Below are positions 1-64,000 of a stretch of DNA of 64,000 nucleotides, piece after piece; position 1 is the stretch's first letter; each line of letters begins with the position of its first letter. The notes under the pieces were generated by a model. The model did no database searches and was not told the DNA's origin. It saw only the letters and a list, made by a program, of their open reading frames with translations. The stretch is taken from positions 124,001 through 188,000 of the IMG/VR virus record IMGVR_UViG_3300046804_003469; one strand, written 5' to 3'. The translations under genes were made by a program, and so were the position numbers.

Positions 1-3000
1 AATCATATCTATTTTCCAGGCCCCATGGATGGAAAACTTGAATTTTCTTATTACACATATGAAAATACTTTAGAATCTCAAATACTTGATTCTCAAAGAT
101 TAATTAGAAAAATATCTAATCCAGAACCTATTTCAAATCCAAAAGAAACCTATCCAGGAGCAACTGGAATTTTGGTTAATGGAGTTGAAATTTTAAATTA
201 TAAATCTAGAGATAGTATCTATTATGGATCAATAGAAGATATTGAAGTATTAAGATCAGGTGAAGGATTTAATGTTATAAATCCACCAGTGTTACAAATT
301 TCAGATTCCACAGGAACTGGTGCATCTGGACATTGCTGTGTAATTGGTTCATTGGATAGAATTGATATTGTTGATCCTGGTTTTGATTATTTGGATGAAC
401 CAAATATTGTAATCAAGGGTGGAAATGGTAAAAATGCAGAAGCTAAAGCCAGATTAATAGAATTTGAGCATATTGTATACTTTAATTCTCAACCAACTGC
501 GTTATGCGTAAACATATCTGATTCTTCCATAGTATTTCCAAAATATCATAAATTTAGAGATTTTGAATCTGTACTTTATAGATCATATGGTCAGCAAGAA
601 ATAACTGGATTAATTTCTGGATCAATATACTATGTTAAAGTTATAAACGAATATAAAGTACAGTTTTATTCTTCATTTGAAGATGCAGTTAATCAGGTTA
701 ATAAAATATCTTTAACTGGGCATGGGATTGGAAATCATAGTTTCCAGAGCACTAAAAATAAAAATAAAATAGGATCTATTGATATTATTGATCCTGGTTT
801 TGATTATGCTAATCAAAAAATTATTGTATCTTCGTCTGGAATTAATACTGCTTCTAATACTATATTATTCAAAAATCATGGTTATCAAAGTGGTGAAATA
901 GTAGTTTACAAACAGTCATCTGTAACTCCAATTTCAGGTTTAACCACACAAACTTCTTATTATGTAACTAAAGTTAATGATGATGAATTTAGACTATCAC
1001 GTATAAACAATCAAGCAGTAGGAATAAATTCTTCAAACTTAGAATTTTATTATACGACCAATCAATATGTAAATTTAACTTCAACTGGTGAAGGATTTCA
1101 TGAATTTAATTATGAACCAATTACTGTAGAAGTTATTGGAAATATTGGAGTTTCTTCTGTTTATAATCAAAATTTCAGTGCTATTCTTCAACCAATTTTT
1201 AAGGGAGGAATAAGCAAAGTATTTTTAGAAACTAATGGATCATCATACGGAAATGAAGAAATAATAAACTATGAAAAACAACCAACTTTATCTTTACTCA
1301 ATGGATCTGGTGCATTAGTAAGACCAGTAATTAACAATGGGTCTATAGTTGACATTTTAGTACAAAATCCTGGAATAAATTACAATTGTCCTCCAGATTT
1401 AGTAGTTAATGGTGATGGTTTTGGTGCTTTGTTAGTTCCTATAGTTGAAAATGGTTATTTAAAAAATATAAAAATAGTAGATGGTGGTTTTGGATATAAT
1501 GAAAGTAATACCACAATCAATGTTATCTCGACTGGTTATAATCAACAGTTAAAAGCAAACATTAAAAGTTGGAGAATTAATTTAGTTGAAAGAAGTATTC
1601 AAAATAATCAAATAACAGATGATGATGGATTTATTGATTCTGGTTTAAACGATAGTTATGGATTACAGTATACTCATGCTTACGCTGGAAGAAAATTCAG
1701 ATCTTCTACATTATCATCAAGATATGTTAATGGTGTTATTAGATATTATCCAGATTTACAAATGTCTGGAGGTATTGAAGTAGATTCTCCATCTCACTCT
1801 CCAATTATTGGTTGGGCATATGATGGAAATCCAATATATGGACCTTATGCATATTCATCCAAAGATGGAGGACCAATAAGATCATTAAAATCAAGTTATA
1901 TTTTACAAAACTCTTCAAATAGACCAAATATTTCTAATTATCCATTAGGAATATTTGTTGAAGACTATGTATATAATGCATCTGGTGATCTTGATGAATT
2001 TAACGGAAGATTTTGTAAAACACCAGAATTTCCTAATGGAGTTTATGCTTATTTTTGCACCATAGAGAATATTGTTCAATCTTTTGGACCTTTTAAAAAT
2101 TATAAAAAACCATCATTTCCATACATCATTGGAAACTACTATAAATCAAAACCAATTGATTTTAATTTCAACAAATCTTCAAATCAAAATGAAATTGATA
2201 TAAACAAAACTGGTTGGTTAAGAAATACTAGTGCTTATAATTTACTTCAAGAAAAAAGTGGTTATGATTATATTTTTAGACCTTATAAAATTAAAGAGCA
2301 ATTTTCAATTATTAACTCAGTATCTAGAGGAAAGGTAGATAGTATTGGCATTTTAACTGGGGGATATAATTATAAAGTTAAAGACAAAGTTATTTTTGAT
2401 AACACTAAAACAACAGGTACTGATGTATCTGCGGAAGTATCTTTAATAAAAGGTAAAAAGGTTAATTATGTAAGTACAGCATCATCTATTACCAACAATG
2501 TAGAACTTATTGCGGTTTCACCATCATCATTCGTAGGATTTACTACACTTCCACATGACTACAATAATAATGATATTGTATCATTTACTGGATTATATGA
2601 CTTTAAAAAATATGGGACAATCAAGATTTCAGAAAATCAATTATTCTTAAGAACTGGCGTTTCTTCAGTATTATATACTGGAATAGTTACTTATTTTGAT
2701 GTATTTGGATCTTTAGATTTTCCAAGAATTAGAGAAAATGACATTTATCAAATTGAAAACGAACAAGTAAAGATATTAAATATCGATCCATCATCATCAA
2801 GAATAAGAGTATTACGTAATCAAAATGGTACTGTTGGTGTTACATCATATAGTTCTGGATTTAGATGTTCCGAAATTACAAGAAAATTTGAAGTAAGTTT
2901 TGGTATTAGTTCTTCATATAGTTCTACACCAAACAAAGAAATATACTTTGATCCTTATGAATCTGTTGGTATAGGAACAAGCGTAGGTGTTGGAATCAAT

Positions 3001-6000
3001 TCTACAATTTATTTTTCAAATCCAGGAATTGGACCAAGATTTATAACAATTCCAACTAAAACAATATACTTACCAAATCATCAACTTAATACTGGATCTG
3101 AATTAATTTATTCATCTAATGGTGGAAGTCCAATATCAATTTCCACAGATGGTTATACTTCTACATCTTTACCTGATAATTCAGTAGTTTATGTAGCAAA
3201 AATAACTGATAATTTAATTGGCATATCCACAGTTTTGGTTGGGTTAGACACTACTGGTAATTTTTCTGGAATTGGAACAAATTCTTCAATAAGTACTCTA
3301 TATTTCACGAATAAGGGATCTGGAAATTATCATAGTTTTAAAACAAATTATCAAGATACACTAGTTGGAGATTTAAGTAGAAATACTGTAACTGTATTTA
3401 CAAAACAAAATCATAATTTACAATTAAATGATAATGTAATTATTGATATTTCATCTGGTATAACAACAGTGGTTAATGTTCAATATAATGATTATAATAG
3501 AAGATTAGTAGTTAATTCAAAAAACTTTAGTGAATCTGATGTAGATATATTGAAAAATACCATTAGAATTCCAAATCACAATTTCCAAGAAGGTCAAAAA
3601 GTAATCTATAAGTCTACAGCTTCAGGTATAGAGACAATATATTATGTTATTATTGTAGACTCTAATAGAATTAAACTTTCAAATAGTTATTATGAAGCAA
3701 CATTATCAAATCCAATAGAAGTTAATATTGGATTTGCTAAAACTTCTGGTTCATTATTACCTATTAATCCTCCAATTGAATTATATAAAAATAGTATAGT
3801 AAAATTTGATCTATCAGATTCTTCATTATCTTATAGTAAAAATTTCACTTCATATCCTGCTTTCCATTTCGATTTTTATAAGGATCCAGATTTTAAATAC
3901 AAATATGAAATTTCTGAAGGATCTTTATCTTATGAAGTGTATAGAATTGGAAAAATTGGTATTGATAGCACTGCCGCTGTTTATTTGACAATTACCGATA
4001 ACACTCCACAAAATTTATACTATAGATTAGAACCAATAGATCCAGTTAATAATTTACCAGAGAAATTAAGTATCATTGTAGATGATGATCAAGTAATTAA
4101 TCACAACAAATTATATTTTGTCGATAGTAAGTATAATGGAACTCATACAATAAGTGGAATTGGATCAACTTCATTTACATTTTCATTATTGGATACTCCA
4201 GAGAAAAATAGTTATTATCCATATGAAGGTGATTTAAATTATTACACAAATTCTTCAACTGCTTCTGGAGAAATATATGAATTAAAATTAACTTCTAAGG
4301 GTAGAAGTTATAACAATGTTCCAGATATAGTTGGTGTTGTTACAAATACTGGTAACTCTGCTATTCTCGAATGTCAAACTAACAGTATTGGTAAAATTCT
4401 TAATACTACAATTAAAGACATTGGATTTGATTATTCATCAGATTTATCTTTAAGACCATCTGCTAAACTACCTAGTTTAGTTAAATTGCAATCTTTATAT
4501 TCATTAGATTATATTGGTATTACTTCTTCTGGAAGAAATTATGTTACTCCTCCAGATTTACTTTTATTTGATGGTTATACTCAAAAAATAGTAACAGATG
4601 TTGATTTAAGATATGTCAAAAATAGAAATCGTGTAACAATTTTAAAGAATACTACTTCTCTTTATAATTCTATTCCAACAATTTTGCCAATTAATAATTC
4701 AAATGGAATAAAAATTAAATCAATCACTTACGAACCAACAACTGGAATTGCATCAGTAACTCTTGCCCCAAGTTACAGTGATAGAGATGTTTTTCCTTTT
4801 GAAGTTGGTGATAATGTTATGATTGAACATACTAGTGTAGGAATTGCTACTACTGGTAAAGGATATAATACTGAAGATTATAATTATCAGTTCTTCGAAA
4901 TTGTATCCATGGATCCAAATATTGGAGGAGCCAATGGAAGTGTAAGATTTAGTTTAAATGGATTATTGTCACCAGGAGAATATCCTGGAACATATGATTC
5001 TGATAATTCATTGGGTACAATTGTTCCCGAAAAATTCTTCCCAATATTTAAACCAGTATTAAAGAAAAATAATTTCTTTGTTGGTGAAACTGTAATTTCA
5101 AAATCATCCCAAACTACTGGTGTTGTTGATAGTTGGAATACTAATAGTAATTATCTTAAAGTATTAGAAGATAGAACAAAGTTTAATGTTGGTGAAACTA
5201 TTGTTGGAAAATCATCCAAAACGCAAGGAGTTATTTCAGATATAATAAGATTTGATGCTGTTTATGATGTTAATGGATCATCAATAGTCAGAAAAGGATG
5301 GAATCTTGATACTGGATTTTTAAATGAACATTCTCAAAGATTGCATGATAGTGATTATTATCAAAATTTCTCATATTCTTTAAAATCAAAAGTACCTTAT
5401 GATGTTTGGAACACATCCGTTTCTGTTCTCAATCATACCGCTGGATTTAAAAGATTTTCTGATTTAATTATAGAATCAGTTCCTATTCCAAAATCTAGCA
5501 ATATTGTTGGAATAGGAACTACAGTTAATGTTGGAGTTGGAACTGTACGAGATGATATTGTTGGAATGCAGACATCACAAAATAATGGAGACTTTAGTAG
5601 TAGAGTTGATATTATTGAATATGTTGATACAAATACAATTTATGATTTTGACCTAGTTAAGGAAAGAACTATTTCAAATAGATCAAATAATCTCGTTTTT
5701 AATTCTAGAGTTATACAGGATTATATTGAATCTGTAGGAAATAGAGTACTTATTCTTGATGATTTAAGTCCTAGTTTTAATAGCAATCCAAGACCTACAA
5801 TATTCACTCCAGTAGATCAATTTAATTTAAATTATTATAGATCTAAAAAATATTTTGCTTTAGTTCAGGATAGAGCAAATATTAATGGAAGACAGGCAAA
5901 CTTGGTAACATTAGTGCAAAATGGAAAATATGGATTTATAAGTCAATATGGTATTTTAAATACTATTTCTCAACTTGGATATTATGATTTTTCAATCTCT

Positions 6001-9000
6001 GGCGATAGAGGAAGTTTAGATTTTTATCCATTGCTTTATTCAATTAATAACTATGATATTTCTTTAGTTTCATTTGATACTATTGATAAATTTGTTGGAA
6101 TAGGAACTACAACTTTAGGTAATGTTGTTAAGATTGACTCATCAACATCATCTCTTCCTGTTGGATTCAGCACTCAGAAAAATATTGTTGGTATTTCAAG
6201 TACTTATAGAACTTCTAAAATTTTAGTTACTATAGGATCTACAGAAAATAATTATTATGAATACAATGAATTAACATTATTGCATGATGGTACAAATGTT
6301 AATATACTTGAATTTGGAAGATTGAATACGGATACTTTAGGATATAATGCTACTACTGGTCTTGGAACTTACAGTGCATCATTATCTGGATCAAATGTAT
6401 ATCTTAATTTCCAACCATATACATCATTAACACATAATTATGTTGTTAACACTGTAAATTTATCCATCGGCAATACAAGTACTACTGCTACGGATAGCAT
6501 TCTTCTTAGTAATAGTAATTTAAAATCTACACGAGTAGCAATTTCTTCTTCTCCATCACCATCAGCAGTTGGAATTGCCACTTACTCAAAATTATATTAT
6601 AAATCTTGTTACTTGATTGTTTCTATTGAAGATAAAACAAATCAAAAATATCAAGTATCTGAAGTAGCTTTAGTTGATGATGACATAACCACTTATCTTG
6701 TTGAATATGGAGTTGTTCCTGTAAGTTCTGGTTTAGGTACATTTTCAAGTTCAATAGTTGGAAGTGGTTCTACATTATCTACTGTTGTATATTTTACACC
6801 AAACCCAAACATTAATGCGGAAGTTAGAGTATTCCAGACTTCTTTAGGAAATTATGGATCCAATTTAACCTCATTATCCACAATAGATTTTGCTAAAAAT
6901 GCTGCAATAAATGCAAATAATGCAATTTATATTGGCAATGAATTAGATATTAAAAAGCAATTTGATTTGACATATAAGCAAAATCCAGTATTTGTACAAT
7001 CATTTGATTCTACTGATAATACAGTTGTAGATATTGCAAACGATCAATTCAATTTAATAAATCATTATTTTACGAATGGTGAAAAAGTAGTGTATTCTTA
7101 TGGTGATCCAACTTTATATTCTCCCGTAGGAATTGCAACTACAACAATTTCTGGAATATCGACAAATGTATTACCTTCATCACTTTATATTGTAAAGGTA
7201 AATGAATCTGCAGTTAAAGTTGCAGCATCGGCAACTGATGCATTATCATCTCCACCAAAAATATTGGATATTAATTCTCTTGGAATAGGTACGGTTCATA
7301 CATTTACAGCAGTCAATCAAAATGTCAAATCTTTAATTACAATTGATAATGTAATACAATCACCAATAGTTGGGACAAATGTAACATGTTTCCTCGATTC
7401 TGATATCGGAGGATCAAATGAAACATTAGTATTTACTGGTATTAGTTCGTTCTTTGGTGGTGATATTGTTCAAATTGATGATGAGTTGATGAAAATTCAA
7501 GCAATAGGAATTGGATCAACAAATTATGTTCTTGTCCAAAGACCTTGGTTGGGAACAGTAGCAAAACCTCATAGTAAAAACAGTTTAATTAAAAAGGTAA
7601 GTGGTAATTATAATATTGTTGATAATACTTTATACTTTGCCGAAGCACCTTATGGTAAATTTATACCTCCAAATACTTTCAATGATCCACTTGAAGTTGA
7701 TTATACTGGTTTAATAACAGCTTCATCATTCTCTGGAAGAATATTTTTAAGGTCTGGATTAAACAATTCTGGTTCCGAAGCTTATTCTGGAAATTATATT
7801 TTTGATGATATTTCTCAACAGTTCAATGGTACAAGAAATTCATTTAATATAACATCAAACAATCAAAATATTACTGGATTTTCAACAGGAAATGCAATAG
7901 TTTTATATAATGATATTTTCCAAAATCCTTTAGAATTTAATTCAATCAATAATATTGCAGATTACAGATTATTAGAAAATTCTGGAATTACATCAATTAC
8001 CTTTACTGGATCTAATTTATCTGCAAAATATGATATTAATACTGGCAATCTTCCTCGTGGTGGTATTATTTTATCAGTTGGATCATCTCAGGGATATGGT
8101 TATCAACCTTTAATCTCTGCGGGTGGTACATGTACATTATCTGGAATAGGTTCTATACAATCAATTAGTATCGGTAATAGTGGATCTGGATATAGAGTAG
8201 GAATTCAAACAGTTAGAGTTGGAGTTCAAACTTACAGTGTTGGGAAACCGAATATTACTTATGTTGGAATTGCTTCAATATCAAAAGGTAATATTGTAAG
8301 TGTTGCAATTACTAATCCAGGAGTAGGATATACCAACTATTCAACTTTTGCATATTCATATACATCTGCACAAATTTCTGCTGGTTCTACCATCATACCT
8401 TTGAATAATATTACTAATATTATTACTGGAAATTACATTTCAGTTGGTTCTGCATTGACAAATGTTTATGTTACTGGAATTGGAAGTACTTTTGTAACTA
8501 TTGGAGTTGCGAATACCACAAATAGAATTATTTCATATGGTTCTACAACAACCATCAAATCTTATAGTCCACCTAAAGTAATTTTTGACGACCCAATACC
8601 ATACACAAACATACCTTTATCTTATAGTTCTGAGTCTACTCCTGGAATTGGTACGCAGGCAACTATAGATATTGTAGTTGGACAAGGTTCAAGTGTAATT
8701 TCATTTGAAATTAAGAATTATGGTTATGCTTATGGTAATAAGGAAATACTAACTGTTCCAGTTGGAGGAAGCACTGGAATACCTACAGATACTACTAAAA
8801 CTTTTACAGAATTTAAATTATACATTGATAAAGTTTTCAATGATAAATTCTCTGGATGGACTGTTGGTGATTTACAAGTTTTAGATCCAATCAATGCATA
8901 TTTTGATGGGGTGAGAAAAGTATTTCCAATCAATTTAAATGGACAAAGAGTTTCAATTGTATCAAGAAAAGGATCTACAATAGAATTACAAGCAAATCTA

Positions 9001-10431
9001 TTAGTTTTTATTAATAATACTTTACAAGTTCCAGGAATTTCATATATCTTTAATGGTGGAAGTAACATAACATTCTTAGAAGCTCCTAAAGCAGGAGATC
9101 TATCGAAACTCGTATTTTATGCTGGAACTTCAAGCATTGATACTGTAGTAAGTAACATTTTAGAAAGTATTAAAGTAGGAGATACTGTTCAAGTTATTGG
9201 AGATACTAAAAATCTTGTAGAAAATGAAAGAGTAGTAACAGATATTGTTTCTACGGATGAAATTAATACTAATGTTTATCGCGGTCCAGGGATAACTTTA
9301 GATCAAACTTTATTGAGACCTTTGAATCTATATAAGCAAACTGAAGATAGAATTGTTTATGGAAAATATGTTGCAAAAGATAGACCTAGTTATGAACCTT
9401 TAATCTATCCATCAACGAATATTATTCAAAGTATTGGATCTGGAACTAGTGTATTCTATGTTGAAAATGTAAAAACTATATTTGATAATTTGAAAGAAAA
9501 TGTCAGTTCTGCATATCAATCCAAGATTGAAATTATTTCACAAGATGTTAATGTTGGTGCATATGCTACTGCAATAGTTTCTGCAGCTGGTTCTATAACT
9601 TCTTTCAATATAATCAATAGCGGAAGTGGTTATTTAAATAGTCCATCTGTTCACATTTCGTCTCCAACTGGAATAGGAACAACTGCAATTATTACATCAA
9701 CTATTGCAAATGGATCTATAACAAACTTATCAATATCTAATTCTGGATCTGGATATGATCCTCAAAATCCACCTTTACTTTTAATTGATCCTCCAACAAT
9801 AATAGACGAAGTGGATAATAATGTTTTATACTATGGAGATTTTGGTAATATTACTCAAATAAGAAAAACTTCTGTAGTTGGAGTAGCTTCTACTGGGTTA
9901 TACTTCAATTTCTTTATCCCATTAGATTCTCCTTTAAGAGATCAAACTGTAGTAGGAACTGCAATAACTATAAGTACTATTCAAAGTGGAGATTATTTTG
10001 TAGTAAATAACTCTAAAGTTGGGTCTGGTTTAACATCATTAAATTCGACCAATTCAACTGTTGGAATTGCAACTTCTTGTATTGATACTGTTTACCAAGT
10101 TCTTTCATCTTCAGTAGTATATAAAAATGTTGCTGGAATAGGAATAACAGCGGTTAAGGAAGTATTGGTTGGTGTATCTTCTTATAAAGGATATGATTTT
10201 AGTTTATCAACTTTTGATTGTACTACATTAACATTTGATTCAACATCTTCACAATTTACTTTTGATACAAATATAATTTATTATGCAAATTATAGTTGGG
10301 GTAAAATTATTCCATCCGCTAGAACAACAAGTTCATCTTTTAACTTCTATGGAACCAATGGAATTACTGGAATCACAACTTCTGCAATCATTAAACGTTA
10401 TAATCCTTTGACATACGTAAATTATACCTAA
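1..10431 (+). CDS. Giant baseplate wedge protein, gp7-like (5'-truncated; frame is open from position 1)
   Basis: More than 3468 aa. Has a YHYH-type domain (HSPIIGWAYDGNPIYGPY...DLDEFNGRFCKTPEFPNGVYAYF), a LHDSDYYQNFSYSLKS...HTAGF wedge motif and repeated GSGY beta modules. Lies upstream of gp8. Confidence 0.75.
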   Translation, partial: NHIYFPGPMDGKLEFSYYTYENTLESQILDSQRLIRKISNPEPISNPKETYPGATGILVNGVEILNYKSRDSIYYGSIEDIEVLRSGEGFNVINPPVLQISDSTGTGASGHCCVIGSLDRIDIVDPGFDYLDEPNIVIKGGNGKNAEAKARLIEFEHIVYFNSQPTALCVNISDSSIVFPKYHKFRDFESVLYRSYGQQEITGLISGSIYYVKVINEYKVQFYSSFEDAVNQVNKISLTGHGIGNHSFQSTKNKNKIGSIDIIDPGFDYANQKIIVSSSGINTASNTILFKNHGYQSGEIVVYKQSSVTPISGLTTQTSYYVTKVNDDEFRLSRINNQAVGINSSNLEFYYTTNQYVNLTSTGEGFHEFNYEPITVEVIGNIGVSSVYNQNFSAILQPIFKGGISKVFLETNGSSYGNEEIINYEKQPTLSLLNGSGALVRPVINNGSIVDILVQNPGINYNCPPDLVVNGDGFGALLVPIVENGYLKNIKIVDGGFGYNESNTTINVISTGYNQQLKANIKSWRINLVERSIQNNQITDDDGFIDSGLNDSYGLQYTHAYAGRKFRSSTLSSRYVNGVIRYYPDLQMSGGIEVDSPSHSPIIGWAYDGNPIYGPYAYSSKDGGPIRSLKSSYILQNSSNRPNISNYPLGIFVEDYVYNASGDLDEFNGRFCKTPEFPNGVYAYFCTIENIVQSFGPFKNYKKPSFPYIIGNYYKSKPIDFNFNKSSNQNEIDINKTGWLRNTSAYNLLQEKSGYDYIFRPYKIKEQFSIINSVSRGKVDSIGILTGGYNYKVKDKVIFDNTKTTGTDVSAEVSLIKGKKVNYVSTASSITNNVELIAVSPSSFVGFTTLPHDYNNNDIVSFTGLYDFKKYGTIKISENQLFLRTGVSSVLYTGIVTYFDVFGSLDFPRIRENDIYQIENEQVKILNIDPSSSRIRVLRNQNGTVGVTSYSSGFRCSEITRKFEVSFGISSSYSSTPNKEIYFDPYESVGIGTSVGVGINSTIYFSNPGIGPRFITIPTKTIYLPNHQLNTGSELIYSSNGGSPISISTDGYTSTSLPDNSVVYVAKITDNLIGISTVLVGLDTTGNFSGIGTNSSISTLYFTNKGSGNYHSFKTNYQDTLVGDLSRNTVTVFTKQNHNLQLNDNVIIDISSGITTVVNVQYNDYNRRLVVNSKNFSESDVDILKNTIRIPNHNFQEGQKVIYKSTASGIETIYYVIIVDSNRIKLSNSYYEATLSNPIEVNIGFAKTSGSLLPINPPIELYKNSIVKFDLSDSSLSYSKNFTSYPAFHFDFYKDPDFKYKYEISEGSLSYEVYRIGKIGIDSTAAVYLTITDNTPQNLYYRLEPIDPVNNLPEKLSIIVDDDQVINHNKLYFVDSKYNGTHTISGIGSTSFTFSLLDTPEKNSYYPYEGDLNYYTNSSTASGEIYELKLTSKGRSYNNVPDIVGVVTNTGNSAILECQTNSIGKILNTTIKDIGFDYSSDLSLRPSAKLPSLVKLQSLYSLDYIGITSSGRNYVTPPDLLLFDGYTQKIVTDVDLRYVKNRNRVTILKNTTSLYNSIPTILPINNSNGIKIKSITYEPTTGIASVTLAPSYSDRDVFPFEVGDNVMIEHTSVGIATTGKGYNTEDYNYQFFEIVSMDPNIGGANGSVRFSLNGLLSPGEYPGTYDSDNSLGTIVPEKFFPIFKPVLKKNNFFVGETVISKSSQTTGVVDSWNTNSNYLKVLEDRTKFNVGETIVGKSSKTQGVISDIIRFDAVYDVNGSSIVRKGWNLDTGFLNEHSQRLHDSDYYQNFSYSLKSKVPYDVWNTSVSVLNHTAGFKRFSDLIIESVPIPKSSNIVGIGTTVNVGVGTVRDDIVGMQTSQNNGDFSSRVDIIEYVDTNTIYDFDLVKERTISNRSNNLVFNSRVIQDYIESVGNRVLILDDLSPSFNSNPRPTIFTPVDQFNLNYYRSKKYFALVQDRANINGRQANLVTLVQNGKYGFISQYGILNTISQLGYYDFSISGDRGSLDFYPLLYSINNYDISLVSFDTIDKFVGIGTTTLGNVVKIDSSTSSLPVGFSTQKNIVGISSTYRTSKILVTIGSTENNYYEYNELTLLHDGTNVNILEFGRLNTDTLGYNATTGLGTYSASLSGSNVYLNFQPYTSLTHNYVVNTVNLSIGNTSTTATDSILLSNSNLKSTRVAISSSPSPSAVGIATYSKLYYKSCYLIVSIEDKTNQKYQVSEVALVDDDITTYLVEYGVVPVSSGLGTFSSSIVGSGSTLSTVVYFTPNPNINAEVRVFQTSLGNYGSNLTSLSTIDFAKNAAINANNAIYIGNELDIKKQFDLTYKQNPVFVQSFDSTDNTVVDIANDQFNLINHYFTNGEKVVYSYGDPTLYSPVGIATTTISGISTNVLPSSLYIVKVNESAVKVAASATDALSSPPKILDINSLGIGTVHTFTAVNQNVKSLITIDNVIQSPIVGTNVTCFLDSDIGGSNETLVFTGISSFFGGDIVQIDDELMKIQAIGIGSTNYVLVQRPWLGTVAKPHSKNSLIKKVSGNYNIVDNTLYFAEAPYGKFIPPNTFNDPLEVDYTGLITASSFSGRIFLRSGLNNSGSEAYSGNYIFDDISQQFNGTRNSFNITSNNQNITGFSTGNAIVLYNDIFQNPLEFNSINNIADYRLLENSGITSITFTGSNLSAKYDINTGNLPRGGIILSVGSSQGYGYQPLISAGGTCTLSGIGSIQSISIGNSGSGYRVGIQTVRVGVQTYSVGKPNITYVGIASISKGNIVSVAITNPGVGYTNYSTFAYSYTSAQISAGSTIIPLNNITNIITGNYISVGSALTNVYVTGIGSTFVTIGVANTTNRIISYGSTTTIKSYSPPKVIFDDPIPYTNIPLSYSSESTPGIGTQATIDIVVGQGSSVISFEIKNYGYAYGNKEILTVPVGGSTGIPTDTTKTFTEFKLYIDKVFNDKFSGWTVGDLQVLDPINAYFDGVRKVFPINLNGQRVSIVSRKGSTIELQANLLVFINNTLQVPGISYIFNGGSNITFLEAPKAGDLSKLVFYAGTSSIDTVVSNILESIKVGDTVQVIGDTKNLVENERVVTDIVSTDEINTNVYRGPGITLDQTLLRPLNLYKQTEDRIVYGKYVAKDRPSYEPLIYPSTNIIQSIGSGTSVFYVENVKTIFDNLKENVSSAYQSKIEIISQDVNVGAYATAIVSAAGSITSFNIINSGSGYLNSPSVHISSPTGIGTTAIITSTIANGSITNLSISNSGSGYDPQNPPLLLIDPPTIIDEVDNNVLYYGDFGNITQIRKTSVVGVASTGLYFNFFIPLDSPLRDQTVVGTAITISTIQSGDYFVVNNSKVGSGLTSLNSTNSTVGIATSCIDTVYQVLSSSVVYKNVAGIGITAVKEVLVGVSSYKGYDFSLSTFDCTTLTFDSTSSQFTFDTNIIYYANYSWGKIIPSARTTSSSFNFYGTNGITGITTSAIIKRYNPLTYVNYT

Positions 10432-10437
10432 TAAATA
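10430..10437 (+). promoter_or_regulatory. T4-type late promoter (AATAAATA)
   Basis: NATAAATA in the intergenic gap, about 27 nt before the ATG at 10465. Confidence 0.7.
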
Positions 10438-10464
10438 TTTCATAATTAGGTTTTTCTAAAAAAG

Positions 10465-12105
10465 ATGTCTAAATTGGGAATAAACACTGGTTCTGTTCCA
10501 AATGATGGTACTGGTGATACTTTATTGAGTGGTGCTGTAAAAATAAATACGAACTTTAATGAAATTTATAGTTCAATAGGAGATGGTTCGAATCTTGTTG
10601 TTGGTGTAGGAAAAACTGTTTTATCAATTTTACTATCTGGTAATGTTGGTGTAGGTTCTACTATACCAGCATCCAAATTGGATGTTTCTGGTAATATAAA
10701 TGGAAGTTCTATTTCTATAGGAAATACACAAATTGTCAGTGGTTCTTTCCAACTTAAAAACATTGCTTCTCTTGACTCCACTACAATTTCTACAATTGAA
10801 AACGCAATTACTCTTGCACCAAATACATTTACAGATTTGAATATAACTGGAATATCAACCTTTATTAATGGCCCTGTTTTAATTGGTGGAGGAAGTTCAA
10901 CTGGGAATGCCGCAACTGTTCTTCAAATTTCTGGAATTAATAGTAGTGTTTATGTTGGTGGAAATATTGGTATTGGAACCATAAATCCATCAAGAAGGGT
11001 TCAAGTTGCTGGTGATGCTTCAACAAATCAGTTTAACGCATCGATATCAATTACAAATACCAATAGTGCTGGATATGGAGCTTATTATGGTTTAAACGCT
11101 ACTTCAATTTCTTCTGGACGTGATTGGAGACTGGTTAGCAATGGATTATCAGATTCTGCAGGGGTTGGTAAATTTTCAATTCTCGATGTTTCTGCTGGAA
11201 GAGATAGATTAGTTATTGATAGTTCTGGAAATATTGGCATTTCATCTTTAAGTCCTTCATCGAAACTTACTGTATCTGGTGATGTTTTTATTACTGGTGT
11301 TGTAACTGCAACATCTTTTATTGGATTAACCACAGTTGCAACTAGTGTAATAGGTGGTATTGCTTCAGTAACACAGTTAAATGTAACTGGTATTGGAACT
11401 ATTAGTAATTTAAGCGGCACTACCTTTAATTACTCTTCAGGATTCATTAATGCTGGTGTAGTAACCAATATTAGTGGTACTACTTTAAATTATCCTTCAG
11501 GGTTCATTAATGCTGGTGTTGTTACTACAATTACTGGAGTAAATTTAAATTATTCTGGATTATCTACATTTACAGGTCCTGTAGTAATTGGTGGTGGTAA
11601 TTCAACAGGAATTACTTCATCAGTTCTTCAACTTGTTGGTATTAACTCAAATGCTTACATTGGTGGTAACTTAGGTATAGGTATTTCATATACTACATTA
11701 CCATTGCAAGTTGTTGGTATAGTATCAGCAACAACCGTTAGAGATGGTATTGGAACTATTAGAACAATACCACAAAACGCACAATCTTCTGGTGGAATTT
11801 ATACTGCTACCAGTTCTGATGTTGGAAAACATATTTCAATATCTTCTGGAATTGGAGTTAGTATTAATGCTGGTACTTTCTCAATTGGTGATGTTTTTTA
11901 CGTTTTCAATAATACTACTGGAACTATTACTATTGGTGCAGGTGCTGGTGTATCAATATTCTTAAGTGGAAACTACAACCCTGGTACTGGTATTAGAACT
12001 ATGATGTCGAGAGCACTTGCCACTGTTTTGTGTGTTAATAACAATACATTTGTTGCTGGTGCTCTTGCTGGAGCAGCAACAACAGCAAATGCTCCAATTG
12101 CATAA
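10465..12105 (+). CDS. Fibre/baseplate-attached protein with gp9/gp10-like N-terminal attachment domain
   Basis: N-terminus INTGSVPNDGTGDTLLSGAVKINTNFNEIY is typical of gp9/gp10-type proteins. GNVGIGT fibre repeats and internal duplications follow. Confidence 0.7.
   Translation: MSKLGINTGSVPNDGTGDTLLSGAVKINTNFNEIYSSIGDGSNLVVGVGKTVLSILLSGNVGVGSTIPASKLDVSGNINGSSISIGNTQIVSGSFQLKNIASLDSTTISTIENAITLAPNTFTDLNITGISTFINGPVLIGGGSSTGNAATVLQISGINSSVYVGGNIGIGTINPSRRVQVAGDASTNQFNASISITNTNSAGYGAYYGLNATSISSGRDWRLVSNGLSDSAGVGKFSILDVSAGRDRLVIDSSGNIGISSLSPSSKLTVSGDVFITGVVTATSFIGLTTVATSVIGGIASVTQLNVTGIGTISNLSGTTFNYSSGFINAGVVTNISGTTLNYPSGFINAGVVTTITGVNLNYSGLSTFTGPVVIGGGNSTGITSSVLQLVGINSNAYIGGNLGIGISYTTLPLQVVGIVSATTVRDGIGTIRTIPQNAQSSGGIYTATSSDVGKHISISSGIGVSINAGTFSIGDVFYVFNNTTGTITIGAGAGVSIFLSGNYNPGTGIRTMMSRALATVLCVNNNTFVAGALAGAATTANAPIA
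11401..11555 (+). repeat. Imperfect 60-bp (20-aa) tandem repeat in the fibre gene
   Basis: SGTTFNYSSGFINAGVVTNI / SGTTLNYPSGFINAGVVTTI / TGVNLNYSG. DNA ttcattaatgctggtgt recurs 60 nt apart. Confidence 0.85.
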
Positions 12106-12124
12106 TAATTATCAGTTCACATTT

Positions 12125-12132
12125 AATAAATA
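12125..12132 (+). promoter_or_regulatory. Late promoter (AATAAATA)
   Basis: Intergenic, before gp8. Confidence 0.7.
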
Positions 12133-12147
12133 AATAAAAAACCCAAA

Positions 12148-13701
12148 ATGTCTGCAATTATAACTGATCAATTAAGAATTTTGAATGCGAGTAACTTTGT
12201 CGCTGCTGCAACTTCATCGTACAATTCATATTATACATTTGTTGGTTTACCAAATGCTTCAGATTATCAATCTGATTGGAATGTAAACCCACCAGCACCA
12301 AAGGATAGTTTTGATCAAGAAAATGATTATTGGGATACTATAGTTGGATTGAAAAAAATTAAACCAGAAGATGTTAAACAAGTTATTAGAAAAATAACTT
12401 GGACTTCTGGAACTGTTTATGATATGTATAGACATGATATTACGAGAACTAATACATCAAAACCTTCAAATTCTACAAATCTTTATTCTGCCAATTATTA
12501 TGTAATGAATAAAGATTATAGGGTTTATATTTGCCTCTATAATGGAATAACACCAGAAAATCCTTCAGGAAAACCATCAATTGATGAACCAACATTTGTT
12601 GATTTAGAACCAAGAGCAGCAGGAACTAGTGGTGATGGATATATTTGGAAATATCTTTATACAATCAATCCTTCAGATATTGTAAAATTTGATTCTGTTA
12701 ATTTTATGCCAGTTCCATCAGACTGGTATACAAATATTCAAAATACTCCAATTATAGACAATGCAAAATATAGTGGTCAGATAAAGATAGTTACTATAAA
12801 AAATCGTGGAGTTGGACTTGGAACTGCTGGAGTAACTTATACTGGTGTTCCAATCAGTGGAGATGGATCTGGAGGGCAGGCAACTATCGTTATAAACAAT
12901 GATTCAAAAGTTCAATCTATTACAGTTACGAATGGTGGTTCTGGATATACTTATGGAACTGTAGATTTGATTGCTGGCAACGTTCCAACTGGCACAGTAA
13001 CACCGACTTTTGATGTAATTATTCCACCCAAAGGTGGTCATGGCGCAAACATTTATAGAGAACTTGGAGCATTTAATGTTTTAGTATTTTCTAGAATTGA
13101 AAATGATATACAAAATCCAGATTTTATTACTGGTAATCAAGTTTCAAGAATAGGTATTGTTCAAAATCCACAAGCATATAATTCTACAAATCTTTTGACT
13201 TCCGAAAAAGCAAGTAATTTATATGCAATCAAATTTAGTCAGACTAACTTCGATACAACTACATTTACATCAGATTCCTTTATTACTCAAACAGTTTCTA
13301 CTGGTGTTACTGCTGTTGGAAGAGTGGCTTCATATGATCAGAATACTGGGGTTTTGAAATATTGGCAAGATAGAACCCTTGTAGGATTTAATTCAGATGG
13401 AACACAAAATCCATCTTCATCATATGGATTAAAAATGGTTAGATTTACAAATAGTGTTGGGGTAGGTGGTTCTACAACCATAATTGGTGGATCAAGAAAT
13501 TTAAATATTGACACTACTTTTAGTGGTATTAGTACGGTAATAAATAACAATACATATTATCTTGGTCAATCTTTTACAAATGGTTTATCTAATCCAGAAG
13601 TACAAAAATATTCTGGAAATATAATTTATATTGATAATAGACCATCTGTTCTAAGATCAGTAAATCAAAAAGAAGATATTAAAGTTATTTTGCAATTCTA
13701 A
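12148..13701 (+). CDS. gp8: Baseplate wedge subunit gp8
   Basis: MSAIITDQLRILNA N-terminus, YRVYICLYN, DGYIWKYLYTI, C-terminal YIDNRP...QKEDIKVILQF. Confidence 0.92.
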   Translation: MSAIITDQLRILNASNFVAAATSSYNSYYTFVGLPNASDYQSDWNVNPPAPKDSFDQENDYWDTIVGLKKIKPEDVKQVIRKITWTSGTVYDMYRHDITRTNTSKPSNSTNLYSANYYVMNKDYRVYICLYNGITPENPSGKPSIDEPTFVDLEPRAAGTSGDGYIWKYLYTINPSDIVKFDSVNFMPVPSDWYTNIQNTPIIDNAKYSGQIKIVTIKNRGVGLGTAGVTYTGVPISGDGSGGQATIVINNDSKVQSITVTNGGSGYTYGTVDLIAGNVPTGTVTPTFDVIIPPKGGHGANIYRELGAFNVLVFSRIENDIQNPDFITGNQVSRIGIVQNPQAYNSTNLLTSEKASNLYAIKFSQTNFDTTTFTSDSFITQTVSTGVTAVGRVASYDQNTGVLKYWQDRTLVGFNSDGTQNPSSSYGLKMVRFTNSVGVGGSTTIIGGSRNLNIDTTFSGISTVINNNTYYLGQSFTNGLSNPEVQKYSGNIIYIDNRPSVLRSVNQKEDIKVILQF

Positions 13702-13707
13702 AGAATT

Positions 13708-16700
13708 ATGCCACAACATACAGATCTCAACGTTTCTCCTTATTTTGATGATTTTGATCCAAAAAAGAACTATCACAAAGTTCTGTTTAAACCTGGATAT
13801 CCAGTACAAGCTAGAGAATTAACTACTCTACAATCAATTTTTCAAAATCAAATTGAATCTTTTGGAAAAAATATCTTCAAAGAAGGATCTGTTGTAATTC
13901 CAGGTCAAACAAAATATGATGCTTCGGTTTTTGCAGTTCAAGTTGAATCTGAATATAATGGAGTTCCTATTTCATTATATCTCAACGGACTGGTTGGAAA
14001 AAGACTTAAAGGATCTATAAGTGGTGTTTCTGCTGAAGTTGTTTATGTTTTATCAAAATCAGATTCTGATAGGAATAAAGATACCATTTATTTGAGATTT
14101 TATGAAAGTGGTGGTGCTGATTTAAAAAATAAAGTTTTTTCGAATGGTGAGACATTAACTCTTTTGAGTGCATTTAAATATAACGGCATATCTTTTAATA
14201 AAGGACAGGGAATTTGCAATACTATCGCAAATGATGCGATGCAAAAAGGTTCTTTGTTTAGTGTAACTGATGGGGTATATTTTGTACGTGGATTTTTTGT
14301 AAACGTAGTAGCACAAACAATAATTTTAGATCAATATTCATCAAAACCAAATTACAAAGTAGGTTTTAATGTCATTGAATCGGTTGTAACTGCTGATGAA
14401 GATCAAAGTTTATATGATAATGCTCAAGGATTTTCAAACTATGCTGCTCCTGGAGCAGATAGATTTAAGATAGAACTAGAACTGTCTAAAAAACCATTAA
14501 CAGATACTGATACTCAAAATTTTGTAGAGATTTTTAGAGTTACTGACGGAAAAACCCAATCTTATCAAAAAAATCCTCAATATGCATTGATACGTGATGA
14601 AATGGCCAGAAGAGTGTATGATCAATCTGGTGACTTTTTTGTTAGACCTTTTTCATTATTTGTTCGTGATTGTTTAAATGATAGAGTATTAAGTAATGGA
14701 TTATATTATGAAAATCAATTAACTATGAGTAATAATAAACCATCTGAAGATAAGATGATTTATGAAATAGGTTCTGGTAAAGCCTATGTTAATGGATATG
14801 ATGTTGAAACTTTATCTGCAAAGATGATAGATGTTCCCAAAACAAGAACAACTAAAACACTTAAGAATCAACAAGTAACATTTAATGCTGGTTTATTGGC
14901 ATATGTAAATAATGTTTATGGTTCTCCAACTATTGGACTTGGTAACGGTGTTGTAGTTAGTCTTATGGATAGTAGGGTTGGAACTAATCCTACTGTTTCT
15001 ACTGGTTCTACAATTGGTATTGCTAGAGTTTATGATTATATTCCAGAAGCTGGATATTTTAATGATTCTAGCAGAATTTTAATGCGACTGTATGATATTC
15101 AAACATATACTAAAATACAGTTAACAACACCAATTACTTTACAATCTCCAGCATACATTGAAGGAGTTAGAAGTAACGCTAGTGGTTTCTTAGTTTCAAG
15201 TGTTTCCTCATCTGCAAATTTAACACTTTATGAAACTAATGGAGCATTTTTAGTTAATGAACCTATAAGAATTAATGGTATTGATAATGGACGTTTAATA
15301 TATTCAGTTACTGACTATCGTATTGGAGATATTAAATCTTTATATTCAAATACTGGAGTAAGTAATGGATTTACTGCAGATTTGGTATTAAATTCTAAAA
15401 AATTAATCGCAACTCCTGGAACTAATTTTCAGATAACCGCAAGATCAAGTGCCACTTCAAATGGAATTAGCACGGTTACAGCAGGTCTTGGCACAGATTT
15501 TATTAACACGATAAGAGCAGGAGATATTATTACTTATAGCGGTTTATCAACTACTGGTGATCCAATATACAATAAAGTTGTTTCTATTAGTGCTGGTGGA
15601 AACTCATTCACAATCGCTCCAGTTGCCACAGTTTTAGGAGTTTGTGATGGTGCTCTTCCATCAACAAACACTACAGTATCTAACATTAATAGACTTAGTA
15701 CAAATATACAAAATAAAAATTCATCATTATTAACTCCAATTAAAAATGAAAATATATCTTCAATTAATATTGAAGATAATGAATTATCTCAAAGAAGATT
15801 TTATGGATCAGTTCCTCTTTCTGGAGATTCTTTAACTGTTACTATTTCGGATCCTGATATTTATTTTGATGCTTTTTCTGCAGATAGATTTTTCATTACT
15901 TATGATACTGGAAAAATAGAATATTTGACTTTTGACAAATATTCTTTGGATACTTCAGGAAAACAACTTCAATTCATTGGATTAACAAATACAAACGGGG
16001 CAAGTTATGCTGATGTAATTACTACCGTTAAAAATTTAAAACCAAATTCAAAAATCAAAAAATTAAATAGAGCATCAAGTATTGTTATTGATGGTTCTAT
16101 TAATCAAGCTTCTGGAATTGGAGCAACTACACTAAATGATGGACTTACTTATACAAATATCTATGGTTTAAGAATTCAAGATGAACAAATTAGTTTAAAT
16201 GTTCCAGATGTAATTAATGTTCTTGCAATTTATGAGTCTACAAGTGTAGCAGAACCATCTCTTCCTAAAATAGTTTGCACTGGATTTACTGGATCACAAA
16301 ATTCAGCAAAAGATTTTGTGGTTGGAGAACACATTAATGGTGAAAGTTCTGGATCTGTAGGTCTCATAACAAAAATAATTGATGCTTCTACAATAGAATT
16401 CATATATTTAAATAATACACAATTTGTAGAGAATGAGGTTGTTTCTGGAACAGATTCAAAAACTAAAGGAATTGTTATTTCCAAACTACTTGGTGATAAA
16501 AACATCACTCAAAACTTTACTCTCGAACATGGTTATACTGATACTTATTATGATTTTTCTAGAATAATAAGAAAAGAAGGTGTTGCATCTCCTTCAAGAA
16601 AAATAAAAGTAATATTCCAGAATTATACTATTGATTCTACAGATACTGGCGAATTTATGTCAGTAAACAGTTATCCAGCATCTACATTCAAACATGATAT

Positions 16701-19700
16701 CCCATATGTCGAAAATGATCGTAGAAGATTAACAGATTATATTGACATAAGACCAAGAGTAGCTCCATATACTCCATCACAATATTCTCCTTTCGAATTC
16801 CAATCAAGAAATTTTGGTGCTGCTGGTCAATACTCCACATATACAATTGCTCCAGGAGAAAACATTATTCTTGGATATTCATACTATCTCCCAAGAATTG
16901 ATAGAGTTTATTTAACTCCATCAGGAAATTTTGAAATTAGTAGAGGAGTTCCAGCGGATAATCCAAAAGTTCCAGAAATAAAGGCAAATTGTTTAGATAT
17001 TGCTACTATACATATTCCCCCATATGTTTTTAACACCAAGAGTGTTGTTGTGGATATGGCGGAACATAAAAGATATACTATGAAAGATATTTCTGAACTG
17101 GAAAATAGAATTGAGAGAGTTGAAAGATTTACTACTCTAACAAGTTTAGAAAATAAAACTGAAAACTTCAAAATTAAAGACGCAGAAACGGGATTAGATC
17201 GTTTTAAATGTGGATTTTTTGTAGACAATTTTAGTACTACTACATATCAAGAAACTAATAATCCTCTGTTTAGATCTTGTATTGATACTGTATCTTCAAC
17301 ATTAAGACCTCCTCATCGCAGTACAAAATTAGATCTTCAATTAGGATCGGAAGCAATTTCAGGAATTGGTTCTACATATTTACCAAACTTAGATCATTCA
17401 CATGTTACTGATTTAGGATCTCCTGGAGTAAGAAAAACTGGAGATTTAATTACTTTAAATTATACCGAAAAAACATATTATGAACAACTTGTAGCAACAA
17501 GAAGTGAATATATTACTCCATTTTTGGTTAGGTTCTGGCAAGGATCTATACAACTGTTTCCTCCAGCAGATACTTGGCATGATGAATTATCAATTACAGT
17601 TCCAATTACAGTAACAAATACAACACAGGGAGTAGCACCTCCAGTAAAAAATGTTACAGTAACAAATAATGTAACTGTTGGAACTCCAGTAAATACTAAA
17701 TTACCAGTAGGTCAAACAGGTACTCAACCATTCGATTGGATTGCTAATGCAAGATCTGTTTTAAATACAATTGGTAAGCAAAAAGCATGGGGAGGTTCAA
17801 CACAAGGCGGTCTTCTTCAAGAAACTTGGAGAGGTGAGGTAACAAAAGTTACAGATAATAATATTCATTTAGTTTTTACAAATAGGTTCTTTAATACAAC
17901 TGGCGAATCAATTATTAGAAAAATACTTCCTCCAGATGTAGCCGATCAATATATTAATAAAATTAAATCTGGTGCAAAAGATCTTTCAACCACAGTTATT
18001 GATTTTGCTCCCCCAAAACAAACAACAACAACTACACAATCAACAAACGTTTCAACTACATTCACTCCACAACCTCCACAAATAACAGAAACAGTCACCC
18101 AATCAGTTTCGCATTACACACAACCAATTCGTTTCTTAAGAAGTAGAAACATTGAATTTGATGCCAAATCTTTAAGACCTGTTACAAGATTTTATCCATT
18201 TTTCCAAGGAATTGATGTAAGTAAGTATATTGTTCCAAAACTTTTAGAAATCAAAATGATTTCAGGAAAGTTTCAAGTTGGAGAAAAAGTTGTAAGTGAT
18301 GCTCATTTCTTAACAAATAGAGTAGCATTTAGATTGTGTACTCCAAATCATAAATTTGGACCTTTTAATAATCCAACTCAAAAATATAATTATCTCCCAT
18401 ACACACAACAAACTTTCCCAACAACCTATTCAGAATCATCTACTTTTTTAAATGTAGATACTTTATCAATGCAACTTCAATCAGAAACTCAATATTATGG
18501 TTCAGTTGCAATTGGAATGAGATTGATTGGACAATCATCAAAAGCGGTTGCAGAAATTACAAATATTCGTTTAGTTTCTGACAGTAATGGAAGATTAATT
18601 GGATCTTTATTTGTTCCAGATCCTTCAACAGTTGGAAACCCCAAGTGGATTAACGGTGAAAATACATTCACAGTAAGTGATTTACCAACACTACAACCAC
18701 CTGTTCCAGCACCAAATGAAATCATTGCAAACACTGTAGGATCACAAAGTTCTGCTAGTGCTGATTTCCATTCTGAGGCATGGTCTAATGTTACTGAAAC
18801 TGACATAATCACTACTAGAAATGTAGTGATTATTCCTCCACAAAAAGTTGTTACTACAACAATTACTAATACTACAACTTATGGAACAGGAACTAATGCT
18901 ACTACTAAATTTAGCGCGTCATCATTTGACCCACTTGCAGAGTCTTTCATTGTTAATGAACAAAACGGAATATTTTTAACTTCTGTCGATATTTTCTTTG
19001 AAACTAAAGATGAATCAGTACCAGTAACTTTACAAATCAGACCTATGGATGCTGGTGTTCCAAGTAATACTATCATTCCTTTCTCTGAAGTTACTTTAAA
19101 TCCTGATTTAGTCGGATTATCAACAAATGGTTCCAAATCTACTAGATTTACTTTCCCATCACCAGTTTATTTGAGCGGATCAACTCAACAGTCCATAAGA
19201 CAAGCACCAGTTGCAAATGCTCAACCAAAAGAATATTCTGTAGTTTTACTCTCGGCAAGTCCAAATTATCGTGTGTTTGTTTCTAGATTAGGTGAAAAAG
19301 ATCTTTTAACTGGAGTAACTTTAAACGCACAACCAAGTTTAGGATCTTTATTTAAGTCACAAGAAGGTTCTACTTGGACTCCATCACAATTAGAAGATTT
19401 GAAGTTTAGATTAAATAAAGCAAGTTTTGTGAAAGAAGGATTAGTAAGATTCTTCAATCCAGTTCTTTCATATAAGAATAAAAAAGTTGCAGTTACTGGA
19501 TCTAATCATTCATTATGTTTATCGAAAACTATTGTAGTTGGTCTTGGATCTACAGGTATTGATCCTAATGTTGGATTAGGTGTATCAATTATGCAAGATT
19601 CTGCTACTGCTAATTTGGTAGGACTTGCTGGAAGTGTTACTGATTTGTCAGTGGTTAATGCTGGAACTGGATATACTAATGGAACATTTAATAATATCTC

Positions 19701-21417
19701 ATTAATTACAGAAACTGGTTATGGAAAAGGAGCAACAGCAAATATTGTAGTTGCATCAAATAAAGTAACAAGTGCAACTGTTGTAAATAGTGGAACTGGA
19801 TATGAGGTAGGAGATTCATTAAAACTCCCAAGAATTGGTAATAATATTGGATTTGGAGGACAATTAGTAGTCACTTCGATAGGATCAACTAATACATTTG
19901 TACTTGGAAATGTACAAGGTCAATTTAAAGTGGGAATTTCTACATTATTCTATACAGATTATCTTGGTATTACGACTTATGTTGGTGCTGGAGTAAGCAT
20001 AACGAGCATCTTTGAAGATCAATTTGAAGATGGATTGCATATGAAGATTACTCATCCAAATCATGGAATGCACTCTCCATCCAATTTAGTTCAAATTACT
20101 GATTTTAGACCAAATGTTGAAGATAATTTTGCAAAAACAACAGCAAATATTACATCTTCAGAACAAACAACAATTCAAGTTGATTCTACTGCTGGTTTTG
20201 AAACATTTGAGGGTCTTCCAGTAAGCGCATCTAATCCAGGTTATGTTATAATTGGACATGAAGTTATAAAATATACTTCATATTCTTCAACTACTTTGAC
20301 AAATTTAACGAGAGCAATTGATGGAACTGTATCTCATCCATATAATTCTGGAGTTCCAGTTTATAAGTATGAATTTAATGGTGTTTCTCTCAGAAGAATT
20401 AATAAAATTCACGATCTTGGAGAAGTTTCTAATCCATTAGTTCATCCTACTACCCTTGATGATTATTACATCAAAGTAAGTATGGCCGCAACTGATTTCC
20501 AAGGAAATCAAATTGGAAAAGATAGAAGAAATGGTCTTTATTTCACAGAAACATCTCAATCTGGATGTCCTGGAGCTGAAATATCAAGTAATTTCCAGTT
20601 TGAAGCAATCACTCCTACAATTAGAAAAGTTTTACCTCCTGGAACAGTTATAGAACCTAAGATTAGAACAACATCAGCGACAAGTATTGGAGGTAATGAA
20701 ATTTCTTTCGTTGATAAGGGATTTGAAGATATTAAACTGGATCAAATTAATACATTTAAAGATCCAAGAATGGTTTGCTCAAAAGTTAATGAAGATCGCT
20801 ATATGACAGCAAATCCTGGAAATAGATCTTTCTCCATGCAGTTCTATATGACTACAAATAGTTCAGATTTATCTCCAGTAATTGATACTGCATTTACTTC
20901 TGTTCTATTAACAACAAATAGAATTAATGATCCTATTGGAATTCAAACTGCATTATCTTATTCAGAATCTACATTAATTAGATCATTAAATTCAGATCCA
21001 CATGATGCTATTTACATTTCTAAGATAATTAAATTAGATGTTCCAGCAAATTCATTAAAGGTTCTCTTAACTGCAAAGAGAAATACTACAAATGACATTA
21101 GAGTTATGTATAGATTATTCAGAAATGATTCTGCAGCATTGTCTTCAAGTTATCAACTGTTCCCTGGTTATTCTAACTATAAAACTGATGGTTTTGGAAT
21201 TAGAAGAGTAATTGATCCTTCTTTAAATGATGGTTCTGAAGATTTTTATTCGCAACCTTCAGGGGCTATGGAATTTAGAGATTATGAATATACTGCAGAT
21301 AATTTACCCGAATTTAATGCATTCAGTATTAAAATTGTTATGGCAGGAACTAACCAAGCGCAACCACCAGTATTTGCAGATTTAAGAGCAATCGCAACAG
21401 TAAGACCGCAAACATAA
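13708..21417 (+). CDS. Large VrlC-like (DUF4815-type) virion structural protein
   Basis: MPQHTDLNVSPYFDDFD...VLFKPGYPVQARELTTLQS, APGADRFK, GFFVDNF, DPLAESF...FLTSVDIFF. Follows gp8, as in cyanomyoviruses. Confidence 0.85.
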   Translation: MPQHTDLNVSPYFDDFDPKKNYHKVLFKPGYPVQARELTTLQSIFQNQIESFGKNIFKEGSVVIPGQTKYDASVFAVQVESEYNGVPISLYLNGLVGKRLKGSISGVSAEVVYVLSKSDSDRNKDTIYLRFYESGGADLKNKVFSNGETLTLLSAFKYNGISFNKGQGICNTIANDAMQKGSLFSVTDGVYFVRGFFVNVVAQTIILDQYSSKPNYKVGFNVIESVVTADEDQSLYDNAQGFSNYAAPGADRFKIELELSKKPLTDTDTQNFVEIFRVTDGKTQSYQKNPQYALIRDEMARRVYDQSGDFFVRPFSLFVRDCLNDRVLSNGLYYENQLTMSNNKPSEDKMIYEIGSGKAYVNGYDVETLSAKMIDVPKTRTTKTLKNQQVTFNAGLLAYVNNVYGSPTIGLGNGVVVSLMDSRVGTNPTVSTGSTIGIARVYDYIPEAGYFNDSSRILMRLYDIQTYTKIQLTTPITLQSPAYIEGVRSNASGFLVSSVSSSANLTLYETNGAFLVNEPIRINGIDNGRLIYSVTDYRIGDIKSLYSNTGVSNGFTADLVLNSKKLIATPGTNFQITARSSATSNGISTVTAGLGTDFINTIRAGDIITYSGLSTTGDPIYNKVVSISAGGNSFTIAPVATVLGVCDGALPSTNTTVSNINRLSTNIQNKNSSLLTPIKNENISSINIEDNELSQRRFYGSVPLSGDSLTVTISDPDIYFDAFSADRFFITYDTGKIEYLTFDKYSLDTSGKQLQFIGLTNTNGASYADVITTVKNLKPNSKIKKLNRASSIVIDGSINQASGIGATTLNDGLTYTNIYGLRIQDEQISLNVPDVINVLAIYESTSVAEPSLPKIVCTGFTGSQNSAKDFVVGEHINGESSGSVGLITKIIDASTIEFIYLNNTQFVENEVVSGTDSKTKGIVISKLLGDKNITQNFTLEHGYTDTYYDFSRIIRKEGVASPSRKIKVIFQNYTIDSTDTGEFMSVNSYPASTFKHDIPYVENDRRRLTDYIDIRPRVAPYTPSQYSPFEFQSRNFGAAGQYSTYTIAPGENIILGYSYYLPRIDRVYLTPSGNFEISRGVPADNPKVPEIKANCLDIATIHIPPYVFNTKSVVVDMAEHKRYTMKDISELENRIERVERFTTLTSLENKTENFKIKDAETGLDRFKCGFFVDNFSTTTYQETNNPLFRSCIDTVSSTLRPPHRSTKLDLQLGSEAISGIGSTYLPNLDHSHVTDLGSPGVRKTGDLITLNYTEKTYYEQLVATRSEYITPFLVRFWQGSIQLFPPADTWHDELSITVPITVTNTTQGVAPPVKNVTVTNNVTVGTPVNTKLPVGQTGTQPFDWIANARSVLNTIGKQKAWGGSTQGGLLQETWRGEVTKVTDNNIHLVFTNRFFNTTGESIIRKILPPDVADQYINKIKSGAKDLSTTVIDFAPPKQTTTTTQSTNVSTTFTPQPPQITETVTQSVSHYTQPIRFLRSRNIEFDAKSLRPVTRFYPFFQGIDVSKYIVPKLLEIKMISGKFQVGEKVVSDAHFLTNRVAFRLCTPNHKFGPFNNPTQKYNYLPYTQQTFPTTYSESSTFLNVDTLSMQLQSETQYYGSVAIGMRLIGQSSKAVAEITNIRLVSDSNGRLIGSLFVPDPSTVGNPKWINGENTFTVSDLPTLQPPVPAPNEIIANTVGSQSSASADFHSEAWSNVTETDIITTRNVVIIPPQKVVTTTITNTTTYGTGTNATTKFSASSFDPLAESFIVNEQNGIFLTSVDIFFETKDESVPVTLQIRPMDAGVPSNTIIPFSEVTLNPDLVGLSTNGSKSTRFTFPSPVYLSGSTQQSIRQAPVANAQPKEYSVVLLSASPNYRVFVSRLGEKDLLTGVTLNAQPSLGSLFKSQEGSTWTPSQLEDLKFRLNKASFVKEGLVRFFNPVLSYKNKKVAVTGSNHSLCLSKTIVVGLGSTGIDPNVGLGVSIMQDSATANLVGLAGSVTDLSVVNAGTGYTNGTFNNISLITETGYGKGATANIVVASNKVTSATVVNSGTGYEVGDSLKLPRIGNNIGFGGQLVVTSIGSTNTFVLGNVQGQFKVGISTLFYTDYLGITTYVGAGVSITSIFEDQFEDGLHMKITHPNHGMHSPSNLVQITDFRPNVEDNFAKTTANITSSEQTTIQVDSTAGFETFEGLPVSASNPGYVIIGHEVIKYTSYSSTTLTNLTRAIDGTVSHPYNSGVPVYKYEFNGVSLRRINKIHDLGEVSNPLVHPTTLDDYYIKVSMAATDFQGNQIGKDRRNGLYFTETSQSGCPGAEISSNFQFEAITPTIRKVLPPGTVIEPKIRTTSATSIGGNEISFVDKGFEDIKLDQINTFKDPRMVCSKVNEDRYMTANPGNRSFSMQFYMTTNSSDLSPVIDTAFTSVLLTTNRINDPIGIQTALSYSESTLIRSLNSDPHDAIYISKIIKLDVPANSLKVLLTAKRNTTNDIRVMYRLFRNDSAALSSSYQLFPGYSNYKTDGFGIRRVIDPSLNDGSEDFYSQPSGAMEFRDYEYTADNLPEFNAFSIKIVMAGTNQAQPPVFADLRAIATVRPQT

Positions 21418-21420
21418 TTT

Positions 21421-21648
21421 ATGGAATACATAAAAGTAAAAGATAAAGATCATTTAGTTCGTGATAGTTATTCAAACGCAATTATTAATACTGACATTGA
21501 AGGTTACAATTCCTATATGGAAACTTATAGAATTAAATATAATGAAAAAAAGAGAATTGAAAACTTAGAAAATGATGTAAACTCAATCAAAAGTGATTTG
21601 AATGAAATTAAAGATTTGTTGAGAGGATTATCTAATGGATCCAAATAA
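21421..21648 (+). CDS. Small coiled-coil hypothetical protein
   Basis: LVRDSYSNAIINTD...LENDVNSIKSDLNEIKDLL. Directly follows the VrlC-like gene. Confidence 0.8.
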   Translation: MEYIKVKDKDHLVRDSYSNAIINTDIEGYNSYMETYRIKYNEKKRIENLENDVNSIKSDLNEIKDLLRGLSNGSK

Positions 21649-21799
21649 AATTACTTTAGAAAACATCAATAAATTGTTTGAATATGAAAAACTTTGTCGA
21701 GACATAGATAGTATAGATGATATTGATGTTGTAAAAGATTTTGCAAAATCTTATATTAAACTTTATTTCAAACAACAAGAAGTCATATCGAATTTCTAA
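21635..21799 (+). CDS. 54-aa NblA-like protein (not in the ORF track)
   Basis: Hand translation: MDPNKITLENINKLFEYEKLCRDIDSIDDIDVVKDFAKSYIKLYFKQQEVISNF. SD-like GAGAGGA upstream; TAATG overlap with gp13 start. The ORF looks solid, the NblA call is by-eye similarity. Confidence 0.6.
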   Translation: MDPNKITLENINKLFEYEKLCRDIDSIDDIDVVKDFAKSYIKLYFKQQEVISNF

Positions 21800-22644
21800 T
21801 GGCACAACCATCTACTAGACAAGAATTAATCGACTATTGTAAAAGAAAACTGGGACATCCAGTTTTAGAGATTAACGTTGCTGATGAACAAATTGATGAT
21901 TTGGTAGATGATGCTATTCAATTCTTTCAAGAAAGACATTTTGATGGTGTGTATCAAACATACATGAAATATAAAATTACTCAAGATGATATTAATAGAG
22001 GAAGATCTAGAGCTCATGGCGTAACTCCAGTTGGAATTACAACCACTACAGTATATGAAAATCTTGGAAATTCTACTTCATTTTCTTTTGAAGAAAATGG
22101 AAACTACTTACCAGTTCCTCCATCAGTAATTGGAGTTGAAAGAATATTTCATTTTGATGGTTCAAACACCATAACACATAATATGTTTAGTGTTAAATAT
22201 CAATTATTTTTAAATGATATTTACTATTGGGGTTCAACGGAACTGTTAACTTATGCCATGGTTAAAACATATCTTGAAGATATTGACTTTTTATTGACAA
22301 CTCAGAAACAAATTAGATTTAATAAGAGACAAGATAGACTTTATCTTGATATTGATTGGGGAAGTGTTACTCCAGATACTTATCTAATTATTGATTGTTA
22401 TAGAACACTCGATCCAAATGATTACGGAAGAGTATGGAATGATTCGTTCTTAAAATTATATCTCACATCGCTAATTAAACGTCAGTGGGGTCAGAATTTA
22501 ATTAAATTCCAAGGTGTAAAACTTCCAGGTGGAGTAGAATTAAATGGAAGGCAATTATATGATGATGCTCAAAGAGAAATTGATGTACTTATGGAAAAAA
22601 TGTCCAATACTTACGAACTCCCACCATTAGACATGATTGGATAA
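21799..22644 (+). CDS. gp13: Neck protein gp13
   Basis: RQELIDYCKRKLGHPVLEINV...KRQWGQNLIKFQGVKLPGGVELNG. Confidence 0.95.
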   Translation: MAQPSTRQELIDYCKRKLGHPVLEINVADEQIDDLVDDAIQFFQERHFDGVYQTYMKYKITQDDINRGRSRAHGVTPVGITTTTVYENLGNSTSFSFEENGNYLPVPPSVIGVERIFHFDGSNTITHNMFSVKYQLFLNDIYYWGSTELLTYAMVKTYLEDIDFLLTTQKQIRFNKRQDRLYLDIDWGSVTPDTYLIIDCYRTLDPNDYGRVWNDSFLKLYLTSLIKRQWGQNLIKFQGVKLPGGVELNGRQLYDDAQREIDVLMEKMSNTYELPPLDMIG

Positions 22645-22645
22645 T

Positions 22646-24079
22646 ATGCTTAATCCATTTTTCCTCCAAGGGTCAAAATCAGAACAATCTTTAGTTCAAG
22701 ATTTAATTAATGAACAACTCCGCATGTATGGAGTTGAAATTTATTATTTGCCAAGAAAGTATGTTACTAAAAATACTGTAATTAGAGAAGTAATTGAATC
22801 TAAATTTGATAATGCATATCCATTGGAAGCATATGTTGATACGTATGATGGATATGAGGGACAGGGAACTATTCTTTCAAAATTTGGCATTCAACCATTA
22901 ACAGACTTAACTGTTATTATTTCTAAAGAAAGATTTGAAACTTATATTACACCATTAATAAAAAATTTACCGAATGTAGAACTAGCAACCAGACCAAAAG
23001 AGGGAGATTTAATTTATTTTCCTCTTGGTCACAGATTATTTGAAATTAAATTTGTTGAGCACGAAAAACCTTTTTATCAACTTCAAAAAACTTATGTCTA
23101 TGAATTGAGATGTGAACTCTTTAGACTTGAAGATGAAATTATAGATACTGGAGTTGCTGATGTAGATAATACTGTGAATGGTGGAGTTGATAATTTAGGC
23201 AATACATCAATTAATGATGAAGATAGTAATACTTATATTCAAGGGCATACCCAAACTTTACAATTAGTTGGATCTGGTGTAACTGCAACTGCAATCACTA
23301 GTGTATTAAATCATGGTGTAAGATATATTGATATTTTAAATAGAGGAAATGGATATACTTCCACACCAACTATAAAAATATCATCAGCACCTTTGGGTGG
23401 ATCTACAGCAGTTGGAATTGCCTCTATGATTGATGGTCTTATTGATTGTGATGGTATAATTTCACCAAAAATACAAGCAATTCAAATTATAAATCCTGGT
23501 TATGGTTATGATGTAACACCTTCTATAATGGCAATTGGTGGAGGTGGATCTGGATTTATTGCTACATGCGTTCTTGGAGATGGAATAGTTGGAATTATTA
23601 CAGTCACAAATGGTGGATCTGGATATGTTAATAATCCTACAGTAACTATTAGTAGTCCATCTTCTGGTGAAACTGCAACCGCAACTGCTCACATTAATAC
23701 AGTTGGAATTGTTACTATGATAACTTTATCAAATACTGGATATGGTTACACTAGCGTTCCAACTATAACAATACAATCTCCAAATGTAACTGGAATTGGA
23801 ACATACGTTCCTAATGAAACTATAGTTGGAAGTATATCTCAAACTACAGCACTGGTAAGATCCTGGAATTCACTCACTAATGAGTTAATAATTTCAAATA
23901 TTTCTGGTTCATTTAAACCTGGGGAAGTTATAACAGGTTCAGAATCTGGTGCGTTTTATAATTTGAAAAAATATGTTCTTGATAATTCGATAGATAAATA
24001 TAATCAAAATTTAGAAATACAAACTGAATCTAATTCAATTATTGACTTTTCTGAATCCAACCCTTTTGGGATGCCATAA
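22646..24079 (+). CDS. gp14: Neck/head-closure protein gp14 with C-terminal beta-repeat extension
   Basis: MLNPFF...EQSLVQDLINEQLRMYGVEIYYLPR, RPKEGDLIYFP, ending DFSESNPFG. ATG 22646 preferred over TTG 22637. Confidence 0.93.
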   Translation: MLNPFFLQGSKSEQSLVQDLINEQLRMYGVEIYYLPRKYVTKNTVIREVIESKFDNAYPLEAYVDTYDGYEGQGTILSKFGIQPLTDLTVIISKERFETYITPLIKNLPNVELATRPKEGDLIYFPLGHRLFEIKFVEHEKPFYQLQKTYVYELRCELFRLEDEIIDTGVADVDNTVNGGVDNLGNTSINDEDSNTYIQGHTQTLQLVGSGVTATAITSVLNHGVRYIDILNRGNGYTSTPTIKISSAPLGGSTAVGIASMIDGLIDCDGIISPKIQAIQIINPGYGYDVTPSIMAIGGGGSGFIATCVLGDGIVGIITVTNGGSGYVNNPTVTISSPSSGETATATAHINTVGIVTMITLSNTGYGYTSVPTITIQSPNVTGIGTYVPNETIVGSISQTTALVRSWNSLTNELIISNISGSFKPGEVITGSESGAFYNLKKYVLDNSIDKYNQNLEIQTESNSIIDFSESNPFGMP

Positions 24080-24082
24080 ATA
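24075..24082 (+). promoter_or_regulatory. Late promoter (CATAAATA)
   Basis: Overlaps the gp14 stop, upstream of gp15. Confidence 0.65.
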
Positions 24083-24119
24083 GTCAATTAATTGTTATTT
24101 TTAACAAAGGGTTAACAAC

Positions 24120-25121
24120 ATGTTTGAATATTTTTATCACGAAATACTAAGAAGAACCATAATTGGTTTTGGTTCTTTATTTAATGGTATTTCAATTAAA
24201 CATGTTAATGAATCAAAAGATGTAACCAATGTTATACAAGTTCCTCTTGCATACGGACCTACTCAAAAATTTCTCGCAAGATTAGAGCAAGTACCAAATT
24301 TAAATAAACCAGTTCAAATCACATTACCAAGAATGTCATTTGAATTTGTTGGTTTAACCTACGATCCTACAAGAAAAGTAACTACAACTCAAACATTTTT
24401 ATCTGTCGATAAAAATGGAAGTAGTGTAAGAAAAACTTTTATGCCAGTTCCATACAATATGGAATTTGAACTTTCTATTTTTACAATTTTAAATGATGAT
24501 ATGCTTCAAATCATCGAACAAATTTTACCTTATTTTCAACCTGCATATACATTGACAGTTGATTTAGTAGATAAAATTGGAGAAAAAAGAGATATTCCAA
24601 TCGTAATAGATTCTATTACGATGCAAGATAATTATGAAGGAAATTTTGATACTAGAAGAGCGTTAATTTATACCATTAGATTTACTGCTAAAACTTATCT
24701 TTTTGGACCTACTTCTTCTTCGGATGTATCCAAAGATATTATTCAAAGAGTTTCTATTGGTTATGTTACTGGAGAACAGGGAAGTGGTGCAACCAGAGAT
24801 CTCACATATAGTGTTGAACCAAGAGCATTACAAAGTTATTCAAATAATACAGTTACTTCCTTGGCATCAGATATTGATCAATCTTCCACTTTATTAACAG
24901 TAAATGATACTTCATCTTTAGCAATAAACAAGTATATTACTATAGATAATGAAGAACTTTATATTACTTCTATCCCAAGTTCAACTACAATTATTGTAAA
25001 TAGAGGTGCTGATGGAACCACTGCATCTTCTCACGTATCTGGAACTGAAATTAAGTTAATTACTCAATCTGATAATTCTTTAATACCATTTGGCGACGAT
25101 TTTGGATTTGATGGATTATGA
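24120..25121 (+). CDS. gp15: Tail terminator/sheath stabiliser gp15 with extra C-terminal domain
   Basis: YFYHEILRRTIIGFGSLFN, VPLAYGPTQKFLARL, LPRMSFE, QIIEQILPYFQP. Confidence 0.95.
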   Translation: MFEYFYHEILRRTIIGFGSLFNGISIKHVNESKDVTNVIQVPLAYGPTQKFLARLEQVPNLNKPVQITLPRMSFEFVGLTYDPTRKVTTTQTFLSVDKNGSSVRKTFMPVPYNMEFELSIFTILNDDMLQIIEQILPYFQPAYTLTVDLVDKIGEKRDIPIVIDSITMQDNYEGNFDTRRALIYTIRFTAKTYLFGPTSSSDVSKDIIQRVSIGYVTGEQGSGATRDLTYSVEPRALQSYSNNTVTSLASDIDQSSTLLTVNDTSSLAINKYITIDNEELYITSIPSSTTIIVNRGADGTTASSHVSGTEIKLITQSDNSLIPFGDDFGFDGL

Positions 25122-25567
25122 AAATGACTAAAAAATTTGATAACCTAAATCAAACTTTTAATGTTTCTGGAGACATTGTTTCGAAAGAAGTGGAAGAAAT
25201 ACAACCAATTGAAGATAAAATTGAAAAAATATCTTCAATTTCAGATGATATTAAAAAAGATTATGAATATACGAGAGGAAACTTATATTCTATCATTGAA
25301 AAAGGTCAGGAAGCAATTAATGGTATATTAGAACTTGCCCAAGAAAGTGAAATGCCTCGTGCATATGAGGTTGCTGGACAATTAATTAAGAGTGTTTCTG
25401 ATGCAACTGATAAGTTAATGGATCTTCAGAAAAAACTAAAAGATATTGATGAAGTTAAACATAAAGGCCCTACAAATGTTACAAATGCACTTTTTGTTGG
25501 ATCAACTGCAGAACTTCAAAAATTGTTAAAACAACAACAATTTAATGGAGAAGTTCCAAACAAATAA
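25118..25567 (+). CDS. gp16: Terminase small subunit gp16
   Basis: DYEYTRGNLY, PRAYEVAGQLIK, NALFVGSTAELQK. Confidence 0.95.
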   Translation: MKMTKKFDNLNQTFNVSGDIVSKEVEEIQPIEDKIEKISSISDDIKKDYEYTRGNLYSIIEKGQEAINGILELAQESEMPRAYEVAGQLIKSVSDATDKLMDLQKKLKDIDEVKHKGPTNVTNALFVGSTAELQKLLKQQQFNGEVPNK

Positions 25568-25570
25568 ATA
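25563..25570 (+). promoter_or_regulatory. Late promoter (AATAAATA)
   Basis: At the gp16 stop, upstream of the 582-aa ORF. Confidence 0.65.
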
Positions 25571-25596
25571 ATAAATGAGAATGACTCTTTTTTTAA

Positions 25597-27345
25597 ATGC
25601 ATGAAGTAAAGGCGCACAAAACAATTGAGCAAATTGCAAAAAAACATCGTCTTGATGTGTCTTTTGTGAGTAAGCAGTTAGAAATGGGCATCCCTATTGA
25701 ACATGAGCATACTAAAGACAAAGATCTTGCCACTGATATTGCCCTACAGCATCTTGATGAAATTCCAGACTACTACACTAGATTAAAGAAAATGGAAGCA
25801 TCTGCCAAAAAAGAACATAAAAAGTTCAAAGATGTAAAGGAAGATGCAGATTCAGGTGTTGATGATATGGATTCGCCAATTCATCCAGTTCATGCAATTC
25901 ATGTAGATCATGAAAAAAGATACTGTCCGAAATGCAAAAGAGTTGAATTGAGAAGTCAATGTAAATATGGACCAAAATGTTGGGACATGTTTTCATCTCC
26001 AGCCAAATTAAAAGAGGAAAAATCTATGCAAGACGAAAAAAGATATTGCCCTCTATGCGATAAAAGAGAAACGAGATCTGAATGTTCTTATGGTGGCAAG
26101 GCATGGGATAAAGTATCTGTAAAAGATCATGAGTACTCTATGGCACGTTCTGAACTTTCTACTATTGCAGATGCAGTTAAAAGATTGAATATGAAGGTTG
26201 GAAAAGGTGAAGGTAACTTAGAAGCATGGGTTCAATCAAAAATTACTAAAGCAGCAGATTACATTGATACTGTGGCAGATTATATTGCAAGTGGTGAAAT
26301 GGAAGAAGCATTAAGTTTTGAACTTGGTCCAAAATTCAAAACCGCACAAAAGATAGCAAAAGCATCTGAAATTTCTAAAAAAGGATCTACTGAAGGAGAA
26401 AGAACTGCAGGTAAAAAAGCAGTTCAAAGATTGGGTGGAACTGCAGCAGAACTGCCTAAGATTAAAGAGGAAAATTTAGTTAATAAAATTTTAGGAGAGT
26501 TGGAAGAGGATAAAAAGAAGGGTTTGTGGGATAATATTCATGCTCGTAGAGAAAAAGGATTACCACGTAAAAAACCAGGACAAAAAGGATATCCAGAAAC
26601 ACTCGATATTGATGAAGACCTTGAACAAGCACGTAAAAATGTAGGTGCTAGTAAATGCTGGAAAGGTAAAGTTGCAAAGGGAACAAAAATAAAGAATGGA
26701 AAAGAAGTTCCAAACTGTGTTCCTGCAGAAAGCGTAACTATTGAAGATGCAAATGGAAATCCATATGTAGAATTTGTTGATTTAATTAAACCAGATCCAC
26801 TTGTATCTGAGACATATCGTTTACCTCCTAATAATGGAAATATACTTCTTGTAACTGTAATGTGGAGAGGAGCAACATATTCAACAAAAATGTTCTTCCC
26901 ACAAATTAATATTCCATCAAGAAAAGATGTAACTGATGAAATTCAAAAAGTATATCCAGGGGCAAAAGTTTTAGCATATCAACCATCAAATTTTCAACCT
27001 GGACAAGCACTGATTGTTACCGATAGAAGATCAAAAAATTATCTTATCACAAACAAAACAATTGGTGAAGAAGTAGAACTTGAAGAAGATTGGCAATCTG
27101 TAAATCGTAAAGATAAAACTGATGGATTAAGTCAAAAAGCAGTTAATGCTTATCGTCGTGAAAATCCTGGTTCCAAGTTACAAACTGCTGTAACTGAAAA
27201 AAAGCCTAAAGGGAAAAGGAAGAAAAGACGTAAGAGTTTTTGTAGTCGTATGAAAGGAATGAAATCAAAACTTACATCAGCAAAAACTGCTAGAGATCCA
27301 GATTCAAGAATTAACAAAGCACTTCGTCGTTGGAATTGTAACTAA
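25597..27345 (+). CDS. Modular 582-aa protein, probable internal head protein/polyprotein
   Basis: DUF5661-like N-module (GIPIEHEHT...IALQHLDEIPDYYTRL), two CPxC repeats, and a basic DUF6321-like C-module (SFCSRMKG...SRINKALRRWNC). Modules are separated by acidic xxEE linkers. Confidence 0.6.
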   Translation: MHEVKAHKTIEQIAKKHRLDVSFVSKQLEMGIPIEHEHTKDKDLATDIALQHLDEIPDYYTRLKKMEASAKKEHKKFKDVKEDADSGVDDMDSPIHPVHAIHVDHEKRYCPKCKRVELRSQCKYGPKCWDMFSSPAKLKEEKSMQDEKRYCPLCDKRETRSECSYGGKAWDKVSVKDHEYSMARSELSTIADAVKRLNMKVGKGEGNLEAWVQSKITKAADYIDTVADYIASGEMEEALSFELGPKFKTAQKIAKASEISKKGSTEGERTAGKKAVQRLGGTAAELPKIKEENLVNKILGELEEDKKKGLWDNIHARREKGLPRKKPGQKGYPETLDIDEDLEQARKNVGASKCWKGKVAKGTKIKNGKEVPNCVPAESVTIEDANGNPYVEFVDLIKPDPLVSETYRLPPNNGNILLVTVMWRGATYSTKMFFPQINIPSRKDVTDEIQKVYPGAKVLAYQPSNFQPGQALIVTDRRSKNYLITNKTIGEEVELEEDWQSVNRKDKTDGLSQKAVNAYRRENPGSKLQTAVTEKKPKGKRKKRRKSFCSRMKGMKSKLTSAKTARDPDSRINKALRRWNCN

Positions 27346-27361
27346 TATATAAATTTTTATT

Positions 27362-29011
27362 ATGGCAAATGATAACATTTACTTAGGTAATCCTAATCTA
27401 AAAAAAGCAAATACACCGATTGAATTTACTCAAGAACAGATTCTTGAGTTTGTAAAATGTAAAAATGATCCTGTATATTTTTCAAAAAATTATGTAAAAA
27501 TTGTGACTCTTGATCACGGTCTGCAACCATTTGAACCTTATGATTTTCAAGAAAAATTAATTAATAACTTCTATAAGAATAGATTTAATATTTGTAAGAT
27601 GCCACGGCAAACTGGTAAATCTACCACCGTAGTATCTTTTCTTTTACATTATGCAGTATTCAATGACAGTGTAAATATTGGTATTCTTGCAAACAAAGCA
27701 TCAACTGCAAGAGAACTTTTAAGTAGACTTCAAATTGCTTATGAAAACCTTCCTAAATGGATGCAGCAAGGCATTCTATCGTGGAATAAGGGTTCTCTTG
27801 AGTTAGAGAATGGTTCAAAGATTCTTGCCGCTTCTACGTCAGCATCTGCTGTCAGAGGAATGTCATTTAATATTATCTTTTTGGATGAATTTGCGTTCGT
27901 TCCAAATCATATTGCTGATGACTTTTTTAGTTCAGTATATCCAACTATTTCTTCAGGTAAATCCACAAAGGTAATTATTGTATCTACGCCCAAAGGTATG
28001 AATCATTTCTACCGAATGTGGCATGATGCTGAACGAGGAAAAAATGAATATATTCCTACAGATGTTCATTGGTCTGAAGTTCCTGGAAGAGATTCTGCTT
28101 GGAAAGAGCAAACCATTAAAAATACTTCAGAACAACAATTTAAAGTTGAGTTTGAATGTGAATTCTTAGGATCTGTAGATACTTTAATTGCTCCTAGCAA
28201 ATTAAGAAGTTTGATTTATGAGGCACCACAAACAAGGAATGCTGGATTAGATGTCTATGAAGACTCTAAAGATAATCATGACTATGTTATTTCTGTAGAC
28301 GTTGCTAGAGGAGTTGGGAACGACTACTCAGCATTTGTTGTGGTGGATATTACAGAGTTCCCCCATAGAATGGTTGCAAAGTATCGAGATAACAATATAA
28401 AACCGATGCTATTTCCAAGTATAATTCAAGAGGTAGCAAAAAATTACAACAATGCTTATATCTTATGTGAGGTTAATGATATTGGAGATCAAGTAGCAAG
28501 TATTCTTCACTATGATTTAGAATATACAAATATTCTTATGTGTTCTATGAGAGGTAGAGCAGGTCAAATTGTTGGACAAGGATTTTCTGGAAAGAAAACA
28601 CAACTTGGTGTCAAAATGTCCAAAACTGTTAAAAAAGTTGGATGTTTAAATCTTAAAACACTTATAGAAGAAAGTAAACTGTTACTTTGTGATTATGATA
28701 CAATTAGTGAATTAACAACATTTATCCAAAAGCATAATTCTTTTGAAGCAGAAGAAGGTTGTAATGACGATCTTGCTATGTGCTTAGTAATTTATGCTTG
28801 GTTAGTCGCTCAAGATTACTTTAAAGAACTTACCGATCAAGATGTAAGAAAGCGTTTATATGAAGAACAAAAAAATCAAATAGAGCAGGATATGGCTCCA
28901 TTTGGATTTATATCTGACGGATTAGATGATGTTAGTTTTGTGGATGATGATGGTGATAGATGGTTCACAGATGAATATGGTGACCGTTCATATATGTGGC
29001 AATATATGTGA
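27362..29011 (+). CDS. gp17: Terminase large subunit gp17
   Basis: Walker A PRQTGKST, Walker B IIFLDEFAF, nuclease motifs VDVARG and NDDLAM. Confidence 0.98.
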   Translation: MANDNIYLGNPNLKKANTPIEFTQEQILEFVKCKNDPVYFSKNYVKIVTLDHGLQPFEPYDFQEKLINNFYKNRFNICKMPRQTGKSTTVVSFLLHYAVFNDSVNIGILANKASTARELLSRLQIAYENLPKWMQQGILSWNKGSLELENGSKILAASTSASAVRGMSFNIIFLDEFAFVPNHIADDFFSSVYPTISSGKSTKVIIVSTPKGMNHFYRMWHDAERGKNEYIPTDVHWSEVPGRDSAWKEQTIKNTSEQQFKVEFECEFLGSVDTLIAPSKLRSLIYEAPQTRNAGLDVYEDSKDNHDYVISVDVARGVGNDYSAFVVVDITEFPHRMVAKYRDNNIKPMLFPSIIQEVAKNYNNAYILCEVNDIGDQVASILHYDLEYTNILMCSMRGRAGQIVGQGFSGKKTQLGVKMSKTVKKVGCLNLKTLIEESKLLLCDYDTISELTTFIQKHNSFEAEEGCNDDLAMCLVIYAWLVAQDYFKELTDQDVRKRLYEEQKNQIEQDMAPFGFISDGLDDVSFVDDDGDRWFTDEYGDRSYMWQYM

Positions 29012-29235
29012 TGGATTTAGATAATCAAATAACATTAGGTCATTTATTTTTCACAAATAGGAATTGTAGGACTTGTGGGAAACAAAAAAATTTACTAGAA
29101 GATTTTTATAGAATTAGAAAAGGATCTTTAGTATCTTCATATTCTTACGAATGTAAAGAATGCACCAAGGAAAGAATTATAAAAAATAGAAAAAATAAAT
29201 TTTATCATTACAAAACAGAATATCCCGATTGGTAG
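29011..29235 (+). CDS. Small CxxC...CxxC zinc-binding protein
   Basis: CRTC...YECKEC...EYPDW. TGATG overlap with the gp17 stop. Confidence 0.7.
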   Translation: MDLDNQITLGHLFFTNRNCRTCGKQKNLLEDFYRIRKGSLVSSYSYECKECTKERIIKNRKNKFYHYKTEYPDW

Positions 29236-29274
29236 ATATTCATGCATTGTTTCCCCGATCAAAAGTTGCTTTTT

Positions 29275-29282
29275 AATAAATA
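29275..29282 (+). promoter_or_regulatory. Late promoter (AATAAATA)
   Basis: Upstream of gp18; AGGAG SD follows. Confidence 0.75.
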
Positions 29283-29315
29283 TTTTTTAGATACATAAAT
29301 CATCAGGAGAAAAAC

Positions 29316-31517
29316 ATGGCGACTCCTCAATTATCTCCAGGCGTACTCGTCAGAGAAGTTGATTTAACTGTAGGGAGAGCTGATAATGTATTAGAAAATG
29401 TTGGAGCAATTGCAGGTCCTTTCGCACTTGGTCCAGTTAATGAGATTGTAAATATTACTACAGAACAAGAACTTATTAATACTTTTGGAAAACCACTTTC
29501 AACAGATTCCCAGTATGAGTATTGGATGAGTGCATCCTCATACCTTTCTTACGGTGGTGTTCTTAAAGTAATCAGAACAGATAGTGCTAACTTAAATTGT
29601 GCAAATGCTGGCGTAAATACTGTTAGTAATGCATCAACTAAAATTAAAAATTATGATGATTATGTAGCAAACTGGTCTTCAACAAATTCAACATATATTT
29701 TTGCTGCTAAAAATCCAGGAACTTGGGGTAATGGATTAAAAGTTTGCATGATTGATGATCTTGCAGATCAAATTGTAGCAATTAACACTTCCAATCCAGG
29801 CAATGTTGGAGCAATTGTTGGATATGGAATGACTTATGCAATTACCAATACGGTGCTTGCTGGAATTGGAACTACTACTCCATTTACTGGTTATCTTAAA
29901 GCAATTGTTACTGGTGTAACAACAGATACACAAACTTCAAATAGTTTAGTTTCTGTTAAAATTGTTTCCAGAGTATCTTCTGGTGGAACAGAATATCCTG
30001 TATCTTATGCAGAAGGATTTGTTGGTGCTGCATTTAGTTCATATAGTTCAAACGTTAATTTTATTAACAATAGTGGTACTCTTGCTGGAACTGTTACACT
30101 TGGAATTGCTTCAGATTGGTATGGACAGCAAACTTTAGGACTGACAAATACAACAATTTATTGGAAATCAATTGCACCAAAGCCAATCTCAAATAGTTTT
30201 ACATTAAATAGATCTGGAAAAAATGATGGTCTTCATGTTGTAGTTGTTGATGATAGAGGATCTATAACTGGAGTTACTGGTAATATTTTAGAAAAGCATC
30301 TGTTCTTATCAAAATCAGCAGATTCTGTTTCAACCAGAAATTCACCACAAAGAAACTATTGGAAGGATTACTTAGCATTAAGTTCTGATTATCTCTATGC
30401 TGGTGATAATCCATCAGTTGGAGCAGATACTTATTGGAACACACAATATCGTGCTACAGGTTTCTCAACTGCTTTCAATCCATATTCTGAATCTCAAGGT
30501 GCATGGAATCAAAATGCACAAGGAGTTACTTTCAGTGCATTAGGAAATCTAACATATACATTATCTGGAGGAAAAGATTATTATGGAACTGATAATGTAT
30601 CGAACGGAATGGTTGCAAAATTAGGTGATTTATATACTTCATACGACTTATTTGCAAGCAAAGAAAATTCTAAGGTTGACTTCTTAATCATGGGTCCTGG
30701 ACTTGATAATAAATCTGAATCTCAAGCAAAAGCAAATCATCTGATTGCAATTGCCGATGGAAGAAAAGATTGTGTTGCAGTTATTTCTCCACACAGATCA
30801 GATCTGGTAAATGTAACTAATGCAGAAACACAAACAAATAATGTAATTCAGTTCTTTAGTCCACTTTCCTCATCCTCATATGCAGTATTTGATAGTGGAT
30901 ATAAGTATACTTATGATAGATTTAATAACCTGTTTAGATATATCCCATGTAATGCGGATATTGCTGGATTAATGTGCAGAACTGGAATTCAAGCCTATCC
31001 TTGGTTCTCACCTGCTGGTCAACAGCGTGGAATTTTAAATAATGCAATTAAACTTGCATATAATCCAAACCAAGCACAAAGAGATAGACTTTATCCATTG
31101 AGAATTAATTCAGTTATAAATCAACCTGGAATTGGTATTTTACTCTTTGGAGATAAAACTGCTCTTGGATATGATTCGGCATTTGATAGAATTAATGTTA
31201 GAAGATTGTTCTTAACTGTTGAGCAAGCACTTCAAAAGTCTGCACAAGCACAACTGTTCGAATTAAATGATCAAATTACAAGAGCAAACTTCGTAAATAT
31301 TGTTGAACCTTATTTACGTGATGTTCAAGCTAAGAGAGGATTATATGATTTCAGAGTGATCTGCGATGAGACTAACAACACTCCTGATATTATTGATAAT
31401 AATGAGTTTAGAGCAGATATCTATCTCAAACCAGCTAAGTCTATCAACTATGTAACTATTACATTTGTTGCTACGAGAACTGGAGTCTCGTTCGAAGAAG
31501 TTGCTGGTAGAGTTTAA
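29316..31517 (+). CDS. gp18: Tail sheath protein gp18
   Basis: LSPGVLVREVDLT, PWFSPAG, AFDRINVRRLF, KPAKSINYV. Confidence 0.98.
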   Translation: MATPQLSPGVLVREVDLTVGRADNVLENVGAIAGPFALGPVNEIVNITTEQELINTFGKPLSTDSQYEYWMSASSYLSYGGVLKVIRTDSANLNCANAGVNTVSNASTKIKNYDDYVANWSSTNSTYIFAAKNPGTWGNGLKVCMIDDLADQIVAINTSNPGNVGAIVGYGMTYAITNTVLAGIGTTTPFTGYLKAIVTGVTTDTQTSNSLVSVKIVSRVSSGGTEYPVSYAEGFVGAAFSSYSSNVNFINNSGTLAGTVTLGIASDWYGQQTLGLTNTTIYWKSIAPKPISNSFTLNRSGKNDGLHVVVVDDRGSITGVTGNILEKHLFLSKSADSVSTRNSPQRNYWKDYLALSSDYLYAGDNPSVGADTYWNTQYRATGFSTAFNPYSESQGAWNQNAQGVTFSALGNLTYTLSGGKDYYGTDNVSNGMVAKLGDLYTSYDLFASKENSKVDFLIMGPGLDNKSESQAKANHLIAIADGRKDCVAVISPHRSDLVNVTNAETQTNNVIQFFSPLSSSSYAVFDSGYKYTYDRFNNLFRYIPCNADIAGLMCRTGIQAYPWFSPAGQQRGILNNAIKLAYNPNQAQRDRLYPLRINSVINQPGIGILLFGDKTALGYDSAFDRINVRRLFLTVEQALQKSAQAQLFELNDQITRANFVNIVEPYLRDVQAKRGLYDFRVICDETNNTPDIIDNNEFRADIYLKPAKSINYVTITFVATRTGVSFEEVAGRV

Positions 31518-31555
31518 TTTAACTAGATTATTAATTACAAAAGGAGGATCCTAAA

Positions 31556-32170
31556 ATGGCAACAATTCCAGTAAGAAACCTTTCTCAATTTAAATCAAAG
31601 TTAATTGGTGGTGGTGCTCGTCCTAATTTATTTGAAGTGAACGTAACTTTCCCAACAGGAGTTAATTTAGGAATTCAGGCTGATGGTGGTGGAACATTTA
31701 ACACAGATAATTTTAGATTCCTGTGTAAGGCTGCCGCATTACCTGCATCAAACGTTGCTCCAATTGATGTCCCATTCAGAGGACGTATTTTAAAAGTTGC
31801 TGGAGACAGAACTTTTGATACTTGGACTGTAACCGTTATTAATGATGAAAACTTCCAACATAGAAGAGCATTTGAAGCATGGATGCAAAACGTTGCTCAA
31901 TATGCTGACCATGCTGGTTTAACTAACCCAGCTAGTTACATGGGTAATGCTAATGTTTATCAACTTGGAAGAACTAGATCAAATACTCAAACTCAAAGCA
32001 GCACTTCTGGTAATGCTGCTATATTAGCACAATATAAATTCATTGATATTTTCCCAACTAATGTTTCTGCAATTGAACTTTCTTATGAAAGCACTGATAC
32101 TATTGAAGAGTTTACTGTTGAGTTCCAAGTTCAATACTTCTATCCTGAAAGAGCAGGTTCTGGTGCTTGA
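31556..32170 (+). CDS. gp19: Tail tube protein gp19
   Basis: GGGARPNLFEV, VPFRGRILKVAGDRTFDTWTVTV, IEEFTVEFQ. Confidence 0.98.
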   Translation: MATIPVRNLSQFKSKLIGGGARPNLFEVNVTFPTGVNLGIQADGGGTFNTDNFRFLCKAAALPASNVAPIDVPFRGRILKVAGDRTFDTWTVTVINDENFQHRRAFEAWMQNVAQYADHAGLTNPASYMGNANVYQLGRTRSNTQTQSSTSGNAAILAQYKFIDIFPTNVSAIELSYESTDTIEEFTVEFQVQYFYPERAGSGA

Positions 32171-32176
32171 TAAATA
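32169..32176 (+). promoter_or_regulatory. Late promoter (GATAAATA)
   Basis: Between gp19 and gp20. Confidence 0.7.
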
Positions 32177-32202
32177 GAGCATAAGTAAGACGAATTTTAA
32201 TA

Positions 32203-33879
32203 ATGGCAAAACTGTTTGGTTTTTCAATTAATGATGATAACAAATTGCCCGCTAGTGCGGTCTCTCCCGTTCCTCCGAATACGGATGACGGGGCTGACTT
32301 TTACCTCACTAGCGGGTTTTTTGGATCTTATGTAGACCTTGAAGGAATTTATAGAACTGAATTTGATTTAATTAAAAGATATCGTGAGATGGCACTTCAC
32401 CCAGAATGTGATGGTGCTATTGAAGATATTGTAAATGAAGCAATTGTTTCGGATACAAATGATGTTCCTGTTGAAATTGAATTATCAAACTTAAACGCCA
32501 GTGATGGTATAAAAAATAAAATAAGACAAGAATTTAGATATATTTTAGATCTTTTAGATTTTGATAAAAAATGTCATGAAATTTATAGAAATTGGTATGT
32601 TGATGGAAGAATTCACTACCATAAGATTATCGATTTAAAAAGACCTCAGGATGGCATACAAGAATTAAGATATATTGATGCCATGAAAATTAGGTATGTT
32701 AGACAAACCAAAAAGGAAAAGAAAGATCAATATAGATTATCCAATATGAATCAGGATAATCCCATGCAATATGAGTTTCCTGAAATTGAGGAGTATTTTC
32801 TTTATACTCCTCAAGCAACATATCCATCTTCAAATCCTTCAGCATTAGGAGATCAAAAAGGAATTAAGATTGCAAAAGATGCAATTACTTATTGCACTTC
32901 AGGACTTGTTGATAGAAATAAAGGATCCGTTCTTTCATATCTACATAAAGCAATTAAAGCACTCAATCAACTTCGTATGATTGAGGATAGTCTTGTTATT
33001 TACAGACTTTCTCGTGCTCCAGAAAGAAGAATTTTCTATATTGATGTAGGAAATCTTCCAAAAGTTAAAGCAGAACAATATCTTCGTGATGTTATGATGC
33101 GTTATCGTAACAAACTGGTATATGATGCAAATACTGGTGAAATTCGTGATGATCGCAAATTTATGTCTATGATGGAAGATTTTTGGCTTCCAAGAAGAGA
33201 AGGTGGTAGAGGAACTGAAATTACCACTCTTCCTGGTGGACAAAATCTTGGAGAAATTACAGATATTAAATATTTCCAAGAAAAACTTTACAGATCTTTA
33301 AGTGTTCCACCTTCAAGAATTAGTGGAGATACTGGATTCAATCTTGGCAGATCTTCTGAAATCTTAAGAGATGAATTAAAGTTCACTAAATTTGTTGGTC
33401 GTCTCAGAAAAAGATTTTCAAACATGTTTAACGACATGTTAAAGACACAATTGATTTTAAAGAATATTATTACCCCAGAAGATTGGGAAGTAATGTCACA
33501 ACATATACAATATGATTTCCTTTATGACAATCATTTCTCGGAATTAAAAGAAGCCGAACTCTTAACTGAAAGATTAAATCTTCTTGTGACTGCAGAGCCT
33601 TATGTTGGTAAATATTTCTCCAAAGATTATGTAAGAAGAAAAATTCTTCGTCAAACTGATGAAGAAATCATTGAACAAGATAAAATTATTAATAAAGAAA
33701 TTAAAGATGGTATTATTCCAGATCCAAATGCACCAATAGATCCAAATACTGGAATGCCAATGCAAGATACTGCTGGAATGAATCTTGGTCAACCAGTCAT
33801 GGAACCAGATATTCAAAAACAAGCAGATTCTGCAGTTGGAGTAAAGTCAGATTCTACTGCGCAAAAAGCAAATAAATAA
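32203..33879 (+). CDS. gp20: Portal protein gp20
   Basis: RAPERRIFYIDVGNLPKVKAEQYL, EDFWLPRREGGRGTEITTLPGGQNLG. Confidence 0.99.
   Translation: MAKLFGFSINDDNKLPASAVSPVPPNTDDGADFYLTSGFFGSYVDLEGIYRTEFDLIKRYREMALHPECDGAIEDIVNEAIVSDTNDVPVEIELSNLNASDGIKNKIRQEFRYILDLLDFDKKCHEIYRNWYVDGRIHYHKIIDLKRPQDGIQELRYIDAMKIRYVRQTKKEKKDQYRLSNMNQDNPMQYEFPEIEEYFLYTPQATYPSSNPSALGDQKGIKIAKDAITYCTSGLVDRNKGSVLSYLHKAIKALNQLRMIEDSLVIYRLSRAPERRIFYIDVGNLPKVKAEQYLRDVMMRYRNKLVYDANTGEIRDDRKFMSMMEDFWLPRREGGRGTEITTLPGGQNLGEITDIKYFQEKLYRSLSVPPSRISGDTGFNLGRSSEILRDELKFTKFVGRLRKRFSNMFNDMLKTQLILKNIITPEDWEVMSQHIQYDFLYDNHFSELKEAELLTERLNLLVTAEPYVGKYFSKDYVRRKILRQTDEEIIEQDKIINKEIKDGIIPDPNAPIDPNTGMPMQDTAGMNLGQPVMEPDIQKQADSAVGVKSDSTAQKANK
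33871..33878 (+). promoter_or_regulatory. Late promoter (AATAAATA)
   Basis: At the gp20 3' end. Confidence 0.6.
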
Positions 33880-33904
33880 AAACGATTACTTATTTTTAAA
33901 AATT

Positions 33905-34066
33905 ATGGAAGAATTAATGGATATGATTGCTGCAGATGAAAGTCCTTCACAAATCAGCGATAAAATCAAAGATTTACTTTTTACAAAAGCGGCAGAAAAG
34001 ATAGATGATTTTAAACCATCTGTGTCTTCTTCTTTATTTGGTCAATTCGATACCGACGAGGAATAA
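33905..34066 (+). CDS. 53-aa acidic prohead core protein in the gp67-like position (not in the ORF track)
   Basis: Hand translation: MEELMDMIAADESPSQISDKIKDLLFTKAAEKIDDFKPSVSSSLFGQFDTDEE. Immediately after portal. Confidence 0.7.
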   Translation: MEELMDMIAADESPSQISDKIKDLLFTKAAEKIDDFKPSVSSSLFGQFDTDEE

Positions 34067-34387
34067 ATGAAATCTTTCAAGCAATTTATCTCAGAATCAG
34101 TTAATATTGCTGGCGATTTCACAGGAAATCTTTATATCAACTCGCAACCAGATCAACCACAGCAAGTTGGTGAGGAATATGTTGCTGATGTAATGTGGAA
34201 TGGAAGTTTATATAGGTTGGAATTAACAACTAGAAACGGAATTCCAACAAAACAAGAACTTGGTGAGCAATTACAATCAACTTATCCTGGTGTAGTTGTT
34301 CATCAAATTTATCCAATGATGGAAAAGAATTTAAATATCAAAGATGTAAAAAGATACCACCCATCAAAATTAGAATGGATTGATTGA
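34067..34387 (+). CDS. Putative internal head protein with capsid-targeting-like N-terminus
   Basis: Starts MKSFKQFISE (T4 internal-protein CTS is MKTYQEFIAE). Shares a domain with the 582-aa ORF. Confidence 0.65.
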   Translation: MKSFKQFISESVNIAGDFTGNLYINSQPDQPQQVGEEYVADVMWNGSLYRLELTTRNGIPTKQELGEQLQSTYPGVVVHQIYPMMEKNLNIKDVKRYHPSKLEWID

Positions 34388-34390
34388 TAA

Positions 34391-35821
34391 ATGGCTCAGT
34401 GGAATGTAACTACACAAGATTATTTAAATCAAGAAAGAAGTTTATTTGAAGTCGTTGGTGTCGCTTCCAGTGATGGACAAATTATTAGTGCTCAAAATCC
34501 ATTCCCAGTAACTGGAACAGTTGGAATATCATCAGAAACACTTGTAACAATCAATGCAGATACAAATTCCGTAGATGCTTTTGGAAGACAAAGAGTATCT
34601 GAACCCTTTACTCTTGGTGATTATAAACATCTTTATGCAATTGATCCAAACTTTTTAGATAGTTATTCTGGTGCTGGATCTACAGTATCATTTTTATCAA
34701 ACCAAGCGTGTGCAAGATTATCTACTGGTATTGGATCTACTGCATATTCAGTTCATCAAACTAAATTTTATCATCATTATCAACCAGGAAAATCACAATT
34801 AATTTTCAGTTCTTTTAATTTTTATGCACCCCAACAAAATGCAACAAAAAGAACTGGATACTTTGATGATAGAGATGGAATATTTTTTGAACAAGTTGGA
34901 CTTAGCACTTCAGATGGTATAAATGCTGGTATAGGAACTTATAACTGGGTTATAAGAAGTTATGTTACTGGAATTGCATCAGAAACAAGAATTCCAAGAT
35001 CTCAATGGAATAGAGATAAATTTAATGGAACTGGGGCATCTGGTATAACTCTTGATTTTACAAAAACTCAACTTGCATTTATTGATTTTCAATGGTTAGG
35101 GGTAGGTAGAGTTCGTTGTGGTTTTGCTCACGATGGAAAATTAGTGACTGCACACGAATTTTATCACTCAAATAATTTACCTACAGTATATCTTGCAAAT
35201 CCCAATCTTCCAGTTCGTTGCGAACTTAGAAACACTGGTGTTGGTATTGGAGCATCATTTGATCAAATTTGTGCCACCGTAATGTCTGAAGGTGGATATG
35301 TAGAAAGTGGAATTGATTTTTCTCATACTATGCTTACCACAAGAACAACTCCAACCCCAGCAGGAACAGAGTTTCCTTTGATTGCTATTCGCCTTAAAAA
35401 TAGTTTTCAAGGTTATCCAAATAGAATGTCAGTCAGATTGAATAACTTATCAATTTATTGCGAAACGAATAGTATTTCATATAGAGTTGTTAAACTTCCA
35501 AGTTCCTCATTTTTAAGTAATGCAGGAACTTTAACTTGGACTTCTGCAGCAAATGATAGTGGTGTGGAATACTGTATTGATGCAACAACTTATTCTGATG
35601 GAGATGAGTTTGCATCAGGATTTGTTCCTTCTGGAGCATCTCAAAACTCACTTTCTCCAGTTGCATCAGGGCAACTAAGTTCAGCAAAGAAAAATATTAT
35701 TGTTCAGAATATTGACTCAACAAGTTCAGAAGTTTATGCAATTATTGTGAGAACAATTACAACGACTGGAAATGCAACCGCAAACGTTGCTTGTTCATTA
35801 CAATGGAGAGAGATATATTAA
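34391..35821 (+). CDS. 476-aa hypothetical beta-rich (virion?) protein
   Basis: Long clean ORF with DAFGRQRVSEP, YQPGKSQL and DFQWLGVGRVRCGF motifs; carries GIGT motifs. Confidence 0.75.
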   Translation: MAQWNVTTQDYLNQERSLFEVVGVASSDGQIISAQNPFPVTGTVGISSETLVTINADTNSVDAFGRQRVSEPFTLGDYKHLYAIDPNFLDSYSGAGSTVSFLSNQACARLSTGIGSTAYSVHQTKFYHHYQPGKSQLIFSSFNFYAPQQNATKRTGYFDDRDGIFFEQVGLSTSDGINAGIGTYNWVIRSYVTGIASETRIPRSQWNRDKFNGTGASGITLDFTKTQLAFIDFQWLGVGRVRCGFAHDGKLVTAHEFYHSNNLPTVYLANPNLPVRCELRNTGVGIGASFDQICATVMSEGGYVESGIDFSHTMLTTRTTPTPAGTEFPLIAIRLKNSFQGYPNRMSVRLNNLSIYCETNSISYRVVKLPSSSFLSNAGTLTWTSAANDSGVEYCIDATTYSDGDEFASGFVPSGASQNSLSPVASGQLSSAKKNIIVQNIDSTSSEVYAIIVRTITTTGNATANVACSLQWREIY

Positions 35822-35824
35822 TTT

Positions 35825-35832
35825 AATAAATA
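35825..35832 (+). promoter_or_regulatory. Late promoter (AATAAATA)
   Basis: Intergenic. Confidence 0.65.
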
Positions 35833-35856
35833 ACTAATAAGTGTATTATAAGAATA

Positions 35857-36408
35857 ATGACTCATAGACCAGTTGGAGCTGGTGTTTCAATCGCCACTTC
35901 CATAACTTCAGCACAATCAAGTGCATTTACATGCCAATCAAATGCAATTCGTTTAGTTGCATCTGGTGCTGGTGCATTTGTTGCGATTGGCACAAATCCA
36001 ACTGCAACTACTTCAGATTATTATATTCCAGCAAATACTGCAGCAGTTCTCACTCTTGATATTGGTTCACAAAGAGTAGTTGGTGTTACTACTGGAACAA
36101 CCACAATTATAGATTTTCCAGAAGGAACTGGTTCACCATTTGATGTTGGAGAAACAGTAACTTTGACTGCATCAAGTCAAACATATTATAACTTCACTCA
36201 TGCAACTGTTGCTTCAGTAAATAATTCTTCTGGGGTTGGTGGTTATTATTCCACAAGAATTGTAGTAAATGCCAATACTAGTGGGATTGTAACAGCATTT
36301 ACTGATGCAGATACGACTTTAAGAAAATCATTAAAAGTTGCAGCTAGAACCGATACTGGAACTGGTACACTTTATGCACAACAAATTCAAGTTACAGGAC
36401 AGGCATAA
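35857..36408 (+). CDS. 183-aa Thr/Gly-rich hypothetical structural protein
   Basis: Late promoter upstream; sits immediately before gp21. Confidence 0.75.
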   Translation: MTHRPVGAGVSIATSITSAQSSAFTCQSNAIRLVASGAGAFVAIGTNPTATTSDYYIPANTAAVLTLDIGSQRVVGVTTGTTTIIDFPEGTGSPFDVGETVTLTASSQTYYNFTHATVASVNNSSGVGGYYSTRIVVNANTSGIVTAFTDADTTLRKSLKVAARTDTGTGTLYAQQIQVTGQA

Positions 36409-36409
36409 A

Positions 36410-37057
36410 ATGAAACTTATCAGAGAAGAAATAGAAAAAGTAAAAGTTATTACCGAAGAAAAAAACGGTAAGAAAAATCTTTATATTCAAGGTGTGTTCC
36501 TCCAAAGTGAGTGTGTAAACCGCAATGGAAGGATGTATCCTTTTTCAATTATGGAAAGGGAAGTAAAAAGATATAATGAAAACTATGTTCAAAAAGGTAG
36601 AGCATTAGGTGAACTTGGACATCCTGATGGTCCAACCGTCAATCTCGATAGAGTATCTCATAAAATTGTAGAACTCTATCAAAAAGGAAATAACTTTATT
36701 GGTAAAGCACAAATTTTATCCACTCCAATGGGTAAAATTGCAGAAGCACTTTTAGGTGATGGTGTTACTTTGGGTGTTTCTTCTCGTGGTATTGGTTCTT
36801 TAAAAGAGAATCATAAAGGGTATAAAGAAGTTGGTGAAGATTTTATGCTTGCAACTGCAGCAGATATTGTTGCAGATCCTTCTGCTCCTGATGCTTTTGT
36901 TCAGGGAATCATGGAAGGAGTTGAGTGGGTTTGGAATAATGGAATTCTTGAGCAAAGAGTTCAAGGATTTAAAACAAAGATAGATAGATTAGCAAGATCA
37001 AGACAACTTGAAGAGAATAAATTAAACCTCTTCAATGAATTTCTTGCAAATTTATAA
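36410..37057 (+). CDS. gp21: Prohead protease gp21
   Basis: MKLIREE start, NRNGRMY, ALGELGHP, GVSSRGIGS, DIVADPSAPDAFV. Confidence 0.97.
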   Translation: MKLIREEIEKVKVITEEKNGKKNLYIQGVFLQSECVNRNGRMYPFSIMEREVKRYNENYVQKGRALGELGHPDGPTVNLDRVSHKIVELYQKGNNFIGKAQILSTPMGKIAEALLGDGVTLGVSSRGIGSLKENHKGYKEVGEDFMLATAADIVADPSAPDAFVQGIMEGVEWVWNNGILEQRVQGFKTKIDRLARSRQLEENKLNLFNEFLANL

Positions 37058-37059
37058 TT

Positions 37060-37067
37060 TATAAATA
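37060..37067 (+). promoter_or_regulatory. Late promoter (TATAAATA, perfect T4 consensus)
   Basis: Upstream of gp22/gp23. Confidence 0.85.
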
Positions 37068-37105
37068 AATATAGATTAAATTACTAGGTTAATCGGAGAG
37101 TTCAA

Positions 37106-38335
37106 ATGTCTCGTGGAGATTTACAAGAAATGGAAGTAGGCACTAAGCAATCCAAAACCGCTGTCAATGCAAATGCTAAGGCAGGGGATGCAATGCCAAA
37201 ATTATCAGGAAATCTTCCTGATGGACAAACAGGAAGTTGGGAAGATCTTGGTGGACCAGATCCTTCCAACTATCGTCCAGATGATGATTCAGCAAAACTG
37301 AAGACACCTGGAGCAACTCTGAAGCAAGTCAGAGATGTTGTTAACAAGGGTGCTAAGGGTGCTGATCCAATGAAAGGTCTTAAGAAAGAAGACGCTGATT
37401 ATGATGAGGACGAAGAACTCTTAGAAGGTAAGTACGAAGAAGAGGAAGAGGAGGAAGAAGAGGAAGAGGAAGAAGAAGGTGGTAAGAAAAAAGGTAAGAA
37501 AAAAGTAGCAGAAGCTAAAGAGGAAGAGGAGGAAGAGGAGGAAGAAGAGGAAGAGGAGGAAGAAGAGGAAGAGGATGGTGAGAAGAAAGGTAAAAAGAAA
37601 ATGGAAGAAGACTTCAACATCGATGAAGATGTTGATGCTCTCGTAGGTGGTGAAGATCTTTCCGAAGAATTTAAGGAAAGAGCAAAAGTTATTTTTGAGG
37701 CTGCATTAAGAAGCAAGGTTTCTGAAATTCAAGAAGCACTTGAAGTGCAGTATGAAGAAAGACTCATCGAAGAAGTTTCTGAAATCAAAGCAGAACTTCA
37801 AGAAAGAGTCGATGCATACCTTGAGTATGTTTCTGAAGAATGGATGTCAGAAAATGAACTGGCAGTTGAGCACGGACTCAAATCCGAAATGACCGAATCA
37901 TTCCTTTCAGGAATGAAGGATCTTTTTGAAGCACATTATGTATCAATCCCTGAAGATAAATATGATGTTCTTGAGAGCATGGTAGAAAAACTTGATGACA
38001 TGGAGACAAAACTCAACGAGCAAATCGAGAAAAATATCCATTTAAACAAGCGTCTCGCAGAGTCGGTTGCTGATGGAATCTTTGAACAAGTTTCTGAAGG
38101 TCTTGCGGCTACTCAGAAAGATAAGCTCGCTTCACTTGCCGAAAGTGTTGAGTTTGAAAGTGAAGAAGAATATCGTGAAAAACTGGAGACATTAAGGGAA
38201 TCGTATTTCCCTTCAAGAGGAGCTTCTCCATCAACTAAAGCTGATACCCTTTCAGAGGGCGTAAGCATTGCTCCTGAGTCATACACAGGTTCAATGGCTG
38301 CTTATTTGAAAACTCTTTCAGCATTTAGTAAATAA
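37106..38335 (+). CDS. gp22: Prohead scaffold/core protein gp22
   Basis: LSEEFKERAKVIFEAA, VDAYLEYVSEEWMSEN, KLETLRESYF. Lies between gp21 and gp23. Confidence 0.95.
   Translation: MSRGDLQEMEVGTKQSKTAVNANAKAGDAMPKLSGNLPDGQTGSWEDLGGPDPSNYRPDDDSAKLKTPGATLKQVRDVVNKGAKGADPMKGLKKEDADYDEDEELLEGKYEEEEEEEEEEEEEEGGKKKGKKKVAEAKEEEEEEEEEEEEEEEEEEDGEKKGKKKMEEDFNIDEDVDALVGGEDLSEEFKERAKVIFEAALRSKVSEIQEALEVQYEERLIEEVSEIKAELQERVDAYLEYVSEEWMSENELAVEHGLKSEMTESFLSGMKDLFEAHYVSIPEDKYDVLESMVEKLDDMETKLNEQIEKNIHLNKRLAESVADGIFEQVSEGLAATQKDKLASLAESVEFESEEEYREKLETLRESYFPSRGASPSTKADTLSEGVSIAPESYTGSMAAYLKTLSAFSK
37436..37600 (+). repeat. Two (GAR)n tracts encoding E14 and E18, each followed by a GKKK-type basic cap
   Basis: Direct reading of the GAA/GAG runs. 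Confidence 0.95.
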
Positions 38336-38394
38336 TTGAATTTAATATAATTCAAACCCAAAAAACAAACACTTAGTAAAAAAGGTAAAAGCAA

Positions 38395-39831
38395 ATGTTC
38401 CATTCCGAGCATCTGCAGGAAAAGTGGGCACCACTCTTAGACTATCAGGGTCTTGATCCAATCAAAGATTCTCATCGTAGAGCTGTAACCGCTGTCCTGC
38501 TCGAAAACCAAGAGAAATTCTTAAGAGAGCAATCTGCTTTCGATAACGGTTCCATGAGTATGCTCATGGAGTCCCCAACCAATAGTGCAAACGCTGCTGG
38601 CGCAACAGGTGGATTTGGCGGCGGCGCTGCTGCTGGCGGTCCTACTGCTGGTTTTGATCCAGTTCTGATTTCACTCATTCGTCGTTCAATGCCTAACTTG
38701 GTCGCTTATGACCTCGCTGGCGTTCAACCAATGAGTGGTCCTACTGGACTCATCTTCGCAATGCGTTCACGTTATACCAATCAAAACGGTACTGAGACAT
38801 TCTTCAACGAAGTAGATACTGCATTCTCAGGTCAGAATGCTGGTGGTACTCTTGTTGGATTTGCTGACACTAGTGCTGGTATTGGTACAACTGCACAGTC
38901 TGGTTCTAACCCATCAATTCTGAACCCAACTGCTAGTGCATCACAAACCGATTATAACGTCGGTGAAGGTATGCTCACTGGCGATTCAGAAAATCTTGAT
39001 GGTAACAGCACTGGTGCTTTCAACCAGATGGCATTCTCAATCGAGAAAGTCACTGTTACTGCACGTTCAAGAGCACTGAAAGCCGAGTATTCATTAGAAC
39101 TCGCACAAGACCTCAAGGCAATCCATGGTCTGAACGCTGAGGCTGAGTTAGCAAACATTCTCTCAACCGAGATTCTTGCTGAAATCAACCGTGAAGTTAT
39201 CAGAACCATCTACAAGATTGCTGAACAGGGTGCTGTAGAAAATACCGCAACTGCTGGTGTATTCGACCTCGACGTTGATTCAAACGGTCGTTGGTCAGTT
39301 GAGAAGTTCAAGGGTCTTCTGTTCCAGATCGAAAGAGACGCAAACAGAATCGCTCAGAGAACTCGTAGAGGAAAGGGTAACATCATCATGTGCTCTGCTG
39401 ACGTTGCTTCAGCACTGACCATGGCTGGTGTTCTCGATTACACCCCTGCGCTCAATGCTAACCTCAATGTTGATGACACTGGTAACACCTTCGCTGGTGT
39501 TCTCCAAGGTCGTTACAGAGTTTATATCGACCCATATGCTGCAAACCTTGCTGCTGATAACAGCGGTCTCGCACAGGGCACCAACCAATACTACGTTGTT
39601 GGTTATAAGGGTTCCAGCCCATATGATGCTGGTCTCTTCTATTGCCCATATGTTCCTCTCCAAATGGTACGTGCCGTTGGTGAGAACTCCTTCCAGCCCA
39701 AGATTGGCTTCAAGACCCGTTACGGTATTGTTGCTAACCCATTTGCTGAAGGTACAACCCAAGGTCTCGGCAGACTCAAAGTTAACGCAAACCGTTACTA
39801 CAGAAGAGTTGCTATCAAGAACCTCATGTGA
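38395..39831 (+). CDS. gp23: Major capsid protein gp23
   Basis: EKWAPLL, GVQPMSGPTGLIFAMRSRY, RALKAEYSLELAQDLKAIHGLNAEAEL, FQPKIGFKTRYG. Confidence 0.99.
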   Translation: MFHSEHLQEKWAPLLDYQGLDPIKDSHRRAVTAVLLENQEKFLREQSAFDNGSMSMLMESPTNSANAAGATGGFGGGAAAGGPTAGFDPVLISLIRRSMPNLVAYDLAGVQPMSGPTGLIFAMRSRYTNQNGTETFFNEVDTAFSGQNAGGTLVGFADTSAGIGTTAQSGSNPSILNPTASASQTDYNVGEGMLTGDSENLDGNSTGAFNQMAFSIEKVTVTARSRALKAEYSLELAQDLKAIHGLNAEAELANILSTEILAEINREVIRTIYKIAEQGAVENTATAGVFDLDVDSNGRWSVEKFKGLLFQIERDANRIAQRTRRGKGNIIMCSADVASALTMAGVLDYTPALNANLNVDDTGNTFAGVLQGRYRVYIDPYAANLAADNSGLAQGTNQYYVVGYKGSSPYDAGLFYCPYVPLQMVRAVGENSFQPKIGFKTRYGIVANPFAEGTTQGLGRLKVNANRYYRRVAIKNLM

Positions 39832-39852
39832 TTCATCACACAAAGGTCTCTG

Positions 39853-39878
39853 GGGTGCCGAAAGGCACCCTTTTTTTT
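39853..39878 (+). terminator. Intrinsic terminator after gp23
   Basis: GGGTGCC-GAAA-GGCACCC followed by T8. Confidence 0.92.
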
Positions 39879-39879
39879 A

Positions 39880-39887
39880 TCTAAATA
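39880..39887 (+). promoter_or_regulatory. Late promoter variant (TCTAAATA)
   Basis: Directly after the terminator, before gp3. Confidence 0.6.
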
Positions 39888-39896
39888 TTTAAAAAA

Positions 39897-40460
39897 ATGG
39901 CAACGAGTAACGCATTTAAAAATCAGATACAAAATAGAAACTTTCTTTCCCCAGTTGGATTTAAGTTTTTATTGAATAGAGCACCTAAAGTTGCATTCTT
40001 TAGCAATTCAGCAAATGTTCCTGGAATGACTCTTGGAACAGCAATTCAACCAACATATTTAAAAGATATTGATGTTCCTGGTGATAAAATTACATTTCAA
40101 GATTTTTCTTTAAGATTTTTAGTTGATGAAAATCTTGAGAATTATTTGGAAATACAACATTGGATGAGAGGTCTTGGATATCCAGAATCTTTAGAAGAAA
40201 TTTATAATTTACAATCAGAAAATAAAATTGGAACTACCAGTTCAAAATTAATGGATATATTTTCTGACGGAACTTTGCAAATTTTAACAAGTAGTAATAA
40301 TTTAAATTTTCAAGTAAAATTCAAAGATTTATTTCCAGTAGATTTGTCAAATCTCGAATTTGATGCTACGGATACTGATATTGAATACTTTACAGCACAA
40401 GTCACTTTCAAGTATACTATTTACAATATAACTGATTTAAATGGAAATGTTTTAGCATGA
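39897..40460 (+). CDS. gp3: Tail tube terminator/completion protein gp3
   Basis: NRNFLSPVGFKF, LRFLVDENLENY, AQVTFKY. Follows gp23. Confidence 0.88.
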   Translation: MATSNAFKNQIQNRNFLSPVGFKFLLNRAPKVAFFSNSANVPGMTLGTAIQPTYLKDIDVPGDKITFQDFSLRFLVDENLENYLEIQHWMRGLGYPESLEEIYNLQSENKIGTTSSKLMDIFSDGTLQILTSSNNLNFQVKFKDLFPVDLSNLEFDATDTDIEYFTAQVTFKYTIYNITDLNGNVLA

Positions 40461-40894
40461 GTATTGATCTTGATACTATTCAAAAAATGTGGGAAAAAGA
40501 TTCCCAAATTGATCCAGATAATTTACACACAGAATCTTTAAATATTCCAGTTTTACACGCAAAATATTTTGATTTGTATAATACACTGGTTCTTTTGAGA
40601 AAGAGAGCAGAACAACAAAGAAAAAATATTCGCCATGAAAGATATGAATATTATACAGGAAAAGCAGATCCAGAAGTTTATGTAGAAGATCCTTTTCCTA
40701 AAAAAATTAGAGATAAAGATACACTTCAAAAATATCTTGATGCAGATAATAAATTATCTCAGGTTAATCTTAAAATAGAGTATTATGAAACTATGATAAA
40801 TTACTTAGAGAGTATTCTTAAAGTAATTCAAAATAGAACTTACCAAATTAAGAATGCTGTTGAATTCATTAAATTCCAGGCAGGATATGGTTGA
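40457..40894 (+). CDS. uvsY: Recombination mediator UvsY
   Basis: ESLNIPVLHAKY, EYYTGKA, RTYQIKNAVEF. Confidence 0.92.
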   Translation: MSIDLDTIQKMWEKDSQIDPDNLHTESLNIPVLHAKYFDLYNTLVLLRKRAEQQRKNIRHERYEYYTGKADPEVYVEDPFPKKIRDKDTLQKYLDADNKLSQVNLKIEYYETMINYLESILKVIQNRTYQIKNAVEFIKFQAGYG

Positions 40895-42386
40895 TACAGT
40901 TAACTTAGTTATCAGTAAATCTAACGAAGTTTTTTTAAAGATAAAAACAGAACCTCATATTGAATATGAATTAAGAGATCACTTCAAATTTGAAGTTCCT
41001 AATGCAAAGTTTATGCCTCAATATAGAGGTAGAAATTGGAATGGAGAAATACATTTATTTGATATGAGATCCAAGCAAATTTATGTGGGTCTCTTAGATA
41101 AAATTGTAAATTTTTGCGAGCAATATGGTTATTCATATAAATTTGAAGATAATAAATTTTATGGACAACCTTTTGAAATTAATGAGAATATCTCATACGA
41201 GGGTGTAAAAGATTACATGCAATCTATTTGTACTCATTCTCCACGGCAGTATCAAATAGAGGGAGTATACGACGCTCTACGACATAACCGAAAATTATTG
41301 ATATCACCCACAGCCTCAGGAAAATCCTTGATGATTTATTCCCTCGTAAGGTATTATGTAGATAAAGGACAAAAAATTCTTCTAGTTGTTCCAACGACAT
41401 CTTTGGTAGAACAGATGTACAAGGATTTCCAAGATTATAGTTGGGATGCTGAGTCATATTGTCATCGTATTTACTCTGGTAGAGAGAAAACAAATGAACA
41501 TTCTGTAACTATTACAACGTGGCAATCTGTATATAAGTTAGAACGTTCATTCTTTGAAGATTATAATGTGATTATAGGAGATGAAGCACATTTATTCAAG
41601 AGTAAGTCTCTGATTGAGATTATGACTAAGTTGCATCATGCAAAATATAGATTTGGATTTACAGGAACTCTTGATGGTACACAAACCCATAAATGGGTGC
41701 TTGAAGGATTATTTGGTCCTTCATATAAAGTTACTAAGACTGCTGAATTGATGGAACAAGGACATCTTTCTCAATTAGACATTAGATGTTTAGTTCTTAA
41801 ACATTCACCTCAAAAATTTGAAACTTATGAAGATGAAATTCAATATCTAATTTCCCATGATCAAAGAAATAAATTTATTACTAATTTAACTCTTGATTTG
41901 AAAGGTAATACTCTTGTTTTATTTTCAAGAGTAGAGTCTCATGGAGCAATACTTTTTGAAAGAATAAATAACAATAAGCGAGATGATCGTAAAGTATTTT
42001 TCATTCATGGAAAAGTGGATGCTGAAGAAAGAGAATTGGTAAGAGAAATTACTGAAAAAGAAAATAATGCAATTATTGTTGCATCATATGGGACATTCAG
42101 TACTGGTGTCAATATTAAAAATTTACATAATGTTATTTTTGCATCACCAAGTAAATCAAGAATTAGAAATCTACAAAGCATTGGAAGAGTTTTAAGAAAA
42201 GGAAAAAATAAAACTAAAGCAATGCTATATGATATTTCTGATGATTGTTCATATAACTCAAGAAAAAATTATACATTAAATCATTTTATAGAAAGAATCA
42301 AAATTTATAACGAAGAAAATTTTAACTATGAAATTATTACTATTCAATTAAAAAGTAAGTTGGAGGGTATGTTAAATGGGAATTGA
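40887..42386 (+). CDS. uvsW: SF2 helicase UvsW
   Basis: SPTASGKS, IGDEAH, GFTGTL, LQSIGRVLR. Confidence 0.96.
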   Translation: MVDTVNLVISKSNEVFLKIKTEPHIEYELRDHFKFEVPNAKFMPQYRGRNWNGEIHLFDMRSKQIYVGLLDKIVNFCEQYGYSYKFEDNKFYGQPFEINENISYEGVKDYMQSICTHSPRQYQIEGVYDALRHNRKLLISPTASGKSLMIYSLVRYYVDKGQKILLVVPTTSLVEQMYKDFQDYSWDAESYCHRIYSGREKTNEHSVTITTWQSVYKLERSFFEDYNVIIGDEAHLFKSKSLIEIMTKLHHAKYRFGFTGTLDGTQTHKWVLEGLFGPSYKVTKTAELMEQGHLSQLDIRCLVLKHSPQKFETYEDEIQYLISHDQRNKFITNLTLDLKGNTLVLFSRVESHGAILFERINNNKRDDRKVFFIHGKVDAEERELVREITEKENNAIIVASYGTFSTGVNIKNLHNVIFASPSKSRIRNLQSIGRVLRKGKNKTKAMLYDISDDCSYNSRKNYTLNHFIERIKIYNEENFNYEIITIQLKSKLEGMLNGN

Positions 42387-42768
42387 AGATGATTTTTATG
42401 CTACAGTTAAATTAAAGACAGGTGAAGAAATATTTGCTAAAGTTGCTGCATCTGAAGAGGAAGATAGAACTTTACTGATTGTATCTAATCCTATTATGAT
42501 TTCTGAAATTAAAACAAGAAATGGAATTGGATACAAAGTAGAACCTTGGTTGAAAACAACTAATGACGATATGTTTGTTATTAATTTAGATGATGTTCTT
42601 ACTATGAGTGAATCATCAGATATAGAAATAATTTCAATGTATCAATCTTATCTAAGACAAACTTATAAACTTAGAAATAAAGAAGCGAAGCTTGATAGAA
42701 GAATGGGATATATCTCTAATATAAATGATGCTAAAGAGATCTTAGAGAAACTTTATAAGAGTAACTAA
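42376..42768 (+). CDS. Hypothetical protein, Sm-like fold candidate
   Basis: VKLKTGEEIFAKV...NP...EPW pattern. Located between uvsW and gp55. Confidence 0.7.
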   Translation: MGIEDDFYATVKLKTGEEIFAKVAASEEEDRTLLIVSNPIMISEIKTRNGIGYKVEPWLKTTNDDMFVINLDDVLTMSESSDIEIISMYQSYLRQTYKLRNKEAKLDRRMGYISNINDAKEILEKLYKSN

Positions 42769-42804
42769 AGCTCTTAAGCTGTTCCCTCAAAGCCAGACAA
42801 ACCT

Positions 42805-42834
42805 AGTCTACAGTATTTGTAAAGGTCTTGTCAA
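42805..42834 (-). promoter_or_regulatory. Possible divergent antisense sigma70 promoter
   Basis: Minus strand TTGACA-18 nt-TAGACT, sharing the TTGTCAA element. Confidence 0.45.
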
Positions 42835-42856
42835 GCGTTCATCTCAGTGTTATAAT
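42828..42856 (+). promoter_or_regulatory. Sigma70-type promoter for gp55
   Basis: TTGTCA-17 nt-TATAAT. Confidence 0.8.
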
Positions 42857-42883
42857 TCCTACATTATAAATTAAATAATATAG

Positions 42884-43378
42884 ATGATCACAACAACAGT
42901 TATGACCAAAAGAAAGAGGTCAGAGCATTACGTCAACAACAAAGAGTTTTTAGCAGCACTTATTGCTTATCGTGAAAGTGTTGATCTTGCTGCCATTCGT
43001 GGAGAACCAAAACCACGTATTACAAATTATATTGGTGAATGCTTTCTTAAGATTGCAACACATCTTTCCTTTAAACCAAATTTTGTGAATTACATGTTTA
43101 AGGAAGATATGATTTGTGATGGTATTGAAAATTGTATCCAATACATTCATAATTTTAATCCAGAGAAATCTCAGAATCCCTTTGCTTACTTTACTCAAAT
43201 TATCAACTATGCTTTTTTGAGAAGAATTCAAAAAGAGAAAAAGCAATTAGAAATCAAAAATAAAATTCTTGAAAGAACTGGATTTGATCAGGTCTTTGAT
43301 GACTCATCGGTTGACGGATCTAACTATTCAGATTATAATTCAATCAAGGATGCCATCTATTCTAAACTTCGGTACTGA
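42884..43378 (+). CDS. gp55: Late-transcription sigma factor gp55
   Basis: HYVNNKEFL, IGECFLKIATHLS, NPFAYFTQI...AFLRRIQKEKKQ. Confidence 0.97.
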   Translation: MITTTVMTKRKRSEHYVNNKEFLAALIAYRESVDLAAIRGEPKPRITNYIGECFLKIATHLSFKPNFVNYMFKEDMICDGIENCIQYIHNFNPEKSQNPFAYFTQIINYAFLRRIQKEKKQLEIKNKILERTGFDQVFDDSSVDGSNYSDYNSIKDAIYSKLRY

Positions 43379-44419
43379 ATGAAAATAGCAATTATCACAG
43401 ACCAACATTTTGGTGCTAGAAAAAATTCAAAACTTTTTCACGATTATTTTTTACAATTTTATAATGACATATTTTTTCCTACTTTAGAAAAGGAAGGAAT
43501 TACTACTGTCGTTGATATGGGTGATACATTTGATAGTCGTAAAGGAATTGATTTTTCTGCTCTTGCTTGGGCAAAAGATAATTACTACGATAAACTTAAA
43601 TCTTTAGGATGTAAAGTTTATACAATTGTTGGAAATCATACGGCGTATTATAAAAACACAAACGACGTAAATGCTGTAGACCTGTTGTTGAGAGAATATA
43701 AAAATGTAGAGATAGTTTCTCATCCATCTGAGTTTATTCTTGATAATCTTAAAGTTCTTTTCATTCCATGGATTAATCAAGAAAATGAGCAGAAGACAAT
43801 GCAACTGATTAGAAATACAGAATCAACAGTTGCTATGGGTCATTTGGAGTTAAATGGATTTTCTCCTTATCGTGGTCATACTATGGATGGAGGAATGGAT
43901 CCAACTATTTTTGATAGATTTGAAAGAGTTTTTTCTGGTCATTATCATACTCGATCAACAAATGGTAAGATTTTTTATCTGGGTAATCCATATGAGATAT
44001 ATTGGAACGACGTAAATGATACTCGGGGATTTACTATTTTTGATACGGATACGTTAGAACATACTTCAGTAGATAATCCATATCAAATGTTTCATAACAT
44101 TTATTATGAAGATACTCCGTATCAGATGTTTGATACAAGATCTTATCAAAATAAAATTATTAGAGTTATTGTTAGAAAAAAATCAGATAGTAAAAAATTT
44201 GAAAAATTTATAGATAAACTCTATAGTGCAAACGTTTTTGAGTTAAAGGTAGTAGAAAATTTTCAAGTTAAAGAATCTGAAGAATTTGAAGCATTTGAAA
44301 GTGAAGATACTATCTCTATTTTGAATAGATATATAAAAGAGTCTGAAATTGAATTGGATAAATCAATTATTCAAGATATCATTCAAGAAGTTTATAAGGA
44401 AGCATGTGAGATGGTATAA
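43379..44419 (+). CDS. gp47: Recombination nuclease gp47 (Mre11/SbcD-like)
   Basis: TDQHFG, GDTFD, GNH, GHLE, SGHYH metallophosphoesterase motifs. Confidence 0.97.
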   Translation: MKIAIITDQHFGARKNSKLFHDYFLQFYNDIFFPTLEKEGITTVVDMGDTFDSRKGIDFSALAWAKDNYYDKLKSLGCKVYTIVGNHTAYYKNTNDVNAVDLLLREYKNVEIVSHPSEFILDNLKVLFIPWINQENEQKTMQLIRNTESTVAMGHLELNGFSPYRGHTMDGGMDPTIFDRFERVFSGHYHTRSTNGKIFYLGNPYEIYWNDVNDTRGFTIFDTDTLEHTSVDNPYQMFHNIYYEDTPYQMFDTRSYQNKIIRVIVRKKSDSKKFEKFIDKLYSANVFELKVVENFQVKESEEFEAFESEDTISILNRYIKESEIELDKSIIQDIIQEVYKEACEMV

Positions 44420-44689
44420 ATGTACATACTAACTATCAATGGTAAAGAAACAGAAGGTGCATATTCAGTAACTGATGAAGAGGGAGATAATATTCTTTAT
44501 ATCTTCCAAGAAGAGGATGATGCAGTTCGTTTTGCCATGATGTTAGAAGAAGATGGATTTCCAGAAATGCATGTAATTGAAGTAGAAGATCATATCATGA
44601 TGAAGACATGTGAAATCCAAAATTACAGATATAGTATAATTACTAAAGATGATATTGTGATACCCCCAGAAGACCATGATTTTATTTGA
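44420..44689 (+). CDS. Small acidic hypothetical protein
   Basis: EGAYSV...FQEEDDAVRFAMMLE...DDIVIPP. Abuts gp47 and overlaps gp46. Confidence 0.8.
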   Translation: MYILTINGKETEGAYSVTDEEGDNILYIFQEEDDAVRFAMMLEEDGFPEMHVIEVEDHIMMKTCEIQNYRYSIITKDDIVIPPEDHDFI

Positions 44690-46388
44690 AAAAATTCGTT
44701 GGAAAAACTTTTTAAGCACTGGAAATCAGTTTACGGAAGTCATTCTCAACAAGACAGATAACACTCTTATTATAGGATCAAATGGTGCTGGAAAGAGTAC
44801 AATTCTTGATGCATTGACTTTTTCACTTTTTGGAAAACCTTTTCGTAAAATTAATAAACCACAACTTATAAATTCTACGAATGAAAAGGATTGTTTAGTT
44901 GAGGTTGAATTATCTATTGGTTCTACTTCTTGGAAAGTTGTGCGTGGAATTAAACCAGCAATATTTGAAATTTATAGAAATGGTAAACTTTTAGATCAAT
45001 CTGCTGCTGCTTTAGACCAACAAAAATGGTTAGAGCAAACTGTATTAAAAATGAATTACAAATCTTTCACTCAGATTGTAATTCTTGGATCAAGTACATT
45101 TGTCCCCTTTATGCAACTTCCTGCTGCTCATAGGAGAGAAGTTATTGAAGATCTTTTGGATATTAAAATATTTTCTTCAATGACTTCAATTATTAAGGAT
45201 AAAATACGTCAAATTAAAGATGATATCAAAGTTTTGAATCTTAAAAAAGATTCTTTAAAAGATAAAGTTGATATGCAACAAAATTTTATTGAAGAATTGG
45301 AAAATCGTGGAAATGCCAAAATAAATGCCAATAAAGAAAAGATTGCAAATTTAGATCAAGAAGTTGGTGTTTATATGGTGGATAACTCTGCTATTGAAGA
45401 AGGAATTTATAAACTTCAAAAAGAACAAGAGGGAGTTATTAGTTCTGTAGAAAAAATAAAAAAACTTAATAATCTTAAAGGTAAAGTATCTCAAAAAGTA
45501 GTATCAGTAACAAGAGAGCATAAGTTTTTTAAAGAAAATACGGTATGCCCTACTTGTACTCAAACAATTGAAGAAGAATTTCGGTTAAATAAAGTTGCAG
45601 ATGCTCAAAATAAAGCAAAAGAACTCCAAAAAGGTTATCAAGAACTTGAGGAGACTATAAAAAATGAACAGGAAAGAGAGCGTCAATTTATTGAACTTTC
45701 CAAAGAAATTACAAAACTAAACCATGAGATTTCGCAGAATAATACTCGCATTTCCTTCAACCAAAGACAAATTCAAGATCTTGAATCTGAAATTCAAACT
45801 ATTACCGAACAGATTAAGAATAAAAATACTGAACATGAAAAATTAGAAGAATTTAAAAAAAATCTAACGGAAACTTTTTCTGAACTAGCAGAGAAAAAAG
45901 ACAAAATTAATTATTATGATTTTTCATATAGTTTACTTAAAGATGGTGGAGTAAAAACTAAAATCATCAAGAAGTATCTACCGCTGATAAATCAGCAAGT
46001 TAATCGTTATCTTCAAATGATGGATTTTTATATCAATTTTACTCTTGATGAAGAGTTTGATGAAACTATTCAATCTCCCATTCATGAAGATTTTTCTTAT
46101 GCTTCTTTTAGTGAGGGTGAAAAAATGAGAATTGATTTGTCTCTTTTGTTTACTTGGAGAGAAGTTGCCAGATATAAAAATTCAGTAAATACGAATCTTT
46201 TAATCCTTGATGAAGTATTTGATTCTTCTTTAGATGGATTTGGTACTGATGAATTTTTAAAAATTATTCGGTATGTTATAAAAGATGCTAATATCTTTGT
46301 TATTTCGCATAAAACGGGAATGGAAGATAAATTTAGAAGTGTAGTAAAATTTGAAAAAATTAAAGGTTTTAGTAGGATGGTTTCTTAA
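44676..46388 (+). CDS. gp46: Recombination ATPase gp46 (Rad50/SbcC-like)
   Basis: GSNGAGKS, CPTC zinc hook, FSEGEK signature, LILDEVFD. Confidence 0.97.
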   Translation: MILFEKIRWKNFLSTGNQFTEVILNKTDNTLIIGSNGAGKSTILDALTFSLFGKPFRKINKPQLINSTNEKDCLVEVELSIGSTSWKVVRGIKPAIFEIYRNGKLLDQSAAALDQQKWLEQTVLKMNYKSFTQIVILGSSTFVPFMQLPAAHRREVIEDLLDIKIFSSMTSIIKDKIRQIKDDIKVLNLKKDSLKDKVDMQQNFIEELENRGNAKINANKEKIANLDQEVGVYMVDNSAIEEGIYKLQKEQEGVISSVEKIKKLNNLKGKVSQKVVSVTREHKFFKENTVCPTCTQTIEEEFRLNKVADAQNKAKELQKGYQELEETIKNEQERERQFIELSKEITKLNHEISQNNTRISFNQRQIQDLESEIQTITEQIKNKNTEHEKLEEFKKNLTETFSELAEKKDKINYYDFSYSLLKDGGVKTKIIKKYLPLINQQVNRYLQMMDFYINFTLDEEFDETIQSPIHEDFSYASFSEGEKMRIDLSLLFTWREVARYKNSVNTNLLILDEVFDSSLDGFGTDEFLKIIRYVIKDANIFVISHKTGMEDKFRSVVKFEKIKGFSRMVS

Positions 46389-46432
46389 GTGGCACATGAA
46401 GAAGATTGGGCAGATCGTTTGGTAAATAGGAT
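46386..46432 (+). promoter_or_regulatory. Phage-type promoter: AAGTGGCACA box plus -10 TAGGAT
   Basis: 31-nt spacing from TGGCAC to the -10, identical to the copies at 46582 and 48812. Confidence 0.55.
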
Positions 46433-46464
46433 ATGGGACTTCATAGATAGGATCTGTTACCCTG

Positions 46465-46650
46465 ATGGCAAACCACAAGATCTGGGAAAGTGGTCGCAAT
46501 CCTCACAGGAGGAACGACAAGGGGAAAAAGAAACCCCAAGCACTCCGACAAGCAAAAGCACGACTGAACCACTTTAAAAAGTGTCACAAGACCTCCCCCA
46601 AAAAGGGAGGTTCTTCTTTATTGTACGTTCATACGATTCAAATCAAATGA
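46465..46650 (+). CDS. 61-aa highly basic protein with an internal terminator (ArfA/BrfA-like gene architecture)
   Basis: MANHKIWESGRNPHRRNDKGKKKPQALRQAKARLNHFKK... Own promoter upstream; ATGA overlap with the next gene. Confidence 0.6.
   Translation: MANHKIWESGRNPHRRNDKGKKKPQALRQAKARLNHFKKCHKTSPKKGGSSLLYVHTIQIK
46569..46624 (+). promoter_or_regulatory. Phage-type promoter: CCACTT-N3-AAAGTGTCACAAGA plus -10 TATTGT
   Basis: Near-identical box at 48799-48821, with the same 31-nt spacing. Confidence 0.7.
46591..46619 (+). terminator. Intrinsic terminator-like hairpin inside ORF 46465..46650
   Basis: ACCTCCC-CCAAAAA-GGGAGGT followed by TCTTCTTT. Confidence 0.6.
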
Positions 46651-48797
46651 CCGTCCGCCACGAAATCAAGTCTCAACTCGCCAAACTTCTTGCTACTGAA
46701 GACCTTGTGGTTGAGCACAAGAAAGTAGAGACCGCTTGCTTCAACGTCCATACTCGTGTGCTGACTCTTCCAATGTGGGAGAAGGCAAGCAACACCGTCT
46801 ATGACCTGCTGGTTGGTCACGAAGTTGGTCACGCTCTTTATACTCCAGATGAAGATTGGTTGAAAGAATATAAGATTCCACCTCAGTTTGTGAATGTGGT
46901 GGAGGATGCTCGTATTGAGAAACTGATGAAGCGTCGTTATGCTGGTCTGGCGAAGACTTTCTTCAACGGATACAAGGAACTTGCCGACGATGATTTCTTT
47001 CAAATCAAAGACGACAACCTGGAAACTTATAATCTTGCCGACCGTGCAAACCTGTGGTTCAAGATTGGTAATTATACTCAGGTGCCGATTGAGCATGGTG
47101 AAGAGACTGATATTATCAATCTGATTGCCGAAACTGAAACTTTTGCCGATGTGCTGATTGCCGCAGAGGCACTCTACAAGTATTGTAAGCACAAGCAAGA
47201 AGAAGAAACAAAGACTTCTCTGGATAATCTTGAGTCCCAACAGAGTGGTTCTAATCAACCTGCTTCTGACTTTAGTGATCAACAAGAAGGTGAAAACGAT
47301 CAACCAGAATCTGGTGCTAGTGATGGTTCTTCTTCTGATGAATCTACTCAACAACCTACTCAACAAACTCCCCAAGAAATGGGTGGTGAAAAGGATGAAG
47401 ATCCAGAAGTAAAGACGATGGATTCTCTGGAAGAGTCTCTAAAAGAACTTGTGAATAATAGCACTCCTGAAAATGTTTATTTGGAACTTCCTCAACTTGA
47501 CTTAAAAAAAGTCATTGTTCCAAATGATATTATTCATTCTAAGTGTGAACAAGAATGGGATAACTATATTCAAGTGCGAGAATGTACATATGATCAAATT
47601 TTTGGTGTAGTTGATAAGTCATTTATCGAGTTCAAGCGTTCTGCTCAGAAAGAAGTCAACTATCTGGTGAAAGAGTTTGAGTGTCGCAAGGCAGCAGATT
47701 CCTATGCCCGTGCATCAACTGCCCGTACTGGTGTTCTGGACTGCTCCAAACTTCATACCTACAAGTACAACGAAGACCTGTTTAAAAAAGTCACTACTTT
47801 TGCCGATGGTAAAAATCATGGTCTAGTGTTTGTTCTGGATTGGTCTGGATCTATGAATGAGGTGATGTTGGATACTGTCAAGCAACTCTTCAATCTTGTA
47901 TGGTTCTGTAAGAAAGTTGCAATTCCGTTTGAGGTTTATGCTTTCACTTCGGATTATCCTTTAGTATCTTACGATGAAAATGGTCGATCTAATTTGAGGC
48001 AACTTTCTTATAAAAAACGTGATGGTTTGATTCAAGTTGGGGAATGGTTTTCTATGATGAATCTGTTGACTAGTAATACTAATAATAAAGTTCTTGATCA
48101 ACAGATGAAAAATCTCTATCGTATTGCATATTCTTTTGGTAGAAATTGTTATACTTCTTATTCAATTCCAAATGGACTTTCTCTTTCTGGAACTCCTTTG
48201 AATGAAGCAATTATTTCTCTTCATCAAATTCTCCCTAAATTTCAGAAAGAAAACAAACTTCAAAAAGTTCAGTGTGTGGTTTTAACTGATGGTGAAGCAT
48301 GTGGTATCAAATATCATCGTGAAGTAAAACGTCATTGGGAGCAAGAACCTTTTCTTGGAACTTTTCATATTGGAAGGGATGCTATTCTTCGTGACCGCAA
48401 AACGGGAAATACTTATTCTTTGGATTGTGAATGGCATCAATTTACTGATATTCTTCTTCGCAATATTCGTGATCGTTTTGTCGATATTAACTTTATCGGT
48501 ATTCGTGTTCTCGAATCCCGTGATGCTGGTAGTTTTATTCGCCGTTATTGTGGATTTTATGGTGAAGAACATGATAAAGTGATGGGTGCTTGGCGTAAAG
48601 AAAAAGCATTTTCTATTAAAAAGTCTGGATACCATACTTACTTTGGTCTTTCTGCAACTGCTCTTTCTCAAGATACTGAATTTGAAGTTGCTGAATGTGC
48701 TACTAAATCTCAAATCAAATCTGCATTTGTAAAAAGTTTAAAATCGAAAAAAATGAACAAAAAAATTCTGGGTGAGTTTGTGGAACTGGTTGCCTGA
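46647..48797 (+). CDS. CobT-like protein: HExxH metallopeptidase-like domain, acidic linker, vWA domain
   Basis: GHEVGHALYT, NVVEDARIEK, MIDAS motif DWSGSM, SGTPL, LTDGE. Confidence 0.85.
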   Translation: MTVRHEIKSQLAKLLATEDLVVEHKKVETACFNVHTRVLTLPMWEKASNTVYDLLVGHEVGHALYTPDEDWLKEYKIPPQFVNVVEDARIEKLMKRRYAGLAKTFFNGYKELADDDFFQIKDDNLETYNLADRANLWFKIGNYTQVPIEHGEETDIINLIAETETFADVLIAAEALYKYCKHKQEEETKTSLDNLESQQSGSNQPASDFSDQQEGENDQPESGASDGSSSDESTQQPTQQTPQEMGGEKDEDPEVKTMDSLEESLKELVNNSTPENVYLELPQLDLKKVIVPNDIIHSKCEQEWDNYIQVRECTYDQIFGVVDKSFIEFKRSAQKEVNYLVKEFECRKAADSYARASTARTGVLDCSKLHTYKYNEDLFKKVTTFADGKNHGLVFVLDWSGSMNEVMLDTVKQLFNLVWFCKKVAIPFEVYAFTSDYPLVSYDENGRSNLRQLSYKKRDGLIQVGEWFSMMNLLTSNTNNKVLDQQMKNLYRIAYSFGRNCYTSYSIPNGLSLSGTPLNEAIISLHQILPKFQKENKLQKVQCVVLTDGEACGIKYHREVKRHWEQEPFLGTFHIGRDAILRDRKTGNTYSLDCEWHQFTDILLRNIRDRFVDINFIGIRVLESRDAGSFIRRYCGFYGEEHDKVMGAWRKEKAFSIKKSGYHTYFGLSATALSQDTEFEVAECATKSQIKSAFVKSLKSKKMNKKILGEFVELVA

Positions 48798-48798
48798 T

Positions 48799-48854
48799 CC
48801 ACTTTTCAAACTGTCACAAGAGTCATCTCTATGCCCCTTGTGTGCCCCTATAAT
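48799..48854 (+). promoter_or_regulatory. Phage-type promoter: CCACTT-N3-AAACTGTCACAAGA plus -10 TATAAT
   Basis: Perfect -10 located 31 nt after TGTCAC; no canonical -35. Confidence 0.75.
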
Positions 48855-48886
48855 TACTTTGTTGAAACAATTCCACTTAACTCATC

Positions 48887-49999
48887 ATGCCCCGTAAAAT
48901 TTCTGTGACTGACGACCAACTGATTACTGATCTTCGTTCTGTGTTTGGTAGTGAAGTAATTGCTGCCGATATTCGTGGATTTTGTGCCTCTCGTGGTCTT
49001 AACTATCAAACTGTGACTCGTCGCCTTGATAACTATAAGACTGGTCGTGGTCGTTGGAATCTTGAGGTAACTCAAGAACGTGTTGAAGAAATTGAACGTT
49101 CTTACCAATCTCCTGCAGTTCTTCCTGTCGTGGAACAAAACCTTATTCCTGATAAAGATGATACCTTCGTCAAGTTTGGTAATTTTAACGATATTAAAAA
49201 AATTATTCAGTCCCGTCTTTTTTATCCTACGTTTATTACGGGTCTTTCGGGTAATGGTAAAACGTTCAGTGTGGAGCAAGCATGTGCTCAATTGGGTCGG
49301 GAACTGATTCGTGTCAACATCACCATTGAGACCGATGAGGATGATCTGATTGGTGGTTTCCGTCTTGTGAATGGTGAAACTGCATGGCATAACGGTCCTG
49401 TGATTGAAGCATTAGAGCGTGGTGCAATTCTTCTTCTGGATGAGATTGATCTTGCTTCTAACAAGATTCTGTGTCTCCAATCTGTTCTTGAAGGTAAGGG
49501 CGTCTTCCTCAAAAAAATTGGTCGATTCGTGAAACCCGCTGCTGGATTCAACGTGATTGCCACTGCAAATACCAAGGGTAAGGGTTCTGATGATGGTCGT
49601 TTCATTGGCACCAACGTGCTCAACGAAGCATTCCTTGAACGCTTCCCCGTGACCTTTGAGCAGTCCTACCCTGCTCCCGCAACGGAGCAGAAGATCCTGG
49701 AAGGCATCGCTCTGGACCTTGGCGTGGAAGACCGCGACTTCTGCAAGCAATTGGTAAATTGGTCTGATATTATTAGGAAAACTTTCTATGATGGTGGTAT
49801 TGAAGAAATCATTAGCACCCGACGACTGGTTCATATCATTCGTGCATATAGTATTTTTGGTGATAAGGCAAAGGCAATCCAAGTTTGCATTAACCGCTTT
49901 GACGATGAAACCAAAACCGCATTCCTTGAACTTTATGATAAAATTGATGTCAATTTTGAACTTCCAAAAGAAGAGAGTGGCGAGACTCCTACTTTCTAA
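48887..49999 (+). CDS. cobS: CobS/MoxR-like AAA+ ATPase
   Basis: GLSGNGKT, LLLDEID, ATANTKGKG, NEAFLERF, STRRLV. Confidence 0.9.
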   Translation: MPRKISVTDDQLITDLRSVFGSEVIAADIRGFCASRGLNYQTVTRRLDNYKTGRGRWNLEVTQERVEEIERSYQSPAVLPVVEQNLIPDKDDTFVKFGNFNDIKKIIQSRLFYPTFITGLSGNGKTFSVEQACAQLGRELIRVNITIETDEDDLIGGFRLVNGETAWHNGPVIEALERGAILLLDEIDLASNKILCLQSVLEGKGVFLKKIGRFVKPAAGFNVIATANTKGKGSDDGRFIGTNVLNEAFLERFPVTFEQSYPAPATEQKILEGIALDLGVEDRDFCKQLVNWSDIIRKTFYDGGIEEIISTRRLVHIIRAYSIFGDKAKAIQVCINRFDDETKTAFLELYDKIDVNFELPKEESGETPTF

Positions 50000-50020
50000 T
50001 TTCTAATAAAACTTTTTTAC

Positions 50021-50060
50021 TGAAAAGTGTTATTCGTATAAATAGTAATAGCACTTTTCA
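50021..50060 (+). promoter_or_regulatory. 14-bp hairpin with late promoter TATAAATA (50037-50044) in its loop
   Basis: TGAAAAGTGTTATT / AATAGCACTTTTCA inverted repeat ending 7 nt before the HNH ATG. Confidence 0.75.
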
Positions 50061-50067
50061 CCAACTT

Positions 50068-50565
50068 ATGTCATATACAAAAGAACAAAGAATTGAGTAT
50101 AATAAAAAATACTATGAAAATAGGAGTGATGAGCAAAAAGAACTAAAACGCCTTGCTGATAGGGAATATTATTACAAAAATAAAGAAAAATGCAATAAAA
50201 GGCATTTAGAATATTATGAAACCAATAAAGAAAAACTAAAAAAACAGAATACTGAAAACAATAACAAAAGACGACAAAAACTAAAAGAGGAAGCAAAACA
50301 AAAACTTGGTGGAAAATGTGTATGGTGTGGAGCAACTGAAAACCTTGAATTTGACCATATAGACCCAGCACAAAAACAATTTACCATAAGTGCCTTTCCT
50401 TGCTCTCTTGAATTATGGTGGAAAGAGGTTGAAAAATGTCGCCTATTATGCAAAACCTGCCACAAAAAACATAGTGATGCTGAAATGGCAGCAAAACATC
50501 TTTATTGGGTAAATCTTTCTTTTGATGAACGACAAAAACTCATTCAGCAGCAACTTGACCAATAA
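50068..50565 (+). CDS. Free-standing HNH (homing) endonuclease
   Basis: CVWCG...LEFDHIDP...KCRLLCKTCHKKH, with a basic helical N-terminus of YYxKNKEK repeats. Confidence 0.88.
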   Translation: MSYTKEQRIEYNKKYYENRSDEQKELKRLADREYYYKNKEKCNKRHLEYYETNKEKLKKQNTENNNKRRQKLKEEAKQKLGGKCVWCGATENLEFDHIDPAQKQFTISAFPCSLELWWKEVEKCRLLCKTCHKKHSDAEMAAKHLYWVNLSFDERQKLIQQQLDQ

Positions 50566-50583
50566 CCTCAATCCTGATATAAT
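50555..50583 (+). promoter_or_regulatory. Sigma70-type promoter with extended -10
   Basis: TTGACC-17 nt-TATAAT, with TG-N preceding the -10. Confidence 0.8.
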
Positions 50584-50585
50584 TG

Positions 50586-50614
50586 GGGGAGGTAAAAAAT
50601 ACACCTTCCCTTTT
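50586..50614 (+). terminator. Possible terminator hairpin overlapping the predicted transcription start
   Basis: GGGGAGGT-N9-ACCTTCCC followed by TTTT. Confidence 0.45.
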
Positions 50615-50618
50615 CATT

Positions 50619-51119
50619 ATGGATAATAAAAACACTGATTACATTTCACTAAACAACCCTCAATATTTTATGGGTGGTGATGGTTGTAGTGACGATTATG
50701 CACATTTGAATTTAAGTAACTTGTATACTTATAATCTCAATAATGAAGATAAAATTGAAATTAAAAAAACTCCAGGTGAATCTTCCGCAACTATGAATGA
50801 GACTAAAAATCATCTTTGGAAATACAACGAAGACAAAATCTTGAAAGATATTCAGGATTATGTGACTAGCACTTATGGAAGTCACTATTGCGGACATCAA
50901 CAAGAATATCAAGGTGTCCAAACGATTGATTTGATGGCAGCAAAGGAACTTGCTTCAGATTTCTGTCAAGCAAATATTATTAAATACGGTTCTCGTTATG
51001 GTGATAAAGACGGACGTAGCAAGCGTGATTTGATGAAAGTCATTCACTATGCTATGCTTCTACTTCACTTCGATGGTCATTATTCACGCAAGGATAATGG
51101 TCTTACAGAATTCCGTTGA
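50619..51119 (+). CDS. DUF3310-like (putative nucleotide kinase family) protein
   Basis: KYNEDKIL...STYGSHY...QTIDL...FCQANIIKYGSRYGDKDG...DLMKVIHYA. ATG 50619 preferred over TTG 50583. Confidence 0.65.
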   Translation: MDNKNTDYISLNNPQYFMGGDGCSDDYAHLNLSNLYTYNLNNEDKIEIKKTPGESSATMNETKNHLWKYNEDKILKDIQDYVTSTYGSHYCGHQQEYQGVQTIDLMAAKELASDFCQANIIKYGSRYGDKDGRSKRDLMKVIHYAMLLLHFDGHYSRKDNGLTEFR

Positions 51120-51121
51120 TT

Positions 51122-51808
51122 ATGAAACTCAGACAAGATACTATGAAATTTTCTGATAAAACTTTAACTCTTCTTAAAAATTTTTCTTCGATTAATCAAT
51201 CAATTCTTTTTAAGAAGGGAAATTCGCTTCGCACCATTTCGGTAATGAAAAACATTCTTGCTGAAGCAACTATTGATGAAGATCTCCCTAAAGATTTTGG
51301 AATTTATGATTTAAACCAATTTCTAAATGGTCTTTCACTTCACAATGATGCTGAACTGGACTTTACAAATGACAAGTACACAATCATTAAAGAAGGTAAA
51401 AGTAGGTCGAAATACTTCTTTGCTGATCCAAATGTAATTGTAACTCCTCCCGATAAATCTATTGTTCTTCCTAGTGAAGATGTTTGCTTTCTTCTTGATA
51501 CTAAAGAATTAGATAAACTGAAAAAAGCATCAGCAGTTTATGAACTTGATGATCTTTCGGTAATCGGTGAAAATGGAGTTGTAAAACTTCTTGTTCGTGA
51601 TAAGAAGAATGAAACATCTAATGACTTCTCCGTAATTGTTGGTGAAACGGATGATACTTTTGTTTTTAACTTTAAAGTTGAAAATCTTAAGATTCTTCCT
51701 GGTTCTTATGAAGTAGTAATTTCTAAGCAACTTCTTTCTAGGTTCAAGAGTACTACCTATAGTGTAACGTATTACATCGCAATGGAACCAGACTCATCTT
51801 TCAACTGA
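51122..51808 (+). CDS. gp45: Sliding clamp gp45
   Basis: LLKNFSSINQSI, FGIYDLNQFL, YYIAMEPDS. Confidence 0.96.
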   Translation: MKLRQDTMKFSDKTLTLLKNFSSINQSILFKKGNSLRTISVMKNILAEATIDEDLPKDFGIYDLNQFLNGLSLHNDAELDFTNDKYTIIKEGKSRSKYFFADPNVIVTPPDKSIVLPSEDVCFLLDTKELDKLKKASAVYELDDLSVIGENGVVKLLVRDKKNETSNDFSVIVGETDDTFVFNFKVENLKILPGSYEVVISKQLLSRFKSTTYSVTYYIAMEPDSSFN

Positions 51809-51836
51809 TATACTAAGGATATCAACAACTTACATT

Positions 51837-52346
51837 ATGAACATCTTTGCCACTCATCCCTTTCCTGCTGAGTCTGCTATTTGTCTTCCCGATAAACATA
51901 TTGTTAAAATGCCACTTGAGTGCTGCCAAATGCTTTCCATTGTAGCATCCAAGTGGTATCATAATTATGGAGCAATTCATAAAGCAGATGGAAATCCTTA
52001 TGCAACTGAGAAAGGTGCATTCCGCAACCATCCATGTACTCAATGGGCATCACAAACAATTGATAATGCATATTGGTTGATTAAGTGGGGAATGAATTTA
52101 TGTGATGAATATGCTATTCGTTATGATAAGATTCATGCTTGTTATAACACTCTAGTTGAAGCATATTATTTGTTTCCTAAAGGTAAACTGGATAACGTAA
52201 CTCCTTTTGCTCGTGCGATGCCAGATGAGTATAAACTTGATGGCAGTATTGACACTTTTACTGCTTACAAGATGTATATCGCATCCAAACCTTGGGTTGC
52301 ATCTAATTATCTTCGTATGCCGCAACGAAAACCTGATTGGGTCTAA
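51837..52346 (+). CDS. Pyrimidine-dimer DNA glycosylase/DenV-like protein
   Basis: MNIF...DKHIVKMPLECCQMLS, NHPCTQW, AMPDEYK, AYKMY. Confidence 0.8.
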   Translation: MNIFATHPFPAESAICLPDKHIVKMPLECCQMLSIVASKWYHNYGAIHKADGNPYATEKGAFRNHPCTQWASQTIDNAYWLIKWGMNLCDEYAIRYDKIHACYNTLVEAYYLFPKGKLDNVTPFARAMPDEYKLDGSIDTFTAYKMYIASKPWVASNYLRMPQRKPDWV

Positions 52347-52349
52347 ATT

Positions 52350-52526
52350 ATGAAACTCTCTGATGATGAAGTTCTGTGGATTTCTGCTATACTTCATAAA
52401 TCTAAATCAAAAGTTCTTTCGGAATATCCTGAAGCACAATTGATTATGGATAAGATTTGTAACGAATCTGGAAAAATAGTTGCAAATAAAGCACGGAAAC
52501 TCTTAAAACTTGGTAAGTGGTCTTAA
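52350..52526 (+). CDS. 58-aa hypothetical protein (not in the ORF track)
   Basis: Hand translation: MKLSDDEVLWISAILHKSKSKVLSEYPEAQLIMDKICNESGKIVANKARKLLKLGKWS. Exactly fills the gap. Confidence 0.65.
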   Translation: MKLSDDEVLWISAILHKSKSKVLSEYPEAQLIMDKICNESGKIVANKARKLLKLGKWS

Positions 52527-52529
52527 ATT

Positions 52530-53474
52530 ATGACAAGTGAATTCTTATTCTGTGAGAAGTATCGTCCTCAAGTGATTGAAGATTGTATTCTCCCCGATGA
52601 TACTAAAAAAACATTCAAGGAGTTTGTAGAAAAAGGAGAGATTCCAAATCTTCTTCTTGCTGGTCCTCCTGGTATTGGTAAAACAACAATCGCAAAAGCA
52701 CTTTGCAATGAACTAGGAGCAGATTATTATGTTATCAATGGATCCGACGAAGGACGTTTCTTGGATACTGTACGAAACCAAGCAAAGAACTTTGCTTCGA
52801 CCGTCTCACTTACGGGATCTTCTAAACATAAAGTCATCATCATCGATGAGGCGGATAACACAGGAAACGACGTACAACTCCTTCTACGGGCGAATATTGA
52901 GACATTTTATAGCAACTGCAGATTCATCTTCACCTGCAACTATAAAAACAAAATTATTGAACCTCTTCACTCTCGATGTGCAGTCATCGACTTCACAATC
53001 AAGGGGAAACAAAAGGCACAACTTGCGGGATCATTTTTCAAGCGTCTCCAAATTATCTTGGATCAGGAAAAAATTGAATATGATCAAAAAGTCGTTGCAG
53101 AACTTGTATCCAAACATTTTCCTGATTTTCGACGTGTCCTCAACGAATGTCAACGATATTCTACAGGAGGAAAAATCGACTCAGGCATTCTTGCATCTTT
53201 CTCAGACGTTTCAGTAAATGATCTCATTAAACATCTCAAAACTAAAAACTTCACAGAAGTACGAAAGTGGGTGGTCTCCAACTTGGACAACGATCCTTCT
53301 ATCCTTTTTCGCAGGATTTATGACGCCTGTTATACTTGCCTTTCACCTCAAACTATTCCCGCTGCCATTCTTGTTATTGCTAAGTATCAATACCAATGTG
53401 CGTTCGTGGCTGATCAAGAAATTAACTTTTTAGCAGCATTGACTGAAATTATGTGTGAGTGTGAGTTTCTATGA
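52530..53474 (+). CDS. gp44: Clamp loader large subunit gp44
   Basis: EKYRP, GPPGIGKTT, IIDEAD, PLHSRC, FPDFRR. Confidence 0.97.
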   Translation: MTSEFLFCEKYRPQVIEDCILPDDTKKTFKEFVEKGEIPNLLLAGPPGIGKTTIAKALCNELGADYYVINGSDEGRFLDTVRNQAKNFASTVSLTGSSKHKVIIIDEADNTGNDVQLLLRANIETFYSNCRFIFTCNYKNKIIEPLHSRCAVIDFTIKGKQKAQLAGSFFKRLQIILDQEKIEYDQKVVAELVSKHFPDFRRVLNECQRYSTGGKIDSGILASFSDVSVNDLIKHLKTKNFTEVRKWVVSNLDNDPSILFRRIYDACYTCLSPQTIPAAILVIAKYQYQCAFVADQEINFLAALTEIMCECEFL

Positions 53475-53686
53475 ATCCTTATAAAATAGATCGCTCAAAA
53501 CTATATGAGCATCCAGTTAAGACTACTCCCGAAAATGTGAAAGAGGCAAATGAAGGTCTTTTTCGTGCTAAAATGACTCTTCCTGCTGCTGCAAAACATT
53601 GTGGTATGACGCAGAAAGAAATGAAACTCACCTTTTTTGAATACCTAAAGTATAACAAACCTGATTATGAAAACAAAGGTCACTAA
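53471..53686 (+). CDS. 71-aa putative helix-turn-helix protein
   Basis: MTLPAAAKHCGMTQKEMK HTH-like pattern; ATGA overlap with gp44. Confidence 0.65.
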   Translation: MNPYKIDRSKLYEHPVKTTPENVKEANEGLFRAKMTLPAAAKHCGMTQKEMKLTFFEYLKYNKPDYENKGH

Positions 53687-54221
53687 ACCTCACAAAAAAA
53701 ATTGGAAGGCATATTGTGAAACTGCCTTTAATAATTGTAAAGGTAGTTTGTATAACTGGGGGAAACCAGATTATTTTAGACCAATTACTCGCACCTTCTA
53801 CATTAATGTATTTGATTGTGCTGGAGCAAATCATACTGGTCTTATTAGTAAAGATGCGATTGATAGTCCTAAAGATAGAACACTTGATCACTGTCTTTCG
53901 CCGCAGTTTATTGGTAGGATGATTATGGATAATCCAGAAAAGTTTTTGAATGATTATGAAACATTTGAAAATCTTTTTTGGTTGGCATGTTCTACAATCA
54001 CAGTAACTAAAAAAGAAAATACAGCATTGAGTTTATTGACTATCAATGATGGTTATGAATATAAAGTTTCTGTTCCAACAAACTTGAAATATAATCATCT
54101 TGGAATTCAACTGTATATGAAAGTTGGAAATCGCTGGAGGGATTCTGCTCCTGTAGAATCGAATATTATTGATGCTCCAGAAGAATTGTTGGAATATGAA
54201 AAAAACTTTTTAATTTTGTAA
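53667..54221 (+). CDS. 184-aa hypothetical protein, possible degenerate His-Me/HNH-like fold
   Basis: TLDHCLSPQ ... TITVTKKEN. Confidence 0.55.
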   Translation: MKTKVTKPHKKNWKAYCETAFNNCKGSLYNWGKPDYFRPITRTFYINVFDCAGANHTGLISKDAIDSPKDRTLDHCLSPQFIGRMIMDNPEKFLNDYETFENLFWLACSTITVTKKENTALSLLTINDGYEYKVSVPTNLKYNHLGIQLYMKVGNRWRDSAPVESNIIDAPEELLEYEKNFLIL

Positions 54222-55282
54222 TGTTATTAACCGAAGAGAATGCCATTTGGGCAGCAAATCAATTCATACAATATTATTCTGATTTTAATCGTATTGACGA
54301 TTATATGAGGTTTGTTAAAAAGAGTAGAATTGAAAATTCTGTTGGAAAATTATTTGGACCTCATGATGAAATCTTTTCAGATTTTTCTTTAGATCCAAAT
54401 AATATGTCATTTGCAATTCATGAAGTTGACACAAGTTCAAAACCAAAATCAAAGTATAACCAAGAATTATACTCTGAAATTTTGAACATGACTGCATCAA
54501 ATGCTATTGAAGAAGCAATTCCAGGTAGAACTATTAAATGGATTGTTACTGAAGAAACAACTAAAAAAATTGTCGGAGTTGTTCGTTTTGGGTCTCCTAC
54601 AATTAACTCAAAACCAAGAAATGATTATTTTGGTGAAGTTCTTCCTCTTTCCACAATTAATCAGCAGTTTGTAATGGGATTTAACATTGTTCCCGTCCAA
54701 CCATTTGGATATAATTATCTTGGCGGAAAACTTCTTGCTCTTTTAGCATCATCAAATTATCTTAAAAGACAATTTGATTTGAAGTATGGAACTGATCTTC
54801 AGTATTTTGAAACTACTTCATTGTATGGAACAACAAAAGGTGTATCCATGTATGATGGTCTTAAACCTTACATCAAACATATTGGAGATACTGAAAGCAA
54901 ATTTCTTCCTTTGTTTCATGATGATTATTTTAGAGATTTATTCTGGTGGTTTAATAATAATGCTAATGGCGGAGAAAGATTAATCTCTGCAGATAAGTCT
55001 TCTAAAAAATTAAAAATACAAGTGAAAATGATTTCAATTATTCGCCATTCTCTTAAGGACGAAAATAAATTAAATGAGTTTAATGCGTGTATTGAAAAAG
55101 CAAAATCATTAACTGAAAAGAAAAGATACTATCTTTCAAAATTTGGTTATGAACCAGAAGATGTTATTGCTTGGTGGAAAGTTAAGGCATCTAAAAGATA
55201 TAATAAATTAATTCTGGAGAATAAGTTAAGAACAAAAATTGAATTATGGGAACCTGGAGTTGATTTGGAGATTATTCGATGA
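54221..55282 (+). CDS. DUF4338 (Druantia DruA-related) family protein
   Basis: IPGRTIKWIV...VGVVRFGSPTINSKPRN, IVPVQPFGYNYLGGKLLALL, ETTSLYG...SMYDG. Confidence 0.7.
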   Translation: MLLTEENAIWAANQFIQYYSDFNRIDDYMRFVKKSRIENSVGKLFGPHDEIFSDFSLDPNNMSFAIHEVDTSSKPKSKYNQELYSEILNMTASNAIEEAIPGRTIKWIVTEETTKKIVGVVRFGSPTINSKPRNDYFGEVLPLSTINQQFVMGFNIVPVQPFGYNYLGGKLLALLASSNYLKRQFDLKYGTDLQYFETTSLYGTTKGVSMYDGLKPYIKHIGDTESKFLPLFHDDYFRDLFWWFNNNANGGERLISADKSSKKLKIQVKMISIIRHSLKDENKLNEFNACIEKAKSLTEKKRYYLSKFGYEPEDVIAWWKVKASKRYNKLILENKLRTKIELWEPGVDLEIIR

Positions 55283-55422
55283 AATGTGAAGTCCAACTCT
55301 ATGTTGCTGGTACGGTTTTTTATGAAACCGTAATTGCCAGAGATTATAAAGAAGCAAAGGAAGTTGCCCTTGCTCGTAATCCTAATGCTAAAGTAATTGC
55401 TGTCACTGCGAAGTTTAAATAA
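55279..55422 (+). CDS. 47-aa hypothetical protein (not in the ORF track)
   Basis: MKCEVQLYVAGTVFYETVIARDYKEAKEVALARNPNAKVIAVTAKFK. ATGA and TAATG overlaps on the two sides. Confidence 0.75.
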   Translation: MKCEVQLYVAGTVFYETVIARDYKEAKEVALARNPNAKVIAVTAKFK

Positions 55423-55802
55423 TGGAACTGAAAGATTGGTTGAATTCGATAAATCAAACAAAAGTAAATTTAATTGATGATGATTTATCTTTAGAAAAAG
55501 AATATGCTCCATTCATCATCAATAGGTGTCTTTCTGGTCATATTGATTGTATTATGTATGCAAATGAGATGAACAGGTATAATTTTTTGCCAAAAAAGAT
55601 GCAGTATGATTTTTTTATAAATAGTCTGAGGAAAAAAAAGAGATTCTCTCCTTGGCTCCGAAAAGATCAAATCAAAGACTTAGAATGTGTTAAACAATAC
55701 TATGGATATAGTAATGAAAAAGCACTACAATCTTTGAAGATTTTAAACAAAGAACAAATCAACTTTATTAAACAACGACTTGAAATTGGCGGAAAGAAAT
55801 GA
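55422..55802 (+). CDS. gp62: Clamp loader small subunit gp62
   Basis: YAPFIINRCLS, ANEMN, QYDFFINSLRKKKRFSPW, YYGYSNEKA. Confidence 0.93.
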   Translation: MELKDWLNSINQTKVNLIDDDLSLEKEYAPFIINRCLSGHIDCIMYANEMNRYNFLPKKMQYDFFINSLRKKKRFSPWLRKDQIKDLECVKQYYGYSNEKALQSLKILNKEQINFIKQRLEIGGKK

Positions 55803-56239
55803 CTAATCAAACTATTGAACCACAAGTAAATTGGTCTCCTGAGATGATGGTGGAAGTTATTCTGAATGAACCAGATGACTTTCTTAAAGTTCGTGAAACT
55901 TTGACTCGAATCGGAGTTGCATCGAGAAAGGAGAAAAAACTCTATCAGAGTTGCCACATTCTTCATAAGCAAGGTAGATATTATCTTGTTCACTTTAAGG
56001 AACTGTTTGCTCTGGATGGTAAACATGCAAACCTGACTGTGAATGATGTTCAGCGTCGCAATCGTATTACTCGCCTTCTTTCTGATTGGGGGTTAATTAC
56101 TGTTGTAAAAGAAGAATCTATTGCAGATATTGCTCCCCTCAATCAAATTAAAGTTCTTTCTTATAAAGATAAAGGTGATTGGATTTTAGAGCAAAAATAC
56201 AATATTGGTAAAAAAGGAAAAGGTCAGGAAACCGAATGA
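55799..56239 (+). CDS. regA: Translational repressor RegA
   Basis: DDFLKVRETLTRIGVAS, LYQSCHILHKQGRYYLVHFKELFALDG. Confidence 0.98.
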   Translation: MTNQTIEPQVNWSPEMMVEVILNEPDDFLKVRETLTRIGVASRKEKKLYQSCHILHKQGRYYLVHFKELFALDGKHANLTVNDVQRRNRITRLLSDWGLITVVKEESIADIAPLNQIKVLSYKDKGDWILEQKYNIGKKGKGQETE

Positions 56240-56245
56240 TTTTGT

Positions 56246-56270
56246 AGGGAGGTCAACACCTCCCTTTTTT
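56246..56270 (+). terminator. Intrinsic terminator after regA
   Basis: AGGGAGGT-CAAC-ACCTCCCT followed by a T run. Confidence 0.85.
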
Positions 56271-56290
56271 AATGAATTTTGATATATATT

Positions 56291-56379
56291 AGTGATGGGA
56301 TTGGAAATTCCACCCATACGCTAAAGCGGAGTCTTCGGATCCGTAAGTCAAAACACTCGCTTATTCAAGGAGAACTCAA
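56291..56379 (+). promoter_or_regulatory. Structured hsp20 5' leader, ROSE-like RNA thermometer candidate
   Basis: Three hairpins. The last pairs CTC-G-CTT with the SD AAGGAG and leaves a bulged G (UCGCU motif). Confidence 0.6.
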
Positions 56380-56826
56380 ATGTTTAACACTTCAGTTACC
56401 AAATACTATACATCTAATAATGGAATTGAAAAGTTGTTTCAAGATTTAGAAAAAAATTCAATTGGTATGGATGAATGGTTCCATAGAATTGGAACTCTCC
56501 ACGAATCATCTGCCAATTACCCTCCATATAATTTAATTAAAGAAAGTTCTACAGAGTTTACTTTAGAAATTGCTCTGGCAGGATATAAAAAAGAAGATAT
56601 TGAAGTGACAACAGAATGGAACAAACTTTTTGTAGAAGTTAAAAAAGCAAAGACTGAATATGAATATATGCATAATGGAATTGCTCGTAGAGCATTTACT
56701 AGAACATGGACTTTATCTGATGATGTAGTTGTTGGTGATGTTTCTTTTGTAGATGGATTACTCACTATTAAACTAAATAGAGTTATTCCAGATCATCAAA
56801 AGAAAAAAGTATATGATATCTTTTAA
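56380..56826 (+). CDS. hsp20: Small heat-shock protein Hsp20
   Basis: NYPPYNL, LEIALAGY, HNGIARRAFTRTWTL, DGLLTIKL alpha-crystallin motifs. Confidence 0.96.
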   Translation: MFNTSVTKYYTSNNGIEKLFQDLEKNSIGMDEWFHRIGTLHESSANYPPYNLIKESSTEFTLEIALAGYKKEDIEVTTEWNKLFVEVKKAKTEYEYMHNGIARRAFTRTWTLSDDVVVGDVSFVDGLLTIKLNRVIPDHQKKKVYDIF

Positions 56827-56971
56827 AGAGTTTATGGAAATCATTCAAGAAAAGGTTGGAGATTTTGGAAATCCACCTTTACCAACTCCAGTAAACTGTT
56901 ATGGAAAAACTGTGAAATATGCCATGGCTCCTGGAAAGAAAGTTTGTGCTTTTAAAAGAAAAAGAGAATAA
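56813..56971 (+). CDS. 52-aa late protein with CTS-like N-terminus (not in the ORF track)
   Basis: MISFKEFMEIIQEKVGDFGNPPLPTPVNCYGKTVKYAMAPGKKVCAFKRKRE. CTAAATA late-promoter variant at 56773-56779 inside hsp20. Confidence 0.55.
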   Translation: MISFKEFMEIIQEKVGDFGNPPLPTPVNCYGKTVKYAMAPGKKVCAFKRKRE

Positions 56972-56974
56972 ATA

Positions 56975-57044
56975 ATACGGGTTATCCAAATATCGTCGGC
57001 GCGGAGGGGAAACTGGCACAATCCAGTTGACTCCCCTCTTTTTT
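56975..57044 (+). ncRNA. Candidate ~65-nt small RNA between a late promoter (56967-56974) and a terminator-like hairpin
   Basis: No ORF. GAGGGGA-AACTGG-loop-CCAGTT-gac-TCCCCTC followed by T6. Confidence 0.35.
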
Positions 57045-57055
57045 CATGGTAAAAT
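57011..57055 (+). promoter_or_regulatory. Sigma70-type promoter embedded in the hairpin, with an upstream AACTGGCACA box
   Basis: TTGACT-17 nt-TAAAAT; box to -10 spacing is 30 nt. Confidence 0.7.
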
Positions 57056-57076
57056 TAAAAGAGGTATGAAATTCTT

Positions 57077-57418
57077 ATGACTATAAAACTTGCAATTTTA
57101 AAATCTGGGGAAAGTATAATTACTGATATTAAAGAAGGAATTGTAGATGATAAAGTAGTTGCTTACATTTTCAATAGTCCTTGTACAGTTTCTGTAAATG
57201 GAACATATAAAATTTTAGATGATAATGAAGATACTGCTGAGAAATTAAGTCTTAAATTGCAACCATGGCCTTATCTTTCTGTAGATAAAGTTGTAACTGT
57301 AGTTTTGGATTGGGTAATTACAATTGTTGAACCTAATCCAGAACTTAAAGAAATGTACGAAAAAGAGGTATTAAAAAATGGAACAACAGAACATCAAACT
57401 ACTGATACTGCACAATAA
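57077..57418 (+). CDS. Hypothetical protein, Sm-like fold candidate
   Basis: IKLAILKSGESIITDI...P...LQPW...VITIVEP. Confidence 0.75.
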   Translation: MTIKLAILKSGESIITDIKEGIVDDKVVAYIFNSPCTVSVNGTYKILDDNEDTAEKLSLKLQPWPYLSVDKVVTVVLDWVITIVEPNPELKEMYEKEVLKNGTTEHQTTDTAQ

Positions 57419-57653
57419 TGTTATTCTAATAACTCAAATTGAAGAAGTAGGTTCAGAACTTGGAGAACCTGATTGTAAATTAATTGAACCTTTTGTGGTC
57501 AACAAAAATGATCTAACAAACTCAATAATTCTTGAACCATGGTTAATTGATGTTACATCACAAAACACATACATGATTCATTCAGATAAAATTCTGACAA
57601 TCGCTGATCCTAAACCAACCCTCCTTGAAAAATACCAAAATTTGATTAAATGA
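57378..57653 (+). CDS. Hypothetical protein, paralogue of the preceding gene
   Basis: IKLLIL...LITQI...P...LEPW...ILTIADP. Confidence 0.75.
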   Translation: MEQQNIKLLILHNNVILITQIEEVGSELGEPDCKLIEPFVVNKNDLTNSIILEPWLIDVTSQNTYMIHSDKILTIADPKPTLLEKYQNLIK

Positions 57654-60145
57654 GATTTTATACCAATGTGCAAATGATCGGGAATCAATTCCTGGTTCGT
57701 GGTTATGACAATGGAAAACATGTAATGTTTAAGGAGGAATATACTCCAACTTTATTCATTAGATCAAATAGACAATCAAAATATAAAACTCTTGATGGGG
57801 AAAATGTAGAACCAATTCAACCTGGACTAGTAAAAGATTGTCGAGAGTTTTATAAAAAATATGATGATGTCGAAGGATTCAAAATCTATGGAAATGACAA
57901 ATATGTATCTCAGTATATTTCTGACAAGTATCCAGAAGATGAAATTAAATTCGATATCAGTAAAATTAAATTAACTACAATTGATATTGAAGTTGCATCT
58001 GAAAATGGATTCCCAGATACTGAATCATGTTCAGAAGAAATTCTTACAATTACAATTCAAGACTATACAACTAAAAAGATTATTACATGGGGTGTCAAAC
58101 CATTTAATAATAAACAAGAAAATGTAACTTACATTGAATGTTCCAGTGAGCATAATTTGTTATCCAGATTTATCGATTATTGGGATGCAAATATTCCAGA
58201 AGTAATTACTGGATGGAACATTCAATTTTATGACGTTCCATATATCTGTGGTCGTCTTAATAAAGTTGTCAGTGAAAAGCAAATGAAAAGATTTTCACCT
58301 TGGGGTCTGATTACAAGAAACGAAATTTTTATCAAAGGTCGCAAAGAAATTTGTTATGATGTTGGTGGAATTACTCAGTTAGATTATCTAGATCTTTATA
58401 AGAAATTTACTTATACCAATCAGGAATCTTATCGTCTGGATCACATTGCTGAAGTGGAACTTGGGCAGAAGAAACTGGATCACTCTGAGTTTGATACGTT
58501 CAAAGATTTTTACACCAAAGGTTGGCAGAAATTTGTAGAGTACAATATTGTTGACGTAGAACTTGTTGACCGTTTGGAAGACAAGATGAAACTCATTGAA
58601 CTTGCAATTACAATGGCATATGACGCCAAGGTAAACTTTGCAGATGTTTTTTCCCAAGTTAGAATGTGGGATAGCATTATCTACAATTATCTTAAGAAAA
58701 GGAATATTGTAATTCCTCCAAAAGTAAAAACTGAAAAGGATGAAAAATATGCTGGAGCATATGTAAAAGAACCTATTCCAGGAAAATATGACTGGGTTGT
58801 ATCGTTTGACTTGAATAGTCTTTATCCGCATTTAATTATGCAATACAATATTAGTCCTGAAACTCTTTTGGAAGAAAGACATCCAACGGTAAATGTGGAT
58901 AAAATTTTAACCAAAAAAATTAACTTTGAAGATTGTAAAGATAAAGCAGTTTGTGCTAATGGTGCAATGTACCGCAAAGATGTTCGTGGATTTCTTCCAG
59001 AACTTATGGAAAAAATTTATAATGAACGTGTAATCTTTAAGAAAAAAATGATTACGGCAGAGCAAGAATATGTCAAGAAAAAAACAAAAGAATTAGAAAA
59101 AGAAATTGCTCGATGTAATAACATTCAGATGGCACGAAAGATCCAACTTAATTCTGCCTATGGTGCAATTGGTAATCAGTATTTTCGTTATTATAAACTT
59201 GAAAATGCTGAAGCAATTACGCTTTCTGGACAAGTTTCCATTCAATGGATTATGGATAAGATGAATTCTTATTTAAATAAAATTCTTAAAACTGGAGATG
59301 TAGATTATGTTATTGCTTCTGATACTGATTCTTTGTACATCAATATGGGTCCTTTGGTTGAAAGTGTATTCAAGGAAAGAGAGAAAACTACTCAAGGCAT
59401 TGTTTCATTCCTTGATAAGGTCTGTAAAATGGAATTTGAAAAGTATATTGAAAGTTCTTATCAAGAATTGGCGGATTATGTAAATGCTTATGAGCAAAAA
59501 ATGTTCATGAAGCGTGAATGTATTTCTGAACGTGGAATCTGGACTGCCAAGAAAAGATACATTTTGAGTGTATGGGATAGTGAAGGTGTTCGTTATGAAG
59601 AACCTAAACTTAAAATCAAGGGTATTGAAGCAATTAAATCTTCAACTCCTGCTCCTTGTCGTAAGATGCTCAAAGAGTCATTTAAAATTATGATGAGTGG
59701 TACTGAATCAAATATGATTGATTTTATTGAGGGGTGTCGTAAAAAATTTAAATCTCTTTCTCCAGCAGAAATCTCTTTTCCTCGTTCAGTAAATGACATT
59801 AAGAAGTATCATTCTAGTTCTACAATTTATGCACATAAAACACCAATCCAAGTAAGAGGTGCTTTATTGTTTAACTACTATGTTAAAGAAAATAAACTAA
59901 CAAATAAATATTCACTCATTCAAAACGGTGAAAAAATTAAATTTTGCTATCTTAAAAAACCAAATCCAATTCATGAAAATGTGATTTCCTTTATTCAAGA
60001 TTTTCCTAAAGAATTTGGAATTGACAAGTATGTAGATTATGACCTACAATTTGAGAAGGCATTTTTAGAACCACTTAAAACAATTCTTGATGTTATTGGG
60101 TGGAATGTAGAAAAAACTGTAAACCTTGAATCATTTTTCTTCTAA
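57650..60145 (+). CDS. gp43: Family B DNA polymerase gp43
   Basis: DIE exonuclease motif, [24 protein letters not shown]. Confidence 0.99.
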
Positions 60146-61149
60146 TGGATTTTTTAAAAGATATTGTAAAAGAGATTGGCGATGACTATACAAAAGTAGC
60201 ATCAGACATTGATGAAACAGAAACTTATGTTGACACAGGTTCGTACATTTTTAATGCACTGGTTTCAGGTAGTATATTTGGTGGTGTATCTGGGAATAAG
60301 ATTACTGCTATTGCTGGAGAGTCTTCTACTGGAAAGACTTTCTTTTCTCTCGCTGTGGTTAAGAATTTTCTTGATACTCACCCCGATGGTTATTGTCTCT
60401 ACTTTGATACTGAGGCTGCCATTACTAAGTCACTCTTGGAGTCACGCGGCATCGACACATCTCGTCTTGTCGTGGTTAATGTTGTCACAGTAGAAGAGTT
60501 TCGTACTAAGGCACTTAAGGCAGTAGATCTCTATATGAAGAAACCTGAAGAAGAACGCAAACCCTGCATGTTTGTGTTAGACTCCTTAGGAATGCTTTCC
60601 ACGGAGAAAGAAATTACTGATGCACTGAATGATAAGCAAGTTCGTGATATGACTAAATCACAACTTATCAAAGGTGCTTTTAGAATGTTAACCCTCAAAT
60701 TAGGACAGGCAAATGTTCCACTCTTGGTCACAAATCATACATACGATGTCATCGGAGCTTATGTACCAACGAAAGAAATGGGAGGAGGTTCTGGACTCAA
60801 ATATGCAGCGAGCACAATCATTTATCTCAGCAAAAAGAAAGAAAAGGATGGAACAGAAGTGGTCGGCAATATTATCAAGGCTAAGACTGCTAAATCGCGT
60901 TTGAGTAAGGAAAATAAAGATGTTGAAATCCGTCTGTATTATGATGAGCGCGGCCTTGATCGTTACTATGGTCTTTTGGAACTTGGTGAGATTGGTGGAC
61001 TCTGGAAGAATGTAGCGGGACGCTATGAGATTGATGGTAAGAAAATCTATGGTAAACAAATTCTTGCAAATCCAGAAGATTACTTTACTGAAGAAGTGAT
61101 GCAAAAACTTGATGAGATTGCAAAAGAAGAGTTTAGTTATGGGCATTGA
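60145..61149 (+). CDS. uvsX: RecA-like recombinase UvsX
   Basis: [33 protein letters not shown]. Confidence 0.97.
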
Positions 61150-61699
61150 ACTAAATGATTTTGTTCATGTTTATGATGATGCTTTAGAACCAAATATATG
61201 TCAATTTTTAATTGATTTTTTTGAAGCATGTCCAGATAAACATGAACGAATAGATCAAAATCAAAAACCAAATTTTACTCAGTTTAATTTAACTGAAAAT
61301 CACAAATACTCAGAAGATGTAGAAAAAGTTCATAATCATCTGATTGCAAAAGTATTTGAATATAAAAAGAAATATTATGAATTTGTAGATGAACGTTGTT
61401 TCCCAGAACAACATAATTTTGAACAATTCAGAATTAAAAAATATAACAATGATGGTAATGATTTATTTGATACACATGTAGATGTAATGGATCATGAATC
61501 ATCTAGAAGATTTTTATCTTTTTTCTGGTACTTAAATGACGTTGAAACTGGTGGTGAAACAATCTTTCAGGATTTGGTAATTGCGCCAAAAACTGGTAAG
61601 ATGGTAGTGTTCCCACCGCTATGGATGTTCCCTCATAAAGGGTGCATTCCAATTAGCAACACAAAATACTTGTTAAGCACTTACTTACATTATAAATGA
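61139..61699 (+). CDS. 2OG-Fe(II) oxygenase
   Basis: HVD facial-triad start, [25 protein letters not shown]. Confidence 0.9.
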
Positions 61700-63075
61700 T
61701 GGACAAAATAGAATTTTTGATTTTAAGGAATTTATTGCACAATGATGAATATGTTAGGAAAGTAATTCCTTTTATCAAAGATGAATATTTTGAAGATGTG
61801 CAACAGAAAATAGTTTTTCAAGAAATTTTTAAGTTTATTCAAGAATACAATCAATTAGCAACAAAAGAAGTTCTTAGTATTGAAATTGAAAAACGAAAAG
61901 ATATTGATGAAAAATCATTTCAAGAAATAAAACACCTAATCAGTTGTCTTGAAGATATTCCTGTAGAGTTAAATTGGTTGATCAATATCACTGAAAAATG
62001 GTGTCGTGATCGTGCAATTTATATTGCACTCATGGAATCAATCTATATTGCTGATGGTAAAGATGAGAAGAAGAATCGTGATAGTATTCCTTCTATTTTA
62101 TCTGATGCTCTTGCAGTAAGTTTTGATACTCACGTTGGACATGATTATCTTGAAGATTATGAACAAAGATATGAATCATACCATAAAAAGGAGGATAAAA
62201 TTGAATTTGATCTTGAATACTTTAATAAAATCACGAAAGGTGGTCTCCCTAACAAAACTCTTAACATCGCTCTTGCTGGTACGGGTGTCGGGAAATCTCT
62301 ATTCATGTGCCATGTGGCTAGCTCCGTCTTGCTCCAAGGACGGAACGTTTTGTACATTACGTTGGAAATGGCAGAAGAACGCATTGCTGAAAGAATTGAC
62401 GCAAATCTCTTGAATGTCCCTATTCAAGATATTATCGATCTTCCAAAATCTATTTTTGAAAATAAAGTTACTAATCTTGCGAAGAAAACTCAGGGAACAC
62501 TTATAATTAAAGAATATCCAACGGCATCTGCCCATGCTGGACATTTTAAAGCACTTCTTAATGAACTTTCACTTAAGAAGTCATTTAGACCTGATATTAT
62601 TTTCATTGATTACCTTAATATTTGTTCTTCCTCTAGGTATCGCGGAAACAGCAATATCAATTCTTATACATTTGTTAAAGCAATTGCAGAAGAACTTAGA
62701 GGACTCGCAGTTGAATTTAATGTTCCAATTGTTTCCGCTACTCAGACTACTCGTTCAGGTTTTGGTAGTTCTGATGTTGAACTTACTGATACTTCTGAAT
62801 CCTTTGGTCTCCCTGCTACTGCTGATCTTATGTTTGCCCTTATTAGCACTGAAGAGTTGGAGGGACTTGGACAAATTCTAGTGAAGCAACTTAAGAATCG
62901 TTATAATGATCCTACAATCTACAAAAGATTTGTGGTTGGAATTGATAGGGCAAAAATGCGTCTATATGATTGCGAACAATCTGCTCAAAATGATATTCTT
63001 GACAATCGACAAGAAGAAGAGTATGATTATGAAGAAAGAAAACCTAAAAAATCATTTGAGGGATTTAAGTTTTAA
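61696..63075 (+). CDS. gp41: Replicative helicase gp41
   Basis: AGTGVGKS, YITLEMAEE, IFIDYLN, ATQTTR, QLKNRY. Confidence 0.98.
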   Translation: MMDKIEFLILRNLLHNDEYVRKVIPFIKDEYFEDVQQKIVFQEIFKFIQEYNQLATKEVLSIEIEKRKDIDEKSFQEIKHLISCLEDIPVELNWLINITEKWCRDRAIYIALMESIYIADGKDEKKNRDSIPSILSDALAVSFDTHVGHDYLEDYEQRYESYHKKEDKIEFDLEYFNKITKGGLPNKTLNIALAGTGVGKSLFMCHVASSVLLQGRNVLYITLEMAEERIAERIDANLLNVPIQDIIDLPKSIFENKVTNLAKKTQGTLIIKEYPTASAHAGHFKALLNELSLKKSFRPDIIFIDYLNICSSSRYRGNSNINSYTFVKAIAEELRGLAVEFNVPIVSATQTTRSGFGSSDVELTDTSESFGLPATADLMFALISTEELEGLGQILVKQLKNRYNDPTIYKRFVVGIDRAKMRLYDCEQSAQNDILDNRQEEEYDYEERKPKKSFEGFKF

Positions 63076-63077
63076 AT

Positions 63078-63488
63078 ATGGCACAAGTTATTGATACAAA
63101 CAAATATATTGAATTCGTTCGTCAAACTACGAGTCCTGCAAGCACTGACTATGCTTCTCTTTTGACTCGCTTAAATGAACTTGAAGTACAAGATACTGAT
63201 GTTCCTCGTCTTTTGACTGCTGCTCTTGGGATTAGTGCAGAAGCAGGAGAATTTACTGAGGTTGTGAAAAAGATTTTCCTTCAAGGCAAACCCTACAACG
63301 AAGAAAGTGTTTTTCATATGAAGCGTGAACTTGGTGATATTTGCTGGTATCTTTCACAAGCATTTATGGCACTTGATACTAATTTTGAAGAGATTCTTCA
63401 AATGAACTTTGAGAAACTGAGTGCTCGTTATCCTGAAGGTACATTTGATGTTTATCGTTCTGAAAATCGTGTGGAGGGAGACCTGTGA
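63078..63488 (+). CDS. mazG: MazG-like nucleotide pyrophosphohydrolase
   Basis: EAGEFTEVVKK, ELGDICWY, KLSARYP. Confidence 0.93.
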   Translation: MAQVIDTNKYIEFVRQTTSPASTDYASLLTRLNELEVQDTDVPRLLTAALGISAEAGEFTEVVKKIFLQGKPYNEESVFHMKRELGDICWYLSQAFMALDTNFEEILQMNFEKLSARYPEGTFDVYRSENRVEGDL

Positions 63489-63661
63489 GCAAAGAAAAAC
63501 AAGTAACGATTAAAATGAATGTGAATTCAGCAATTCGAGTTCTTGAAGTTCTTGATAATGCTACTGCTGGATATAGTAAAGAACATATTCCAGAAAGAAT
63601 TGTACTTCTACGTGAAGTTATTGAACAACTTGATAAAGAACTTGAAAAAGTAGTTCTCTGA
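63485..63661 (+). CDS. 58-aa hypothetical protein (GTG start, not in the ORF track)
   Basis: MSKEKQVTIKMNVNSAIRVLEVLDNATAGYSKEHIPERIVLLREVIEQLDKELEKVVL. GTGA overlap with mazG; GGAG SD upstream. Confidence 0.7.
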   Translation: MSKEKQVTIKMNVNSAIRVLEVLDNATAGYSKEHIPERIVLLREVIEQLDKELEKVVL

Positions 63662-63679
63662 CCCCGTGAGGGGTTTTTT
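63661..63679 (+). terminator. Intrinsic terminator
   Basis: ACCCC-GTGA-GGGGT followed by a T run. Confidence 0.8.
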
Positions 63680-63687
63680 CATAAATA
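63680..63687 (+). promoter_or_regulatory. Late promoter (CATAAATA)
   Basis: Immediately after the terminator. Confidence 0.7.
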
Positions 63688-63701
63688 TTTAAAAAAAAGC
63701 A

Positions 63702-64000
63702 ATGTATTTTTCTGAATGGAGAAAGCAGCAACGTTTAAAAGAAACTTATAATTTTTTTAAAGTTCCTGCAAATAAAATTACTGATGTTCAATTTGCAACA
63801 ATTATTCATGCTTTTATAAAGTTTGCAAAAAAATATTTAAAGATAAAATCTAATCCAAAAATTAAATTTGTAAAAGATTCTAAATTTGCCCAAAAGATAG
63901 GTGCATTTGGACAAATTACTGGAAAGAATGAGATTAAGATTGATATATTAAATAGACATCCAATGGATATACTGAGAACTGTAGCGCATGAATTAGTTCA
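63702..64000 (+). CDS. Partial late gene, HExxH zinc-metallopeptidase-like (runs off the window)
   Basis: MYFSEWRKQQRLKE...NRHPMDILRTVAHELV, with the next codon cut at 'ca' (His or Gln). Confidence 0.65.
   Translation, partial: MYFSEWRKQQRLKETYNFFKVPANKITDVQFATIIHAFIKFAKKYLKIKSNPKIKFVKDSKFAQKIGAFGQITGKNEIKIDILNRHPMDILRTVAHELV

What the first reader, a model, noticed from the sequence alone, without database searches (positions are those of the whole stretch)
56291..56382. ROSE-like RNA thermometer upstream of phage hsp20
Seen: hairpin 1 (ATGGG...CCCAT, 56295-56317) and hairpin 2 with a C(UUCG)G tetraloop (56326-56344). A final hairpin pairs CUC-G-CUU (56356-56362) with the SD AAGGAG (56367-56372), leaving G56359 bulged. 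Known: ROSE thermometers precede bacterial small heat-shock genes, have 2-4 hairpins, and use U(U/C)GCU with a bulged G opposite the SD. The sequence here contains UCGCU in that position. Inference: the phage senses temperature at the RNA level to time its chaperone; I know of no such description for a cyanophage.
Basis: partly seen in the sequence, partly recalled or inferred. Interest (0 to 1): 0.75.

Follow-up and report, generated by a model that had tools for sequence, protein, structure and literature searches.

The report
ROSE-like leader of cyanophage hsp20
The untranslated leader of this cyanophage's small heat-shock gene folds like the bacterial ROSE RNA thermometers and is conserved in every related cyanophage examined, so the phage probably makes more of this chaperone as temperature rises, though nobody has measured this.

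Summary
The window is a T4-like cyanomyovirus: regA, terminator, a -10 box, an ~86-nt leader, then hsp20.

The last hairpin (56356-56372) pairs UCGCU with AGGA of the Shine-Dalgarno sequence (SD) and leaves G56359 bulged. It matches the sensing hairpin of the E. coli ibpA thermometer at 15 of 17 positions.

The single sequence is weak evidence: z is about -2 per hairpin, and the SD is no more occluded than in the phage's other genes. Comparison is decisive.
- All 118 distinct hsp20 leaders (164 loci, freshwater and marine) keep an SD-sequestering hairpin with the bulged G.
- Loops vary; stem changes keep pairing, including a compensated 3-nt register shift.
- The motif occurs once in the 215-kb genome.

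A model built only from two-hairpin cyanophage leaders finds the window's leader (25.5 bits, E 1e-5). Those relatives match Rfam ROSE_3 over its full length, up to 35 bits, below its 43-bit cut-off. The protein is IbpA-like (class A).

Verdict: a sub-threshold, previously undescribed phage member of the ROSE-like family. The anatomy is well supported; thermosensing is inferred. IbpA-style autoregulation is a live addition or rival.

The parts
55799..56239 (+). regA (translational repressor) gene, upstream neighbour; context only
   Evidence: ORF; Pfam PF01818 Translat_reg, E 1e-44; the regA-hsp20 order is conserved in cyanophages.
56246..56271 (+). Intrinsic terminator of regA (8-bp G+C-rich stem, then a T run); it isolates hsp20 as its own transcription unit
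   Evidence: Terminator scan; an equivalent terminator sits in the related loci.
56285..56290 (+). Inferred -10 promoter hexamer TATATT (TATAAT in most relatives); no clear -35
   Evidence: Conserved TATAAT-like box 4-8 nt upstream of the first hairpin in both leader types. The transcription start near 56294 is inferred, not mapped; no RNA run was listed.
56294..56319 (+). Hairpin 1: 5'-terminal stem-loop with a conserved GAUG...CAU-N-C base and a variable upper stem. It is found only in the three-hairpin leader type.
   Evidence: -9.0 kcal/mol, z -2.08. RNAalifold recovers it, and 3 pairs change on both sides in 18, 4 and 20 of 45 sequences. It is absent from two-hairpin leaders and from L076.
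56326..56344 (+). Hairpin 2: 5-bp stem, bulged G56331, two pairs, UUCG tetraloop. It is the counterpart of ROSE hairpin I.
   Evidence: -7.1 kcal/mol. Model R1 aligns it to hairpin I of the two-hairpin leaders. That helix has changes on both sides at 7 of 8 pairs. The Rfam ROSE and ROSE_3 consensus structures have the same form.
56345..56355 (+). A/C-rich single-stranded linker
   Evidence: Variable in sequence and length among relatives, and unpaired in all folds of the two-hairpin core.
56356..56372 (+). SD hairpin, the proposed sensor: anti-SD UCGCU (56357-56361) with bulged G56359, loop 56363-56366, SD AAGGAG (56367-56372)
   Evidence: It matches Rfam ROSE_2 positions 41-57 locally at 15 of 17 bases. 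It is conserved with pair-keeping changes in 118 of 118 distinct leaders.
56380..56826 (+). hsp20: a class-A, IbpA-like small heat-shock protein of 148 aa; the start codon lies 7 nt after the SD
   Evidence: Pfam HSP20, E 5e-12. The best NCBIfam match is IbpA, E 6e-23. It is 32% identical to E. coli IbpA from residue 1, E 4e-26.

Best explanation
The 5' untranslated leader of the phage hsp20 mRNA is a ROSE-like RNA thermometer of the short type, with one extra 5' hairpin.

Shown:
- hsp20 has its own -10 box, placed after the regA terminator.
- The leader contains two stable hairpins. One of them has the ROSE hairpin-I form: stem, bulged G, two pairs, tetraloop.
- After an unpaired A/C-rich linker comes a weak 6-bp hairpin. 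In it UCGCU pairs with AGGA of the Shine-Dalgarno sequence around a bulged G, and the AUG stays free.
- This arrangement is conserved, with pair-keeping changes, in all cyanophage hsp20 leaders examined. It also occurs in bacterial class-A sHSP genes.

Inferred:
- At low temperature the hairpin hides the SD from the 30S subunit. As temperature rises it melts gradually, like a zipper, and translation of Hsp20 increases without any protein factor.
- The predicted stability is -5.8 kcal/mol at 15 C, -4.4 at 25 C and -2.8 at 37 C. That is about 1.8 kcal/mol weaker than the E. coli ibpA hairpin, which would place the response in the cooler range of picocyanobacterial hosts.
- The upstream hairpins would act as a folding scaffold and as 5'-end protection.
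- Phage Hsp20 may also bind this leader and repress itself, as IbpA does. The residues IbpA needs for this, Arg93 and Tyr34, are conserved as Arg104 and Tyr47.
For: Anatomy at the stated coordinates.

Conservation:
- All 118 distinct leaders from 164 loci keep a bulged-G hairpin over the SD, and 114 show 6 of 6 pairs.
- Loops are mostly 3-4 nt (up to 7) and vary in sequence.
- Stem changes keep pairing: CUC to CUU gives U.G; the SD variant AAGGGG gives U.G; CUU/AAG becomes CUC/GAG.
- Thirty-three distinct leaders use a register shifted 3 nt downstream (GAC-G-CUU with GAG-GUC), with matching changes on both arms and a shortened loop.
- In the pair counts, 10 of 14 pairs change on both sides, 91.9% of cells are paired, and both controls are exceeded.
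- G.U pairs are frequent. This fits an RNA on this strand rather than a DNA site.

Specificity:
- The motif occurs once in the 215-kb genome.
- Model R1 gives one significant hit per whole genome, at hsp20, in this phage, S-PM2, P-TIM68, S-SM2 and S-SRM01.
- A 64-nt leader query hits 109 isolate records, all of them cyanophages.

Family link:
- The E. coli ibpA leader scores 100 bits on ROSE_2, and its sensing hairpin is CUC-G-CUG/CAG-GAG.
- The window aligns locally to exactly that part of the model.
- Two-hairpin cyanophage leaders match ROSE_3 over positions 1-69 at 23-35 bits; the best E-value is 9e-4.
- A Novosphingobium homologue has a true ROSE at 59.8 bits, with the same hairpin-I form.
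- Legionellales sHSP genes carry the same two-hairpin leader.
- The protein is IbpA-like. Cyanophage sHSPs are reported to be closer to bacterial class A than to cyanobacterial sHSPs (PMC3827213).

Definitions of ROSE-like elements: PMC3669281 and PMC4152365.
Against: - No experiment and no RNA data exist. No RNA run was listed, and the transcription start is inferred.
- No Rfam ROSE model reaches its gathering score.
- The predicted hairpin is weak. The energy needed to open the SD (2.66 kcal/mol at 25 C) ranks 61st of 123 crude ribosome-binding sites of this phage, so the SD is not unusually hidden.
- Every hairpin weakens with heat, so melting predictions cannot tell a thermometer from an ordinary leader.
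- The full-length fold of the window's leader is ambiguous: the centroid keeps only hairpin 1, and an alternative fold competes.
- The 3' arm is the SD, which is constrained anyway. Much of the conservation of the 5' arm is therefore invariance rather than covariation.
- The alignment used for the pair counts was fitted to the model.
Confidence: 0.6

Rival explanations
1. The leader is mainly an operator for autoregulation. Hsp20 oligomers bind their own 5' leader and repress translation, and unfolded client proteins titrate them away, as shown for IbpA. Temperature itself is secondary.
For: - IbpA represses its own translation through its ROSE-type 5' UTR. It needs Arg93 and an aromatic residue at position 34 (PMC10474464).
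- The window's Hsp20 aligns Arg104 to Arg93, Tyr47 to Tyr34 and Arg108 to Arg97. Arg104 and Tyr47 are invariant in four divergent cyanophage Hsp20s.
- Both conserved hairpins have a 5'-side bulged G, which could be a repeated protein contact.
- The octamer ACUCGCUU is more invariant than pairing alone seems to require.
Against: - Lys98 of IbpA is Thr109 here.
- No binding data exist for any phage sHSP.
- In bacteria this mode acts together with the thermometer, not instead of it, so it is more an addition than an alternative.
Confidence: 0.2
2. The leader is an inherited but constitutive element. The 5' hairpins stabilise the mRNA, and the weak SD hairpin only sets a fixed translation level. 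There is no useful temperature response in the host's range.
For: - The SD is no more occluded than the median ribosome-binding site of this phage.
- The hairpin is predicted at only -2.8 to -4.4 kcal/mol.
- Stable tetraloop hairpins at the 5' end are typical stabilisers.
Against: - A fixed dampener would not need the exact ROSE anti-SD with its bulged G to be kept in 118 of 118 leaders.
- It would not need to be rebuilt in a new register when the sequence changed.
- The motif occurs before no other gene of the genome.
- ROSE helices are known to depend on non-canonical pairs that the energy model ignores (PMC4166951; PMC3669281).
Confidence: 0.14
3. The conserved sequence is the binding site of the phage translational repressor RegA, whose gene lies just upstream.
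For: - regA is adjacent in all cyanophages examined.
- Pfam names its family as a bacteriophage translational regulator; that T4 RegA acts at ribosome-binding sites of early mRNAs is established knowledge.
Against: - The stretch between the SD and the AUG varies freely among leaders.
- The conserved motif is found before hsp20 only, not before other genes.
- The same leader occurs in Legionellales sHSP genes; one of these (L202) sits in a bacterial context, next to a ClpS-like gene.
Confidence: 0.04
4. It is a DNA-level site: a Pho box or another transcription-factor site.
For: A putative Pho box that overlaps the same motif was predicted upstream of S-PM2 hsp20 (PMC10976474). ROSE itself was first taken for a protein-binding DNA site (PMC4166951).
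Against: - The same paper found no PhoB binding to that fragment and no response of the gene to phosphate.
- The half of the predicted box that falls in the hairpin loop is not conserved.
- The spacing between the arms varies, and G.U pairs make the complementarity specific to one strand.
- The site lies downstream of the -10 box.
Confidence: 0.02

Closest known systems
Short ROSE-like thermometers of Pseudomonas ibpA (Rfam ROSE_3, RF02523; Krajewski et al. 2013, PMC3669281)
   Same: - A 5' hairpin with a stem, a bulged G, G-C pairs and a tetraloop, then a single-stranded linker.
- A short 3' hairpin in which U(U/C)GCU pairs imperfectly with the SD, with the AUG unpaired.
- It precedes a class-A sHSP gene.
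- Cyanophage two-hairpin leaders align to the whole model.
   Different: - Scores stay below the 43-bit cut-off: 10.4 bits for the window and at most 35.1 for relatives.
- The window carries an extra 5' hairpin, and its hairpin I is one pair shorter.
- The pair above the anti-SD core is U-A rather than G-C.
- The carrier is a phage of cyanobacteria.
- Function is untested.
E. coli ibpA thermometer (Rfam ROSE_2, RF01832)
   Same: The sensing hairpin is nearly the same: 3 pairs, a bulged G, 3 pairs and a 4-nt loop, with 15 of 17 bases identical to the model consensus. The proteins are homologous.
   Different: - The upstream hairpins are unrelated in sequence.
- The E. coli stem has a G-C top pair and is about 1.8 kcal/mol more stable.
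- The E. coli helix extends beyond the core.
Classical ROSE of alpha-proteobacteria (RF00435)
   Same: Same hairpin-I form and same UYGCU/SD pairing. A Novosphingobium homologue of the phage protein carries one at 59.8 bits.
   Different: Classical ROSE has three to four hairpins. Its final helix is long, includes the AUG, and is predicted at -16.7 kcal/mol at 37 C in that example. The model does not hit the phage leader.
Cyanobacterial sHSP thermometers: Synechocystis hsp17, and Anabaena avashort and avalong (PMC4152365)
   Same: They control sHSP translation in the phage's host phylum. avalong has a ROSE-like anti-SD.
   Different: hsp17 is a single hairpin without UCGCU. avalong has a bulged U and a long first hairpin. 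Phage sHSPs are reported not to derive from cyanobacterial sHSPs (PMC3827213).
Phage lambda cIII mRNA thermosensor (from general knowledge, not checked here)
   Same: A phage mRNA whose translation depends on temperature-sensitive structure.
   Different: It switches between two alternative structures and is more active at lower temperature. It has no ROSE motif and is not linked to a chaperone gene.

Membership tests
ROSE / ROSE-like RNA thermometers | Lies in the 5' UTR directly upstream of a small heat-shock (Hsp20/IbpA) gene | tested here: met
   The leader ends at the hsp20 start codon. The protein hits Pfam HSP20 and matches NCBIfam IbpA best, and it aligns with E. coli IbpA from residue 1.
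ROSE / ROSE-like RNA thermometers | Two to four stem-loops in about 60 to over 100 nt (PMC3669281, PMC10474464) | tested here: met
   Three hairpins in about 86 nt, counted from the inferred start. Relatives have two. The length depends on an unmapped transcription start.
ROSE / ROSE-like RNA thermometers | A U(U/C)GCU motif in the 3'-proximal hairpin that pairs imperfectly with the SD, with the G bulged | tested here: met
   UCGCU at 56357-56361 pairs with AGGA at 56368-56371, and G56359 is bulged. The stretch aligns to ROSE_2 model positions 41-57.
ROSE / ROSE-like RNA thermometers | The anti-SD/SD pairing is kept among homologous leaders | tested here: met
   Kept in 118 of 118 distinct leaders. 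Seven arm combinations occur and all are pair-compatible, including a compensated register shift.
ROSE / ROSE-like RNA thermometers | A 5' hairpin with a stem, a bulged G, 2-3 G-C pairs and a tetraloop, as in the Rfam ROSE and ROSE_3 consensus structures | tested here: met
   Hairpin 2 of the window. The consensus structures are printed. The helix covaries at 7 of 8 pairs.
ROSE / ROSE-like RNA thermometers | A score at or above the Rfam gathering threshold of ROSE (45), ROSE_2 (65) or ROSE_3 (43) | tested here: not met
   In the window, ROSE gives no hit at the site, ROSE_2 gives 10.7 bits (local) and ROSE_3 gives 10.4 bits. The best relative reaches 35.1 bits on ROSE_3. The positive control, E. 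coli ibpA, scores 100.4 bits.
ROSE / ROSE-like RNA thermometers | Non-canonical, heat-labile pairs in the sensing helix (PMC4166951) | not testable with these tools
   This needs NMR or chemical probing. Only the bulged G that permits such pairs is visible.
ROSE / ROSE-like RNA thermometers | Temperature-dependent opening of the SD and temperature-dependent translation | not testable with these tools
   Only energy-model values are available: -5.8, -4.4 and -2.8 kcal/mol at 15, 25 and 37 C. No RNA data were listed.
fourU thermometers | Four consecutive U that pair with AGGA of the SD | tested here: not met
   The partner of AGGA is UC-G-CU. The U runs seen in relatives lie in the loop.
Cyanobacterial Pho box | Repeats of PyTTAAPyPy(T/A) that are bound by PhoB | tested here: not met
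   The repeat half that falls in the loop is not conserved. PhoB did not bind the S-PM2 hsp20 upstream fragment (PMC10976474).
IbpA-type self-repression through the own 5' UTR | An Arg equivalent to IbpA Arg93 and an aromatic residue equivalent to Tyr34 in the protein | tested here: met
   Arg104 and Tyr47 align to them and are invariant in four cyanophage Hsp20s. RNA binding itself is not testable here.

The most novel reading that the evidence does not exclude
An ancestor of the T4-like cyanophages acquired a proteobacterial class-A sHSP gene together with its ROSE thermometer, and the pair became part of the cyanophage core genome. The sensing hairpin was weakened so that it responds in the 10-30 C range of picocyanobacteria. 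The most abundant phages of the ocean and of lakes would then carry their own protein-independent temperature sensor. This would be the first ROSE-type thermometer known in a virus, possibly combined with Hsp20 self-repression.
Probability: 0.4. Interest if true: 0.75.

Novelty: new member of a known kind. Interest (0 to 1): 0.62.

Why it matters
hsp20 is a core gene of T4-like cyanophages (PMC3037559), but how it is regulated is unknown.

If the leader is a working thermometer, these phages sense temperature themselves after they have shut down host gene expression. That bears on how infection of Synechococcus and Prochlorococcus responds to warming and to daily or seasonal temperature change.

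It would also extend the ROSE family from alpha- and gamma-proteobacteria to viruses. It would give a natural series of 118 leader variants, with graded predicted stabilities, for studying how thermometers are tuned. A 2024 review still treats temperature-responsive phage RNA structure as speculation (PMC10884466).

If it is not temperature-responsive, it is still a well-defined, gene-specific structured leader worth adding to RNA family libraries, which currently miss it.

Tried and rejected
- A broad Rfam scan of 55800-57100 found nothing at the site. Only a narrow scan exposed the weak ROSE_2 and ROSE_3 alignments.
- Whole-genome searches with ROSE and ROSE_3 gave only noise elsewhere, and the tool's control genomes did not ring above the cut-off, so those controls were uninformative.
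- The SD opening energy of hsp20, compared with 123 crudely called genes of the phage, was merely median. This is a real negative for 'unusually sequestered'.
- The MAFFT alignment of three-hairpin leaders misaligned the SD hairpin, and RNAalifold did not recover it. I used a covariance model and an anchored parse instead.
- RNA-seq support: no RNA run was listed.
- Doron et al. 2016, the Syn9 transcriptome with mapped transcript starts, is not held.
- A ROSE_3 search of 151 genomes of the class of a Legionellales MAG, meant to collect bacterial comparators, found nothing and the controls were silent; it is uninformative.
- Model R1 does not find the E. coli ibpA leader. It gives only a 9.9-bit hit (E 6.8) upstream of ibpB.
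- With filters off, R1 gives a 19.4-bit antisense hit at 54462-54506. That stretch has no anti-SD/SD motif, so I judged it chance.
- The small CGC-UAAA-GCG hairpin between hairpins 1 and 2 was rejected, because its variants are not compensated.
- The window-specific fold that pairs CUUC of the hairpin-2 loop with GGAG was rejected as not conserved.

Full report
CONTEXT. The window comes from a complete 215-kb T4-like cyanomyovirus assembled from a freshwater metagenome. Around the finding the order is as follows:
- regA, 55799-56239 (Pfam Translat_reg);
- an intrinsic terminator, 56246-56265, followed by a T run;
- a 110-nt spacer;
- hsp20, 56380-56826 (Pfam HSP20; the best NCBIfam match is IbpA);
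- a 52-aa ORF, two further short ORFs (57077-57653), then DNA polymerase gp43.

The regA-hsp20 order is shared with S-PM2, P-TIM68, S-SM2, S-SRM01 and many other cyanophages.

OBSERVATION.
- Hairpin 1 (56294-56319) folds at -9.0 kcal/mol.
- Hairpin 2 (56326-56344) folds at -7.1 kcal/mol. Its best register has five pairs, a bulged G56331, two pairs and a UUCG loop.
- The SD hairpin (56356-56372) folds at -2.8 kcal/mol at 37 C and -4.4 at 25 C. G56359 is bulged, and UC-G-CU lies opposite AGGA.

Taken alone the evidence is thin.
- Each hairpin has z of about -2.
- The sequence pattern is expected 0.15 times per window by chance.
- The full leader has a competing fold.
- The energy needed to free the SD ranks 61st of 123 crudely called ribosome-binding sites of the same phage.

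COMPARATIVE EVIDENCE. I fetched 166 hsp20 loci, from IMG/VR and isolate records. Of these, 164 had at least 60 nt upstream of the start codon, giving 118 distinct leaders. Every one has G-C-Y-Y preceded by three bases that, together with it, pair across the SD and leave that G bulged. In 114 of them my parser scores 6 of 6 pairs, and at least some of the rest are parsing artefacts.

The loop varies in sequence and is mostly 3-4 nt long, up to 7. Changes in the stem keep pairing:
- CUC to CUU gives a U.G pair, in two separate leaders;
- the SD variant AAGGGG gives a U.G pair;
- CUU/AAG becomes CUC/GAG, a change on both sides.

The most telling case is a group of 33 distinct leaders that use a register shifted three bases downstream. 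There GAC-G-CUU pairs with GAG-GUC, two substitutions have occurred on each arm, and the loop has been shortened.

Leaders in which the SD is followed by C can also pair the 'bulged' G with that C. The SD is then hidden in either register.

I built a covariance model (R1) only from two-hairpin leaders.
- It finds the window's leader at 56321-56385, at 25.5 bits with E 1e-5. Hairpin 2 maps onto the model's hairpin I and the SD hairpin maps exactly.
- It gives one significant hit per whole genome, always at hsp20, in this phage and in four isolates.
- On the model-fitted alignment, 10 of 14 pairs change on both sides and 91.9% of cells pair. When partners are slid the figure is at most 58%, and no shuffle reaches the observed values. 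The fit to the model favours the structure, so these numbers are somewhat generous.

Hairpin 1 covaries at three pairs among the three-hairpin leaders. It is absent from the two-hairpin type and from L076, so it is an accessory module.

A TATAAT-like box lies 4-8 nt upstream of the first hairpin in all types. From this I infer a start near 56294; it is not mapped.

RELATION TO ROSE. As a positive control, the E. coli ibpA leader scores 100.4 bits on Rfam ROSE_2. Its sensing hairpin has the same 3 pairs, bulged G, 3 pairs and 4-nt loop.

A narrow scan aligns the window to exactly that part of ROSE_2 (10.7 bits, 15 of 17 bases) and weakly to ROSE_3 (10.4 bits). Both are far below the cut-offs.

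The two-hairpin cyanophage leaders match ROSE_3 over all 69 positions at 23-35 bits. The best E-value is 9e-4, from a search of 33 kb against 4227 families. Every hit lies at the hsp20 start.

The similarity includes hairpin I: a GGAU stem, a bulged G, CC, a tetraloop, GG, then GUCC. Classical ROSE has the same hairpin I, and a Novosphingobium homologue of the phage protein carries a true ROSE at 59.8 bits. Two sHSP genes of a Legionellales MAG, one of them next to a ClpS-like gene, have the same two-hairpin leader with UUGCU.

The phage protein is 32% identical to IbpA over its full length. Cyanophage sHSPs have been reported to be closer to bacterial class A than to cyanobacterial sHSPs (PMC3827213).

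These facts fit a gene and leader inherited together from a class-A sHSP locus. That is an inference. The defining features of ROSE-like elements are taken from PMC3669281, PMC4152365 and PMC4166951.

ENERGETICS. The isolated SD hairpin of the window is predicted at -5.8, -4.4 and -2.8 kcal/mol at 15, 25 and 37 C. The medians of the 118 leaders are -6.0, -4.6 and -3.0. The E. coli ibpA hairpin is at -6.3 and -4.6 at 25 and 37 C.

The phage hairpin at roughly 15-20 C is therefore about as stable as the E. coli one at 30-37 C. This would suit cooler hosts. However, the energy model ignores the non-canonical pairs on which ROSE sensing depends, and any hairpin weakens with heat. These numbers permit the thermometer reading but do not prove it.

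MECHANISM AND RIVALS. My best reading (0.6) is a zipper-type thermometer. The weak SD hairpin opens gradually with warming. The stable upstream hairpins act as a folding scaffold and as 5' protection.

A second layer is plausible. IbpA represses its own translation by binding its ROSE leader, and needs Arg93 and Tyr34 to do so (PMC10474464). The phage protein keeps both, as Arg104 and Tyr47.

The alternatives are weighed in the Rival explanations section:
- autoregulation as the main role;
- a constitutive leader that only tunes translation and stabilises the mRNA;
- a RegA operator;
- a DNA site.

A published Pho-box prediction overlaps the S-PM2 motif. The same paper found neither PhoB binding nor a phosphate response for that gene (PMC10976474).

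NOVELTY. Searches of the held literature found no description of a thermometer in a cyanophage, or of a ROSE-type element in any phage. I combined cyanophage, hsp20, thermometer, ROSE-like and phage as search terms. A 2024 review treats temperature-responsive phage RNA structure as a speculation. Rfam's models miss these leaders at their thresholds.

I therefore file it as a new, sub-threshold member of a known kind. It is widespread: 109 isolate records, all cyanophages, match a 64-nt leader query.

Noticed in passing
window 56969-57075 (+): A weak match to the wcaG RNA motif (18.4 bits, gathering score 42), downstream of the 52-aa ORF. It overlaps a terminator-like stem with a T run and a TTGACT-17-TAAAAT promoter-like site at 57027-57055.
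   Followed up: no
window 56813-56971 (+): A 52-aa ORF that overlaps the end of hsp20 by 14 nt. ORFs of the same size follow hsp20 in P-TIM68 and S-SRM01. It has no Pfam or NCBIfam match.
   Followed up: partly
L012, L015, L021 and L025 upstream of position 1440; L083 1040-1110: Many related phages carry an extra conserved stretch of about 70 nt, with a hairpin, between the regA stop and the terminator. The window lacks it. Weak PrrB_RsmZ matches fall in the corresponding stretch upstream of the hsp20 leader in L084, L135 and L146.
   Followed up: no
L084 1320 (S-SRM01, MW015081.1): The deposited hsp20 start lies inside leader hairpin I. The ATG preceded by the SD is about 51 nt downstream, so the annotated protein is probably too long at its N-terminus.
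   Followed up: partly
L181-L185 and L187 (genome contigs): Contigs filed under Psychromonas, Acidibacter, Thermoplasmata, Actinomycetota, Acidimicrobiaceae and Pacearchaeota MAGs carry a cyanophage-like hsp20 with the phage-type leader (R1 30-74 bits). They are probably phage contigs binned into MAGs.
   Followed up: no
L190 234-310; L202 1501-1563: A Legionellales MAG has two class-A sHSP genes, each with the same two-hairpin leader and UUGCU. One is followed by a ClpS-like ORF.
   Followed up: partly
window 56329-56377 (+): A fold specific to this window pairs GAGU-CUUC-GGAU of hairpin 2 with AUUC-AA-GGAG-A-ACUC. It would hide the SD more strongly (MFE -10.5 against about -9.9 kcal/mol for the two separate hairpins). 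Close relatives do not keep it.
   Followed up: partly
window 56320-56325 (+): The linker GCUAAA between hairpins 1 and 2 is nearly invariant among three-hairpin leaders, yet no paired partner for it is supported. The reason for its conservation is unexplained.
   Followed up: no
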